Assembly: GCA_951406725.2 (NCBI GenBank) | Contig: OX597835.1 | Span: 24,738,001 to 24,802,000, forward strand | Length of the DNA: 64,000 nucleotides | Reading direction: 5' to 3' | Source: Octopus vulgaris | Lineage: Eukaryota | Shown here: in pieces, positions 1 to 64,000 of the stretch | How positions within the stretch are numbered: position 1 is the first letter of the stretch | Layout of the letters: every line of letters begins with the position of its first letter | Notes under the pieces: generated by a model | The model's input: only the letters and a program-made list of their open reading frames with translations | The model's database searches: none | Told to the model about the DNA's origin: nothing | Translations under genes and position numbers: made by a program

Positions 1-370
1 AATATAAGAATTAAGATAGAGACAAAACGTTTTCATTTTCTTTTTCCTTTCTTCAAAAGAAGAAAAAAAACGTGTTAAACCTGTTGATGTAAAGAACAAC
101 AAGGTGATAATGCTAAGATGGCGGAAAATAGGAACATAAGAAGAAGAATTAGAGATAAAGAGAGGAAGGTTTATAGGATTAAGATAATAAATTAATTGGT
201 TAATAAAGAAGTCAAAACATGTTTTAAATTCGAAAGAAAAGCGAAAAGTGTTTTAGTTGTATGTTTACCTTGAGTTGTTGTTGTAGCGATTTCTCTTGTA
301 GTTGTTGTTAGCTTTGTTGTTATTCCTGTTCATGTTGTTTTTGTTGTTGTTGTTGTTGATGTTTTACTTT

Positions 371-850
371 AGCCTAGTCGGTATGGTGCTGCGCAAGGCG
401 GCGAGCTGGTAGAGACGTTAGCACCCCGGGCAAAATACTTTGTGGTATTTCGTCCGCCGCTGCGACTTGAGTTCAAATTCCGCCTAGGTCAACTTTGCCT
501 TTCATCCTTTCGGGGTCGATAAATAAAGTACCAGTGACGCATTGGGGTCGATGTAATCGACTTAATCCGTTTGTCTGTACTTGTTTGTCCCCTCTATGTT
601 TAGCCCCTTAAGGGCAATAAAGAAATAGGTATGGTGCTGCGCAGACAATCATAAGGCCGAGTGTTGGATTCCTGGGCAGGGTCGCGCGTTGTGTTTCCTT
701 GAGCAAGACACTCCATCTCACTGACGCATTTCTACCCAGTCCACCCTGCTGAAAGTGAGTACGAGACCCAGTGCTGGTGCATGACCGTCTCTCCCTCCAT
801 GGAATGATAATATTGGGTTTACGGCTGTTTCGACGCTGGTGGTTTAACAC
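371..850 (+). mobile_element. Older degenerate tRNA-SINE interrupted by the family A insertion
   Basis: After removing 396-643 the sequence reads as a tRNA-like head followed by CCTTGAGCAAGACACT, a motif common in SINE bodies. Boundaries uncertain. Confidence 0.4.
396..627 (+). mobile_element. tRNA-derived SINE, family A, full-length monomer
   Basis: A-box-like AGCTGGTAGAGACGTTAG, B-box GAGTTCAAATTC, core GCCTTTCATCCTTTCGGGGTCGATAAA. Perfect 16-bp TSD GGTATGGTGCTGCGCA at 380-395 and 628-643. About 20 related copies in the window. Confidence 0.9.
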
Positions 851-1087
851 GATTGGTTGGAAATTAAGTGTGCTTTGGCCACAGTCCTTTTTTGTTACTG
901 GGGGCAAACAAACACACACACAGGTGCGCACACACCCACGTGCATGCAGAGGTTTACACATACAGATAGGATTAGGGATTGAATGAGGTGGAGGAGGGAG
1001 AGACATAGCAATTTATTAAATGGATGCGATTAACAAAAACACTTTCCATGTCCTCAGAAACATAAAAAGAAATATGTTCACACACAT

Positions 1088-1148
<61 letters not shown>

Positions 1149-1242
1149 AAGAGGAAGAAAGAAAAAGAGACAAAGAAAAGAACAAAGATACAGAAACAGA
1201 GAGAAAAAATAAAGGAAGAAAGAAAGAAAAAATAAATAAAGT

Positions 1243-1278
<36 letters not shown>

Positions 1279-1533
1279 AAGAAAGTAAAAATAAATAAAG
1301 AAAGAAAGAAACAAAGAAACAAAGAAACAAAGAGAAAGGAAGAAACAAAGATACAGAGAGAAATGGAGAGAAAGAGAAAGAGAAACATTAAAGGAGATCC
1401 CAGGTCAACTCTGATCCTCTAAACCCATGATCAAAGAGATCCTGACTGAAGCCGTCAGACTTTTTATCCAAATATAGTGCCCTTGTTTTTTTTAAGACTC
1501 TGATCTATTCATATAAATAATATAAATCTAAAA

Positions 1534-1923
1534 GGAGGCGCAATGGCCCAGTGGTTAGGGCAGCGGACTCGCGGTCATAGGATCGCGGTTTCGATTCCCA
1601 GACCGGGCGTTGTGAGTGTTTATTGAGCGAAAACACTTTAAGCTCCACGAGTCTCCGGCAGGGGATGGTGGTGATCCCTGCTGTACTCTTTCACCACAAC
1701 TTTCTCTCACTCTTACTTCTTGTTTCTGTTGTACCTGTATTTCAAGTGGCCGGCCTTGTCACTCTCTGTGTCACGCTGAATATCCCCGAGAACTACGTTA
1801 AGGGTGCACATCTCTGTGGAGTGCTCAGCCACTTACACGTTAATTTCACGAGCAGGCTGTTCCATTGATTCGGATCAACCGGAACCCTCATCGTCGCAAC
1901 CGACGGAGTGCTTCCATCCATCC
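1534..1923 (+). mobile_element. tRNA-derived SINE, family C, full length
   Basis: A-box TGGCCCAGTGG, B-box GGTTTCGATTCC, (TCCA)n tail. 12-bp TSD ATAAATCTAAAA at 1522-1533 and 1924-1935. Near-identical copy at 2304-2677. Confidence 0.92.
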
Positions 1924-2064
1924 ATAAATCTAAAACTATTTAACTGTAGTGCTATGCTGCCGGTCTTAAGACTCTAATCTATTCATATAAGTAATATAAA
2001 TCTAAAACTATTTAACTGTAGTGCTATGCTGCCGGTCTAACTAAAGATCTTTCTTATCGAAGGA

Positions 2065-2180
2065 TCGATCAAAAGGCCTTCCCGAGCCATCGGCTCATAA
2101 GACTCGTTTCCCTAATTCTGTGGCGTATATATATATTCCCGCACCCCTGGATGGGACGCCAGTCCGTCGCAGGAATACTC
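2065..2180 (-). mobile_element. Old SINE 3' fragment
   Basis: Minus strand reads CCTGCGACGGACTGGCGTCCCATCCAGGGG, a motif I recognise from many animal SINE bodies. Confidence 0.4.
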
Positions 2181-2303
2181 TATTTCTTGCATTACAAGGT
2201 GCTACCGAAACACCAGTGTTTTCAAAGTCCCCCTGTGTCACTAAATCATGTATGTTGTCAATATGCAGCATCTAAAGAGAAATGTTCTCCGAGGGTTAAA
2301 TAC

Positions 2304-2677
2304 GGCCCAGTGGTTAGGGCAGCGGATTCGCGGTCATAGGATCGCGGTTTCGATTCCCAGACCGGGCGTTGTGAGTGTTTATTGAGCGAAAACACCTAAA
2401 AGCTCCACGAGGCTCCGGCAGGGGATGGTGGTGATCCCTGCTGTACTCTTTCACCACAACTTTCTCTCACTCTTACTTCCTGTTTCTGTTGTACCTGTAT
2501 TTCAAGGGGCCGGCCTTGTCACTCTCTGTGTCACGCTGAATATCCCCGAGAACTACGTTAAGGGTGCACGTGTCTGTGGAGTGCTCAGCCACTTACACGT
2601 TAATTTCACGAGCAGGCTGTTCCGTTGATTCGGATCAACCGGAACCCTCATCGTCGTAACCGACGGAGTGCTTCCAC
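2304..2677 (+). mobile_element. SINE family C, slightly 5'-truncated
   Basis: Only a handful of differences from 1534-1923. Possible 5-bp TSD AATAC. Confidence 0.9.
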
Positions 2678-3344
2678 AATACAACAGCGATTATCATATA
2701 CACGTTCAAATCTGCAGAAACGTGCTAAGAAGGAATATGCAAATATTATTGTTTTGTTTCTTGCTGTTTTACGTACCCATAATAATTCACTGCCGATTTG
2801 GCCCCTATCAATAAAAATCAGCACCTACCAATAAATAATTCGTTTGCCGAATACCACAAACAAGAACTACCATTCTAGTTTAAAGGCAGCGATACAGCGG
2901 TAACCTTAAACTGATGAAGCGCAACGATGTTAAAACACCGACCTCTCAAAGCTTCACACCGCCACTGAAATCCTACATATTGTCAGCACACATCGTCAGA
3001 AGGGAGAAGCTGCTCTCCGAAGACAAAACATACCAGCGATTAGCATATTCATTCACATTGAAATCTGTCGGATTGTATTAAGACTAAATACGTACGCTAA
3101 TGTTGATTTTTCATGCTATTACGGCGGAGAGTTCCCTATCCACATCTCATTCTGTTCTTGCGTGTTTTGAAGACTAATCACGGCCATGGCACTTTATGTT
3201 ATCGTTTTGCACTATTTCCATTACATAGGATGATGTTTACTTCATCAGATTTTATTTTGTCTCTCGTGGGATACATTGAAATAATTTAACAACATCTGGG
3301 AAATTTTTTATCCAGTTGCGCACTTCTTTTAAGTTTTATTAGTG

Positions 3345-3462
<118 letters not shown>

Positions 3463-3589
3463 ATTATTATTATTATTATCATTTTTGCTGTTGTTTTTGT
3501 TATCATCGTCATCGTTATCCTCCTTCTCATCATCATCATCATCATTATTATTATTATTATTATTATTAAAGTGGTGAGTTGGCATATTA

Positions 3590-3892
3590 ATTTCTTTCTA
3601 TTCTAGGCACAAGGCCCGAAATTTTGGGGAGGGAGCCAGTCGATCAGATCGACCCCAGTACTTAACTGGTACTTAATTTATCGACCCCAAAGAATGAAAG
3701 GCAAAGTCGACCTCGGCGGAATTTGAACTCAGAACGTAACGGCAGACGAAATACCTATTTCTTTACTACCCAGAAGGGGCTAAACACAGAGGGGACAAAC
3801 AAGGACAGACAAACGGATTAAAGTCGAGTAAATCGACCCCCAGTGCGTAACTAGTACTTATTTAATCGACCCCGAAAGGAAGAAAGGCAAAG
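3590..3892 (-). mobile_element. SINE family A, dimeric form, 5'-truncated
   Basis: Two tandem cores joined at AAAGAAATA|GGTATTTCG, the same junction as in 36304-36672. Confidence 0.85.
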
Positions 3893-4459
3893 AGGAAGCG
3901 TAGTGATTTGGGGTTGCATGTTGTCTTCAGGCCTAGGAATGTTGATCACTTGTGAGAGCAGAATTAATTCCAACACTTACATAAGCATGTTAGATCAAGT
4001 TTATCAACCTTCCTTAGCTAATATTTTCAATGATAACATTCCAGACAGCGTAATCTTTCAACAAGACAATGCTCCATGTCACATATCCAGGGTCTCAATG
4101 GGTTGGTTTGAGGAGAAAGGGATGAGAATGATGAAATGGCCCCCTCGGTCCCACTGAATACTTGTATTCACATTAAAGGTACAAGAGTAAGGGCACAAAA
4201 ATGTTCTTCAAACAGCGAACTAGGAAACAAATTTCACGAAGAGTGGCAGAAAATTGACCCAGCTACTTGTGCCAACTTAGTTCCAAGTATGCAAGAACGT
4301 ATAAAAGCAGTTATAAAAGCAAAGGTGGGGACACATCAAATATCAATTATTGATGAGATCGACTCTAGAATGTTTATTAGACTGTTTTCAATTATTAAGT
4401 AAATAAGATTCAATCCTATTCTATATTTTTTCATGCCTGTTACATAATTTGGGCTGTGG

Positions 4460-4462
<3 letters not shown>
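3893..4462 (+). mobile_element. Tc1-family transposon 3' remnant (transposase pseudogene)
   Basis: ORFs 3903-4157 and 4136-4402 give VIWGCM...FQQDNAPCH...KWPPRS...SMQERIKAVIKAK, the Tc1 catalytic domain with a frameshift. Ends ...GGGCTGTGGGTG|TA like a Tc1 terminal repeat. Confidence 0.88.
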
Positions 4463-4495
<33 letters not shown>

Positions 4496-4500
<5 letters not shown>

Positions 4501-4668
4501 TAATCCAAACAAGAAAGCATAAAAAAACACAACAACGCGAAGACGTGGAACAAATATAGTATTATTGGACGCTCAGGAAAGAAGAAAAGAAGGAGGGTTT
4601 AACGTTTCGAGCGGAGCTCTTCGTCGGAAAGATCTAGAGAAGGGAAGACAGAGGAAAAAAAATCGCCA
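4496..4668 (-). mobile_element. Short hammerhead-containing repeat, family H1
   Basis: Reverse complement of 27913-28093 with a small deletion. Contains CCGACGA-A-GAGC-TCC-GCTC-GAAAC-GTT. Abuts (TA)n. Confidence 0.7.
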
Positions 4669-4675
4669 TATATTA

Positions 4676-5200
4676 GGCGCAGGCGTGGCTGTGTTGTAAG
4701 AAGTTTGCTTTCCAACCACATGGTTCGGGATTTAGTCCCGCTGAGTGGCACCTTGGACAAGTGTCGTGTACTATAGCCCCGGGCTGACCAAAGTCTTGTG
4801 AGTGGATTTGGTTGACAGAAACTGAAAGAAGCTCGTCGTATAAGTGGCTGTGTGGTAAGTAGCTTGCTAACCAACCACATGGTTCCGGGTTCAGTCCCAC
4901 TGCGTAGCATCTTGGGCAAGTGTCTTCTGCTATAGCCTCGGGCCGACCAATGCCTTGTAAGTGGATTTGATAGCGGAAACTGAAAGAAGCCTGTCGTATA
5001 TATGTATATATATGTATATGTGTGTATGTGTGTGTGTTTGTCCCCCTAGCATTGCTGGTGTGTTTACGTCCCCGTAACTTAGCGGTTCGGCAAAAGAGAC
5101 CGATAGAATAAGTACAGGGCTTACAATGAATAAGTCCCGGGGTCGATTTGCTCCAGCATGGCCGCAGTCAAATGACTGAAACAAGTAAAAGAGTAAAGAG

Positions 5201-5235
<35 letters not shown>

Positions 5236-5453
5236 CTGTGTATATATTTGTGGGTATGTTTGTTCTTCCCACCATCGCTTGATAACCGATGTTGGTGTGA
5301 TTACGTTTCCGTAAATTAGCGGTTCGTCAGAAGAGACCGATAGAATAAGCACCATGCTTACAAAGAATTAGTCTTGGGGGCGATTTCTTCGACAAAACGA
5401 CGTGCTCCAGCATGGCCACTGTCAAATGACTGAAACAAGTAAAATAATAAAAG
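4676..5453 (+). mobile_element. Cluster of SINE family B pieces (5' half 4676-4840, near-full 4843-5199, 3' half 5230-5453)
   Basis: Head GGCGCAGGCGTGGCTGTG, motif CCTTGGGCAAGTG, internal (TA/TG)n, tail CAGTCAAATGACTGAAACAAGTAAAAGA. Matches 63005-63418. Confidence 0.88.
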
Positions 5454-5602
5454 AATGTGTATGTGTGTGGTGGGGGGTCGTGTATGTACATGTTTGTGTG
5501 AGAAGACGTGTAATACACTGTATGGCCTGATTGTGATGTAGTTTGAGAGCGGTGCTCAAGCATGGCCGTAACCAGATGGTTTAACCTTGTTGAAGAGCGA
5601 CG

Positions 5603-5638
<36 letters not shown>

Positions 5639-5776
5639 GCTGGAACAGCATTTAAAAAACAGCGAGTTTTTTCAAATTGCGTAAAAGACTAGTCCTACTT
5701 TTTTTAATTAAAGGAAAACAAACAACAACTATATGTAACAATAACAACTGCAACAACAACAACTACTACTACAGCA

Positions 5777-5793
5777 ACAATGATAACGATAAT

Positions 5794-5886
<93 letters not shown>

Positions 5887-5923
5887 AATAATAATAATAA
5901 TAATAATAATGATGATAATAATA

Positions 5924-5964
<41 letters not shown>

Positions 5965-6001
5965 AATAATAATAATAATAATAATAATGATGATAATAAT
6001 A

Positions 6002-6048
<47 letters not shown>

Positions 6049-6067
6049 AATAATAATAATAATGATG

Positions 6068-6135
<68 letters not shown>

Positions 6136-6148
6136 CATCATCATCATC
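5777..6148. repeat. Compound (AAT)n/(GAT)n microsatellite
   Basis: Alternating AAT and GAT blocks seen directly. Confidence 0.97.
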
Positions 6149-6302
6149 CGTAAGAGAAACATGAATCATAATGGAACCATCCATCTAATCTGTAAGAAAT
6201 ATACATACATAATGTTTATCCTCATCTCTCTGTTTATCTGTCTCTCTGTCTTTGTCTCTCTCTCTCTCTCTCCCCATCTCTCTCTATGTATGTGCGTGTA
6301 TA

Positions 6303-6367
<65 letters not shown>

Positions 6368-6842
6368 GTGGATGGATGGGTGGGTGTTTACGCGTGTATT
6401 TGTAGTACATCAGTGATACACTGTAGCGTGATAACAGTGAAGTTTCCCTTGTTTATCTCCTCTGTATATATGTGAGTATGAATATATATGCATATGTATG
6501 TATATGTGAGTAAATATGCAAATATGCACACACACACACACATATATATATATATACACATACGTATATACGTAGATTACATAAGCTTATATTGAGATAA
6601 ATAAGGAAACTTATACAACGGATCCATAATTTATACACTCACGCAATACATACATATATACATACGTACATATATACATAACTGGCTCTCCGTCGGTTAG
6701 GGTGATGAGTGTTACTGCTGATCAAGCAAGTGGCTGAGTACTCCACAGATAAGTGTTCTCTTAACGTAGTTCCCAGGGAGATTCAACGTGGCATGCAGAA
6801 TATGACAAGACTGCCCTCTATGAATTACTGGTATGACACATT
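6368..6842. repeat. Source of a local inverted duplication (copy at 10508-11020)
   Basis: Near-identical reverse complement of 10508-11020. ORF-track entries 6453-6638(-) and 10749-10943(+) are nearly the same peptide. Confidence 0.9.
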
Positions 6843-6978
6843 ACTATCAGCTGAGCGGACTGAAACAACGTGCAAAAAACGGTATCTGGTTCGTAGACAG
6901 AACACGCCTCCAGGAATCTAATTCATAACCTTACAATCGCTAGACGAATACCCTAACCACAAAGCCACGCGCCTTCAC
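6682..6978 (-). mobile_element. Older SINE related to family C
   Basis: Minus-strand head GGCGCGTGGCTTTGTGGTTAGGG and 3' part CTGTGGAGTACTCAGCCAC...AACCGACGGAG, similar to 1534-1923. Confidence 0.7.
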
Positions 6979-7164
6979 ATATAGATATATGCATGCATGC
7001 ATACATACATACATACATATATACATACTTGTAGATAAAATTAGTAAATGAAAACCATTGTTGTTTACATACATATTCCAGCTGCTTCATCAATTGAATT
7101 TCTGGCTTATTGAAATGTGGTGCCAAAATGGTTGAATATTCCATAGTTATTTCAACTCAGCGCT

Positions 7165-7343
7165 GAGTCTGAAATGTAACGGAAAATAGGTCAGTTTCCC
7201 AACATTGGTATCCAAATCACAAAAGACAAGTTTGAAGGGAATAGTAGTCACTTCCTTTGATTCCTAGATGGAAACAAATAAGAAATAACACTTGCTAACC
7301 ACAGACAAAAATAAATAAATAAAAACTTTGTTACACAGTGTTA
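7165..7343. mobile_element. Right end of a non-autonomous DNA transposon
   Basis: Similar to 34215-34392. Ends TGTTACACAGTGTTA, the reverse complement of the left end at 33942. Confidence 0.6.
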
Positions 7344-9041
7344 TTTGTTGTTTATTTTAATTTGTAGAATTCAATTTCTGTTGTGGTCAACTTCGATTTT
7401 TGTCCTTCCAGGGCCGATGAAGAAGGTACTGCTCAAATACTTCAGAGTTAGAAGGGAGACTGAAATTGTCGATGAATTCATAGGGTCTTAGAGAAAATCA
7501 ATGCTTGCTAGAATGTATGCTCTGTTTCAGCTACAAAAACCTTTCAATTGTCTACTAGAATTCATATGAATTAATAAACAAAAAAAAGTACCTGCTTCTT
7601 ACCGTTTGGCACGGTGTGTATAGACAAAGTGAAGGGGAAATAGGTAACAACTTTTTCAATTTTTCACTGGTTGTGATAACGAAAAGATTTCCCTAAGGTG
7701 AACTGATTTGATTAATCTGAACCGAGATTTACCATGATTCTACTCAGGCTCCGGCACTGAACGTATGCTATATTCACAGACATCTCCAAAGTAAGTAGAC
7801 ATTATCATTTTTTTTTCTTAAAAAAACAAAAAGGTTTATTTCTAGAAACAAAATAATACCATTTGATGTATTTTAATACATGATCGAGTATTTAGTAGAC
7901 ATGCCTTGTGCAATGTTTAGTGTCTTAAATAATTTAGGTATTGTACTATTGAGTTGTATCGACATAGATAAAACAGTAGAATGAAGAGGTGTCTATTTAT
8001 TTTTGAGCTATACCTGTGAGTGATTTACAGAATATTTTAAAAAGGAAATTTGTATCAAGAAATTGAGCTAGGGATATGTCTAAACAGCTGCGGGATGTAT
8101 GTCCAACACACCTGGATTAGTCGAAGACTGGTACATTATTTTATCGACTTTGGTGGGATAACGAAATAAATTTGTTGATTTCAATGAAATCCGAACTCAA
8201 AACGTAAAGAGCCGGAGCTAATACCGCAAACACTTTTGCCCAACGCTCCAACGCTTCTAACGACGCCATTTTACTATCTTACAAAAGAGATGTTACGTCA
8301 TTTGTCAGGGGATTTATTTTTGACTAATAGCCGTGTCAATTCTACGTTTAACACACAAATTATATATAAATATTATATTCATGTTTGTACTACGTGTGTG
8401 TGTATGTGCGTGTCGGTATGCCAGCTTTCATGTGTACGGGTATCTGCACACGATTGTGGACGTCTTAGGAAGAGGAGAGGGGAGACAACTGATGTTTAGT
8501 TTTCTGATTTCCTTTTGCGCTTTGTTTGGGCCTTGTTATTGTTTTTGATGTAATAATGCCTTTGCTCTATTTCTTATTTTTTATTAATATTCTTGTTCAT
8601 AATTGTTTTTTTTTTCCTTTCTGCTTGTAAACTCTAAGGCTGTATGCATGCATACGTGTGTGTGTTTGTGTGTTATATGCGCGCGTTTCTGTTTTTTTCT
8701 CTCTATTTCGTCATTTGTTTAACAAATCAAGCAAATTTGTATAAAGTTTGAGGCGAAGAAAAGGCGAAGTTAGTCTAAAGAGATTAAAGAAGAGACAACT
8801 GAAGCGAACTGAAGCGACGGTCTTACGTAAACAAACAACAATTGTTGAAGCCATGAAGATGATAAAACATGAAAGAGGGAGCGAAAAAGGGAGGAGGGAA
8901 GGTTTATACGCACGCATACGCACGCATACACACAAACACACACACACACACATACAGAAAGAAGGATAGACAGATAGACAGACGGATAGATAGACGGATG
9001 CATGGAGGGATAGATAGATAGAGACAGAGAGACAGTCAGAC

Positions 9042-9130
<89 letters not shown>

Positions 9131-9597
9131 CAGATAGAGAGACAGACAAAGAGAAGACGGATGTACAGAAAAGCAGACAGACAAGCAGATATATAGGCAG
9201 ATAGTTAGATAGATATATAGATAGAGAGAGAGAGAGAGGGGGGGAGAGGGAGAGAGAAAGAGATGAACGACGGGGAGGGTACGGAGACATGAGGGAATGC
9301 AGATCAAAGCAAAAAAAGATGTTTGAAAAGATCAAAAGATCTGTAGAAATAAGCAACTACAATTTGACACGATGTCGCCAACGAAACGACTGCAGAATAT
9401 GACGACAAACAGATAGGATAGTATGAGGGGGGAGGAGAAAGAGAAAGAGAGAGTGAGTGAGTGAGTAAAAGAGAGAGAGAATGGTACAAAAGAGAAAATA
9501 AGACATCAGTGACAAATAGAAGAAACAGAACAGAACGAAGTGAAAACAAGACATTAGTGTTCAAATAAGGTTATGGAAAATTGTGGACAAGACACAT

Positions 9598-9911
<314 letters not shown>

Positions 9912-9913
<2 letters not shown>

Positions 9914-10105
9914 CCTTTCTACTAAAGGCACAAGGCCTGAAATTTTGGAGAAGAAAACGAATCGACTACATCGATCGCAGTGTTTCACTGGTACTTAATT
10001 TATCGACCCCTGAAGGATAAAAGGAAAAGTCGACCTGGCAGAATTTGAACTCAGAACGTTAAGACGAACGAAATATCGCTAAGCATTCTACCAGTTCGCC
10101 ACCTT
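9912..10105 (-). mobile_element. SINE family A
   Basis: Core and tail CAGGCCTTGTGCCTTTAGTAGAAAGG(ATT)n on the minus strand. Confidence 0.85.
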
Positions 10106-10145
10106 ATAAAAACAACAACAACAACGACGACGAACGACGACGACG

Positions 10146-10177
<32 letters not shown>

Positions 10178-10507
10178 AACAACAATAATGTGGCTCTGAT
10201 GACTTTTGATCTTAACTGATTGGAAGTATTTTCATGTACATTGTTTTGTCTTGGTATAAAAGATGGGCTACAGCAAATATTCTGCTCAACACCACAGATT
10301 TGCTTGTCAGTTGTTTGACCTTAACCAGTTGAGCATGTCCCTTAATGGCTGACGATATGTGCATCTCTGATCACGAGCAGAAGTAGTGGAGGAACATCAT
10401 AACCATCTGTTGAGAGGAATTCTATGGAGCTTGAATAATTCATCTCTGGAAACATGGTGTTTTGTTCATCATCCTTAAATAGGATGTGTCATACCAGTAA
10501 TACCAAC

Positions 10508-10689
10508 AATGTGTCATACCAGTAATTCATAGGGGCCAGCCTTGTCACATTCTGTATGCCACGTTGAATCTCCCTGGGAACTACTTTAAGAGAACACTTA
10601 TCTGTGGAGTACTCAGCCACTTGCTTGACCAACAGTAACATTCATCGTCCTAACCGACGGAGAGCCAGTTATGTATATATGTATGTATG

Positions 10690-10723
<34 letters not shown>

Positions 10724-11020
10724 TGTATGTATGTATTTATATGCGTGAATGTATAAATTATGGATCCGTTGCATAAGTTGTTTCCTTATTTATCTCAATA
10801 TAAGCTTATGTAATCTACGTATATACGTATGTGTATATATATATATATGTGTGTGTGTGTGTGCATATTTGCATATTTACTCACACATACATACATATGC
10901 ATATATACTCATACTCATATACACAGAGGAGATAAACAAGTGAAACTTCACCGTTATCACGCTACAGTGTATCACTGATGTACTACAAATACATACGTAA
11001 ACACCCACCCATCTATCCAC
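10508..11020. repeat. Inverted copy of 6368-6842
   Basis: Reverse-complement identity. An 18-bp junction duplicate ATGTGTCATACCAGTAAT sits at 10484-10501 and 10509-10526. Confidence 0.9.
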
Positions 11021-11271
11021 TATTCAGGGACCGTTTGAGCAGGATTCTAAACTGAAAATTCTAACTGGGTCCCACCCGCAAGGTCATGCACTGTTTATCT
11101 TGATATGAGACCATCATGTCGCCCACATATGGTTGCGATGCATGTACCTGGTGTACGCTTATCAGACGGGTAGTCATGATGGGTATACTTCGTATATTTT
11201 ACTCCAGTGTCACTTTGATGGCATGCACTGCTCTCTCACTCAATAATAATAATAATAATAAAGTAATAATA

Positions 11272-11430
11272 ATCCTTTCTCCTATAGGCACAAGGCCTGG
11301 AATTTGTGGGGGGAAGGAATAGTCGATTACATGGACCCCTGTGTTTCACTAGTACTTCCAAAAGGATGAAAGCCAAAGTCAACCTCGGCGGAATTTGAAC
11401 TCAGAACGTAGCGACGAGTGAAATACCGCA
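11272..11430 (-). mobile_element. SINE family A, partial
   Basis: AAAGTCAACCTCGGCGGAATTTGAACTCAGAACG with the tail next to (AAT)n. Further degenerate minus-strand copies at about 8125-8270, 11815-12010 and 12645-12800. Confidence 0.8.
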
Positions 11431-12038
11431 AACTTCTTACCTCAGCCACGTCTGTGAATAATAAAACATTGTGTACAACTAGCTTCTGTTGGGTTAAATT
11501 AATGTCTATTTTGCAAAATATACGAAATTGTCATCAGTAAGACATCTTTCGTTGTAAAGGGGATTGGATGAGCTCAAAAAACAAAGCTGAGCACCATTGA
11601 TTTAAGATATTAGTGATGAAATAGAACATAAAGAGCTGGCATAAATATCGCATGACAGTTTGTCCTAAGCGCCAAAGATTTGCTATAGATTTAGTCACCA
11701 GGACAACAATTTTCAAGGCTGAGGTATCATCGGCCTCCGTGCTAAACGACTATGGAGGATATGAAGTTAAAAGCTGACTTTGACGGAAATGGACAACAAT
11801 AATGGTTTCTTGTTGAAGCACAAGACCAGCAACTTTGAGGAGAAAAAGTTAGTCAATGCTATCGACCACGGTACTGGGCAGGGATTTTATTTTATTGACA
11901 TCCGGAAGAATAAAAGCCAAAGATAACCTCAGCGGGATTTGGACTGAGAACGTAAAGCCACGGACGAAATACCGTACGTCATTTTCTTCGACGGCTAGTG
12001 ATTCTGCAGATCTATCAAATTCTTTTTTTTTTTTTTTT

Positions 12039-12172
12039 CGTTTTGTATTTGGTTTGTACGATTCTTTATGTGAATTCGTGTGTTGAGGCATATTTTATTG
12101 TGTCTGGGGAGGGTCATTCTCTTTTAGTGCCTTATTACTTAACACACTCACCGGTTCGATTTCCACTCATTT
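12039..12172 (+). repeat. Unclassified interspersed repeat, family U
   Basis: GTGAATTCGTGTGTTGAGGCATATTTTATTGTGTCTGGGGAGGGTCATT, also at 16802-17256, 53694-54124 and 54454-55057. Confidence 0.75.
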
Positions 12173-12177
12173 ACTTA

Positions 12178-12373
12178 CTCTTTTACTCGCTTCAGTCATT
12201 TGACTGTGTCCATGCTGGAGCACCGCCTTCAATAAAACAAATTAACCCCAGAACTTATTCTTTGCAACCCTAGTACTTATTCTGTCGGTCTCTTTGCCGA
12301 ACCGCTAAGTTACGGGAACGTAAACACACCAACATCGATGGTCAAGCGATGGTGGGGGAACAAACACAGACAC

Positions 12374-12461
<88 letters not shown>

Positions 12462-12624
12462 GATGGGATTCTATCAGTTTCTGTCTACCAAATCCACTCA
12501 CAAAGCTTTGGTCGACCCGAGGCTATAGTAGAAGACACTTGGCCCAAAATACCACACTGTGGGACTGAACTCGGAACCATGTGGTTGGGAAGTAAGCTTC
12601 TTACCACACAGCCACTCCTGCGCC
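12178..12624 (-). mobile_element. SINE family B, full length
   Basis: Reverse complement of 63005-63418 with an expanded internal (CA)n(TA)n. Confidence 0.9.
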
Positions 12625-14122
12625 ACTTACTTACTTTTTTTCTGTTACAAGGCCAGCAATTTCGAGAGAAGAGGTAAACTGATTACACCAACCCCACCCC
12701 TTGGCTGGTGTTTATTTTGTCGACCTCAGGGGAATTTGAACTCGGGACGTAATCCGTCAGACGAAATACCGCAGAGCATTTATTCCGACACTTTAATGAG
12801 TCTGCTTAGCTATAACTCCAGAACAATTATTATTATAAAGTAGCTTCAGTAATATATTCAGAACGTTTTAAAGATAAAACTATGCACTGCGTCACAGGAA
12901 GGGGCTGCACGATATTTGGGGGACACGAGATACGATATATGGGGATATAAACAAACTCACTCGAAAGTACTCATTAAAATAATTTATGAGAAAAATTATC
13001 TTAGGCGAATCCTTTCTAATTAGCACACAGTTTTATACCAATTAAGAAATAATTAGCGCAGATAAGAATATGTTTTAGATAAGTACGTTTTGACTAAACA
13101 AACATCAAAAGTCAAAAGAATTTCGGCAACTTATCAGTAAATAAATTTGAAATTATTATAGGACAACTACAGTAATATAAAGATTTTCTAAAGCACCAGA
13201 GAAGTCGTTGGAAATAGATTAAATGCTGTGACATTAAGCCACATACTCCACTGTTAACAACATAATTGATATAAAACATGGCTAACAAACATTTTTAGTC
13301 CGATGTGACAAGATTTTAATTTCTTTAACAGTTTGTTACTGGAGTGTCACTTGCATGTATATATTTAGTTTTAGGCAAATACTTATAGGTGATATGATAT
13401 TGCAAGGAAATATATTTTTAAAGTCACCTGAATACCCGAGACGTATCTTTGCTCGTATACATGTAATAAGCTTTAAACGCACCGAAACTATGATGGTTCT
13501 GGTTCTTACGGCTGACTAGGGGCATTCTATGTTTAATTGCCCTCTTCTGTTAATCGTTTCTTCGTTTCATTTTGATTTTCAGTATATGTGTATGTGTGTG
13601 TGTGAGCATATTTGCATGTGTGCGTGCATGTGTATGTGTGTGTATGTGCGTGTATGTGTATGTATGTGCGTGTATGTGTGTGGGTGCGTGTGATTGTGCG
13701 TAAGTGCATGTGCATGTATGTGTGCCTGCGTGAGTGTGCGTTTGTCTATCTGTGTGTGTGTATGTTTGTGTATGAGTGAGTGTGTGTGGATGTATGTGTG
13801 TGTCCGTGTGTGTGTGTGTGAGTGGATGTGTGTGTTTTCTACATATACATAAATGCATATCAACGACAACAGCAGCAGCAACAACAACAACAACATCAAC
13901 TGATGTATCACGGCTGCGTTTAGCTAATCACTCAACTTCCTAGAAATAACAGCCAGACACTCCCTGAAATCACATTCAACTACGTGTAAAAATAACACAG
14001 GAAGAACAGATTATATATCTGGATAAAAACAGGAAGGCAGCATTGAAGAGTTCACGAACTGAATGCTTATGATTTATTTTGATCCATAGCTGCAGTGGAC
14101 GAGAACCTGGATTTATAGTCAA

Positions 14123-14562
14123 CTAGCAGTATCACCCGGCGTTGCTCGGATTTGTAAGGGAAATAACTATAAAGCATTTTTAGAGAGTTATAGCCAAAAA
14201 ATGCATTAAAAATGGAAAAAAATTATGGTAAATTTTTTTTAAATCGTTGACTCATCGTAGACATTTTTAGAGAGTTCCATTAAAATGGAAAAAAATGATG
14301 GTAAATTATGGTAAATTTTTTTTAAATCGTTGACTCATCGTAGACATTTTTAGAGAGTTCCATTAAAATGGAAAAAAATGATGGTAAATTATTTTTAAAA
14401 TCGTAGACTCATCGTAGACGCGCGCTAATACCCAGAAGGGCTCGATATGAATCACGACTATAAGATACCCGGTTTTGATTAAACTGCATCGCAAAATGTA
14501 GGAGTAGTTAGGAATCTAAATCGGAGTAGACAGACACACAACCTTTCTTTTATATATAAAGA
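14123..14562 (-). mobile_element. Non-autonomous Helitron
   Basis: Minus strand: A|TCTTTATATATAAAA ... CCGAGCAACGCCGGG hairpin ... CTAG|T. No TSD, internal tandem repeat of about 75 bp. Related to 48555-49189. Confidence 0.88.
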
Positions 14563-14615
14563 TAACAGCAACAAACAAAATACCCCAAATTTAGTTTCAT
14601 CTGCTTCGTGTAGAG

Positions 14616-14938
14616 CATAGGTTCTTAAAGTGGGCGCTAGCGCCCTCCGGTGGGCGTCGCAATGGTCCAGGTGGGCGCTGGTGTCTAAGGGGACGGTAAA
14701 GAAAAAGGAGCCGTTGGGAGGATGGCAGTGAATTGAAGGACGCTATGAATTTATTATAATATTATAATAGTATTGTATACAAATTATATAATATTATATT
14801 AAATATCAAATGATTCATAGTATATATAAATTAGTAAAATATAAAATATTTATTTATACATAAATATAGGTGTGGGGGCGTTGAGGGTATTATGTGTTCA
14901 TGACGAGGGTGGTGGCCCAAAAAGTTTGAGAACCTCTG
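14616..14938. mobile_element. hAT (Charlie-like) MITE
   Basis: TIRs CATAGGTTCTTAAAG and GTTTGAGAACCTCTG. 8-bp TSD GTGTAGAG/TTGTAGAG (7 of 8 match). Confidence 0.8.
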
Positions 14939-15179
14939 TTGTAGAGCCTATAAGGGTTAAAAAGTATTATACAGCTATCAAGCTTTATCGCGGGTGTTTG
15001 GTTCCAAAAAAAAAAAAGAAGAAAAAAGAAAACGATTTGCTAAATGAATCAGTGATAAGTGAAGACAAGAACAAACAGGGAAAATAAGTTTCGTTCTGAA
15101 GACCCGAGGTGTCCTGTGCACCGTGAGATGGTCACTGGGACGCGCTTTTGCGATTCAAGTAGAATTTTTGACTGATCGC

Positions 15180-15410
15180 TGATCCGTGTTATCACAGATC
15201 AATCCGTGATAAGCGTAACATGGCTTATAATTGGGCGTACAGTGTTATCCCGAATCCAGTGATGATACGATGTCTGATGAATAAGCATTGGGACTGTTGC
15301 CATAGTAACGAAGCTGAAGCACGCAGAGTGAAGCCACTTGGCAAAGACTGACCTTGAACTCTGTTGTGCATGCGCATAAAGTTTTAACGTTCTAGCTCAC
15401 TTCCGCTGTC
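15180..15410. promoter_or_regulatory. Candidate promoter/enhancer with clustered TF motifs
   Basis: RFX X-box GTTGCCATAGTAAC (15296-15309), ERR/NR5A site TGACCTTGA (15349-15357), NRF1-like TGTGCATGCGCA (15365-15376), ETS CACTTCCG (15398-15405), inverted GATA pair (15189-15212). CpG-containing unique DNA. Confidence 0.5.
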
Positions 15411-15457
15411 AGCTTTCTTCTCCTCCTCCTTCAACTCCTCCATCTACTTCTCCTCCT

Positions 15458-15551
15458 CTTCTTCTTCTTCTTCTTCTTCTTCTTCTTCTTCTTCTTCTTC
15501 TTCTTCTTCTTCTTCTTCTTCTTCTTCTTCTTCTTCTTCTCCTTCTTCTTC
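15458..15551. repeat. (CTT)n microsatellite
   Basis: Seen directly. Confidence 0.97.
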
Positions 15552-16365
15552 ACCTCAATCTCCTCTTTCGTCATTCCACTCCTTCCCAACACTCCGGCAT
15601 TTGTCCTACCTTAGCTCCAGTTCTTTGAGCTTTATGTTTCCTTCTCTCGACTTAAGAAATGTAATACATTCTAGATATCTTTACCAATCACAAGGTGCAA
15701 TTAAGTAAAAAAATAAAAATAAAAAAAGAAAGAGAAAAAGAAGTAATAATAGCGAAAATAACAGAACTGCTCAAAATTAATTTCGTTAACAGACTTCCCA
15801 GGCGCCTGTTTAAGTAAGCACATACACACCTTTACGCACACACATAGACACACGCTCAAACTCAACATACATACACACACTGCAATATATACATACACAC
15901 AAACATGCATGCACATACACACACGCACATAGACACATCTATGTACACACACATATATGTATGTTTATAAATATTTGTATATATATATATATATATATAT
16001 TGTGTTTGTGTATATACATATACATATGTGAATATAAACACAAGATATGGGTGTATACATATATATATATACATACATATAGGTGTATACATATATATAT
16101 ACATACATATATATATGCAAGTATACATGTATGTGTGTGTGAGTGAGTGTGTGTATGCGCGCGCGCATTCCTGTATATTCTGTACTTGAAGAAAATATAC
16201 ATATCTGAACTGTAGTACTCAATACTTCAGGAAGTACAAGACTCGTGTATATTTTATCCTAGTCACCTTACACAATATATACACGTATATGTGCATGTTT
16301 ATATGCGTCAATGCGAACACACGTGCGTGTGTGTATGCATATATATATATATATATATATATATA

Positions 16366-16750
16366 CAGGGTGCGATGGCTAAATTGTTGCATTTGATATT
16401 TTTGATTTCGCACATGCGCATTGTTTGTTTTTGATTTTGTCGACTGCACTGTATAGTTGGGTCCGTTGGGCACCATGACACAATTCTTTCAGTCAGAAAC
16501 ATGGAAATGACAGGCTGTACTGCTTGGCATTCGCGCCGCAACCTCCAATAGGAACATTTCAGAATGTTTGGGTGTCAATCTGAGAACAGAGGATTCGGAA
16601 AGAGTTGGATGAGTCTAATGGTGATTACGAAGGTACGGCAGCTGGGAAAACTCATTCTGATCATTCTGATAAGAAAAGAACTCCTGAATTTGTTGGTGAG
16701 ATCCGGGCTATGATTAACAACGATGTCGCCAAGTGAATCAGGTCCATCAA
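16366..16750 (+). mobile_element. 5' fragment of a DD37D/maT-like Tc1-mariner element
   Basis: Starts TA|CAGGGTG. Homologous to 40415-40650, which continues into transposase. Confidence 0.7.
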
Positions 16751-16801
16751 GGGGAGAGAATCGCTGAGAGAATCGTTGTTTTTATCTATATTTTATTGCT
16801 A

Positions 16802-17256
16802 CGTTTTTGTGTTTGGTTTCAAGATTCTTTATGTGAATTCGTGCGTTGAAGCATATGAAGACACAAACACATGAATATGCCGAATACACACATACATACA
16901 AACGTACACACACGCATGCGTACACAAACGCAAACGTACACACACGCATATATATATACACAAACACATACATACATACATACATGCATACATACATACA
17001 TACATACATACATACATACATACATACATACACACACACATACATATGTGTATACACAAAAACACTGATGCACGCACATGCACACAAACAAACAAAAAGA
17101 ACGCAGCTCTGATAACGGACAGATTCAACAACTATTGAAAAGGTTACAAGGCGCAACGAAAATTTTAGAAAAATTAAATGAGTGGAAATCGAACCGGTGC
17201 GTGTGTTAAATAAGAAGGCTCTGAAAGGGAATGACTCTCCCCAGACACAATAAAAT
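16802..17256. repeat. Family U copy with an internal inversion (16857-17256 inverted)
   Basis: 16802-16856 matches 12039-12093 forward; 17090-17256 matches the continuation in reverse complement. Confidence 0.75.
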
Positions 17257-17424
17257 TATCTTATTATGTTTCTATATGTGGAGGTGCGTGGCTGAAATGC
17301 TACGACAAGAGCATCGAAGTCAGAGGACCTTACTTTGAAGGACAATAGTTTTATATTTTTGCAAGTAATAAATCTCTCTCTTGAAAAAAATCTCAAAACT
17401 TCTGGAAAACACTTTGCGTGCGCG

Positions 17425-17590
17425 TTTTACTTGTTTCAGTCATTTGGCTGCAACAATGCAAGGGCACCACTAATGCAAAGGCTTAGTACTTATTCTATCG
17501 TTCTCTTTTGCCGAACCGCTATGTTACGGGGACCTAAAGACGCCGACATTGGTTGTCAAGCGATGGTGAGGGAATAAACACAGATACAAA
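17425..17590 (-). mobile_element. SINE family B, degenerate 3' half
   Basis: TTTACTTGTTTCAGTCATT...TTTGCCGAACCGCT. Similar 3' fragments at 24880-25010(-), 38985-39312(+) and 46938-47133(+). Confidence 0.75.
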
Positions 17591-17604
17591 CACACACTCG
17601 CAAA

Positions 17605-17675
<71 letters not shown>

Positions 17676-17677
<2 letters not shown>

Positions 17678-17848
17678 GGAGTAAGCACATAAATTTGAAA
17701 CAAGGTGGAAAAAAAGTACTCAAATACCAGAGGTAGAGTAATATGCTTTATTTAAAAGTAGCAGAAATAGAACAAAATTGTCCGACGAACGGGAATGTGA
17801 AACTCTGAGTAACAGCTTTTGTTATATTTCTGATGCTTTTAAATAAAG

Positions 17849-17853
<5 letters not shown>
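17676..17853 (+). mobile_element. Fold-back repeat family H2 with a hammerhead-like motif at 17778-17815
   Basis: 17676-17750 is the reverse complement of 58028-58102. Arms 17741-17777 and 17817-17853 are inverted repeats. Centre TTGT-CCGACGA-ACG-GGAA-TGT-GAAA-CTCTGAGTA-ACAG. Confidence 0.7.
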
Positions 17854-17880
<27 letters not shown>

Positions 17881-18770
17881 TGTATGTATGTATGTATGTA
17901 TATGTGTGTATGTGTGTGTGTCTTCTAACTGTGTGTGTATGCCGCTATGAAGTTAGTGTTTCATGTTGATCTAGACTTCCATGTAGATTTTCGTCAAAAG
18001 ATATTTGCATTCAGGTGAATATAAATTGTATCGGTTTCGGTGCATTATTCTATTCTAAAAAAATTAAATATATCTATCCTCATGTCACTGCTAGCCTTAA
18101 ACTGCTGATCACAGAAAGATCTTATTTCCTTTACACTACCTGATGAGAGACACAGTCCTCGAAACAAAACAAACAAAAAAACCCTCTGTAGAAACATACA
18201 CGCTGCGAGATATGGTGGCTTATATTTTCTTCATACTGTGTATCATAAATCGTGCCTTTCTATTTATGTTACCATTGACTAGACTTACTATTGTAGCTCC
18301 AAATAACCCATTATCTTTATAAACATGTGTTGAGCACTTTTGGTAAGAAATACGTCACTGACACTAATTATGATGTACCACGTGGAGTAAATGTGCGTTT
18401 TGTATATATACATTCATTATACACACACACAGACTCACACACATACATACATACATATATATACACATATACATACGTATAGGTGCGCGTATGTGTGTAT
18501 GCATGTATATGTATATATGTATACATTCATACATGTATGTATATGTGTGTATAGATTGTTTTATATATATATATACACACACACACACACATAGTAACAG
18601 TTCAGTGTACGTAATTCTATATATTTACGCACTCTAATGTAAAAATATCAACATATATACAGACACACTGTTACACACACATATATATATATAAATAAAC
18701 ATATATTCATCTATCTGTCCTCATCCTCACTCTCTCTCTCTCTCTATCTTTTTCTATGTTTATAGGCACA

Positions 18771-18902
<132 letters not shown>

Positions 18903-19463
18903 TATATATACATATATATAGTCATGCATTTTAAACCACACATATGTAAATTATCACTAATTTGGCGGTGCGAAAAACGATAGTTTAAAAAAAAAATTCG
19001 TATTGTTCAGGTTAATTTGGCAGAAGAAAAAAAATTTCGTTTCCTTTTATTTTTTTCCATAAAATAAAGAAAACTACCAAATACTGAGAAAAGGTTCCTA
19101 GACATGAATATATTCGAATATATTTCTATTTATTTAACACACACATACACATGTATATATGCGTGTGTATATATGTGTGTGCGTGTGTATATATATAGTA
19201 TTGTTTTCTATTGTATTGTGTTGTTATTTGTTGAATATGAAACTATGAAAACATTGTGTTGAACAGAAGCATCACTGAATACCTTCCGGTAGAGTAACAT
19301 TTATATTTTATTTCAATAAAGAAAAGGATCGACTGTTGCTTCGAAGTTTGGGCTGAGCGGCTGTCATCAGATGGCTACCAAACTGAAGCTATGACGTAAT
19401 TTTCAATCTTTTCTTTGTAAAATCATAATGCATATTTTTGTAAAATTTATAGGAATATGTCTC

Positions 19464-19495
<32 letters not shown>

Positions 19496-19599
19496 TGTAT
19501 GTATGTATGTATGTATGTATGTATGTATGTATGTATGTATGTATGTATGTATGTATGTATGTATGTATGTATGTGTGTGTATGTATGTATGTATGTATG

Positions 19600-19925
19600 T
19601 AATTATTCAATTTATTTCAAGATTTCTTGCCAATACAGAAAGAACCGGTTTCTTACCTAGTTCCAAGGCTCCTTCATCGGAATTTCAACATCAACAACAG
19701 GGTATTTTTGTATGTATGTATGTATGTATGTATGTGTGTATGTATGTATGTATGTATGTATGTATGTATGTATGTATGTATGTATGTATGTGCAGATTTG
19801 TATGTTTTATGTATGCATTCTCATGCATATAGTTGCGTATCTAGACATGCTCATATATATTTAGACGTTAAACTTCTGGAAAGCTTTACAGATTTTTACG
19901 GTTCCAGTGATGGTTTGGATATGTA
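19600..19925 (-). mobile_element. 3' end and probable 3' UTR of an R4/Dong-like non-LTR element embedded in (TACA)n
   Basis: 19787-19925 is a diverged copy of 20768-20910. The minus strand ends with AATAAATTGAATAAT followed by (TACA)n. Confidence 0.5.
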
Positions 19926-19949
19926 TGTATGTATGCACATGTGCAGATT

Positions 19950-20765
19950 GTAAGAAAGGCAACATGTAAGGCAACTGGAAGGATACCATCAATACTGTCT
20001 GAGAAAAATTTTAGGAATAAGCTGGAAAATGGCCATTAGTAATGTGGAGGTACTTGGGAGGAGTGGCTGTAGAAGTCAGTGATTCTGCAAAGAAGTTTGA
20101 GGTGGGAGAGACATCTGGTAAGGATGAGTGATGAGAGATTGCCCAAGCAGCTATTGTATGGTGAGCTGGAAGACAGCAGGAGACCAGCGCATAAGCCTAA
20201 ACTACTGCCTTAAAAATGCTATCATACAGACCATAATTGCAGTTGTTCATTCGGAGTGGGAGGAAAAAAACCGGGATAGATGGAGGGAGACAGTGCATAG
20301 TTGCTGTTTGGGGATTGAGTGGAAGAGAGTGAAGCATGAGAGAATTAGGAGGGGGCTTAGAAGGAGGGAACCTGTGGAGAGTGAGTGAGGTGTTGCTTTT
20401 TGTGTGTGTGGCTTGTGGGAGGAGGTGTTTGAGTCGTGCAGACTTGGTCAGCCATCAGAAATCTCATAAGAATCGACCCCTGATAAACAGTGATGTGGCA
20501 ATTACAATTCACAACAGAACACGTGTAAAATGTGAAAGGGTAAGCCTCTCAGTCGGAGGTCTTAAAAGACATGTTAAGAGAGTGCATACGATGGCACTTG
20601 TTTCTCCTGCCTGCCAGCCAGCACAGCTATGCAGTATATAATAAAATGTGTAAAACTTTGGCTGGGCTTAAAAGTCATAGAAGGGCATCACATGGCATCA
20701 ATAATGAATCATTTCAGTAAGTCTTTTTGGCAATGGCTTTTCTCGTTTAACGAGGGTGCAGCTGT
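19950..20765 (+). mobile_element. RTE-clade LINE 3' fragment, decayed, with C-terminal zinc fingers
   Basis: Translation across frames: QLEGYHQYCLRKILGISWK...SNVEVL...LRWERHLVRMS...DERLPKQLLYGEL...DRWRETV...CVACGRRCLSRADLVSHQKSH, typical of the RTE/BovB C-terminus. Frameshifted. Confidence 0.85.
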
Positions 20766-20767
20766 GA

Positions 20768-20983
20768 TATGTGCAGGTTTGTACGTTTTATTTTATGTAT
20801 GTCTTCTCATACATATGCTTGCGTATCTAGACGTGCTTTTATATACTTAAATGATAAACCTCTGGAAAGTTTCACAGATTTTTATAGTTCCAGTGATGGC
20901 TTGGATTTGTAGCCTTCGAATCAGCTTTCATCTTTCTAGTTTTGAGAAGCCTAGTTTCTCAAGATTGGTATTTAGGCAGTGTG
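20768..20983 (-). mobile_element. C-terminal fragment of a restriction-like-endonuclease (R4/Dong-like) non-LTR element
   Basis: Minus strand translates HCLNTNLEKLGFSKLER*KLIRRLQIQAITGTIKICETFQRFII*, resembling the LQxxAxxGTxxI C-terminal motif of RLE elements. Confidence 0.6.
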
Positions 20984-21381
20984 TGTGTGTGTGTTGTGAA
21001 ATGCTGCGCTGTATATCGCCTTGCAATATCTTCTTACAGAATATATAACAAAATGCATCAAATTTTATTCCTTTGAGGAAATCTCTGCGTGGTTTTGAGA
21101 CCTGCTAGAAATATCAGTCAAATCTTCCAGAAATCACATCTCACGGTCTATAAAAAAGAAACAAACGAACGAAGGAAAGAAAGAAAGAAAAGTGAGATCG
21201 GCTGAGGTAGTCCTAGATACGATTGGGAAGATAGGATGGTCATTGTTGGAATATCTTCTCAAACAAGGCTAGCCTTGGGCTACAACAACAATAACATCAG
21301 CAACAACAACGAAACTCAATCACAGTTTACTAGTGTATTAATAGCATTGTATATAAACTAGATAATAGGGTGAACTACATT

Positions 21382-22235
21382 TGGTGGTGGTGTTTGTGAT
21401 GGTGGTGGTGGTGGTGATGTCGGTGGTGTTGTGATGGTGGTGGTGTTTGTGATGGTGGTGGTGGTTGTGGTGGTGATGGTGGTATTGACGGTGGTGGTGG
21501 CTTTCTTGTTGGTTGCGGTATTGTTGTCGATGGTGTTGGTTATTAGTGAAGATGGTGGCGGTGGTGCCGATCCTTTCTCTTGTTTGTGGTGTTGTTGTTG
21601 TTGGTGGTGGTGGTGGGAGCAAGAGTTTACTAAAACAATACGTCGTCTCGTCATTTTCTCTGCTTTATTTGGAATTTTTTTTTAATAAGTTCATTATTTT
21701 TCAAGAAGGTGGTGGGGGAGGGAGAGGGGGTATGGAATCGGACGCTTTACTTCTTATTTACTCAACCCACTTTCTTTTGTTGTTGTTATTGGCGGCGGTG
21801 GTGATGTGACAGTTTTGGTGGTGGTGGTGGTGGTGGTGGTGGGAGGGGTGTGGTTATGGTGTTGCTGTTGTTGTTGTTGTAAGTGGTGGTGATTGTGTTC
21901 TTGCCGTTGCTGATGGAGATGGTTTTGGTGGTGGTGTTGGTGTTGGTGGTGGTGGTGTTTGTGATCGTGGTGGTGGAGGTGATGTTGGTAGTGTTGTGAT
22001 GGCGGTGGTGTTGGTGGTGGTGATGGTGGTGGTTGTGATGGTGATGGTTGTGATGGTGGTGGTATTGACGGTGTGATGGTGATGACGGTGGGGCGATAGT
22101 GATGGTGGTGGCGGCAGTAGTGATAGTGGTGGTGCTGTTGCTGCTACTGTTGCTGGTGTAATGTTGGTGATGATAGTGTGGTGGTGGTGGTGTCTAGTAT
22201 GGTGATGGCTGTGGTGGCGGCGGTGGTTGGGCGTG
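21382..22235. repeat. Degenerate (GGT/GTT/GAT)n low-complexity region
   Basis: Seen directly. A similar tract lies at 52620-53270. Confidence 0.9.
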
Positions 22236-22344
22236 TGGGTTTGCAATTTATTTCTGTCATCTAATGGCTTTTAAAAATAAATGGAGATATTTTGTTGTTG
22301 TTTGCGTTGCTTTCACTACACAATCGAGCATGACCCTGTGCATC

Positions 22345-22428
<84 letters not shown>

Positions 22429-23049
22429 TACCTAGAGTACATATTGTATTGAAAATAGTCCACGTAGTGCAGGTGTATAACATGATAGTACCATTTTCTG
22501 TATGCTGTGTATATATATATGTAAGGTCTGGTGTACTCTATGGAATATATTAACGGTGCCTAGCGGTAGAATTGTTTTGAAATTATTTAGGATAATATAT
22601 ATGTGTGCAGAAAGGATAAGTGTTCGGCTCTGTGTAGCATGTAGCTGTAGAAGGTGTATGCAGTATGACAATGTATTCCACTCTTATCCATTTATGCATT
22701 TTCTGCTTTGTTGGTGAGATTATTTATACTGTCATGATAAAACTGTTCACTACAACACACACACAAGCAAACAGATGTTTACAGTCCGAACTATGCTTAC
22801 TTATGGATTATGTTAAATAAGTGTGGTTAAGGCCGGGACGAATATGAATGCCTAGTGAGTTCGTCGTGACGTTCTACTGCCATCTTTCTAATCTTGAAGG
22901 TTAGATAGTTTTCCGCTGTCTAGTGGTTGAGATTCCAAAGACTGAGTGTGATTGAGCATTGATGAAACTGCAACAGTTATAGCAAATGTGTCTTATGAAA
23001 GTCATTTAAACTCAAACATACACGATAATGTTATTGTTACAGAACAACT

Positions 23050-23685
23050 CGGCTTGAGGCAGCACAGCTGATCTCAACAACGATGAGTTAATCCCAATAC
23101 AGCTCGGTTCAACACAAATCAGCACAACTCTGCTCAATGTAGGACATCTGATCTCAGAACATCACTACTCTACACAGCACAGCTGTTCCAAGCACCGCTG
23201 ATCTAAGCACAGCTATGTGTAACACAATATAATGCGGGTCAATGCAGCAGAGTTGACCCCCAGCAAAGCTCAGTTTAATACATAAGAGCTCAGTTCAACA
23301 TAGATTTTAGCACATCTCGGTTCAGTGAGGGACACCTAATCTCAGAATATCTCTACTCAACACAAGTGCAGTTGGTCTTAGCACAGCTCTGTATAACACA
23401 GTACAACGCGACTCTATGCAGCAGAGCTGATCCCAGCACAGCTCAGTTTAACACATAAGAGCTTGCTTCAACACCTCAGTTCAATGTCGAACAGTTGATC
23501 TCAGAACAGTTCAGCTCGATTCAACTGATCAGCACACCTCAATTCAATGCTATACAGCTGTTCCCAGAACAGCTCAACTCAAAATATCACCGCTCGATTC
23601 AACAGATCAGCGCACCTCAACGCCATGCAATACAGCTGATCTCAGCACAGTTCTGTTCAACCGAACACAGCTCAGCTTTAAGAAC
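23050..23685. repeat. Degenerate minisatellite (CAGCACAGCTGATCT-like 15-mer) with a higher-order duplication of about 180 bp
   Basis: Recurring CAGCACAGCT and GATCTCAG. 23120-23300 resembles 23308-23473. Confidence 0.75.
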
Positions 23686-25026
23686 ATAACGGGGTCTGTC
23701 ACAACTCCATTAAGACATTGTTCTGGAATATTTTCAGATCTTCTTCACCTCCAGCCCCACCACCCCCATACATGCTTCAGCTTTTTTTGTTTTTCCTCCC
23801 TTTTTGGCAAGCACCCTGCCATTTATTTTACCTCTTTCCCAATCCACCATCTGCTACAGACATTTATATAAGAAATAAACATACAAGTAAATACAGAAAT
23901 AAATGTCTAAAGAAATACATAAAGCAATTTCTCAACCTTGATGTATTTTATTTTGCTTTATTTCCAGTTGTTTTTTACTTTTTGCTTTCTGATTCTTCTT
24001 TTAATGGTGGAGGGTTCTAGGATCGAGATGTTGTTTTATGAAGTTACCATTGTGAGAAAGACAAAGCTTTCCGTTTTTCTGTAATCATTGTAATTTGTTT
24101 TCGTAGGGCGGGGGGAAGGAGGTGGGGGAAGCATTTATTTTTGTTTGTTTTTCTTTTAGTTTGTCTCTTATCTTTTTTTATATTTATATTTTGCTATTTT
24201 GTTGGGTTTTTTGGGGGGTTCTTTTTTAAAGAAAAACACTAGAAGGATGTTTTAACAGAAGACCGAACTATTAGGTGGATCTTCAACATTTTTACTGTGG
24301 GAGAGGTGAAGGGGAGGTGAAAGGGGGGACAGTATGTGTGCATGTGCGTGTGTGTACATGTGTGTGTGTATTGCGTGTGTGTACGTGTGTGTGTATATGG
24401 GTGTGTGTATAAGTCTGTGTGTGTACAAGTGTGTGTATGGTTGTGCATGTGTGTGTGTGTAAATCTGTATGTGTGCAAATGTGTTGTGGTGCAAGTATGT
24501 GTGTGCGTGAGTGTGTGTGTGCGAGTGTGTGTGTAAAAAGTAAAGAAAAAGAGGAGTTACGTAAGACTGCCGACCCCGGTTAATTCTTGACACAACATTT
24601 CGACTTGCTTCTCTTTAAAGGGTTGGTAAAACAGACGCTTAGATATATACATATATATACATACACACGCGCATACACACATAGACATGCACACATATAC
24701 ACATACACACACGCGCATACACACATATATACATACACACACACACACATACAAACATATACACATATACGCATATATACATACACACACAGAGAGATAT
24801 ATACACACGCATACACACACAAATTCAAAAATACACGTTCTCACATGCGCGTATGAAAGTATCTACGGATATTTTTTGTCTTTTACTTGTTTCAGTCATT
24901 AGACTGCGGCCAAGCTGGGGCACCACCTTGAAAAAATCATTTAGTGGAACCAATTGTTGACAGGACATTTTTAGAGCATGATGCTTATTCTATCGCTCTC
25001 TTTTGTCGAAGCGCTTTCTTTTCTAC

Positions 25027-25062
25027 TCTTCTGATGAAGAGCTAACGTCCGAAACGGTAAAC
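25027..25062 (+). ncRNA. Diverged hammerhead-like motif, H1-related, canonical core
   Basis: CTGATGA-A-GAGC-TAAC-GTCC-GAAAC-GGTAAAC. Stems imperfect. Confidence 0.4.
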
Positions 25063-25526
25063 CGCTTTCTCATTTGCTATTAGTCTCTGAGAATGACAGA
25101 AAATGTTCTCTAATTTTACCCTCACGGCTATCCTTTACTGGAAAGCAATACTCTCGTATTGCATTAATATTTTCACTGAAACTTCTTCACTGTTCTCGTT
25201 CTGTCAACGTTTTGGCGTTCCGTCGAGTGTACTGGCATAGATGTGGCAACATTTGAAATATTGTCGAGGTATATGTGGCTGATGAGGATAAATCAAATAT
25301 ATTTTGGCAAACATATTTTGAAGAATCTGAAACCGGTACCACATTATCCATTTCTAGGTATTTCATTTTTCAGATGTTCTTCCTAGAGGTAAGACAATTT
25401 TTTTCATGTTTGTTGCACATACGCATCTTTACTAGTACATACGCAGTGAAGCTATACATTAGCGTCGTATTTATTACGTTCCCTATTTTCCAGTAAATAT
25501 CGGTACTTCGTTGTGCCATTTATTTA

Positions 25527-25570
<44 letters not shown>

Positions 25571-25593
25571 CATATACGCACGCACGACAAATA

Positions 25594-25692
<99 letters not shown>

Positions 25693-26541
25693 GTATATAT
25701 AGTATGTATGTATGTATGTATGTATGTATGTATGGAGAAGGCTTATGGTAAAAATCGAAAACGAAAGAAATAAAAAGAAAAATGCTTGATGGATAGATGG
25801 ATGATGGGTGGATGGATGAATGGATAAATAGAAGAAAAGTGAAAGTATTTGGGGGTATACTGCCCCAAAATTTGGGAATGTAAATTGGGAAAATGACTGA
25901 GAAATTGGTAATGAGAGTGAAGGTGGTAAAATGCATCAAAGAAGATAGTACAACGCAAGATGACATAGCTCATCAGATCAAGAAGGTAAAAAGCAAGGCG
26001 TTTATACACACATGCTGAAGAGAAGAAGGAAAATGGTAGACGGAAATGAGGGAGGAACAAAAAGAGTGTTATGTGAGTAGATGCAAGGGGAAGGAAACAG
26101 CACAAGCCGTGGTGTGTGTGTGTGTGTATGTGTGCGAGAGAGAGAGAGAGAGAAAGAGAGAGATCATGTGTGTTATGGGTAGTTGTTAGGGTGTGCAGCG
26201 GTCAACAAGAAGTGGTAGGTGGAAGATGAGGAAGGGAGAAACGGCTCGAATACGGGCTTTTCATGTTTCACATTGATTTGAGCAACAGCCAATGGGGACC
26301 CCAAGTTCCGAACACCATTAAAAATATCCGTGATTTCAAATGCATTCTATTGTTGAAATCTATCGAAAATAATTAACAAATTTCTTTCGTAAGTACCAAG
26401 GAAAACAATCGTTTCATTATTATTAGATTCACTCCACAATTACTATTACAGACGGTGTGTATATCGGCTGGCGACTACATAGGCGTCTGTGGTAATATGT
26501 TACCAAGACATACTTGCTAGTGAGTGATGGCTATTGGGGTT

Positions 26542-26581
<40 letters not shown>

Positions 26582-26593
26582 CTATATATATAC

Positions 26594-26907
26594 TCTTTTA
26601 CTTGTTTCAGTCTCTTTTGCCGAACCGCTAAGTTACGGGAACGTAAACACACCAGCATCGGTTGTCAAGCGATGTTGGGGGGACAAACACAGGCACACAA
26701 ACATATATACACACACACATACATATATATATGTATACATATATACGACAGGCGTCTTTCAGTTTCCGTCTACTAAATCCACTCACAAGGCTTTAGTCGG
26801 CCGGAGGATATAGTAAAGACACTTGCCCAAGGTGCCACACAGTGAGACTGAACCCGGAACCATGTGGTTGGTAAGCAAGCAACTTACCACACAGCCACTC
26901 CTACGCC
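26594..26907 (-). mobile_element. SINE family B with an internal deletion
   Basis: Reverse complement of the family B sequence, missing about 85 bp near the tail. Confidence 0.85.
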
Positions 26908-27292
26908 GAAGACGGATAGACAGACAGATAGACAAAGGGATAGGTACATACATAATATGTATGTATGTGCATGTCTGTAAATAGAGGCAGATGAATACAT
27001 CGATACATACATGCGTATGTATGTATGATGGTTTGTATGTATGTATGATGTATGTATGTATGTATGTATGTATGTATGTATGTATGTATGTATGTATGTA
27101 GGTAGGTAGGTAGGTAGGTACATACATACGTAAGTACATACATACATGCAAGCATACATACATGTATAGATACATGCATGTATATAGTCAGACAGAGAGC
27201 CAGCCAGACAGACAGACAGAAAGATAGATATATAGGCAGATATATAGGTGGATGGATGGATGGATGGATGGATGGATGGATAGACCGACAGG

Positions 27293-27355
<63 letters not shown>

Positions 27356-27367
27356 GCAGACAGTCAC

Positions 27368-27412
<45 letters not shown>

Positions 27413-27630
27413 TAGATAGGTGGATGAATGGATGGATAGATAGACAGACAATCAGACAGACAGACAGATAGATAGACCAACAGCTATTGACAGATGGACA
27501 GACACACATACAGAAAGAAGGTGGTCGAGTGGAGAGGGGGCTACCAAAAGAAAATAAACCGATGGAACGTTAGTGGGACATATTTATATTATTTTAAACC
27601 TTGTATATCCCATCATTGTTTCCGATCTTC

Positions 27631-27644
27631 CCTGTAGGGGGCGC
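27631..27644 (+). promoter_or_regulatory. CTCF-like motif
   Basis: CCTGTAGGGGGCGC versus consensus CCASYAGRKGGCRS. Confidence 0.35.
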
Positions 27645-27744
27645 CACATGCCAAACAGCTAGTAACATTACGATCGAAAAGCGCATCCATGAGGTCGTTC
27701 TGATGAAGGTTCATTCTTTGTGTTGTCTTGCTTTCCATTTGTTT

Positions 27745-27848
<104 letters not shown>

Positions 27849-27912
27849 TGAGAGAGAGATAGAAAGAGATGAATATATGTATATAATGTGTGAGCGCGCG
27901 GGTGTGTACCGT

Positions 27913-28093
27913 TGGCGATTTTTTTCCTCTGTCTTCCCTTCTGTCGATCTTTCCTTCTCCTATGTTTCCGACGAAGAGCTCCGCTCGAAACGTTAAACCC
28001 TCCTTCTTTCCTGAGCGTCCAATAATACTATATTTGTTCCACGTCCTCGCGTTGTTGTGTTTTTTTTTGTGCTTTCTTGTTTGGATTAACTTT
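27913..28093 (+). mobile_element. Hammerhead-containing repeat family H1 (motif 27964-27998)
   Basis: GTTT-CCGACGA-A-GAGC-TCC-GCTC-GAAA-CGTT-AAAC. Second copy at 4496-4668(-). Confidence 0.72.
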
Positions 28094-28259
28094 AGGAGTG
28101 GCTGTGTGATAAGTAGCTTGTTTACCAACCACATGGTACCGGGTTCAGTCCCACTGCGTGGCACCTTGGGCAAGTGTCTTCTACTATAGCTTCGGGCCGA
28201 CCAAAGCCTTGTGAGTGGGTTTGGTAGACGGAAACTGAAGGAAGCCCGTCGTATATATG

Positions 28260-28325
<66 letters not shown>

Positions 28326-28546
28326 TGTGTGTGTTTGTGTATCTGTGTTTGTCCCCCTAGCATTGCTTGACAACCGATGCTGGTGTGTTTATGTCCCCGT
28401 TACTTAGCGATTCGTCAAAAGAGACCGATAGAATAAGTACTGGGCTTACAAAAGAATAAGTCCCAGGGTCGAGTTGCTCGATTAAAAAGGCGGTGCTCCA
28501 GCATGGCCGCAGTCAAATAACTGAAACAAGTAAAAGAGAGTAAAGA
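28094..28546 (+). mobile_element. SINE family B, near full length
   Basis: High similarity to 63005-63418, with a long internal (TA)n. Confidence 0.9.
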
Positions 28547-28573
28547 GTATATATGTATATATATACATATAGT

Positions 28574-28639
<66 letters not shown>

Positions 28640-28680
28640 CATAGATAGACATACATACAGACATACAGACAGACAGACAT

Positions 28681-28747
<67 letters not shown>

Positions 28748-28965
28748 GTCAAGCCATACTGTGTTCATCTGCTTTACTACCTCCGTAGCAGCTCGATTTG
28801 GATTTGTCTTATAGCTACTGGAGGCCTTGCCCTGCATGAGGATGTCGGAATTTATAAGTTTAAATTCATTTGAGCATCACTATCTATGTCTTTTCTATAC
28901 TGAGCATATAACAGAGAGAGAGGGGGAAAGAGAGAGAGAGACCGACAGACAGACAGAGCGTGTGT

Positions 28966-28999
<34 letters not shown>

Positions 29000-29178
29000 G
29001 AGACAGACAGAGAAAATTAGAGAGGAGGGCAGACGAGAAGACAGCGGACAGAAAGCGTAAAGGTGAGGACGAAAATACGCACACGCATGCACACACACAC
29101 ACACGTACGCAATTGCAGAAATGCACACGGAGTTAAAAAAGAGTGACAGAGAGAGGGAAAGCGAGAAGAGAGAAGGAA

Positions 29179-29225
<47 letters not shown>

Positions 29226-29551
29226 AGGAAGTTGGTAGATGTATAATTAAGTTGTAAACTGTAAGTTATCTTCCATATTGAATGTTGACCTTCGGCCTTT
29301 TCTGACGTTGTCCACTCAATCATTAGACATTAAGACACGGAGTAAATGACAGGTGGTGGTGGTAGTGGAGGTGATGGTGTTGGTGGTGGTGAACGTTGTG
29401 GTGGCGGTGATGATGTTAGTGGTGGTGGTGGTGATGGAGATAGTGATGTACAAAAATAGAATTGTTGGAATAAGTGATGCTGGTGTCAGTGAAATGGCGC
29501 GGGGGTGGAAGTGGGGTTTGGATGGTGGTGGTAGTGGGGGTAATGTGACAT

Positions 29552-29830
29552 AGTGAGTGATGTTATGTTGAGTGATCTAGTAGTGAATGATGTGGCGTGA
29601 GCGATGTGGTAGTCAGTGATGAAGAGGTGAGTGATGCAGCGGTGAGTGGTGTGCAACTGAGTGCTGTGGAAGTGAGTGATGTGGAGGTGAGTGAGGCAGC
29701 GGTGAGTAATGCAGCGGTGAGTGATGCAGCGGTGAGTGATTCAGTGGTGAGTGATGTGGAGATGAGTGATATGGTGTTGAGTGATGCAGCGGTGAGTGAT
29801 GTGAAGGTGAGTTATGTGGTAGTGAGTGAC
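29552..29830. repeat. 15-bp minisatellite (GTGAGTGATGCAGCG-like), about 18 units
   Basis: Seen directly. It produces the spurious VSDAA and HHSPL ORFs. Confidence 0.9.
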
Positions 29831-30005
29831 GTCCGAAGGCATTTCGTCCGCCTTTATTTTCTGAGTTCAAATTCTACCGAGGTTGACTTTGTCTTTTATC
29901 CCATTCAGGGTCGATAAAATAAGTTCCAGTTGATCAAAGGGGTCGATGTAATCGACTTAACCCCTCCCCCAAATTTGTTGGCCTTCTGCTAAAATTTGAA
30001 ATCAA
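29830..30005 (+). mobile_element. SINE family A, 5'-truncated
   Basis: CTGAGTTCAAATTC...GGGTCGATAAAATAAG core. Confidence 0.8.
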
Positions 30006-30097
30006 TTTTGAGCCGTTGTTATCAAACGCTAAATATTGTATCTTACACATCACCCATTTGATATCCTACATTTGGCATCGTTTCCTAATGTGTAATA

Positions 30098-30522
30098 CAG
30101 TACTTCTCAACCATGTTTAGCCCATGGACCCCTTTTGATTACTATTTTATTGTGGTGGACCCTTACAATCATTCGATGCTTTATAGAAACTTTCAAAATT
30201 CCTATTTTGTTCTTAACACGTTAACTTGTGTAGGTTGAACTATGTAAAATGTTAGAGAAAGAACTCTATCTGTTTCTTAAAATACATACCAATACATACA
30301 TCTAAAGCAGGGGTTCTCGACCATGTTTTTTTTATCTATGGACCCCTTTAATTACTATTCGATGTTTAAAAAGCTAGTTTTGTAGAACCTTCTTTCAAAA
30401 TTCCTATTTTGTTTTCCACACCTAAGAAAGAAACCTAGCTGTTTCCTGCAATAAATACATCTAAAGGAAAATGCGTTTATGGACCCCCAGGGATCATATA
30501 GACCCCGGTTGAAAACTAGTAG
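30098..30522. mobile_element. hAT-like MITE, two tandem partial copies
   Basis: Left ends CAGTACTTCTCAACC and CAGGGGTTCTCGACC, right end GGTTGAAAACTAGT. 30098-30306 resembles 30308-30466. Confidence 0.6.
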
Positions 30523-30911
30523 TGTTAAATCATTATATCTTCGAAATATTTGCTTTCATATTATGTCCTAGAATATATAGTACTGTTTTTGTATATTGTA
30601 GATGCCTCATCTAAATACCGCTTCAGTGTAACAGAAATGGGAACATAAAAATGGATCCTACCAGAAGTTCTCCTCACACAATCATATTTATGCTTCATAA
30701 AATCCTACTTATCTTGGCCGGTCGCCATACTATCTGGGAAATATTTGCATTTGACAATGTTATGATATATATGCGCGAACACACGCACACACAGGAACAA
30801 ACATTAACACGTGACGTATATATAAGTATGTGTGTGAGAGTGGAATAACTAACACAATGAATGTGTATACTTTATATATATATATATAAAGAGAGAAGTA
30901 AATAGATTGAT

Positions 30912-30948
<37 letters not shown>

Positions 30949-31009
30949 TAGATAAATAGATAGATAGATAGATATACAGACAGATATATGCATACATACA
31001 TATAATATG

Positions 31010-31105
<96 letters not shown>

Positions 31106-31241
31106 AAAACACACACACACACACATATATATATATTAAATACTCATATATATATACACACACACGTGTGTGCGTGTGTGGCACCTTGAGCAAGCATCTT
31201 CTATCAACAAGTACACATCCATCATCATATTTATATATTCG

Positions 31242-31303
<62 letters not shown>

Positions 31304-31450
31304 CAAACATTTGTATATATACATATATACACATATTAATAGCAGGGAATATAAAATAGTAGAGAATATAAAATTCGAAGACAACAGGGGAAAACAAACT
31401 CAATTTAGTAATACTGAATCAAATTTCACGATATATTATATATATATATA

Positions 31451-31507
<57 letters not shown>

Positions 31508-31605
31508 CACATATATAGATGCACGCACACACATGTGGTGTTTCCATTCAAAATGGAGATGAACACCATTCCTCCATGTGATCGGTTTGAAAAATTATAA
31601 ATTAA

Positions 31606-31755
31606 CCTATTTTAACCCAGCTTAACCCTGTCGAAATTTTGAAAATAGTTCTATTAATAGGGATAACAAACATATAGAAGCGTCCAGTTAACCTTTAATG
31701 CAGTAAACAAACCAAATACAATTGTCCCCAAACCAGAGTAGTGGGTTAAAATGGG
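31606..31755. mobile_element. piggyBac-like MITE
   Basis: TTAA|CCTATTTTAACCCA ... TGGGTTAAAATGGG|TTAA: TTAA on both sides and a 14-bp TIR with one mismatch. Confidence 0.55.
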
Positions 31756-32245
31756 TTAATATATTTTCTTAATATGCGAAAGCGTCGACGGAAAGAAAGA
31801 GGATCGGAGAAACTGTAAACCAAATCCCCCCCCTCTCACTTTTTTTTACTATTTTCATTTCTCCCTTCTATTTTTCCCTCTTAACTCATTATGACTTGTC
31901 GATTACCACTAACATTAATGAAATTTGTGTATTCAAACAAATTCATATAGTTTTAATATTATTGACTGCTATATGAACGTTCAAACTGTCCTCGTAATTC
32001 ACAATGCTAAATTTATCTGTTTCGAACATTTTAATTTGTCAACATTGAAACGTTTAAACATGTTTTTCTAATTCATAATTTTAAACTTTTACCATTGATA
32101 AACAAAAAATATTGTTGAAACAAGTTTGGTACATATGTAAATAAATGTATTTTAAACATTTACGAGTTTTTGAAATTTAGGTGCATTTTCAACAACACAT
32201 TTTCCTGCGTGGAAACACCCCGCTCTTTTGCTATATATATATATG

Positions 32246-32318
<73 letters not shown>

Positions 32319-32345
32319 ATGTATGTATGTATATATACATACATA

Positions 32346-32576
32346 TTTCTTTATTACCCACAAGGGGCTAAACACAGAGGGGACAAACAAGGACAGACAT
32401 AGGTATTAAGTCGATTACATCAACCCCAGTGCGTAACTGGTACTTAATTTATCGACCCCGAAAGGATGAAAGGCAAAGTCGACCTCGGCGGAATTTGAAC
32501 TCAGAACGTAACGGCAGACGAAATACGGCTACGTATTTCGCCCGGCGTGCTAACGTTTCTGCCAGCTCGCCGCCTT
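32346..32576 (-). mobile_element. SINE family A, full-length monomer
   Basis: Reverse complement of the 396-627 type. TSD-like TATACATACATA on both sides. Confidence 0.9.
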
Positions 32577-33235
32577 ATACATACATATATACAATACGCA
32601 TATATATCTACATCCGTACACGTATATACATAGATTAATTTCTAGTTGGCTATTTTCATGAAACAATTAAAAGATATTTTTTTTCTTTCATTTTGAATAA
32701 GATCATTTATCTTTTTTCATAATCACGGATCGACTTCCCCAGAAATTGTTTTCTCATCATTTTGGTGTGGTCTGGACGTAAATTAAAATATTTCAAGAAT
32801 TATAAATGGATATTTTAAAAACAATGATGAATTTCCTCTTGTTCTTTTGCAGAGAAAAAACAAAAAACAAAACAAAACAAAACAAAAAAGTATTTGAAAA
32901 CATTTAACGAATATTTCTAAAATATTTTGGAAATCATTCTTGGTTCACCGAAACGGAAGTCATTTTTAGATTGTTTTTCTTTGTTTTGTTTTTTCTACAG
33001 ATGATGCTATGAGTCTCCATTGTGTATATTCAATGCCAAATTTTCTCTCAAGTCAATGTAATAGCTTTGGAATACGGGAACATATTTCAACTTCAGTCAT
33101 ATCCGTGTGTGTTCGGGCAAGAAAGGAACAAATTGCATCTGGGACTTTCTTAAACGTCCCTCTGAACTGAATATCTTAGCCATCGTCATTCAATGTAACA
33201 TTTCGTGGCTGCTGCTACTACAACCACTACTGCTC

Positions 33236-33368
33236 AGGTCGACTTTGCCTTTCAACCTTTCGGGGTCGATAAATTAAGTACTTGTCAAGTACTGGGGTCG
33301 ATGTGATCGATTATACCCCTCCCCACAGATTTCAGGCCTTGTGCCTATAGTAGAAAGGATTATTATTA

Positions 33369-33420
<52 letters not shown>

Positions 33421-33636
33421 CAAGGCGGTGAGCTGGCAGAATCATTAGCACGTTGGACGAAATGCCGCTAAGCATTTCGTCCGTCTTTATGTTCTGAGTT
33501 CAAATTCCGCCGAGGTCACTTTTGCCTTTCATCCTTTCGGGATCGATAAATTAAGTACCAGTGAAACACTGGGATCGATGTAATCGATTTATCCCCTCTC
33601 CCAAAACTGCTGCCCTTGTGGCAAAATTTGAAACCA
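33236..33636 (+). mobile_element. Two SINE A copies (33236-33360 3' part, 33422-33636 full) separated by (ATT)n
   Basis: Both have the family A core, with two different 3' tails. Confidence 0.88.
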
Positions 33637-33702
33637 TTATCATCATCATCATCATCATCATCATAAGAGATTTCTTCTTTGAGACCTATACTATTCTCTC
33701 TT

Positions 33703-33749
<47 letters not shown>

Positions 33750-33941
33750 CACACACCACATTCACACACATACGCGCGCACACACGTATCACTTTCCCAT
33801 AAAATAGTTTTAAAATAGTTCAAAAACGATATTTTCTATTTTAAATCAAATTAATTCATCTTCTTTTCGAATATTTTTCATTACTCCTGGATCTAAACCA
33901 CACTAATGATAAAAAGGAAATTTTTAAATGGTCAGAGTCTA

Positions 33942-34392
33942 TAACACTGTGTAACACGAGTTTTGTCCTTGGGTAGCAACTGTTATTTTCTATCTGCTTA
34001 CCCCTGGAAAGTATGAAAAATGGCCAATATTTCCATCAAACTTTACTTTCTTCAAACTTGTCTCCACCTGAATAGCTCGAAGTAAACTGAACTGTTGAGC
34101 TTACATTCATTGTATTTATACTGCGATCTATGTTGTCAGAACGTTCTAGAAAGTTCTAGAAAATTCTAGAAAATTCTAGAAAATTCTGCTTCAGCAACAA
34201 AGCACTTAATCTATCTGAAATGTGATGGAAAATATGTCAGTTTCTAAACATTTGATGTCCAGATCAAAAAAGCAAAGTGTGAAGGGAATAGTAGCCATTT
34301 CCTTTGATTCCTGAATAGAGGCAAATAGGGAATAAAATTTTCGGACCAAAGACAAAAAGTAAAATCTTTTTAAATTTTGTTACATGGAGTAA
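33942..34392. mobile_element. Non-autonomous DNA transposon with long imperfect TIRs
   Basis: TAACACTGTGTAACA ... TGTTACATGGAGTAA. Right half also present at 7165-7343. Confidence 0.6.
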
Positions 34393-34941
34393 TTATAAAG
34401 GAGACGTGCTTTATGAGACATTTGTCTGCTATTTCTAGCATGTTAAGCAACGCGTAGACAATCTCTTGTTGCTTGAATAAATAAGGATATGTAACAGAGA
34501 CAAAAATCCTCTAAATTACAGCAGAGAGCTGGTGTAAAGTACTCCGTACTTGAGTACTTGATTGGTACACATTTTATTGAACCCGGAAAGATGAAAAGGG
34601 GAAAATGGACCCCTGTTGGGATTTGAATCAGAACAGATTAAAAAATTGGGGCAATCAAAGTCAACCCCCGATGGGATTTGAACTTGGAAACGTAAAGGAT
34701 CTTGACTGCGTGGCGCCAGATATTTTTGCTCACCACAACAGATTCTGTTACTCCGTAGCGTTTACGTATGTGTGTGTGTGTGTGTGTGTGTGCGTGCGTG
34801 TGTGTGTGTGTGCGTGTTTTGCATGATGTGTATTCGTTTGTTTTATTTGTATGTACACGCACACACACACACATATATGTATATATGTATGTATGTACAT
34901 ATATATATACATATATATACTTATGTGTGAGGGCTCACGCG

Positions 34942-35069
<128 letters not shown>

Positions 35070-36006
35070 GGCATATATATATGCGTGTGTGTGTATTGGA
35101 AGGAAAGCAAAGAAGAACGGAAGGAGAAAAGAAAGAAAACGAAAAAGAATCACCTCTTCCCTACTCCCGTTTCATAAAAAAAAAAAAAAAACATATAAAA
35201 AAGGAAAGGAAACAAAAAAAAAACATGGCGTAAAAACATGGTGGTCGGGGAGGCGTTAGTGAAAGAGCATGAGCTAAGGTTTGATTTATTTATTTATTTT
35301 TTTATTTATTTGGCAAGTTAAATAAGACGATGAGGTTAGCTCTGGGGTACTTCCTGACTCCATTTTCAATTAAAAGACCATCATTGCTAATTAACTAAAC
35401 TAAACTTATTCAGTAGGGCAAACATTATCCTTAATTCTAATTTAAAACAGAAACGAGGCTACATCGACAAAACGGTGACTTCATAAAACTATTACACTGA
35501 TATTAAACATTATTAAACATTATTGAAAGACGGTGATGAAAATTTAAGGCAAAAAACAGGCTTCCGCCGACGAGACTTGAGCCTATGTATTTTGCTGTCG
35601 GTGTCAATCGGCAAGCGGCACGTGCGGAGTTCGATATTGATCCGTAGATTTGTTGTGGTTTTAAATTTTATCTTATTATATGTTTATTTATTTATTTATT
35701 TAGCTGTTTAAAATTTGCGCCTGTAATAGGCGTTGTTCTGTTGCTAAAAAAGTCGATTTGCAACCCTATGGTTTCGAGTTCAGCCCCGCTATGCAGAACT
35801 TTGGGTAAGTGCTTTTTACAGGCCAGCCAATGCCTGGTGAGTGAATTTCATAGACGGACACTGTGAGAATACCCGTCGTATACAAACATACATGCATACA
35901 TATATATTCACTCAAACACACTCACAATCACACATATATATGGTGGGGTGTATATATATATATATATTCTTGTAAGTATGTGTATATATATATATGTGTA
36001 TGTATG

Positions 36007-36065
<59 letters not shown>

Positions 36066-36087
36066 GCATGTAAGTATGTATGTATAA

Positions 36088-36134
<47 letters not shown>

Positions 36135-36264
36135 TGTAGTAATAATATAAATATTAATCCATGGATGGAATTCATAAATATTTTAATACATCGCTATATA
36201 TAAATTCCATCCATGGATTATCATTATTGTTGTTGATGTTGACGCTGTTATTATTATTATCATT

Positions 36265-36303
<39 letters not shown>

Positions 36304-36305
<2 letters not shown>

Positions 36306-36672
36306 AGACACTGAGCTGGCAGAATCGTTAACACGCCGGGCGAAATGCTTAGCGGTATTTCGCCTGCCGCTACGTTCTGAGTTCAAATTCCGCCGAGGTC
36401 GACTTTGCCTTTCATCCTTTTGGGGTCGATTAAATAAGTACCAGTTACGCACTGGGGTCGATATAATCGACTTAATACGTTTGTCTGTCCTCTCTGTGTT
36501 TAGCCCCTTGTGGGTAGTAAAGAAATAGGTATTTCGTCTATCGCTACGTTCTAAGTTCAAATTCCGCCGGGGTCGATTTTGTCTTTCATCTTTTCAGGTT
36601 CGAATAAATAAGTATCAGTTACGCACTGGGGTCGATGTGATCGACTTAATCCCTTCCCCCAAGTTTGAGACC
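36304..36672 (+). mobile_element. SINE family A, dimeric form
   Basis: Head, core and tail 1, then a second B-box and core. Preceded by (GTT)n. Confidence 0.88.
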
Positions 36673-36677
36673 AAGAA

Positions 36678-36870
36678 TGTGTGTGGTGGGCTCGAGCGAA
36701 AGGTTTAGAGACAAACACTTTCCTCTCTGGCCAATCGCTCATCAACTTTTTCAAGTACCATTTGAAAAGGAAGGTGAGAATAGAGAGGCAAGTTTTGTCT
36801 CATGAAAGATTCAATACAAGGTGGGTGGGTGTAGCAAACATGGTACGTGCGAATGACGAAAGGATGATAA
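36678..36870 (+). mobile_element. Probable L1/Tx1-type LINE ORF2 C-terminal fragment
   Basis: VWWARAK...LINFFKYHLKRKVRIERQVLSHERFNTRW resembles the IWxxR...FxxxW end of Tx1-like ORF2 (from memory). Confidence 0.5.
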
Positions 36871-37676
36871 CGGAAACAAGATGTTTTCTTTAAAAACTCT
36901 GCTAACAAGGAAGTTGCCGGTCAAAATTAACGCTGAAGAGAAAATAGAACCATGTATATACCTACATACATGCATGTAGGTATACATACAAACATACATA
37001 CAAACATACATATATACATACACACATGCATACATACATACATACATACATACATACATACATACATACATACATACATAAAACATACATACATACAAAC
37101 ATACATATATGTATGCATACATACAAACATACATACATACATACATGCATACGTACATACATACATACATACATACATACATACATACATACATACATAC
37201 ATACATACATACATACATACATAGAGAATCTGTGCTAAAAATTACATCTCAGAATAACAAATCCGCATCTATACAAAAATTAATGGTAAGATTAGTTCCA
37301 CTACTTCATAGTTACGTGAAAGTCACGAAAAGCTGGGCTTTTCAGGCATAAAAAGTGAGTATCAAGTGTGCACATAGCGAATTGATTAAGTAATTGGACG
37401 ACAGTAAACATACAAAACCTTACTAAATACCATTGTGTACCACCTTATCATTATTTGTAGTTTCTAGCGATGCAAATTTTGGTGTTTTTATTAGAAATGG
37501 GATCTTTGTTTTATTGAAAGGAATCTAAGGATTAAATCATAAAGATAACGATCGTAATATCTCATATACAAATATAAACATGAAATTGCTTAAATACCGG
37601 AATTTGTTATGTGTATGCGCTTTCAAACACATGCAAGTACATACAAACACATACTTGTGCGTGTGTGTGTATGTGC

Positions 37677-37721
<45 letters not shown>

Positions 37722-37836
37722 TATATATATACATGCATATATACATGTAAACATACAAACATACATACATACATGCATATGTATAATCATGAAAAACATA
37801 TATTCATGCATGCTTATACACACGCATGTATATGTA

Positions 37837-37926
<90 letters not shown>

Positions 37927-37952
37927 CATGCATACATACATACATATACATA

Positions 37953-37993
<41 letters not shown>

Positions 37994-38200
37994 GCATATA
38001 TTTATATGCATAGATATGCATGCATACATACACACACACATACATACATACATATACATGCACTTAATTTAGGGATAGGAGAAGGGGATGAGGAAAAGGT
38101 GGGGATGATGGTGGGAGACTGAGAAAGTTATGTTCGGTAGGTTGCGAAAGATAACCCATGCTTATTATTTTTAACAAAAATCGTTGATAAAACATACATG

Positions 38201-38214
38201 CCGCAGGGTGGCGC
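38201..38214 (+). promoter_or_regulatory. CTCF-like motif
   Basis: CCGCAGGGTGGCGC in unique DNA. Confidence 0.3.
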
Positions 38215-38521
38215 TTGCATCGTTATCTTAAACTAGCGATAAACTCTTGCCAGCTCTTTTACCTCGTAAACTCCTTGCGGTTGTTGAATTCTGATACCTG
38301 AAATAAGGGGATCGTAAATTCTGATATCCTTTATATTAACTTACTCTGTCTGTTTGTCTGTCTGTCTGTGTTTCTCTATCTTTCTGTCTGTGTCTCTCTT
38401 TCTCTGTGTTTTCTTCTCTCTTTTGTGTCTGAATTTAAGTGTATATGTATGTATGTATATAAATATACATTATATATGTGTGTGTATGTATATATATATA
38501 TATCTTTCTCTCTTTCTCTTT

Positions 38522-38621
38522 TCGACCAGGCTATCAGATGTTGCTACATATCGCTGGTCACAATGCGCTTCGCATTGTTTTAGCCTTCAAATGACGCCAC
38601 CCCGCTGGCTGAGTGAGCAGG

Positions 38622-38624
<3 letters not shown>
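38522..38624 (+). repeat. Short repeat next to (TA)n (second copy 57148-57272, minus strand)
   Basis: CGACCAGGCTATCAGATGTTG...GACGCCACCCGCTGGCTGAGTGAGCAGGC. Confidence 0.8.
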
Positions 38625-38692
<68 letters not shown>

Positions 38693-38970
38693 TTTAAAGC
38701 TGCAAAACATCACCAAAAACTGCTACTCAGAGTTTCACGTTCTGAGCGGTTTTGATTGAGAAAACTGTTGTGGCACTCTAACCACTGAGCCGTGCACCTT
38801 CATAGGCACGCGCGCACACATAAACACAGACATACACAAACAAACACATACACACACACAAAACTATCCGACAAAGGAGAACGTAAAACTTTGAGTAGTA
38901 GTTTTTGGTGATATTTTTGTGATGTTTTTCAGTTTTAACGATAAAGCATATCACTCTACCTCCGGCATTC
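38693..38970. mobile_element. Diverged family H2 fold-back (arms about 38693-38745 and 38862-38970)
   Basis: CTGCTACTCAGAGTTTCACGTTC (reverse arm) and TCCGACAAAGGAGAACGTAAAACTTTGAGTAG (forward arm). Confidence 0.6.
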
Positions 38971-40042
38971 TTGTACATATATGTGTCTTTGTGTTTCTGT
39001 TTGTCACCCACCAGCGCTTGACAACCGGTGTTGGTGTTTCGTTTGTTTACGTCCCCGTAACTCAACAGTTCAGTTAAAGAGACCGACAAGACCGATATGT
39101 GTGTGTGTGTGTGTGTGTCTTTGTGCGTGTGTTTGTTCCCCATCATTTCTTGACAACCTGTGTTTACGTCGCCATAACTTAGCGGTTCAGCAAAAGATAA
39201 CGATATAAGTACCAGGCTTAAAAATAATAGGTACTGGGGTTGAACCATTTGACTAAAAAATTTTGAAGGTGCCCCAGCATGGTCGCGGTCTAGTGACTGA
39301 GAGAAATAAAAGAGAAATGATACTAAGATAAAGATGTGCGATGTGCATCGTGCGCGCGAGTCTGTGTGTAGTGTTTTTTTTTTTCTTAATTTTTGTTTTT
39401 GCATGTCATTACGTGTGTCTGTGTGTCCCTAATATGTAGGTCAGAAGCAGTCCGGTACCTCACTAGAGTTAATTAGATTGTGCAAGTTGATATGGAATGT
39501 TCATTAAGACAGAAACCAACAAACGAAAATTAAGTAAATATCGTATATCAGGGTTTCACCACACACACACACACACACACACATATACCTCTATACACAC
39601 ACATATCCTTATACAAACGCAATCACACGATCACACGTGTGCACAAACACACACACAATCACGGGCGCGCGCACAGTCACGCAATCATACAGAGAGGCAT
39701 ATTCTAAACAACAAAATGTACACACATACATTGTAAACATATATGAAGTTCAATTGTGTCATACAGGTACATACATACACGCACTCACACAAACACGCAT
39801 AAGCTTAGTCTGCACCATGCCATACAGGCAAGATAACCTAGCCATGACACATACATACATACATACATACATACATACATACATACATACAACATACATA
39901 CATACATACATACATACATACATACATACATACATACATACATACAAACATAAACGTTCTAACATACATAATTACTGGTAGATACTCATTAACATACCTG
40001 TATACATAAATACTTACATACACACACACTCGTACACACATA

Positions 40043-40410
40043 CAAAGCTCAGTTGTGTAATATAAACGCATGCATACACACACGCATTTACATATACTTA
40101 CACACACACACAAGGCTCAGTTGTGTAATATAAACGCATACATACACACACGCATTTACATATACTTACACACACACACAAAGCTCAGTTGTGTAATATA
40201 AACGCATACATACACACACATACACACACGCATTTACATATACTTACACACACACAGAAAGCTCAGTTGTGTAATATAAACGCATACATACACACACGCA
40301 TTTAAATATACTTACACATACACACACAAAGCTCAGTTGTGTCATACTAACAAATGCACAACACTGACATTAACATATTTACACACATACAAAGTTTAGT
40401 TATGTCATGG
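40043..40410. repeat. Minisatellite, unit of about 65-80 bp starting AAAGCTCAGTTGTGTAATATAAACGCATAC, 5-6 copies
   Basis: Seen directly. Confidence 0.92.
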
Positions 40411-40414
40411 AAAC

Positions 40415-41232
40415 AGTCGCCATTTTATATTTTTAATTTAGTGCATGCGCATTGTTTTATTTTTGATTTTGTCAACTACACAGTATAGTAGGGACAGTTG
40501 GGCACCGTCTGTGAGAAAAACACCACCGTGACGCAATTCACTCTACCAAAACTTTGGAAATGACACGTGGTACTGCTTGGCATTTGCGCCGGAAGCTCTA
40601 ATATGAACATTTCAGAGTGTTTGGGTGTCAATTTGAGGACAGTGCAATCTGAGAGCATATACCAAGAGTGATAAAAATCAAACATCCAGTTAACACCATG
40701 GTGTTTGGAGTACTCACTAGTGATGGCGACATTATGCCCCCATTCATCTTCCCACACGGCCTCACACCCAACACGGAGGCATACATCAAGTGCCTGGAAG
40801 AGGTAGTGTTGCCCTGGGTCACGAGGGTGGCTACTGAGACTCTATGTCTGGTAAAAAGGACTCTGCATCATGCCACACAAGCAAGATAACTCAGTCATGA
40901 CTCAGACAATTTCTGCGACATCTCCCCAGACTTCAAACCCCTTGACTATTATGTGTGCGGCGAAGTTGAACGACAGACCAACAAAACTCCTTGTAACATC
41001 AAAGAACTGAAGGCAAGGATTATGGCAGCATTCACCAGCTTAAACAAGGAGACTGTCCAGAAGAATTACAGGAGATTCCGAAGTCGTCTGGAGGCTGATT
41101 GAAGCCAATGGTCATTTTATTGAATAAATTTACTCTTTACTATTTAAAAACATTTCTATGTAATTTTGGTGAAAATATCTGTTAAAATGAGATGTCAGTG
41201 TTATTTTCATTTTTGCGTAATTTAGATGACAG
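40415..41232 (+). mobile_element. Internally deleted DD37D/maT-like transposon (transposase pseudogene)
   Basis: KHPVNTMVFGVLTSDGDIMPPFIFPHGL...YIKCLEEVVLPW...DSASCH...SPDFKPLDYYV...RRFRSRLEA. The SPDxxPLDY motif is typical of DD37D elements. Confidence 0.8.
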
Positions 41233-41476
41233 TTATGAATTTCGGAGTGTTTGGGTGTCAATCTGAGGAGAGTGCAATCTGAGAGCATGTACCAAGAGTG
41301 GTAAAAATCAAACATTCAGTTAACATCATGGTGTTTGGAGTACTATAGTCGAGGGATTACTGTATATTTAGTTTAATCTTCTATCCTTTACTTGTTTCAG
41401 ACATTGGATTGCGGCACGCTGAGGCACCGCTTTCCACCCTGTATACACATACACATATATATATATAACACATATA

Positions 41477-41698
41477 TTGGTTTCAAATTTTGGCTCTGGG
41501 TCGGCAATTTTGTGGGAGGGGCTAAGACGATTACATCGACCTCAGTGATCAACTGGTAGTTATTTTATCGACCATGGAACGCAAAGTCGACCTCAGCAGA
41601 ATGTGAACACAGAACACAGACACAGACATAATACCGCTCACTGCTCACCGCTCAGTATTTTCACCGGCGTGCTAACGATTCTGCTGGCTCGCCGTCTT
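41477..41698 (-). mobile_element. SINE family A, diverged
   Basis: Core and head on the minus strand. Other diverged copies at about 34530-34760(-), 43915-44128(+) and 52417-52620(+). Confidence 0.75.
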
Positions 41699-41765
41699 GA
41701 AATGCGTGTACATAGTATATTGGATATTTACTAACCCTTAGATGGTTGCTTAACTCTAACTCATA

Positions 41766-41861
<96 letters not shown>

Positions 41862-41895
41862 CTAGAACGTTACTCGACGTATGACGGTTAAATTT
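41862..41895 (-). mobile_element. Probable Helitron 3' terminus
   Basis: (TA)n|CTAG followed by a degenerate hairpin ACTCGACGTATGACGGT. 5' end not located. Confidence 0.4.
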
Positions 41896-41930
41896 GTCAC
41901 TTTGGAAGTATAGTTATTTTTTTAATGTTA

Positions 41931-42496
41931 TTGGGTTGTCCGGAAAGTTCATGCCGATTTATAGTAGCTTACATTTCGATTTATTTTTTAACATGGTTGA
42001 GTCCATAAAATAGTATTTGACTACACCTCCATTTAGAGCACAGTTTAAGCTATCTTTTCGTGGAAGAAGGTTTATGTTCCTATAACCTGTGTTAATTCTG
42101 TAACCCTTTAAAATGGAAGATAAGAAAGTTCATTTTCGGCACTTGATGCTTTGGGAACCAGACAAAAATTGCTGAAGCTCGGCAGGTATGTGTTACCCCA
42201 CATTCCATATTCACCAGATATTGCTCCTTCGGATATCCACTTATTCAGGTCTCTGCAGAATAGTCTTAATGGTAAAAATTTCAATTTCTTGGATGATGTA
42301 AAAAGATACCTTCATGAATTCTTTGTCATGAAACCACCTCAATTGTGGGAAGAGGTTATTTTCAAGTTAAAGGAAAGATGAAGACGCATTGTGCAACAAA
42401 ATGGTTCATATTTAGTTGATTAAAAATGTAATGGCAAGTATTTATTGACGTTTTTCTTTCCTTTAAAAATCGGCACGAACTTTCCGGACAACCCAA
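41931..42496 (+). mobile_element. Internally deleted mariner, mellifera-like
   Basis: 30-bp TIRs TTGGGTTGTCCGGAAAGTTCRTGCCGATTT and TA TSD. N-terminal MEDKKVHFRHLMLWE (ATG at 42113) is fused out of frame to ...PHIPYSPDIAPSDIHLFRSLQNSLNGK. Confidence 0.95.
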
Positions 42497-42909
42497 TACA
42501 TCATGTGTAATATCCAGGAATGAGCCATGCATACACTAAGATTTAACTTTCAGCAAATTTCTGGATGCTTAGGCTAAGTACCTATGCTACGAACACTAAT
42601 TTCCAAAAGAAAAAAAAATGATTAACTTAAAATATGATTTAATAATTTAATATTCAAAAACTATTCAAAAAAATATTAGGAAGATTGAAAATTAGATTAC
42701 TCGCCCTGTTGATCTTGTGTTATAGACGTTCACACACATACATACATACACACATGCACACGCACACATGCATGCACACAAAAACACATACACTCACAAA
42801 TGCACAAACACAAACATACATACATGCACGCACACATATATGTATATATACATACATATACTGATGTATATATATACATATATATATACACATACATATA
42901 TACCTACAT

Positions 42910-42943
<34 letters not shown>

Positions 42944-43118
42944 GTACACACACAAACATGCTCTCCACATTCTCTGGTTCTCTGATTCGTTCCCTCTCAC
43001 CGTGTTTGGCGTTTATTAACTAATTGCCTGCTACCAAGACTAGTATCCGCACTCAAATATGTATGAATGAACGTGTGTGTATGTGCATATATATGTAAAT
43101 ATTACTGATATATGGGTG

Positions 43119-43167
<49 letters not shown>

Positions 43168-43534
43168 CATTCATATATGAGTATATACATATACACACAC
43201 ATAAATATATACATACATATGTTCATATATATGTGTATAAACGTATGAATATATGAGTACTGGGGTCGATCCGTCCGACTAAACCCGTCGAGGCGATACC
43301 CCAGCGTGAGAGAAGTGAAAAGCTGATTGTTAATTAAAAGTAATTGGTTAATGTAAACCAAAATTTCGAAAATTCAAAATGGCGTCTAGTCGAAATAAAA
43401 ATTGTTTATTCTGTTATATAGCTGACCGTAGTTCCGCAATAAAATAGGCAGAGAATTTTGAAGAGCGGTTGGCAATCGGTGGATGTGAGCAATCATATTG
43501 CCAAGAAATTTTAATGATAATAATAGTAATAATA

Positions 43535-43589
<55 letters not shown>

Positions 43590-43615
43590 CGATGATGATG
43601 ATGATGATGATGATG

Positions 43616-43675
<60 letters not shown>

Positions 43676-43831
43676 TTATTAGTCTTATCATCATCATCAC
43701 AAACATCATCATCACTATCATCATCATCATCACCGTCATCATCATCGTTATTGGGATAATATATAATATCCGCTCAATAACTTCCGCTCTTATTAGTGTT
43801 CTTGTTATTGCTGCTGCTGTTATTGTCATCG

Positions 43832-43876
<45 letters not shown>

Positions 43877-44229
43877 CCGTCAGCTTCATCAGCATCATCA
43901 TTACTACTGGCAAAAGGATGTTAGACTGGCAGAACCGCTGAAGAATGTGATGAACTGGCGTAAACATTTCGATATGGTATTCAGATCTTCGAGTTCAAAT
44001 CACACCGAAGACAACCTTGACTTTCATCCTCTCGGACTCAGCAGAGTAAAGTACCAGCTAAATGCTGAGATCGTTGATAAAGACTAGCCCCTCCCTGTAA
44101 AAGTACTGGCCTCGTGCTTAAATTAGAATGCATTATTATTTGTGTGCGTGTGCTTGCATGTGTGTGTGCGCAAAAAAATGCAATTAGTTAGTAAAATTCT
44201 TAGAAACCCTGCTTGCATATATGCGTGTG

Positions 44230-44274
<45 letters not shown>

Positions 44275-44674
44275 GCGATTGGGTAGTAAAATTGTTAGGA
44301 ACCCTCACAAAATAATTTGTGATATTGTTTCGGTCATTTACGCCCATCATTTCAAATAATATACCAGTCAGATACTGAAGCCGATACATTGACTGTACTC
44401 CATATCTGCCCAGTGTTACCTCCTGTCGAATTCCCAGTCACAGCGTTACTAGTTTCTTAGCCGTTATCAATGGAAAATACCGAAGAGGGATAACTCTGGG
44501 CAGATTGAAAACCGAAGCTTTAACTCAAACCTAACCAGCAACATAGTCTGAGTTATGCTATTACACCGCCAGGTCGGAAGAAATTCAGTAGTATCGGCAA
44601 CAAGATTTGTACATATTTGCATATATGGGCATCAGCGAACTTTAGGTTTGTTAAAATGTTTGTCACATGGGAAT

Positions 44675-44688
44675 CCGGTAGGGGGCGA
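44675..44688 (+). promoter_or_regulatory. CTCF-like motif
   Basis: CCGGTAGGGGGCGA. Confidence 0.3.
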
Positions 44689-44825
44689 AACTGGTCAGAT
44701 ATGGTGTTCATACACCTTTTACCATATGAGAGGTATTTTTCTCCAAGGTCACTGCAGTGAATTTGCCTTTAGTTGAAATATATCGCAAACATTTCAACTA
44801 GCCTAAACTTCGCATACATACATAC

Positions 44826-44868
<43 letters not shown>

Positions 44869-45026
44869 GATAGACAGATAAACAGATACACATATACGTA
44901 CATGTGTATGTATGTATGTATGTATATATATATATATATATACATGCATACATGTATATATACAAATAGATAGATATGAATCTATCTATCTATGAATCTA
45001 TCTATATATATACGTGCGTGTTTATG

Positions 45027-45064
<38 letters not shown>

Positions 45065-45228
45065 CATATATGTGTGTATATATGTGTGTGTGTATTTCAA
45101 CATAGAGATATGCATTACTAGATACATATATGTACATACACACACATACCCTCGTGTGTAGGTTTATTGACACAAATAGACAGACACATTCGCTAGTACA
45201 CATGCATACATCACACACACAAATGCAG

Positions 45229-45259
<31 letters not shown>

Positions 45260-45383
45260 CATGAAAACAGAGAGAGAGGAGAGAGAGGGAGAGTCTCAGT
45301 GTTAAGTGTACTTTCGAATGTACATACGAAATTAATATTAGATCCAGTTTGAAAGGAACTCCATTAATCCTTTATATGTTGTA

Positions 45384-45432
<49 letters not shown>

Positions 45433-45708
45433 AAGAAGCAACTACATACATACTTCACATGCGTTTCATAGGATATGGTGCATGTTTGTATGAATATGTT
45501 TGTGTGAGTGTGTCTGTGCGTGTCTGTGTGTGTGTGTGTAAATGTACGTGTGGACATTTTTATAAGTGCACGCACACACACACATATAAGTACACACACA
45601 TATATATATATACGTATATATATATATATACATATACACACATATTTGCACATATGTATATTTACAAATGTATATATATATTTATATATATACACATATG
45701 TACATATA

Positions 45709-45774
<66 letters not shown>

Positions 45775-45979
45775 ATGTATATATGTAAATCTACATACTT
45801 ATGTATATTTATATACATACTTATGTATATTTATATACATACACACACATGCATACTCCTTCACACACGTAAGCACATATATCTATGTGTATGTATATAG
45901 ATGCATGAACATATATGTATATGTATATATATTTGAATGTATAAGTTATATATACATATACATATATATATATATGTGG

Positions 45980-46035
<56 letters not shown>

Positions 46036-46844
46036 CATAAATATATCAATACATACATACGTAAATATATACATACAAACATAAATATTACGTATTACAT
46101 AAATTTAATGACTCTCGTATTGGGAACAGAAATGCAAGCAAGAGGACGTTGATGAACCGTGTCAGCGATCCGGTTTCCATCCCTATTGGGAAAACAGCTC
46201 TCTTGCTTAATTTCCACTGTGCTAATACTTCACAGAGAAGAGTGGGGTGGAACTTATAAATACTACTCGAAAATCCTTACCAAATCCTTGACTTCTGGCA
46301 TCACTTCTGCGAGTTCTTTAATCTCTACCCATATAGGAAATTCGAAATATATTAGTACTTATTTTCAATTATATGCTCGTTATGTTTCCCTTTAGTAATT
46401 CTTCTACATCATTTTAACACCATTGCTACAGCATTGCCAAGTTGCTGTACTACTACCGCACAAAAGTGCACCACAACACCGCGGTATTACTATACCACTT
46501 TACTACAACCATATTAGGTCGCCATCAATAATATATATATATTCCCTTTTTCTCTTTTACAGGGAAAATCTTGGGAAAATATAAAAATAGTTTTAACTTT
46601 TTTATAATTTCCCAAGATTTTCTATCGTAAACTGTTCTTAACATGTTCTTATTATCAAAGAATGTATATATTGTAATACTTTGTGACCAGTACCTAACAC
46701 AACCAAACTTTTACATGTTACTTTTGACAATCTTTTCTAAAAAATGTGAAATCGGTCAAGTAAATAAACATCTTTTAAAATTGCATTTTCAAACCTTCTT
46801 TCATATATAATTCCACTCGTGTGGTACCTTACAACTCCACTTTG

Positions 46845-46912
<68 letters not shown>

Positions 46913-47277
46913 TTGTATGTATGTATGTATGTTTTTCGGTGTCTGTGATGTCCCCCACCATCGCTTGACAACCGATGTTGGTATGTTTACGTCCCCGTAA
47001 ATTAGCGGTTCGGCAAAATTGCCCGATAGAATAAGTACTAGGCTTACGAAGAATAAGTCCTGGGGTCGATTTCTTCGACTAAAAACAGTACTCCAGCATG
47101 GCTGCAGTCAAAATAATTAAAACAAATAAAAGAATACATATATATATAAATATATATATTACAGGGTAAAAGTTTTTCAATTTTCTCCTGGTTTATGGTA
47201 TTAATGTTATTTTGCGGTTAAAGCTTTTGGCTGTTATTTCTAGTGGGTGAATGGCCTATTATGGCCGTTCCTTGATT

Positions 47278-49189
<1,912 letters not shown>

Positions 49190-49871
49190 TCTCTTATTAT
49201 AAAAGGCAGATTTTATCTGCCTCCCTTTGGGAGTTATACAAATCTACAATATAGGATTTCTTCAATTAAAATTTACCTAGCAGTTTTAAGAGTACAATGC
49301 ATCGCGTCATGCCAGGTCCAGTTTTTAAAATTTAAACTCCAATTAAGCAAAATTTACAGAAAACTCACATTCTGGTGTGTGTGTCAAATGCTTTACTTAG
49401 TCTGGTTTACACCACACGCAAACGCACACACACAGTGGGCAACGAATAAAATGAAAGTAAATAGCGACAGAGTGATTTGAGGAAGACTAAAGTGAAAGTA
49501 TTCTGTCTATGACGCTGATAGATACATGAGTAAAATGTATGGGAAGCTAAGAGCTAAGAGTGAGTGAAAATGTTCTTGGAAGAGAGTAATTAGTAATAAA
49601 GTAAACATACACTCATACATACATACATACATACATACATACATACATACATACATACACACATACACACACACATACATACACACACACATACATACAT
49701 ACACACATACATACATACATACATATACATACATACATACATATACATACATACATACACACACATACACACACACACAGTATTGAAGCTTGAGAACAAT
49801 CAGATACATTTGCAACACATCTGTTGAAAATATTATTGTTCACACACATACATATACATATATACATACAG

Positions 49872-49908
<37 letters not shown>

Positions 49909-50981
49909 ATCCAGCATGGCCACAACCTCAAGGCTGAAACATATAAAACAATAACAGAATATAAATGTGTGCAAAGTACAAGAAATATTAATGCAGTATA
50001 TGGGGATTGGACAATAAGCGTAAGGCAGTGTCAATGGTGGTTCCAGAAATCCCGAGCCATAAACTACAGCCTAGAAGACGAGCCTCATCCTGAAAGATCT
50101 GTAGAACTCGACAAGGACATCCTGAAAACCCTGGTGGAACAAAATATCATCGTAACTGTTGAGGAACTAGCAGAGAAGCTTGGATTTGGTCATTCAACCA
50201 TTCATTGACACCTGTGTGCTATCGGAAAAGTCAGCAAATTGGGTCAATGGGTTCCTCACGAACTTTCCGAGTCTAATTGCATGCAGAGAGTGAATGTATG
50301 CTTTTCTTTGCTGTCATATCTCACCACTACTGCGCTATGTATATCTATATATATAAAACTGTAGTTGTGTGAGTGTCTGTCCCCTTCGATTTAGATTCCT
50401 AACTACTCCCACATTTTGCGATACAGTTTAACCAAATTCGGGTAGCTTATAGTTGTGATTCATATCGAGCCCGTCTGAATATTAGCGCGCGTCTACGATG
50501 AGTCTACGATTTTAAAAATAATTTAACATCATTATTTATTCCATTTTAATGCATAATTTTTCGTGTGTCGATGGCGGCGGAGTTGGCGTCCACGCTCACA
50601 CCTGCACCTGTGGGGAAGGGAGTGTAAGGAAATCAACGTCGTAATGCGTTGTCAAGGAGACCAGTGTTCTTTTAGAACAACGACTTCATGGCTTGAAGAC
50701 ACCAAAACAGAAATGGCTAAGAAAGCGTCTACATGAGTCTACGATTTAAAAAAAAATTTACCATCGTTTTTTTTCCATTTTAATGCATTTTTTCGCTATT
50801 ATATAAGGGAAGTAACTCTCTAAAAATGTCTACGATGAGTCAACGATTTTTAAAAAAAAATTTACCATCATATTTTTTCCATTTTTAATGCATTTTTTGC
50901 TATTTTTGGGCTATAACTCTCTAAAAATGCTTATATAGTTATTTCCCTTACAAACCCGAGCAACGCCGGGCGATACTGCTA

Positions 50982-50982
<1 letters not shown>
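49190..50982 (+). mobile_element. Composite non-autonomous Helitron, copy 2 (tandem)
   Basis: Begins immediately after the CTAG of copy 1 and ends CTAG|T into (TA)n. Near-identical apart from a few substitutions and microsatellite length. Confidence 0.9.
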
Positions 50983-51042
<60 letters not shown>

Positions 51043-51594
51043 GGCACCGAAACGAGAGAGTGAAATTATATTCTAAAGCTTTTGTGTGCAAAACCTTAAA
51101 TGCTAAATTTTGGATTTATATTTTAATTCACCTGAAGAAAACGGTTCTTTAAATAATGTAATTGATTTGTTCATCAATAGAAAAGACATGTCAGAAACAG
51201 CTGTAGTGAACCTCAGCTCATTTGTGTTATTGTGTATGTGTGTGTGTGTTTACATACATATGTATAGCGTGTGTTTGTGTTTGTGTGTGCGTGTGTGTGT
51301 ATGATTATGTATATGTATATGTAGGAGTGTTTCGCTTTGCGTATGTGTGTGTGGGAGGGGGTGTTGGTGTGCGAGCGCGTCTGTATTTGTCTTTCACTGC
51401 TGGACAACTGATCTTTGTTTACAGCTCGATAACTTAGCAGTTCGATAAAATAAAATGTATAGAATAAGTACCAGATTTAAGGGGAAAAAAGAGATAAGCA
51501 CTGGCGTCCCTTTGTGGTCTCATCTCGAAACTGTATCTTAGCTATGACCATCCCGTTGTTTATACATTAGTTTGTACTGGACTACCGTATTTGC

Positions 51595-51819
51595 ATTATT
51601 CACATTGGATGGATATGTATCCTCATCTTGTTTGTTGATACCACAACGTTTCGGCTGATTTACTCTCCAGCCTTCATCAAGTGTCCTGGTAGAATTTTGA
51701 ATCCAACCCTTGGACAAAATTCCACCAGGACACCTGATGAAGGCTGGAGAGTAGACAAGCCGAAACGTTGTGGTAACAACAAACAAGATGAGGACACATA
51801 TCCATCCAATGTAAATAAT
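51595..51819. mobile_element. Fold-back element (arms about 110 bp), family H3
   Basis: Imperfect palindrome centred on TCCAA-CCC-TTGGA (51702-51714). Confidence 0.8.
51731..51772 (+). ncRNA. Minimal type-I hammerhead ribozyme, canonical core
   Basis: CAC-CTGATGA-A-GGCT...AGCC-GAAA-CGTT-GTG: stem I CAC/GTG, stem II GGCT/AGCC, palindromic stem III, GUU site. Confidence 0.7.
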
Positions 51820-52018
51820 ATACAGGATTCCTCGTCTCTAAAATACAGAGCAGTCTTATGTAACGTGTCCTTCCTTTTATGATTTCTAAGTCGTTAGGGT
51901 GTGATTTGAAGGAGATTTGACAACACTTTCTAGCAGGGGCGTCGCAGAGGTTTCCCTCTTAGATGTTGTATAGTATCTCACGAGTGTTTGTGTGAGTGTG
52001 AGTGTGTGAGTATTAGTG

Positions 52019-52095
<77 letters not shown>

Positions 52096-53472
52096 CTACT
52101 TTAAAGTAGGAGAAATCAGGTCAGGATTTTGCCTTGAATGAGATGGATGGTGAGGGAGGTAAGGTGTGGCGGGAGAGAATAGTGTGACGGCGGAGAGGAA
52201 TAGTGTGACTGGGGCGGGGTGGGGGTGGAGGGCAGTGTGATGAGGGGACGCTGGGGAGGGGACAGGAAAACTTCCGGGTAGCAGCGTTGGGGTGGGAAGA
52301 AAGTGATCCCTTTTTCCATGATTTTGTCGTCATCGTTCTTGTTGTTGTTGTTATGTTGTTTTTGTTTATTAAAGTCGGTATTATAGTTGCTGTTGTTGTT
52401 GTTGTTGTTGTGTTGTTTAGCACGCCGGGAAATGCTTAGCGGCATTTACTGTTTTACGTTCTGAGTTCAAATTCCACCGAAGTCCACTTTGCCTTTCATC
52501 CTTTCAGAGTCGTTACAATAAATACCAGTAAGAGTACTAGCGGGTGCGGGGGGGAGGCAGCAGCTATGTAATCGACTCGCCCCCTCCTCTCAAAAGCTGC
52601 AAACCCTGTGCCAAAATTTGGTGGTAGTAGTGATGCAGGTACTGCTGGTATTGATGGCGATTGTGCTGATGCTGCTGCTGCTGTTGTTGATATCGTTGGT
52701 CGTCGTCGTGGTTTTTATGATAATGGTGGTGGTCGTGGCGGTTGTGGTGATGGATGTTGTAGTGGTGGTGATGGTAGTAGTGGTGGCGATGATGATGATG
52801 GTGGTAATGGAACTAGTGTTATGGATGATAGTAGTCATGGTGGTGGTAGTGATGGTTGTGGTATTAATTGTAGTTGTAATGGTTGTATCGTTGGTTGGGG
52901 GTGGGGGTGTTATTAGCCGTGATGGTATTGATGGCGTTGGTGGTATTTGTGCTGGCGCTGAGGGGGAATTGGTGAGGGTGATTACGGTAGCAGTGGTACT
53001 GGCACTGGTGCCGGTGGTGGAACTGGTGGTATTTGTTGTGATGGTGGCGATGATAGTATAGTAGTGGTGGTGGTGGTGGTGTGGGCATCTTCGTCGTCGT
53101 CATCGTGGTCGTGGTCGTTATGATAATGTTGATGGTAGTGGTGATGGCGGTGATGGTGGTGACAGTGGTATTGGCGGTGGTGGTATTCGGTGTGACAGCG
53201 CTGATGGGTAGTGGTGATGGTGGCGGTAGTGGAACTAGTGGTATTGATGATGGCAATGGTGATGGAGAAACAGCAGAAGCAGGAGTGGGATAATCAAGAT
53301 GCACCTGTTGGAATTAACCTATTTCTTTCTCCTCACGCCCCCAAAATATTACCCCGGGGCAAAGTATTGTCAACACTTCCATAGGGAGGGACATTGCTGC
53401 CCCTTCCACCGCCCCTGCTAATATCATATTTCGCTAATCTTCGCTCATAACCTATTACTTACATATATACAT

Positions 53473-53525
<53 letters not shown>

Positions 53526-53569
53526 CGTATGTCCGGATGTTTTGTGTTCTTGTCTCATTTTTGGTATTC

Positions 53570-53621
<52 letters not shown>

Positions 53622-53655
53622 CATATATATATACACATACATATACACATACATA

Positions 53656-53693
<38 letters not shown>

Positions 53694-53696
<3 letters not shown>

Positions 53697-55057
53697 CGTT
53701 GTGTTTGGGGAGAGTCATTTTCTTTCTGTGCCTTACAATTTAACTCACCGGTAAAATTTTCACTTCTTCCTAAAATTTTCGTTGCGTCTTGCAACCTTTT
53801 TAATAGTCATGACTCTGTCCGTTATTTACACTACGTTCTTTTTTTATTGTTTGTGTGCATGTGTGTGCCTATGCATGCATACATGTATGTATGTATGTAT
53901 GTATGTATGTATGTATGTATGTATGTATGTATGGACATGTGTGTATGTATGTATGTATGTATGTATGTATGTATGTATGTATGTATGTATGTATGTATGC
54001 GTGTGTTTATATATGTATGCACCTCTGTGTCCTTGTGTGAAGTAAAGTGTGTGTGTATATATGGTCATATGTTTCAGTCTCCATTTGCGTGTGCTTGTCT
54101 GTTCATATAACCTATGTACCTATCTTATATCCGCATCATATCCCAGCACCCAACACTCAAACATTTACGGGAGTACGTCCTTAAAAATGAAACATCTCCA
54201 ATGCTGAATAGGAAATATACATAGAAGATATAATACCTCCATACCCACAGTTTACACAGGTAGAGTAGAATAGTTAGTCGGTTGTTATGTAGATAGATGT
54301 ATGTATGTGTGTGTGTAGGTGTATGTATGTATGTATGTATGTATGTATGTATGTATGTATGTATGTATGTATGTATGTATGTATATATGTATGTATGTAT
54401 GTATGTATGTGCAAGAATATGGATATGAAAATAAACAGATCAACATACAGGCGGATAGGTACATAGGTTATATGAACGGTCAAGCACACATAGGCAAATG
54501 GAGACTGAGTCACATGACCATATATAAACACACACTTTACATAGTTGCAAAACACACACACACACACACTCAGACATGCACACACAAGAAGATAGAGGTG
54601 CATACATATATAAACACACGCACACACACACATACATAAAAAACGCACAAACACGGACACGCAAGCATATAAATATGCAGAATACATACATACAGATGCA
54701 CAAACATAGATACATATATATATATGCTACACACACATACACAAACACATACATACATACATACATACATACATACATACATACATACATACATACATAC
54801 ATACATACATACATACATACATACATACATACATAGGCAAACACACAGATGCGCACTAACAATCAAAAAGACTATTGAAAAGGTTGCAAGACGCAACGAA
54901 AATTTTAGGAAAATAAAAATAAGAAATACGTGGAAATTTTACCGGTGTGTGTGTTACATTATAAGGCACAAAAAGAAAATGACTCTCTCCAGACACAACA
55001 GAATATGCTTCAACACACGAACTCACAGAAAGAACCTTGCAAACCAAATCCAAAACG
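53694..55057. repeat. Two family U copies in inverted orientation (53694-54124 plus, 54454-55057 minus)
   Basis: For example GTTCATATAACCTATGTACCTATC versus GATAGGTACATAGGTTATATGAAC. Confidence 0.8.
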
Positions 55058-55377
55058 AAATATATATATATATATATATATTTCGTACATACTTACATAT
55101 ATATGTATATACACATGCATATATGGGTACAAGACATCAAAAAACGTAAACAACATGAGAAACGAACTTTTTTTGCGAGTAACGAAAGAAACAAATATAA
55201 AAACAAGACAGGCAACATAAAGAACAATCCCTTCATCTGTTGCCCACTGTTTTATCTACTCCGCATTCCGAGCACTAGGACAAGATGCATCTTCCTCAAA
55301 ACAGTTGCTCCCGCAAGGCAAATTAGATATAATTAGGGATTTGCGGAGGGAATACATACACATGTAAGTATATAAAT

Positions 55378-56140
55378 ATTCTTTTCTACCCTAGGAACAA
55401 GGCCCGAATTTTTTTTTTGGTGGGGGGGAGCCAGTCGATTAGATTGTATGAATGAATGTATGTATGTATGTATGTATGTATTTATTTATGCATGAATGAT
55501 GTATGAATGTATGAATGTATATGTATGAATGTATGTTTGTATGAATGTATGAATGTATGTTTGTATGAATGTATGTATGTATGTATGTATGTATGTATGT
55601 ATGCATGCATATAACTATGTTATGGTTGAGAGTATTTGAACTGCATATATGTTAATGGTTACGCATCAATGCATGAAGCCTATCGAATCGGAAGAAATGT
55701 CGCAAAGCATTTTGTTCGACGCGCAGAGAATTCTACCAGCAGGGAGGGATTTAAACAATTACAGCAACCCCACTTTCCAGCTGGTACTTATTCTATCGAC
55801 CCAGATGGGGATGGAAGACAAATTTGACTATAGCGGAATTTGAACTCAGAACGTAAAGACGGAAGAAATGCTCCTAAGCAGTTTGCTCGACGCACCAACA
55901 ATTCTACCAGCTCACCGGCTTCACTAATAACAATAATCCTGTCTAATAAAGGCACAGTGTCTGAAATTTTGGGGAGGGGACTAATCGATTACATCGATTC
56001 CCAGGGTTTCACTGGTACTTGATTTATCGATCCTGAAAGGATGAAAGACAAAGTCGACCTTGGCGGAATTTGAACTCAGAACGTAAGTACGGACGAAATA
56101 CTGCTATGCATTTAACCCAGCATGCCAACGATTCTGCCAG
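55378..56140 (-). mobile_element. Three SINE A pieces (55378-55445, 55690-55920, 55935-56140)
   Basis: GGCGGAATTTGAACTCAGAACGTAA cores and tails. Confidence 0.8.
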
Positions 56141-56544
56141 AGGAATAATATCTTGACTTAAGACATAACTAAGAAAATAACATCAGACAGCATTATATAT
56201 ATATATATATAAAAAAAAACTAGTTAAATGGGAGACTTACTTTACAGTTAACGATCCCAAAGATAATTTCCATATTAACCTTAGACCTACACTAATTCAC
56301 TTTGCTATGACAGAAGTGGAACTAATTAATTATAAGAAAGCTTAGTGATTAATTAAGAAAGAGACTAATTAACAACAGAAATACAAATCGTAACATAGTT
56401 ATCGAAAGTATTTTTTTTTTTGTTAAAAGCTTAGAGACAAAAGGAATTCTATATTTACGAAATTTAATATCATTGACTGTTATTCGTCAGTAATCGTTTC
56501 TCTCGTTAATAACGCATAAGATATTGTGATATGGAGAAGATTGA

Positions 56545-56650
56545 CCTAGAAATAATCTTACATGCTATAAAAACAACAACTTGCTATTTGATAAGGGCTC
56601 TGGTTTTGTGAAGAAATTCAACACTGCAGACGACATCTTCTATGTGGGTA
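56545..56650 (+). pseudogene. Possible ancient LINE reverse-transcriptase fragment
   Basis: RNNLTCYKNNNLLFDKGSGFVKKFNTADDIF weakly resembles the NNLL..QxGFRxxRSTxDxI motif of non-LTR RTs. Short and unverified. Confidence 0.25.
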
Positions 56651-57044
56651 TGTGATCATGCAACAGTGTAGATATGTGCAACGAATTAGGCTTGTTCATA
56701 CTAGGACAAGCCATGATATTGGTCTATCTATGGACGACTGATTGATGGCGGTTATCAAAGGACATTTATGCAGTAAGCCGAGAAAGTAACTTCTGAACAC
56801 TTACAACCAGTTACTACTAAACTCAGTTGTCAGGTGTGGCAGCCACCGCGCAGAAACCTTCGTCAGGCCAAGATCATTGTGCAGAATATTCTCAACTCAC
56901 TCACGGGATATACTAAAAGCATTGGCTATTTGATTAATAGTCAATCGCCTGTCACCCATTAATGGTGTAGTATTTTTAGAAAGCTGAAATGACGCAAATT
57001 GCACTGTGACCAGCGATCACGTAATTACGTGATATATATATATG

Positions 57045-57106
<62 letters not shown>

Positions 57107-57147
57107 TACATATATACATACATACACACACACACATATATATATAT

Positions 57148-57272
57148 ATTGGCCTGCTCGCTTAGCCAGCGGGGTGGCGTCATTTGAAGGCTAAAACAAT
57201 GCGAAGCGCATTGTGACCAGCGATGTGTAACAACATCTGGTAGCCTGGTCGGTCACGGTGATCACTGTGATG
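57148..57272 (-). repeat. Short repeat embedded in (TA)n
   Basis: Reverse complement of 38522-38624. A partial third copy lies at about 56975-57033. Confidence 0.8.
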
Positions 57273-57957
57273 TATATATATATATATATATACATATATG
57301 AGTGTGCGTGTGTGTATCTGTAGTGTGGAGTGGTGTATGGGTGTGTCTCTATTAGAGCCTCAAAGTCAAGTTGGATGTGCTGTTTTGAACACTGTAGGCT
57401 GCGGTAAACTTTCCGAGAAAGAAAAAAACTACCTACAAAAATCATCTCGTATAGATGTTAGATGCTACAAAAGCACAGACAATATCGTCAAGATGATAAG
57501 ATGATATTTTGTTGGCACCAGCGGATGGCTTTGTTGCATCACGTGATTTCATCTCAATTGTCAGTATGAGATAAATTTTCAGGACGTCTACCGCAGTCAA
57601 TTGCGTTATATATATACACACACTTTAGGTTGTTTGATATGAGTATGTATTGCTTAATGTATATGCATTTTAGGGTGAACATTTTTTTAAACGGATATAT
57701 CTTTGAATTTACTTAAATATATTATTATTTGTTACTACTAATTATTTACCCTGGGTATTCAGGTCTTTTTTCCTAGAAGGTTTTCTCCGATTTTTATAAT
57801 AATATGATTTTAAACCGCAATTCTAATTTCAATGTAACCGGTTATTGAAAAGACCGGTAGCTGAAAGGACCAATGAAACAAAAACATTTTCAAATGTATG
57901 TCTATCAAAGTAACTATATATTTATACATATAAGCTTGTTTTGTTTCATTCTAAATA

Positions 57958-58102
57958 AAACTGTCCGACGAACGGGAACATGAAACACTGAGTAACATTT
58001 TTGTGATATTTTTGGTGCTTTCTTAATAAAGCATACTACTCTACCTTCGGTATTCGAGTACTATTTCTTCCACCTTGTTTCACATTTATGTGCTTACTCC
58101 GG
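57958..58102 (+). mobile_element. Family H2 copy with a hammerhead-like motif at 57961-57997
   Basis: CTGT-CCGACGA-ACG-GGAA-CAT-GAAA-CACTGAGTA-ACA. Ends CTCCGG|(TA)n. Confidence 0.7.
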
Positions 58103-58123
58103 TATATATATATATATATATAC

Positions 58124-58158
<35 letters not shown>

Positions 58159-58370
58159 CATGCCTACATACACACATGCATACATATACATACATGTATA
58201 CATATATACACATATACATACGCAGGTACGTACGTACCTACATACAAACAAAAAAGCATAATACGTATATATGTGTGTCTGTTTGTAAGCGTAGCTTCAC
58301 TTTCGTTTATGCACATATAAATACATATATGCATGTGTGTGCGTATATATAGGTTGTCCGTGTGTGTGTC

Positions 58371-58478
<108 letters not shown>

Positions 58479-58566
58479 ATACATACATATATATATATAT
58501 ATATGTATGTATATATATATATAACATATAGTATATATATACATGTATATACATACATACATACAT

Positions 58567-58627
<61 letters not shown>

Positions 58628-59194
58628 TGTATGTTATTAATATGTTTGAAGTTTTGTATTTTCAATGAGCCAATCCACACAGCTTTTCTGTCCCAAAGGA
58701 CAATATCGTATGTTCATCAACAAAATACATGTTTTTGCCACCTCTTCCTCCTCCTTCTCCTCGTCCTCCTGCGCTTCTTCCTCTTCTCCTCCTCGTCCTC
58801 CTTCGTTTTTCTTCAATATTCCAACAGTATTCTTTATTTTCAAATATCTGGAATAGATTCCATGTTTTTTTATTTGGGTCGGTGGGAGCCATCTTTGATG
58901 TCTGTCATCTTTGTTCCCTCCGGGTTACCTCCCCTGTATGTTGAACGCCAATAATTTCTTTATTTTTTTTTCGCTTTTTGTTGATATTTTCCTCTACGTT
59001 TTGTGGGGGAATGAGGCGGGGATTCTTTACTTGTTAGTTTATTTGTTACTCCCAAAAATACATGCAAATAAATCAGATTTTCGTGTAAGTTTCACTTGAA
59101 GACAAGTGACACACGTGCATACATATGTAATATTTATATATATATATATATATATAAATTTATATACATGAATATTAACATATATTTATAGTTT

Positions 59195-59226
<32 letters not shown>

Positions 59227-59244
59227 CGCAAACATTTCTATATT

Positions 59245-59289
<45 letters not shown>

Positions 59290-59313
59290 TTATATATATA
59301 TGTGTGTGTGTGA

Positions 59314-59367
<54 letters not shown>

Positions 59368-59526
59368 ATTAGTTTTATATTCTTTGCTTGTAAATCCAAA
59401 GCTTGTTGCATGCCTCTGTGTAGAGACGAACGTTAGCTACTGACTGAGCGGTTGATTCCAAATAAGTCGAAATCGACGGGAGAACCCTTTCATATATAAA
59501 CGTCCATATGTGTGTCTGCACACACA

Positions 59527-59563
<37 letters not shown>

Positions 59564-59632
59564 AAGTCTAATAATATATATAAATGGGACAAAAACGCAA
59601 TAGAGTACAATAAAACATTCGGACAGATAGAC

Positions 59633-59949
59633 AGAAAATGCTAAAATGATTTTATCATGAAGAACATTTCAGTACCGGTTTCAGCCTTTGCGACTTTTTC
59701 AACTTAGAGTAAAGGATGAAAAACCATTAATTTGTGGGAAAATTAAATGAAATGTATTTTTTAAAAATATTTCCATTGTTTTCAAACGCAAGGGATATTT
59801 TCCTTTTTTTCTGCCTGCGTCTGTCTCTCTTTTTTTTACTCTTGTGGGTTCTTTAGCTCCCACTATTTCTCACCCTAAGCTGAAAAATCCGCAATGACTG
59901 AAACCGGTACAAAAATATTTTTCATGATAAAATTATTTTAGCATTTTCT
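59633..59949. mobile_element. Inverted-repeat element (arms about 75 bp), family H4, with a hammerhead-like motif in each arm
   Basis: Arms 59633-59710 and 59872-59949. Consensus AG-YTGAAAA-AGTC-GCAAW-GACT-GAAA-CCGGTA-CT. Confidence 0.6.
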
Positions 59950-60004
59950 ATCTTGTCTTATTTTGCTTATACTTATCAACTTGTGTGTTCTTTTTCAATC
60001 TTCT

Positions 60005-60104
<100 letters not shown>

Positions 60105-60161
60105 GCTTGCATACCTTCATATATACCTACTTACATACATATATGTGTATGTGTGTGTGTG

Positions 60162-60353
60162 TATAATTTAGAACAAGCAGTAAGCTGTCATTATAGTACT
60201 CGGAGTTTCGAATGTCGGAGCGAAGAGCTACGATGCGTTCTCGGGTTGCGTCTGTTGCCATTAATAGCCGACGAGAATGCATCGTAGCTCTTTACTCCGA
60301 CATTTGAAACTCCGAGTACTGTAATGACAACTTACTGTTTCTTCTAAATTATA
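60162..60353. mobile_element. Fold-back element, family H5, with a hammerhead-like motif at 60264-60322
   Basis: Arms of about 82 bp. ATAG-CCGACGA-GAATG...CATTT-GAAA-CTCCGAGTA-CTGT. Confidence 0.72.
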
Positions 60354-60428
60354 ACGCATATAAATAATCCTCTATTTACCTAATATCGAGTTCTCATTCT
60401 TCTGTTGTCACTTATTATTATTATTATG

Positions 60429-60474
<46 letters not shown>

Positions 60475-60486
60475 AGATCCAAATAG

Positions 60487-60905
60487 TCCTTTCTACTATA
60501 GGCACAAAGCCTGAAATTTTGGCGGAGGAAGCCGGTCGATAAGATCGATGCCAGTACACTACTGGTACTTAATTTATCGACCCCGAAAGGATGAAAACAA
60601 AATCGACCTAGGCGGGATTTGAAATCAGAACTTAAAGACAGACGGAAGCATAATCCAATAAGAACGCAAAAAAATTTTTATTTGGATTATAATTTAGTCT
60701 TATTCCTTGTCTTATTAAAGGCGGTGAGCTGGCAGAATCATTATCACGCCGTGCAAGATGTTCTGAGTTCAAATTCTGCCGAGGTTGACTTTGTTTTTCA
60801 TCCTTTCAAGGTCGATGAAAAAAGTACTAGTTACGTACTGGGGTCGATATAAGACAAAACCCACTCCCCCAATATTTCAGGCCCTTTCTCTTCGTAGAAA
60901 GGATT
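60487..60905. mobile_element. Two divergent SINE A copies (60487-60650 minus, 60718-60905 plus)
   Basis: Family A cores in opposite orientations. Confidence 0.82.
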
Positions 60906-61064
60906 ATTTGTATTATAATTTAGTCTTCGCCACACCCACAAAAAGGTTTTACCATCGTAAAACTAGGATTTTCTACGCTTGTAGGATTTGTGTATTGGTC
61001 TGGAATCCGACAGTGATGATAGCCCAGAACTCGTGCTGAGTGCTTCTCTTGAAATACCTTATTC

Positions 61065-61150
<86 letters not shown>

Positions 61151-61811
61151 ATTAATCGAAGTGTGTACATTATTATACATCCATTATGGTCTAGCTTACC
61201 AATCAGTTTGGCACTAGGAATTTAACGGAGTGTCAGGTAATAGTCAGATTATGTAACCTTGCGCTTACAGAGACAAACGGAGAGATAGTTACACACATTG
61301 ATGGATAGACAGACCGATAGACAGATAGAAACACGTACACATGCCATACATTTAAACAGAAGACACGTCCATACACACACATTGTTTATGTACATACATA
61401 CATACATACATACATACATACATACATACATACATACATACATACATACATACATACATACATACATACAAAATACTGATTACATAAAGACAGAAACAAA
61501 AACAGGATATTTCATTAAGGTAGCGTTACGAAAATTTAACCAATCACCAACAACACAACCGGCCAACCAACCAACCGGGTAATAAATAAATAAATGCCAA
61601 ATATTAAAACATCCGGGAAATATTCTTTTTTTTTTTTCTTCTTCTTCTTCTATTTGAGAAAGTTATTGTCAAGTGGATCGAGTTTTTGGTAAATAAAGCT
61701 TAGCAACTAATCTTCGGATGAACACAAGTTTTTTTTTTTTTTTCTCCTCTCTGAGACGTAAGTCGAGCTAAAACGGCGCCATACTGACGCCGAAGGCGGG
61801 AACTGTACTTA

Positions 61812-61891
61812 ATGGGTGAAAAACACTTCGAGCGCTACCTCGTGACGACTAAATTTCTTCAAGGGGAGATGACCGCAGTGTACTGCTTCAG
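61812..61891 (+). CDS. Speculative short ATG-containing exon ([26 protein letters not shown]...)
   Basis: CpG-containing unique island, in-frame upstream stop, ends at CAG|GTATTA. No homology recognised. Confidence 0.15.
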
Positions 61892-61980
61892 GTATTAGTG
61901 TATGTGGATATATTCTTTGTACATGCATTGGTATCTATGCAGATGTGCGCATGTGTTTCGTGCGTATGTATGTGCATAAG

Positions 61981-62039
<59 letters not shown>

Positions 62040-62204
62040 CATATACATATATATATATATGTATATATGTATATATATGTATGCATGTATGTATGTATAC
62101 ACATATACGTATATATATATACATACATAAATACATATATATATACATATGTATATATATATATATATATATATACATACATATATATATATATATATAC
62201 ACAC

Positions 62205-62265
<61 letters not shown>

Positions 62266-62452
62266 GTGTGTGTGTGTGTGTGTGTGTATGTATTAGTAAT
62301 TTGTGGTAAATCATTTTACCTTTGCCCATATAATACAGTAAATGAATTGATTGCATCGCAATCCTTAACATTTATATATATTGGATATATGTTATCCCAT
62401 GGTGGGTTGCATTTACAACCCCTATCTCAATTTGTATATATATATATATATA

Positions 62453-62630
62453 CCGTTTTTTAACGTGTGTAAGGAACCCTCGGGTATAAGGAACCCACTA
62501 ATTTTGGGGGGTTAAAATTTGGAAAAAAGGTTTCGTAAGGAATTATAATACAATCCATGTATAAGAAATTCCCATATTTTTTTACCTAATTTTAGACAAA
62601 AAAGCGTCCCTTATACATGTTAAAATACTG
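62453..62630. mobile_element. pogo/Tigger-like MITE
   Basis: TA|CCGTTTTTTAACGTGTGTAAGG ... CCTTATACATGTTAAAATACTG|TA. Confidence 0.75.
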
Positions 62631-62942
62631 TATATTTGCATTTGCATTTGTGTAACATTTCTCCGTTTATTTTTCCGTCTTTGTTTGCATATACATTCGC
62701 TGCTTTCTTCCAAGGAATCTAATGCTCTTAGCTTAGATTTTCCTTTGGGCTGGCCAGATTGGAGCAATCTCGAGTATAACCAACCGAAATTGCAAAAATA
62801 ATCTGGAACTCGACTGAGGAAAGAAAACTCCGAATGACCCGTCCTTGTTTTCTTTGTAACGTCTGTCTGGATGCTTTGTTGTCCCTTTTTTTTATCACGT
62901 AACTGTCTGGATGTTTTGCGCTCTTGTCCCATTTTTGTATTT

Positions 62943-63004
<62 letters not shown>

Positions 63005-63006
<2 letters not shown>

Positions 63007-63418
63007 CGCAGGAGTGGCTGTGTGGTAAGTAGCTTGCTTACCAACCACGTAGTTCCGGCTTCTGTCCCACTACGTGGCACCTTGGGCAAGTGTCTTCTAC
63101 TATAGCCTCGGGCTGACCAAAGCCTTCTGAGAGTATTTGGTAGACTGAAGCTGAAAGAAGCCCATCGTATATATATGTATGTGTATGTTTGTGTGTGTGT
63201 ATGTGTGTATGTGTGTGTGTTTGTGTCTGTGTTTGTCCCCCCAACATCGCTTGACAACCAATGCTGGTGTCTTTACGTCCCCGTAACTTAGCGGTTCGGT
63301 AAAAGAGACCGATAGAATAAGTACTAGGCTTACAAAGAATAAGATCTGGGGTCGATTTGCACGACTAAAGGCGGTGCTCCAGCATGGCCACAGTGGAATG
63401 ACTAAAACAAATAAAAGG
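63005..63418 (+). mobile_element. SINE family B, full length
   Basis: tRNA-like head, CCTTGGGCAAGTG, internal microsatellite and conserved tail. Confidence 0.9.
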
Positions 63419-63519
63419 ATTAAAAAAATATATGTACATAATTATAAAAATATAATTATGATTAAGGAGTCGAGGTGCTATCGCTTCTTGCAGCTCGTCG
63501 CCTTAAAATAAACTCTTCA

Positions 63520-63948
63520 ATCATAGGCACGAGGCCTGAAATTTTAGCGGGATGCGGATTATTTTGAATCCAGTAATTAACCGGAATTATTTTATCAAAC
63601 CCCGAAAGGAAGAAAGTCAAACTGGGCAACAATTGAACTCAGAACGTAAGAACGGACGAAATACCGCTAAGCATTTTTGTCCGACGGGCTTAACGATTCT
63701 GCCTGCTCGCTGCTGTAATATACAATAATTTGAAGGCGGCGAGCTGGTAGAATCGTTAGCACGCCGGGCGAAATGCTTAACAGTATTTCGTTTGCGGTTA
63801 CGTTCTGAGTTCAAATTCCGCCGAGGTCGACTTTGCCTTTCATCCTTTCGGGGTCGATTAAATAAGTACCAGTTACGCAGTGGGGTCAATATAATCGACT
63901 TAATCCGTTTGTCCCCTCTGTGTTTAGCCCCTTGTGGGTAGTAAAGAA
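63520..63948. mobile_element. Two divergent SINE A copies (63520-63712 minus, 63733-63948 plus)
   Basis: Head-to-head arrangement. The plus copy is near consensus. Confidence 0.88.
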
Positions 63949-64000
63949 AGAGTAATATACAATAGTTATGTTGATGATTACTAAAGACATTGAGAACAAT

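What the first reader, a model, noticed from the sequence alone, without database searches (positions are those of the whole stretch)
60162..60353. 190-bp fold-back with one complete and one core-truncated hammerhead
Seen: the inverted arms (about 82 bp) have microsatellite DNA immediately to the left. The right arm holds the whole motif. The left arm copies it in reverse but breaks off inside the core box. Two arm differences (G-U versus G-C in stem II, U-G versus U-A in stem I) keep pairing. Inference: this matches the inverted partial terminal repeat seen in Penelope insertions, shrunk to just the ribozyme. A transcript could fold either as a long hairpin or as a hammerhead.
Basis: partly seen in the sequence, partly recalled or inferred. 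Interest (0 to 1): 0.7.

Follow-up and report, generated by a model that had tools for sequence, protein, structure and literature searches.

The report
Two-armed Penelope retrotransposon insertion scar
This DNA hairpin is a decayed, back-to-back pair of end fragments of a Penelope-like jumping gene, a layout already known for this class, and its many sister copies nearly always carry the extra "tail" on one arm only, which suggests that both cut ends of the chromosome likely start copying the element's RNA at two different fixed points.

Summary
The fold-back is real: 82-bp arms, 74 of 82 identical, a whole type-I hammerhead motif on the right, a copy cut inside the core on the left. It is one of at least 678 copies of the pseudo-LTR end of a Penelope-like element (PLE) whose broken parents encode RT plus C-terminal GIY-YIG with Hydra-clade motifs. 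The element runs about 115 bp further right than reported (58-bp tail plus (TTA)n). Inversion points vary between copies and no TSD is seen, so it is not a MITE. In 73 of 85 inverted pairs exactly one arm has the tail (42 expected; tail/tail 1 versus 16.5). Either arm can reach further 5', which excludes snap-back copying, and arms share subfamily variants (38 of 40). Best model: two-end priming at two fixed RNA sites. The arm differences are neutral decay, partly CpG, and the hairpin beats the hammerhead fold by 80 kcal/mol, so no switch. Inverted arms with a one-sided tail are published for PLEs, and this scan noted the same layout before in this and other genomes. Ordinary, with a modest mechanistic addition.

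The parts
60149..60161 (.). (TG)n flank, likely target DNA at the tail-less end
   Evidence: tail-less ends are followed by (CA)n in 28 of 81 and (TA)n in 35 of 81 arms
60162..60243 (-). Left arm: tail-less, 5'-truncated pseudo-LTR copy, cut inside the hammerhead core (47 nt upstream of the predicted cut site)
60244..60247 (.). 4-nt junction filler (GGTT), origin unresolved
60248..60353 (+). Right arm up to the tail-less end point; starts 71 nt upstream of the predicted cut site; 60248-60271 forms the loop of the fold-back
60254..60331 (+). Type I hammerhead motif: stem I, core CCGACGA (60268-60274, U4C variant), stem II (60275-60305), GAAA, palindromic stem III ACUC-C-GAGU (60309-60317), GUA site ending at 60318
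   Evidence: same stem III as Hydra-1/2_aJap in PMC8557442 File S2
60354..60411 (+). 58-bp PLE tail, present on this arm only; in parent elements it continues into the ORF leader
60412..60469 (+). (TTA)n, an expanded form of the 2-5 TTA units at the end of the tail in parent elements, followed by ATATA

Best explanation
This is a decayed insertion of a Hydra-type Penelope-like retrotransposon, made of two 5'-truncated copies of its end repeat joined back to back, likely formed when both ends of the cut target each primed reverse transcription at a different fixed site on the element's RNA. Shown: family, parent ORF, variable inversion point, one-sided tail, arms of the same subfamily. Inferred steps: the GIY-YIG domain cuts both strands in (TA)n/(TG)n DNA; one end primes at the distal site (end of the tail), the other at the proximal site about 60-70 nt upstream; both cDNAs stop early, often near the 5' strand of hammerhead stem I; their 3' ends are joined with microhomology or filler. 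Because the arms overlap in sequence, one RNA would need strand displacement, or two sister RNAs are used. The hammerhead is a passenger from the pseudo-LTR and is predicted to be inactive here.
For: 678 matches of a 28-nt end motif, reversed control 0; 92 compact fold-backs, control 0. Parents: end repeat running into the ORF (L041, L044) and RT-EN-UTR-end repeat in order (L053, L050); tblastn to a 703-aa RT+GIY-YIG relative, E 5e-87 at best. Inverted partner in 21 of 60 loci picked by motif alone, 0 of 240 control alignments at the same score. One tail per pair in 73 of 85, permutation maximum 59 in 20000. Tail-less arm reaches further 5' in 22, tail arm in 10, equal in 5 of 37 mixed compact pairs. 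3-nt indel variant concordant in 38 of 40 scorable pairs, 20.8 expected, while CpG sites decay independently. In vitro the anole PLE protein cuts and extends both strands and starts at two sites that bound the tail (PMC11167929).
Against: 11 of 85 pairs lack a tail on both arms and 1 has two; some have partial or interrupted tails. PMC11167929 saw no difference in start site between strands, so coupling is not shown at the bench. Concordance cannot separate one RNA from two RNAs of one active source; 18 of 58 pairs were unscorable, two scored pairs are discordant, and three unscorable ones (L002, L003, L009) look discordant by eye. 35 of 60 motif-picked loci show no inverted partner within about 2 kb. 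No intact parent ORF was found in 20 RT-bearing loci. Pfam gave no family for the fragments or for six full-length relatives.
Confidence: 0.8

Rival explanations
1. Snap-back: one cDNA folds on itself and is copied back, giving the second arm.
For: Arms share subfamily variants; 26 of 46 compact junctions overlap by 2 nt or more, several at short palindromes (no null control was run).
Against: A copy cannot reach further 5' than its template nor gain a tail that the template lacks, yet the tail-less arm reaches further in 22 of 37 mixed pairs. The window copy itself (tail arm longer) is compatible with snap-back.
Confidence: 0.08
2. Two separate RNAs, held by a protein dimer or by the palindromic stem III, are each copied from one target end.
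For: Stem III can form an 8-bp self-duplex, -7.8 kcal/mol; the anole protein is predicted to be a dimer (PMC11167929); a few pairs are discordant.
Against: Two free RNAs give no obvious reason for the one-tail rule; subfamily mixing is rare (2 of 40).
Confidence: 0.3
3. A MITE or fold-back DNA transposon.
For: Short, inverted arms, many copies, AT-rich flanks.
Against: Centres differ in every copy; arms are of unequal length; shared flank stretches of 10 nt or more in 2 of 40 pairs versus 3.8% in shuffles; sequence is contiguous with a PLE ORF.
Confidence: 0.01
4. A selected hairpin/ribozyme switch at this locus.
For: The right arm keeps all core letters of its subfamily and weak pairing in all three stems.
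Against: 80 kcal/mol gap in favour of the hairpin; even the arm alone prefers another fold (-16.1 versus -9.8); G10.1-C11.1 has become G-U; mutation load (4 and 6 of 82 from the majority state) looks neutral; U4C lowers activity in vitro (PMC3088659 passage).
Confidence: 0.03

Closest known systems
Complex insertions of endonuclease-bearing PLEs (Craig et al. 2021, PMC8557442; passages, section 11 and supplement part 2 read)
   Same: Inverted 5'-truncated copy next to the 5' end, tail often at one end only, microsatellite targets that hide TSDs; Penelope-13_HM is listed with such an inverted copy.
   Different: Here both arms are cut down to the end repeat; the tail is 58 nt or more rather than 30-40; the one-tail rule is counted.
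Hydra clade PLEs, including Hydra-1_Obim (same paper)
   Same: RWK, DKT, CxCX5C and CxxC motifs, C-terminal GIY-YIG, (TA)n targets, hammerhead with palindromic stem III (actc-c-gagt in Hydra-1/2_aJap).
   Different: The hammerhead listed for Hydra-1_oBim has other stems, so this is a different family; all Hydra motifs in File S2 have U4, while subfamily A here has C4 in 107 of 141 arms.
PAc/Poseidon of Anolis (Frangieh et al. 2024, PMC11167929; parts 1-2 of 4 read)
   Same: Two RT start sites bound the tail, downstream of the hammerhead; AT-rich targets; both strands extended.
   Different: Different clade; that study saw no strand difference in start site and did not address inverted products.
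Minimal PLE hammerheads (Cervera and de la Pena 2014, PMC4209133; Results and Discussion read)
   Same: Type I, weak palindromic stem III, predicted dimers; pairs of motifs 100-700 bp apart on opposite strands were already noted in Schistosoma.
   Different: U4C core and a longer stem I and II here; no activity test for this family.
L1 twin priming (recalled, not checked in a paper here)
   Same: Both target ends prime on the element RNA and give an inversion.
   Different: L1 segments are mostly non-overlapping with a variable second site; here the second site is fixed and the arms duplicate each other.

Membership tests
EN+ Penelope-like element insertion | Parent encodes RT with C-terminal GIY-YIG, flanked by the same end repeat | tested here: met
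   (broken copies only; none in this window)
EN+ Penelope-like element insertion | 5' truncation and inverted truncated copy with variable junction | tested here: met
EN+ Penelope-like element insertion | Optional tail at one end | tested here: met
   73 of 85 pairs; 58 nt instead of 30-40
Hydra clade | RWK and DKT motifs | tested here: met
   IKRMRWK in L041, DKTK in L046 and L041
Hydra clade | CxCX5C linker and CxxC in the endonuclease | tested here: met
   CSCRDKDLC and CGLC in L055; mutated in other copies
Hydra clade | No CCHH motif; CxH motif near the C terminus | tested here: inconclusive
   copies are degraded; no CCHH seen alignments, CxH position varies
Hydra clade | Placement in the Hydra clade of an RT tree | not tested
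Hydra clade | (TA)n insertion preference | tested here: met
   a microsatellite follows 59 of 81 tail-less and 41 of 67 tail ends versus 245 of 3000 background 30-mers
Type I hammerhead ribozyme | Core CUGANGA...GAAA...UH | tested here: inconclusive
   all present except U4, which is C, a known weakening natural variant; Rfam no match
Type I hammerhead ribozyme | Three stems with compensatory changes | tested here: met
   stem I changes on both sides across subfamilies (G-C to A-U; A-U to G-C), 81% cells paired versus 31-47% when slid; stem II register differs between subfamilies (24 hand-picked, little-decayed rows, so few independent events)
Type I hammerhead ribozyme | Self-cleavage | not testable with these tools
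   needs an RNA assay
MITE | Fixed internal sequence, equal terminal inverted repeats, TSD | tested here: not met
Non-LTR retrozyme | Tandem non-coding units each with a hammerhead | tested here: not met
   single inverted pair; the end repeat leads into an ORF in parents

The most novel reading that the evidence does not exclude
The two priming events of a PLE insertion are coupled on one RNA: the tail-site cDNA is obligatory, the second target end is placed at the fixed upstream site, and one cDNA displaces the other, with the RT tending to stop at hammerhead stem I. Support: tail/tail 1 of 85; 15 of 16 tail-less copies that are truncated within 120 nt have an inverted tail-bearing partner (four judged by eye), against 5 of 13 tail-bearing copies with any partner; 11 of 30 5' ends fall in a 12-nt stretch over the stem I 5' strand (p 0.003-0.007, window chosen after the fact).
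Probability: 0.45. Interest if true: 0.45.

Novelty: new member of a known kind. Interest (0 to 1): 0.27.

Why it matters
The locus itself is genomic debris. As a set, these scars constrain the unvalidated late steps of PLE insertion: the published in vitro work explains the tail by two start sites but not why inverted units carry it on one arm. The counts here give a sharp prediction for that assay. They also warn that such scars can be mis-annotated as MITEs or as regulatory ribozymes.

Tried and rejected
Rfam at gathering score: no match. Pfam: nothing for two ORF fragments or six relatives. No PLE ORF remnant in the window. TSD search: none above shuffles. A loose 10+10-nt pattern was at control level (54 versus 56) and served only to pick candidates. 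The GGTT filler: a recurrent deleted or spliced form was sought and not found (3 matches, two contiguous with normal upstream sequence); GGTTGCGT also occurs 162 nt upstream in the parent, so a template jump is possible but unproven. A-to-G hyperediting: 3 of 5 non-CpG differences are A-to-G on the + strand, too few to claim. Telomerase-like addition of (TTA)n was considered: (TTA)n follows 31 of 67 tail ends and 0 of 81 tail-less ends, but parents already hold 2-5 units, one about 10, so slippage suffices. Literature searches for a coupled two-site model listed no paper that, from title and abstract start, describes it; older PLE papers in subscription journals are not searched, so absence from print is not shown. 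Supplements of the bioRxiv retrozyme preprint were not seen.

Full report
Observation. The inverted repeat is at the stated place: arms 60162-60243 and 60272-60353, 74 of 82 identical, 28-nt loop; it folds far better than shuffles (z -21.7). The + strand of loop and right arm holds stem I, core CCGACGA, stem II, GAAA, a palindromic stem III and a GUA site ending at 60318. The left arm keeps only core positions 7-9 onward. Rfam finds nothing at gathering score.

Family. A genome search gave 40 scored places of 960 candidates, about half fold-backs of differing length and half single arms. A 28-nt motif matches 678 times (control 0); a two-arm pattern matches 92 places (control 0), including sister subfamilies with CUGAUGA and CYGAAGA cores. 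Copies end at one of two points: a short end at TTATA and a long end 58 nt or more further on, followed by (TTA)n. The window's right arm has the long end (60354-60411, then (TTA)n to about 60469), the left arm the short end.

Parent. Upstream of some single arms lie RT and GIY-YIG remnants. In 20 RT-bearing loci, L053 and L050 run RT, (EN in L053), UTR, end repeat, and L041 and L044 run end repeat, tail, ORF start. Many of 30 further loci show the same tail-to-ORF joint for subfamilies A, B and C. The RT fragment has 361 relatives at E <= 0.001, about 50% identical and mostly about 700 aa, unnamed. RWK, DKT, CxCX5C and CxxC motifs match the definition of the Hydra clade in PMC8557442 (section 11). 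Its File S2 lists Hydra hammerheads with the same stem III but a different motif for Hydra-1_oBim. No tree was built and no intact ORF was found.

How the fold-back arises. (1) Centres vary: in 46 compact pairs the 5' ends spread from about -10 to -118 relative to the predicted cut site; 26 junctions overlap by 2 nt or more, 15 have filler, 5 are blunt (a few rows are misaligned and no null was run). (2) Of 60 loci taken in list order from exact motif matches, 21 have an inverted partner within about 2 kb, against 0 of 240 control alignments; four more show a tail-only inverted stub by eye. (3) Of 85 classifiable inverted pairs (57 family A, 28 sisters; one at a locus edge dropped), 73 have one tail, 11 none, 1 two; 41.9 and 16.5 are expected for mixed and tail/tail. 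The tail score threshold misclassifies a few partial tails. (4) In 37 mixed compact pairs the tail-less arm reaches further 5' in 22, the tail arm in 10, equal in 5, which a snap-back cannot produce. (5) Arms share subfamily variants: 38 of 40 scorable of 58 pairs at a 3-nt indel, 20.8 expected; 7 both-minor and 0 discordant at one non-CpG site; CpG sites decay independently. (6) No TSD above shuffles; ends abut microsatellites, (CA)n or (TA)n after short ends and (TTA)n or (TA)n after tails. With the in vitro result that a PLE protein cuts and extends both strands and starts at two sites bounding the tail (PMC11167929), the simplest model is two-end priming at two fixed sites followed by joining of the truncated cDNAs. 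One RNA with displacement or two sister RNAs cannot be told apart here. 5' ends pile up over the 5' strand of stem I (11 of 30 in 12 nt, p 0.003-0.007; values read, window chosen after the fact), from RT stalling or an RNA 5' end.

The ribozyme. Across subfamilies the core and stem III are kept while stem I changes in compensating ways, so the motif was under selection in the active parents. In this copy it is decaying: of eight arm differences three are CpG changes on the right arm, including G10.1-C11.1 to G-U, and one breaks stem II on the left. The whole transcript folds as a hairpin at -131.1 versus -50.9 kcal/mol with the hammerhead enforced. Minimal PLE hammerheads cleave weakly and as dimers (PMC4209133).

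Comparison and verdict. Inverted truncated copies and one-sided tails are described for PLEs (PMC8557442 passages), and opposite-strand motif pairs for Schistosoma. Earlier notes of this scan report the same layout in this genome and at least 14 genomes; they are leads, not support. Other papers seen: 10.64898/2026.07.22.740005 (part 1 of 5), PMC13282606 and PMC7229834 (passages; no mention of this family found). Verdict: a new member of a known kind, interest 0.27; the counted coupling of start sites is the only part worth a specialist's time.

Noticed in passing
window:17782 and 57965 (+): Two copies of another hammerhead family with the same CCGACGA core and GAAAC..GAGUA site but different stems I and II, ending in AT-rich repeats; a relative lies in L034.
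   Followed up: partly
window:51595-51819: A second fold-back (227 bp, 90%) with a CUGAUGA hammerhead-like motif at 51734; likely another PLE family.
   Followed up: no
window:4627 (-), 27968 (+), 5330 (-), 25031 (+), 18140 (+): Further hammerhead-like core matches in other repeats; 4627 and 27968 are copies of one family.
   Followed up: no
window:61964-62223, 63557-63896, 59530-60042, 60477-60913: Other inverted repeats near the finding; 60477-60913 are two opposed copies of a common SINE-like repeat (label recalled).
   Followed up: no
L020/L021, about 72 nt upstream of the predicted cut site: A pyrimidine tract ending in TAG just before stem I looks like a 3' splice site; in D. virilis Penelope the intron ends at helix I (PMC4209133). 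The window's right arm starts 1 nt before it, but other copies show no peak there.
   Followed up: partly
L133 (G000:C2:4105800-4107000): Fold-back whose flanking microsatellites are also mirrored and that has no tail on either arm; possibly a secondary palindrome or an assembly artefact.
   Followed up: no
G000:C5:123258199, C10:33011788, C18:14157851: Another family of short fold-backs with variable centres, unrelated in sequence past the first 10 nt.
   Followed up: no
L107, L031: Pairs of end repeats in the opposite (3' ends facing) arrangement, about 400-550 bp apart.
   Followed up: no
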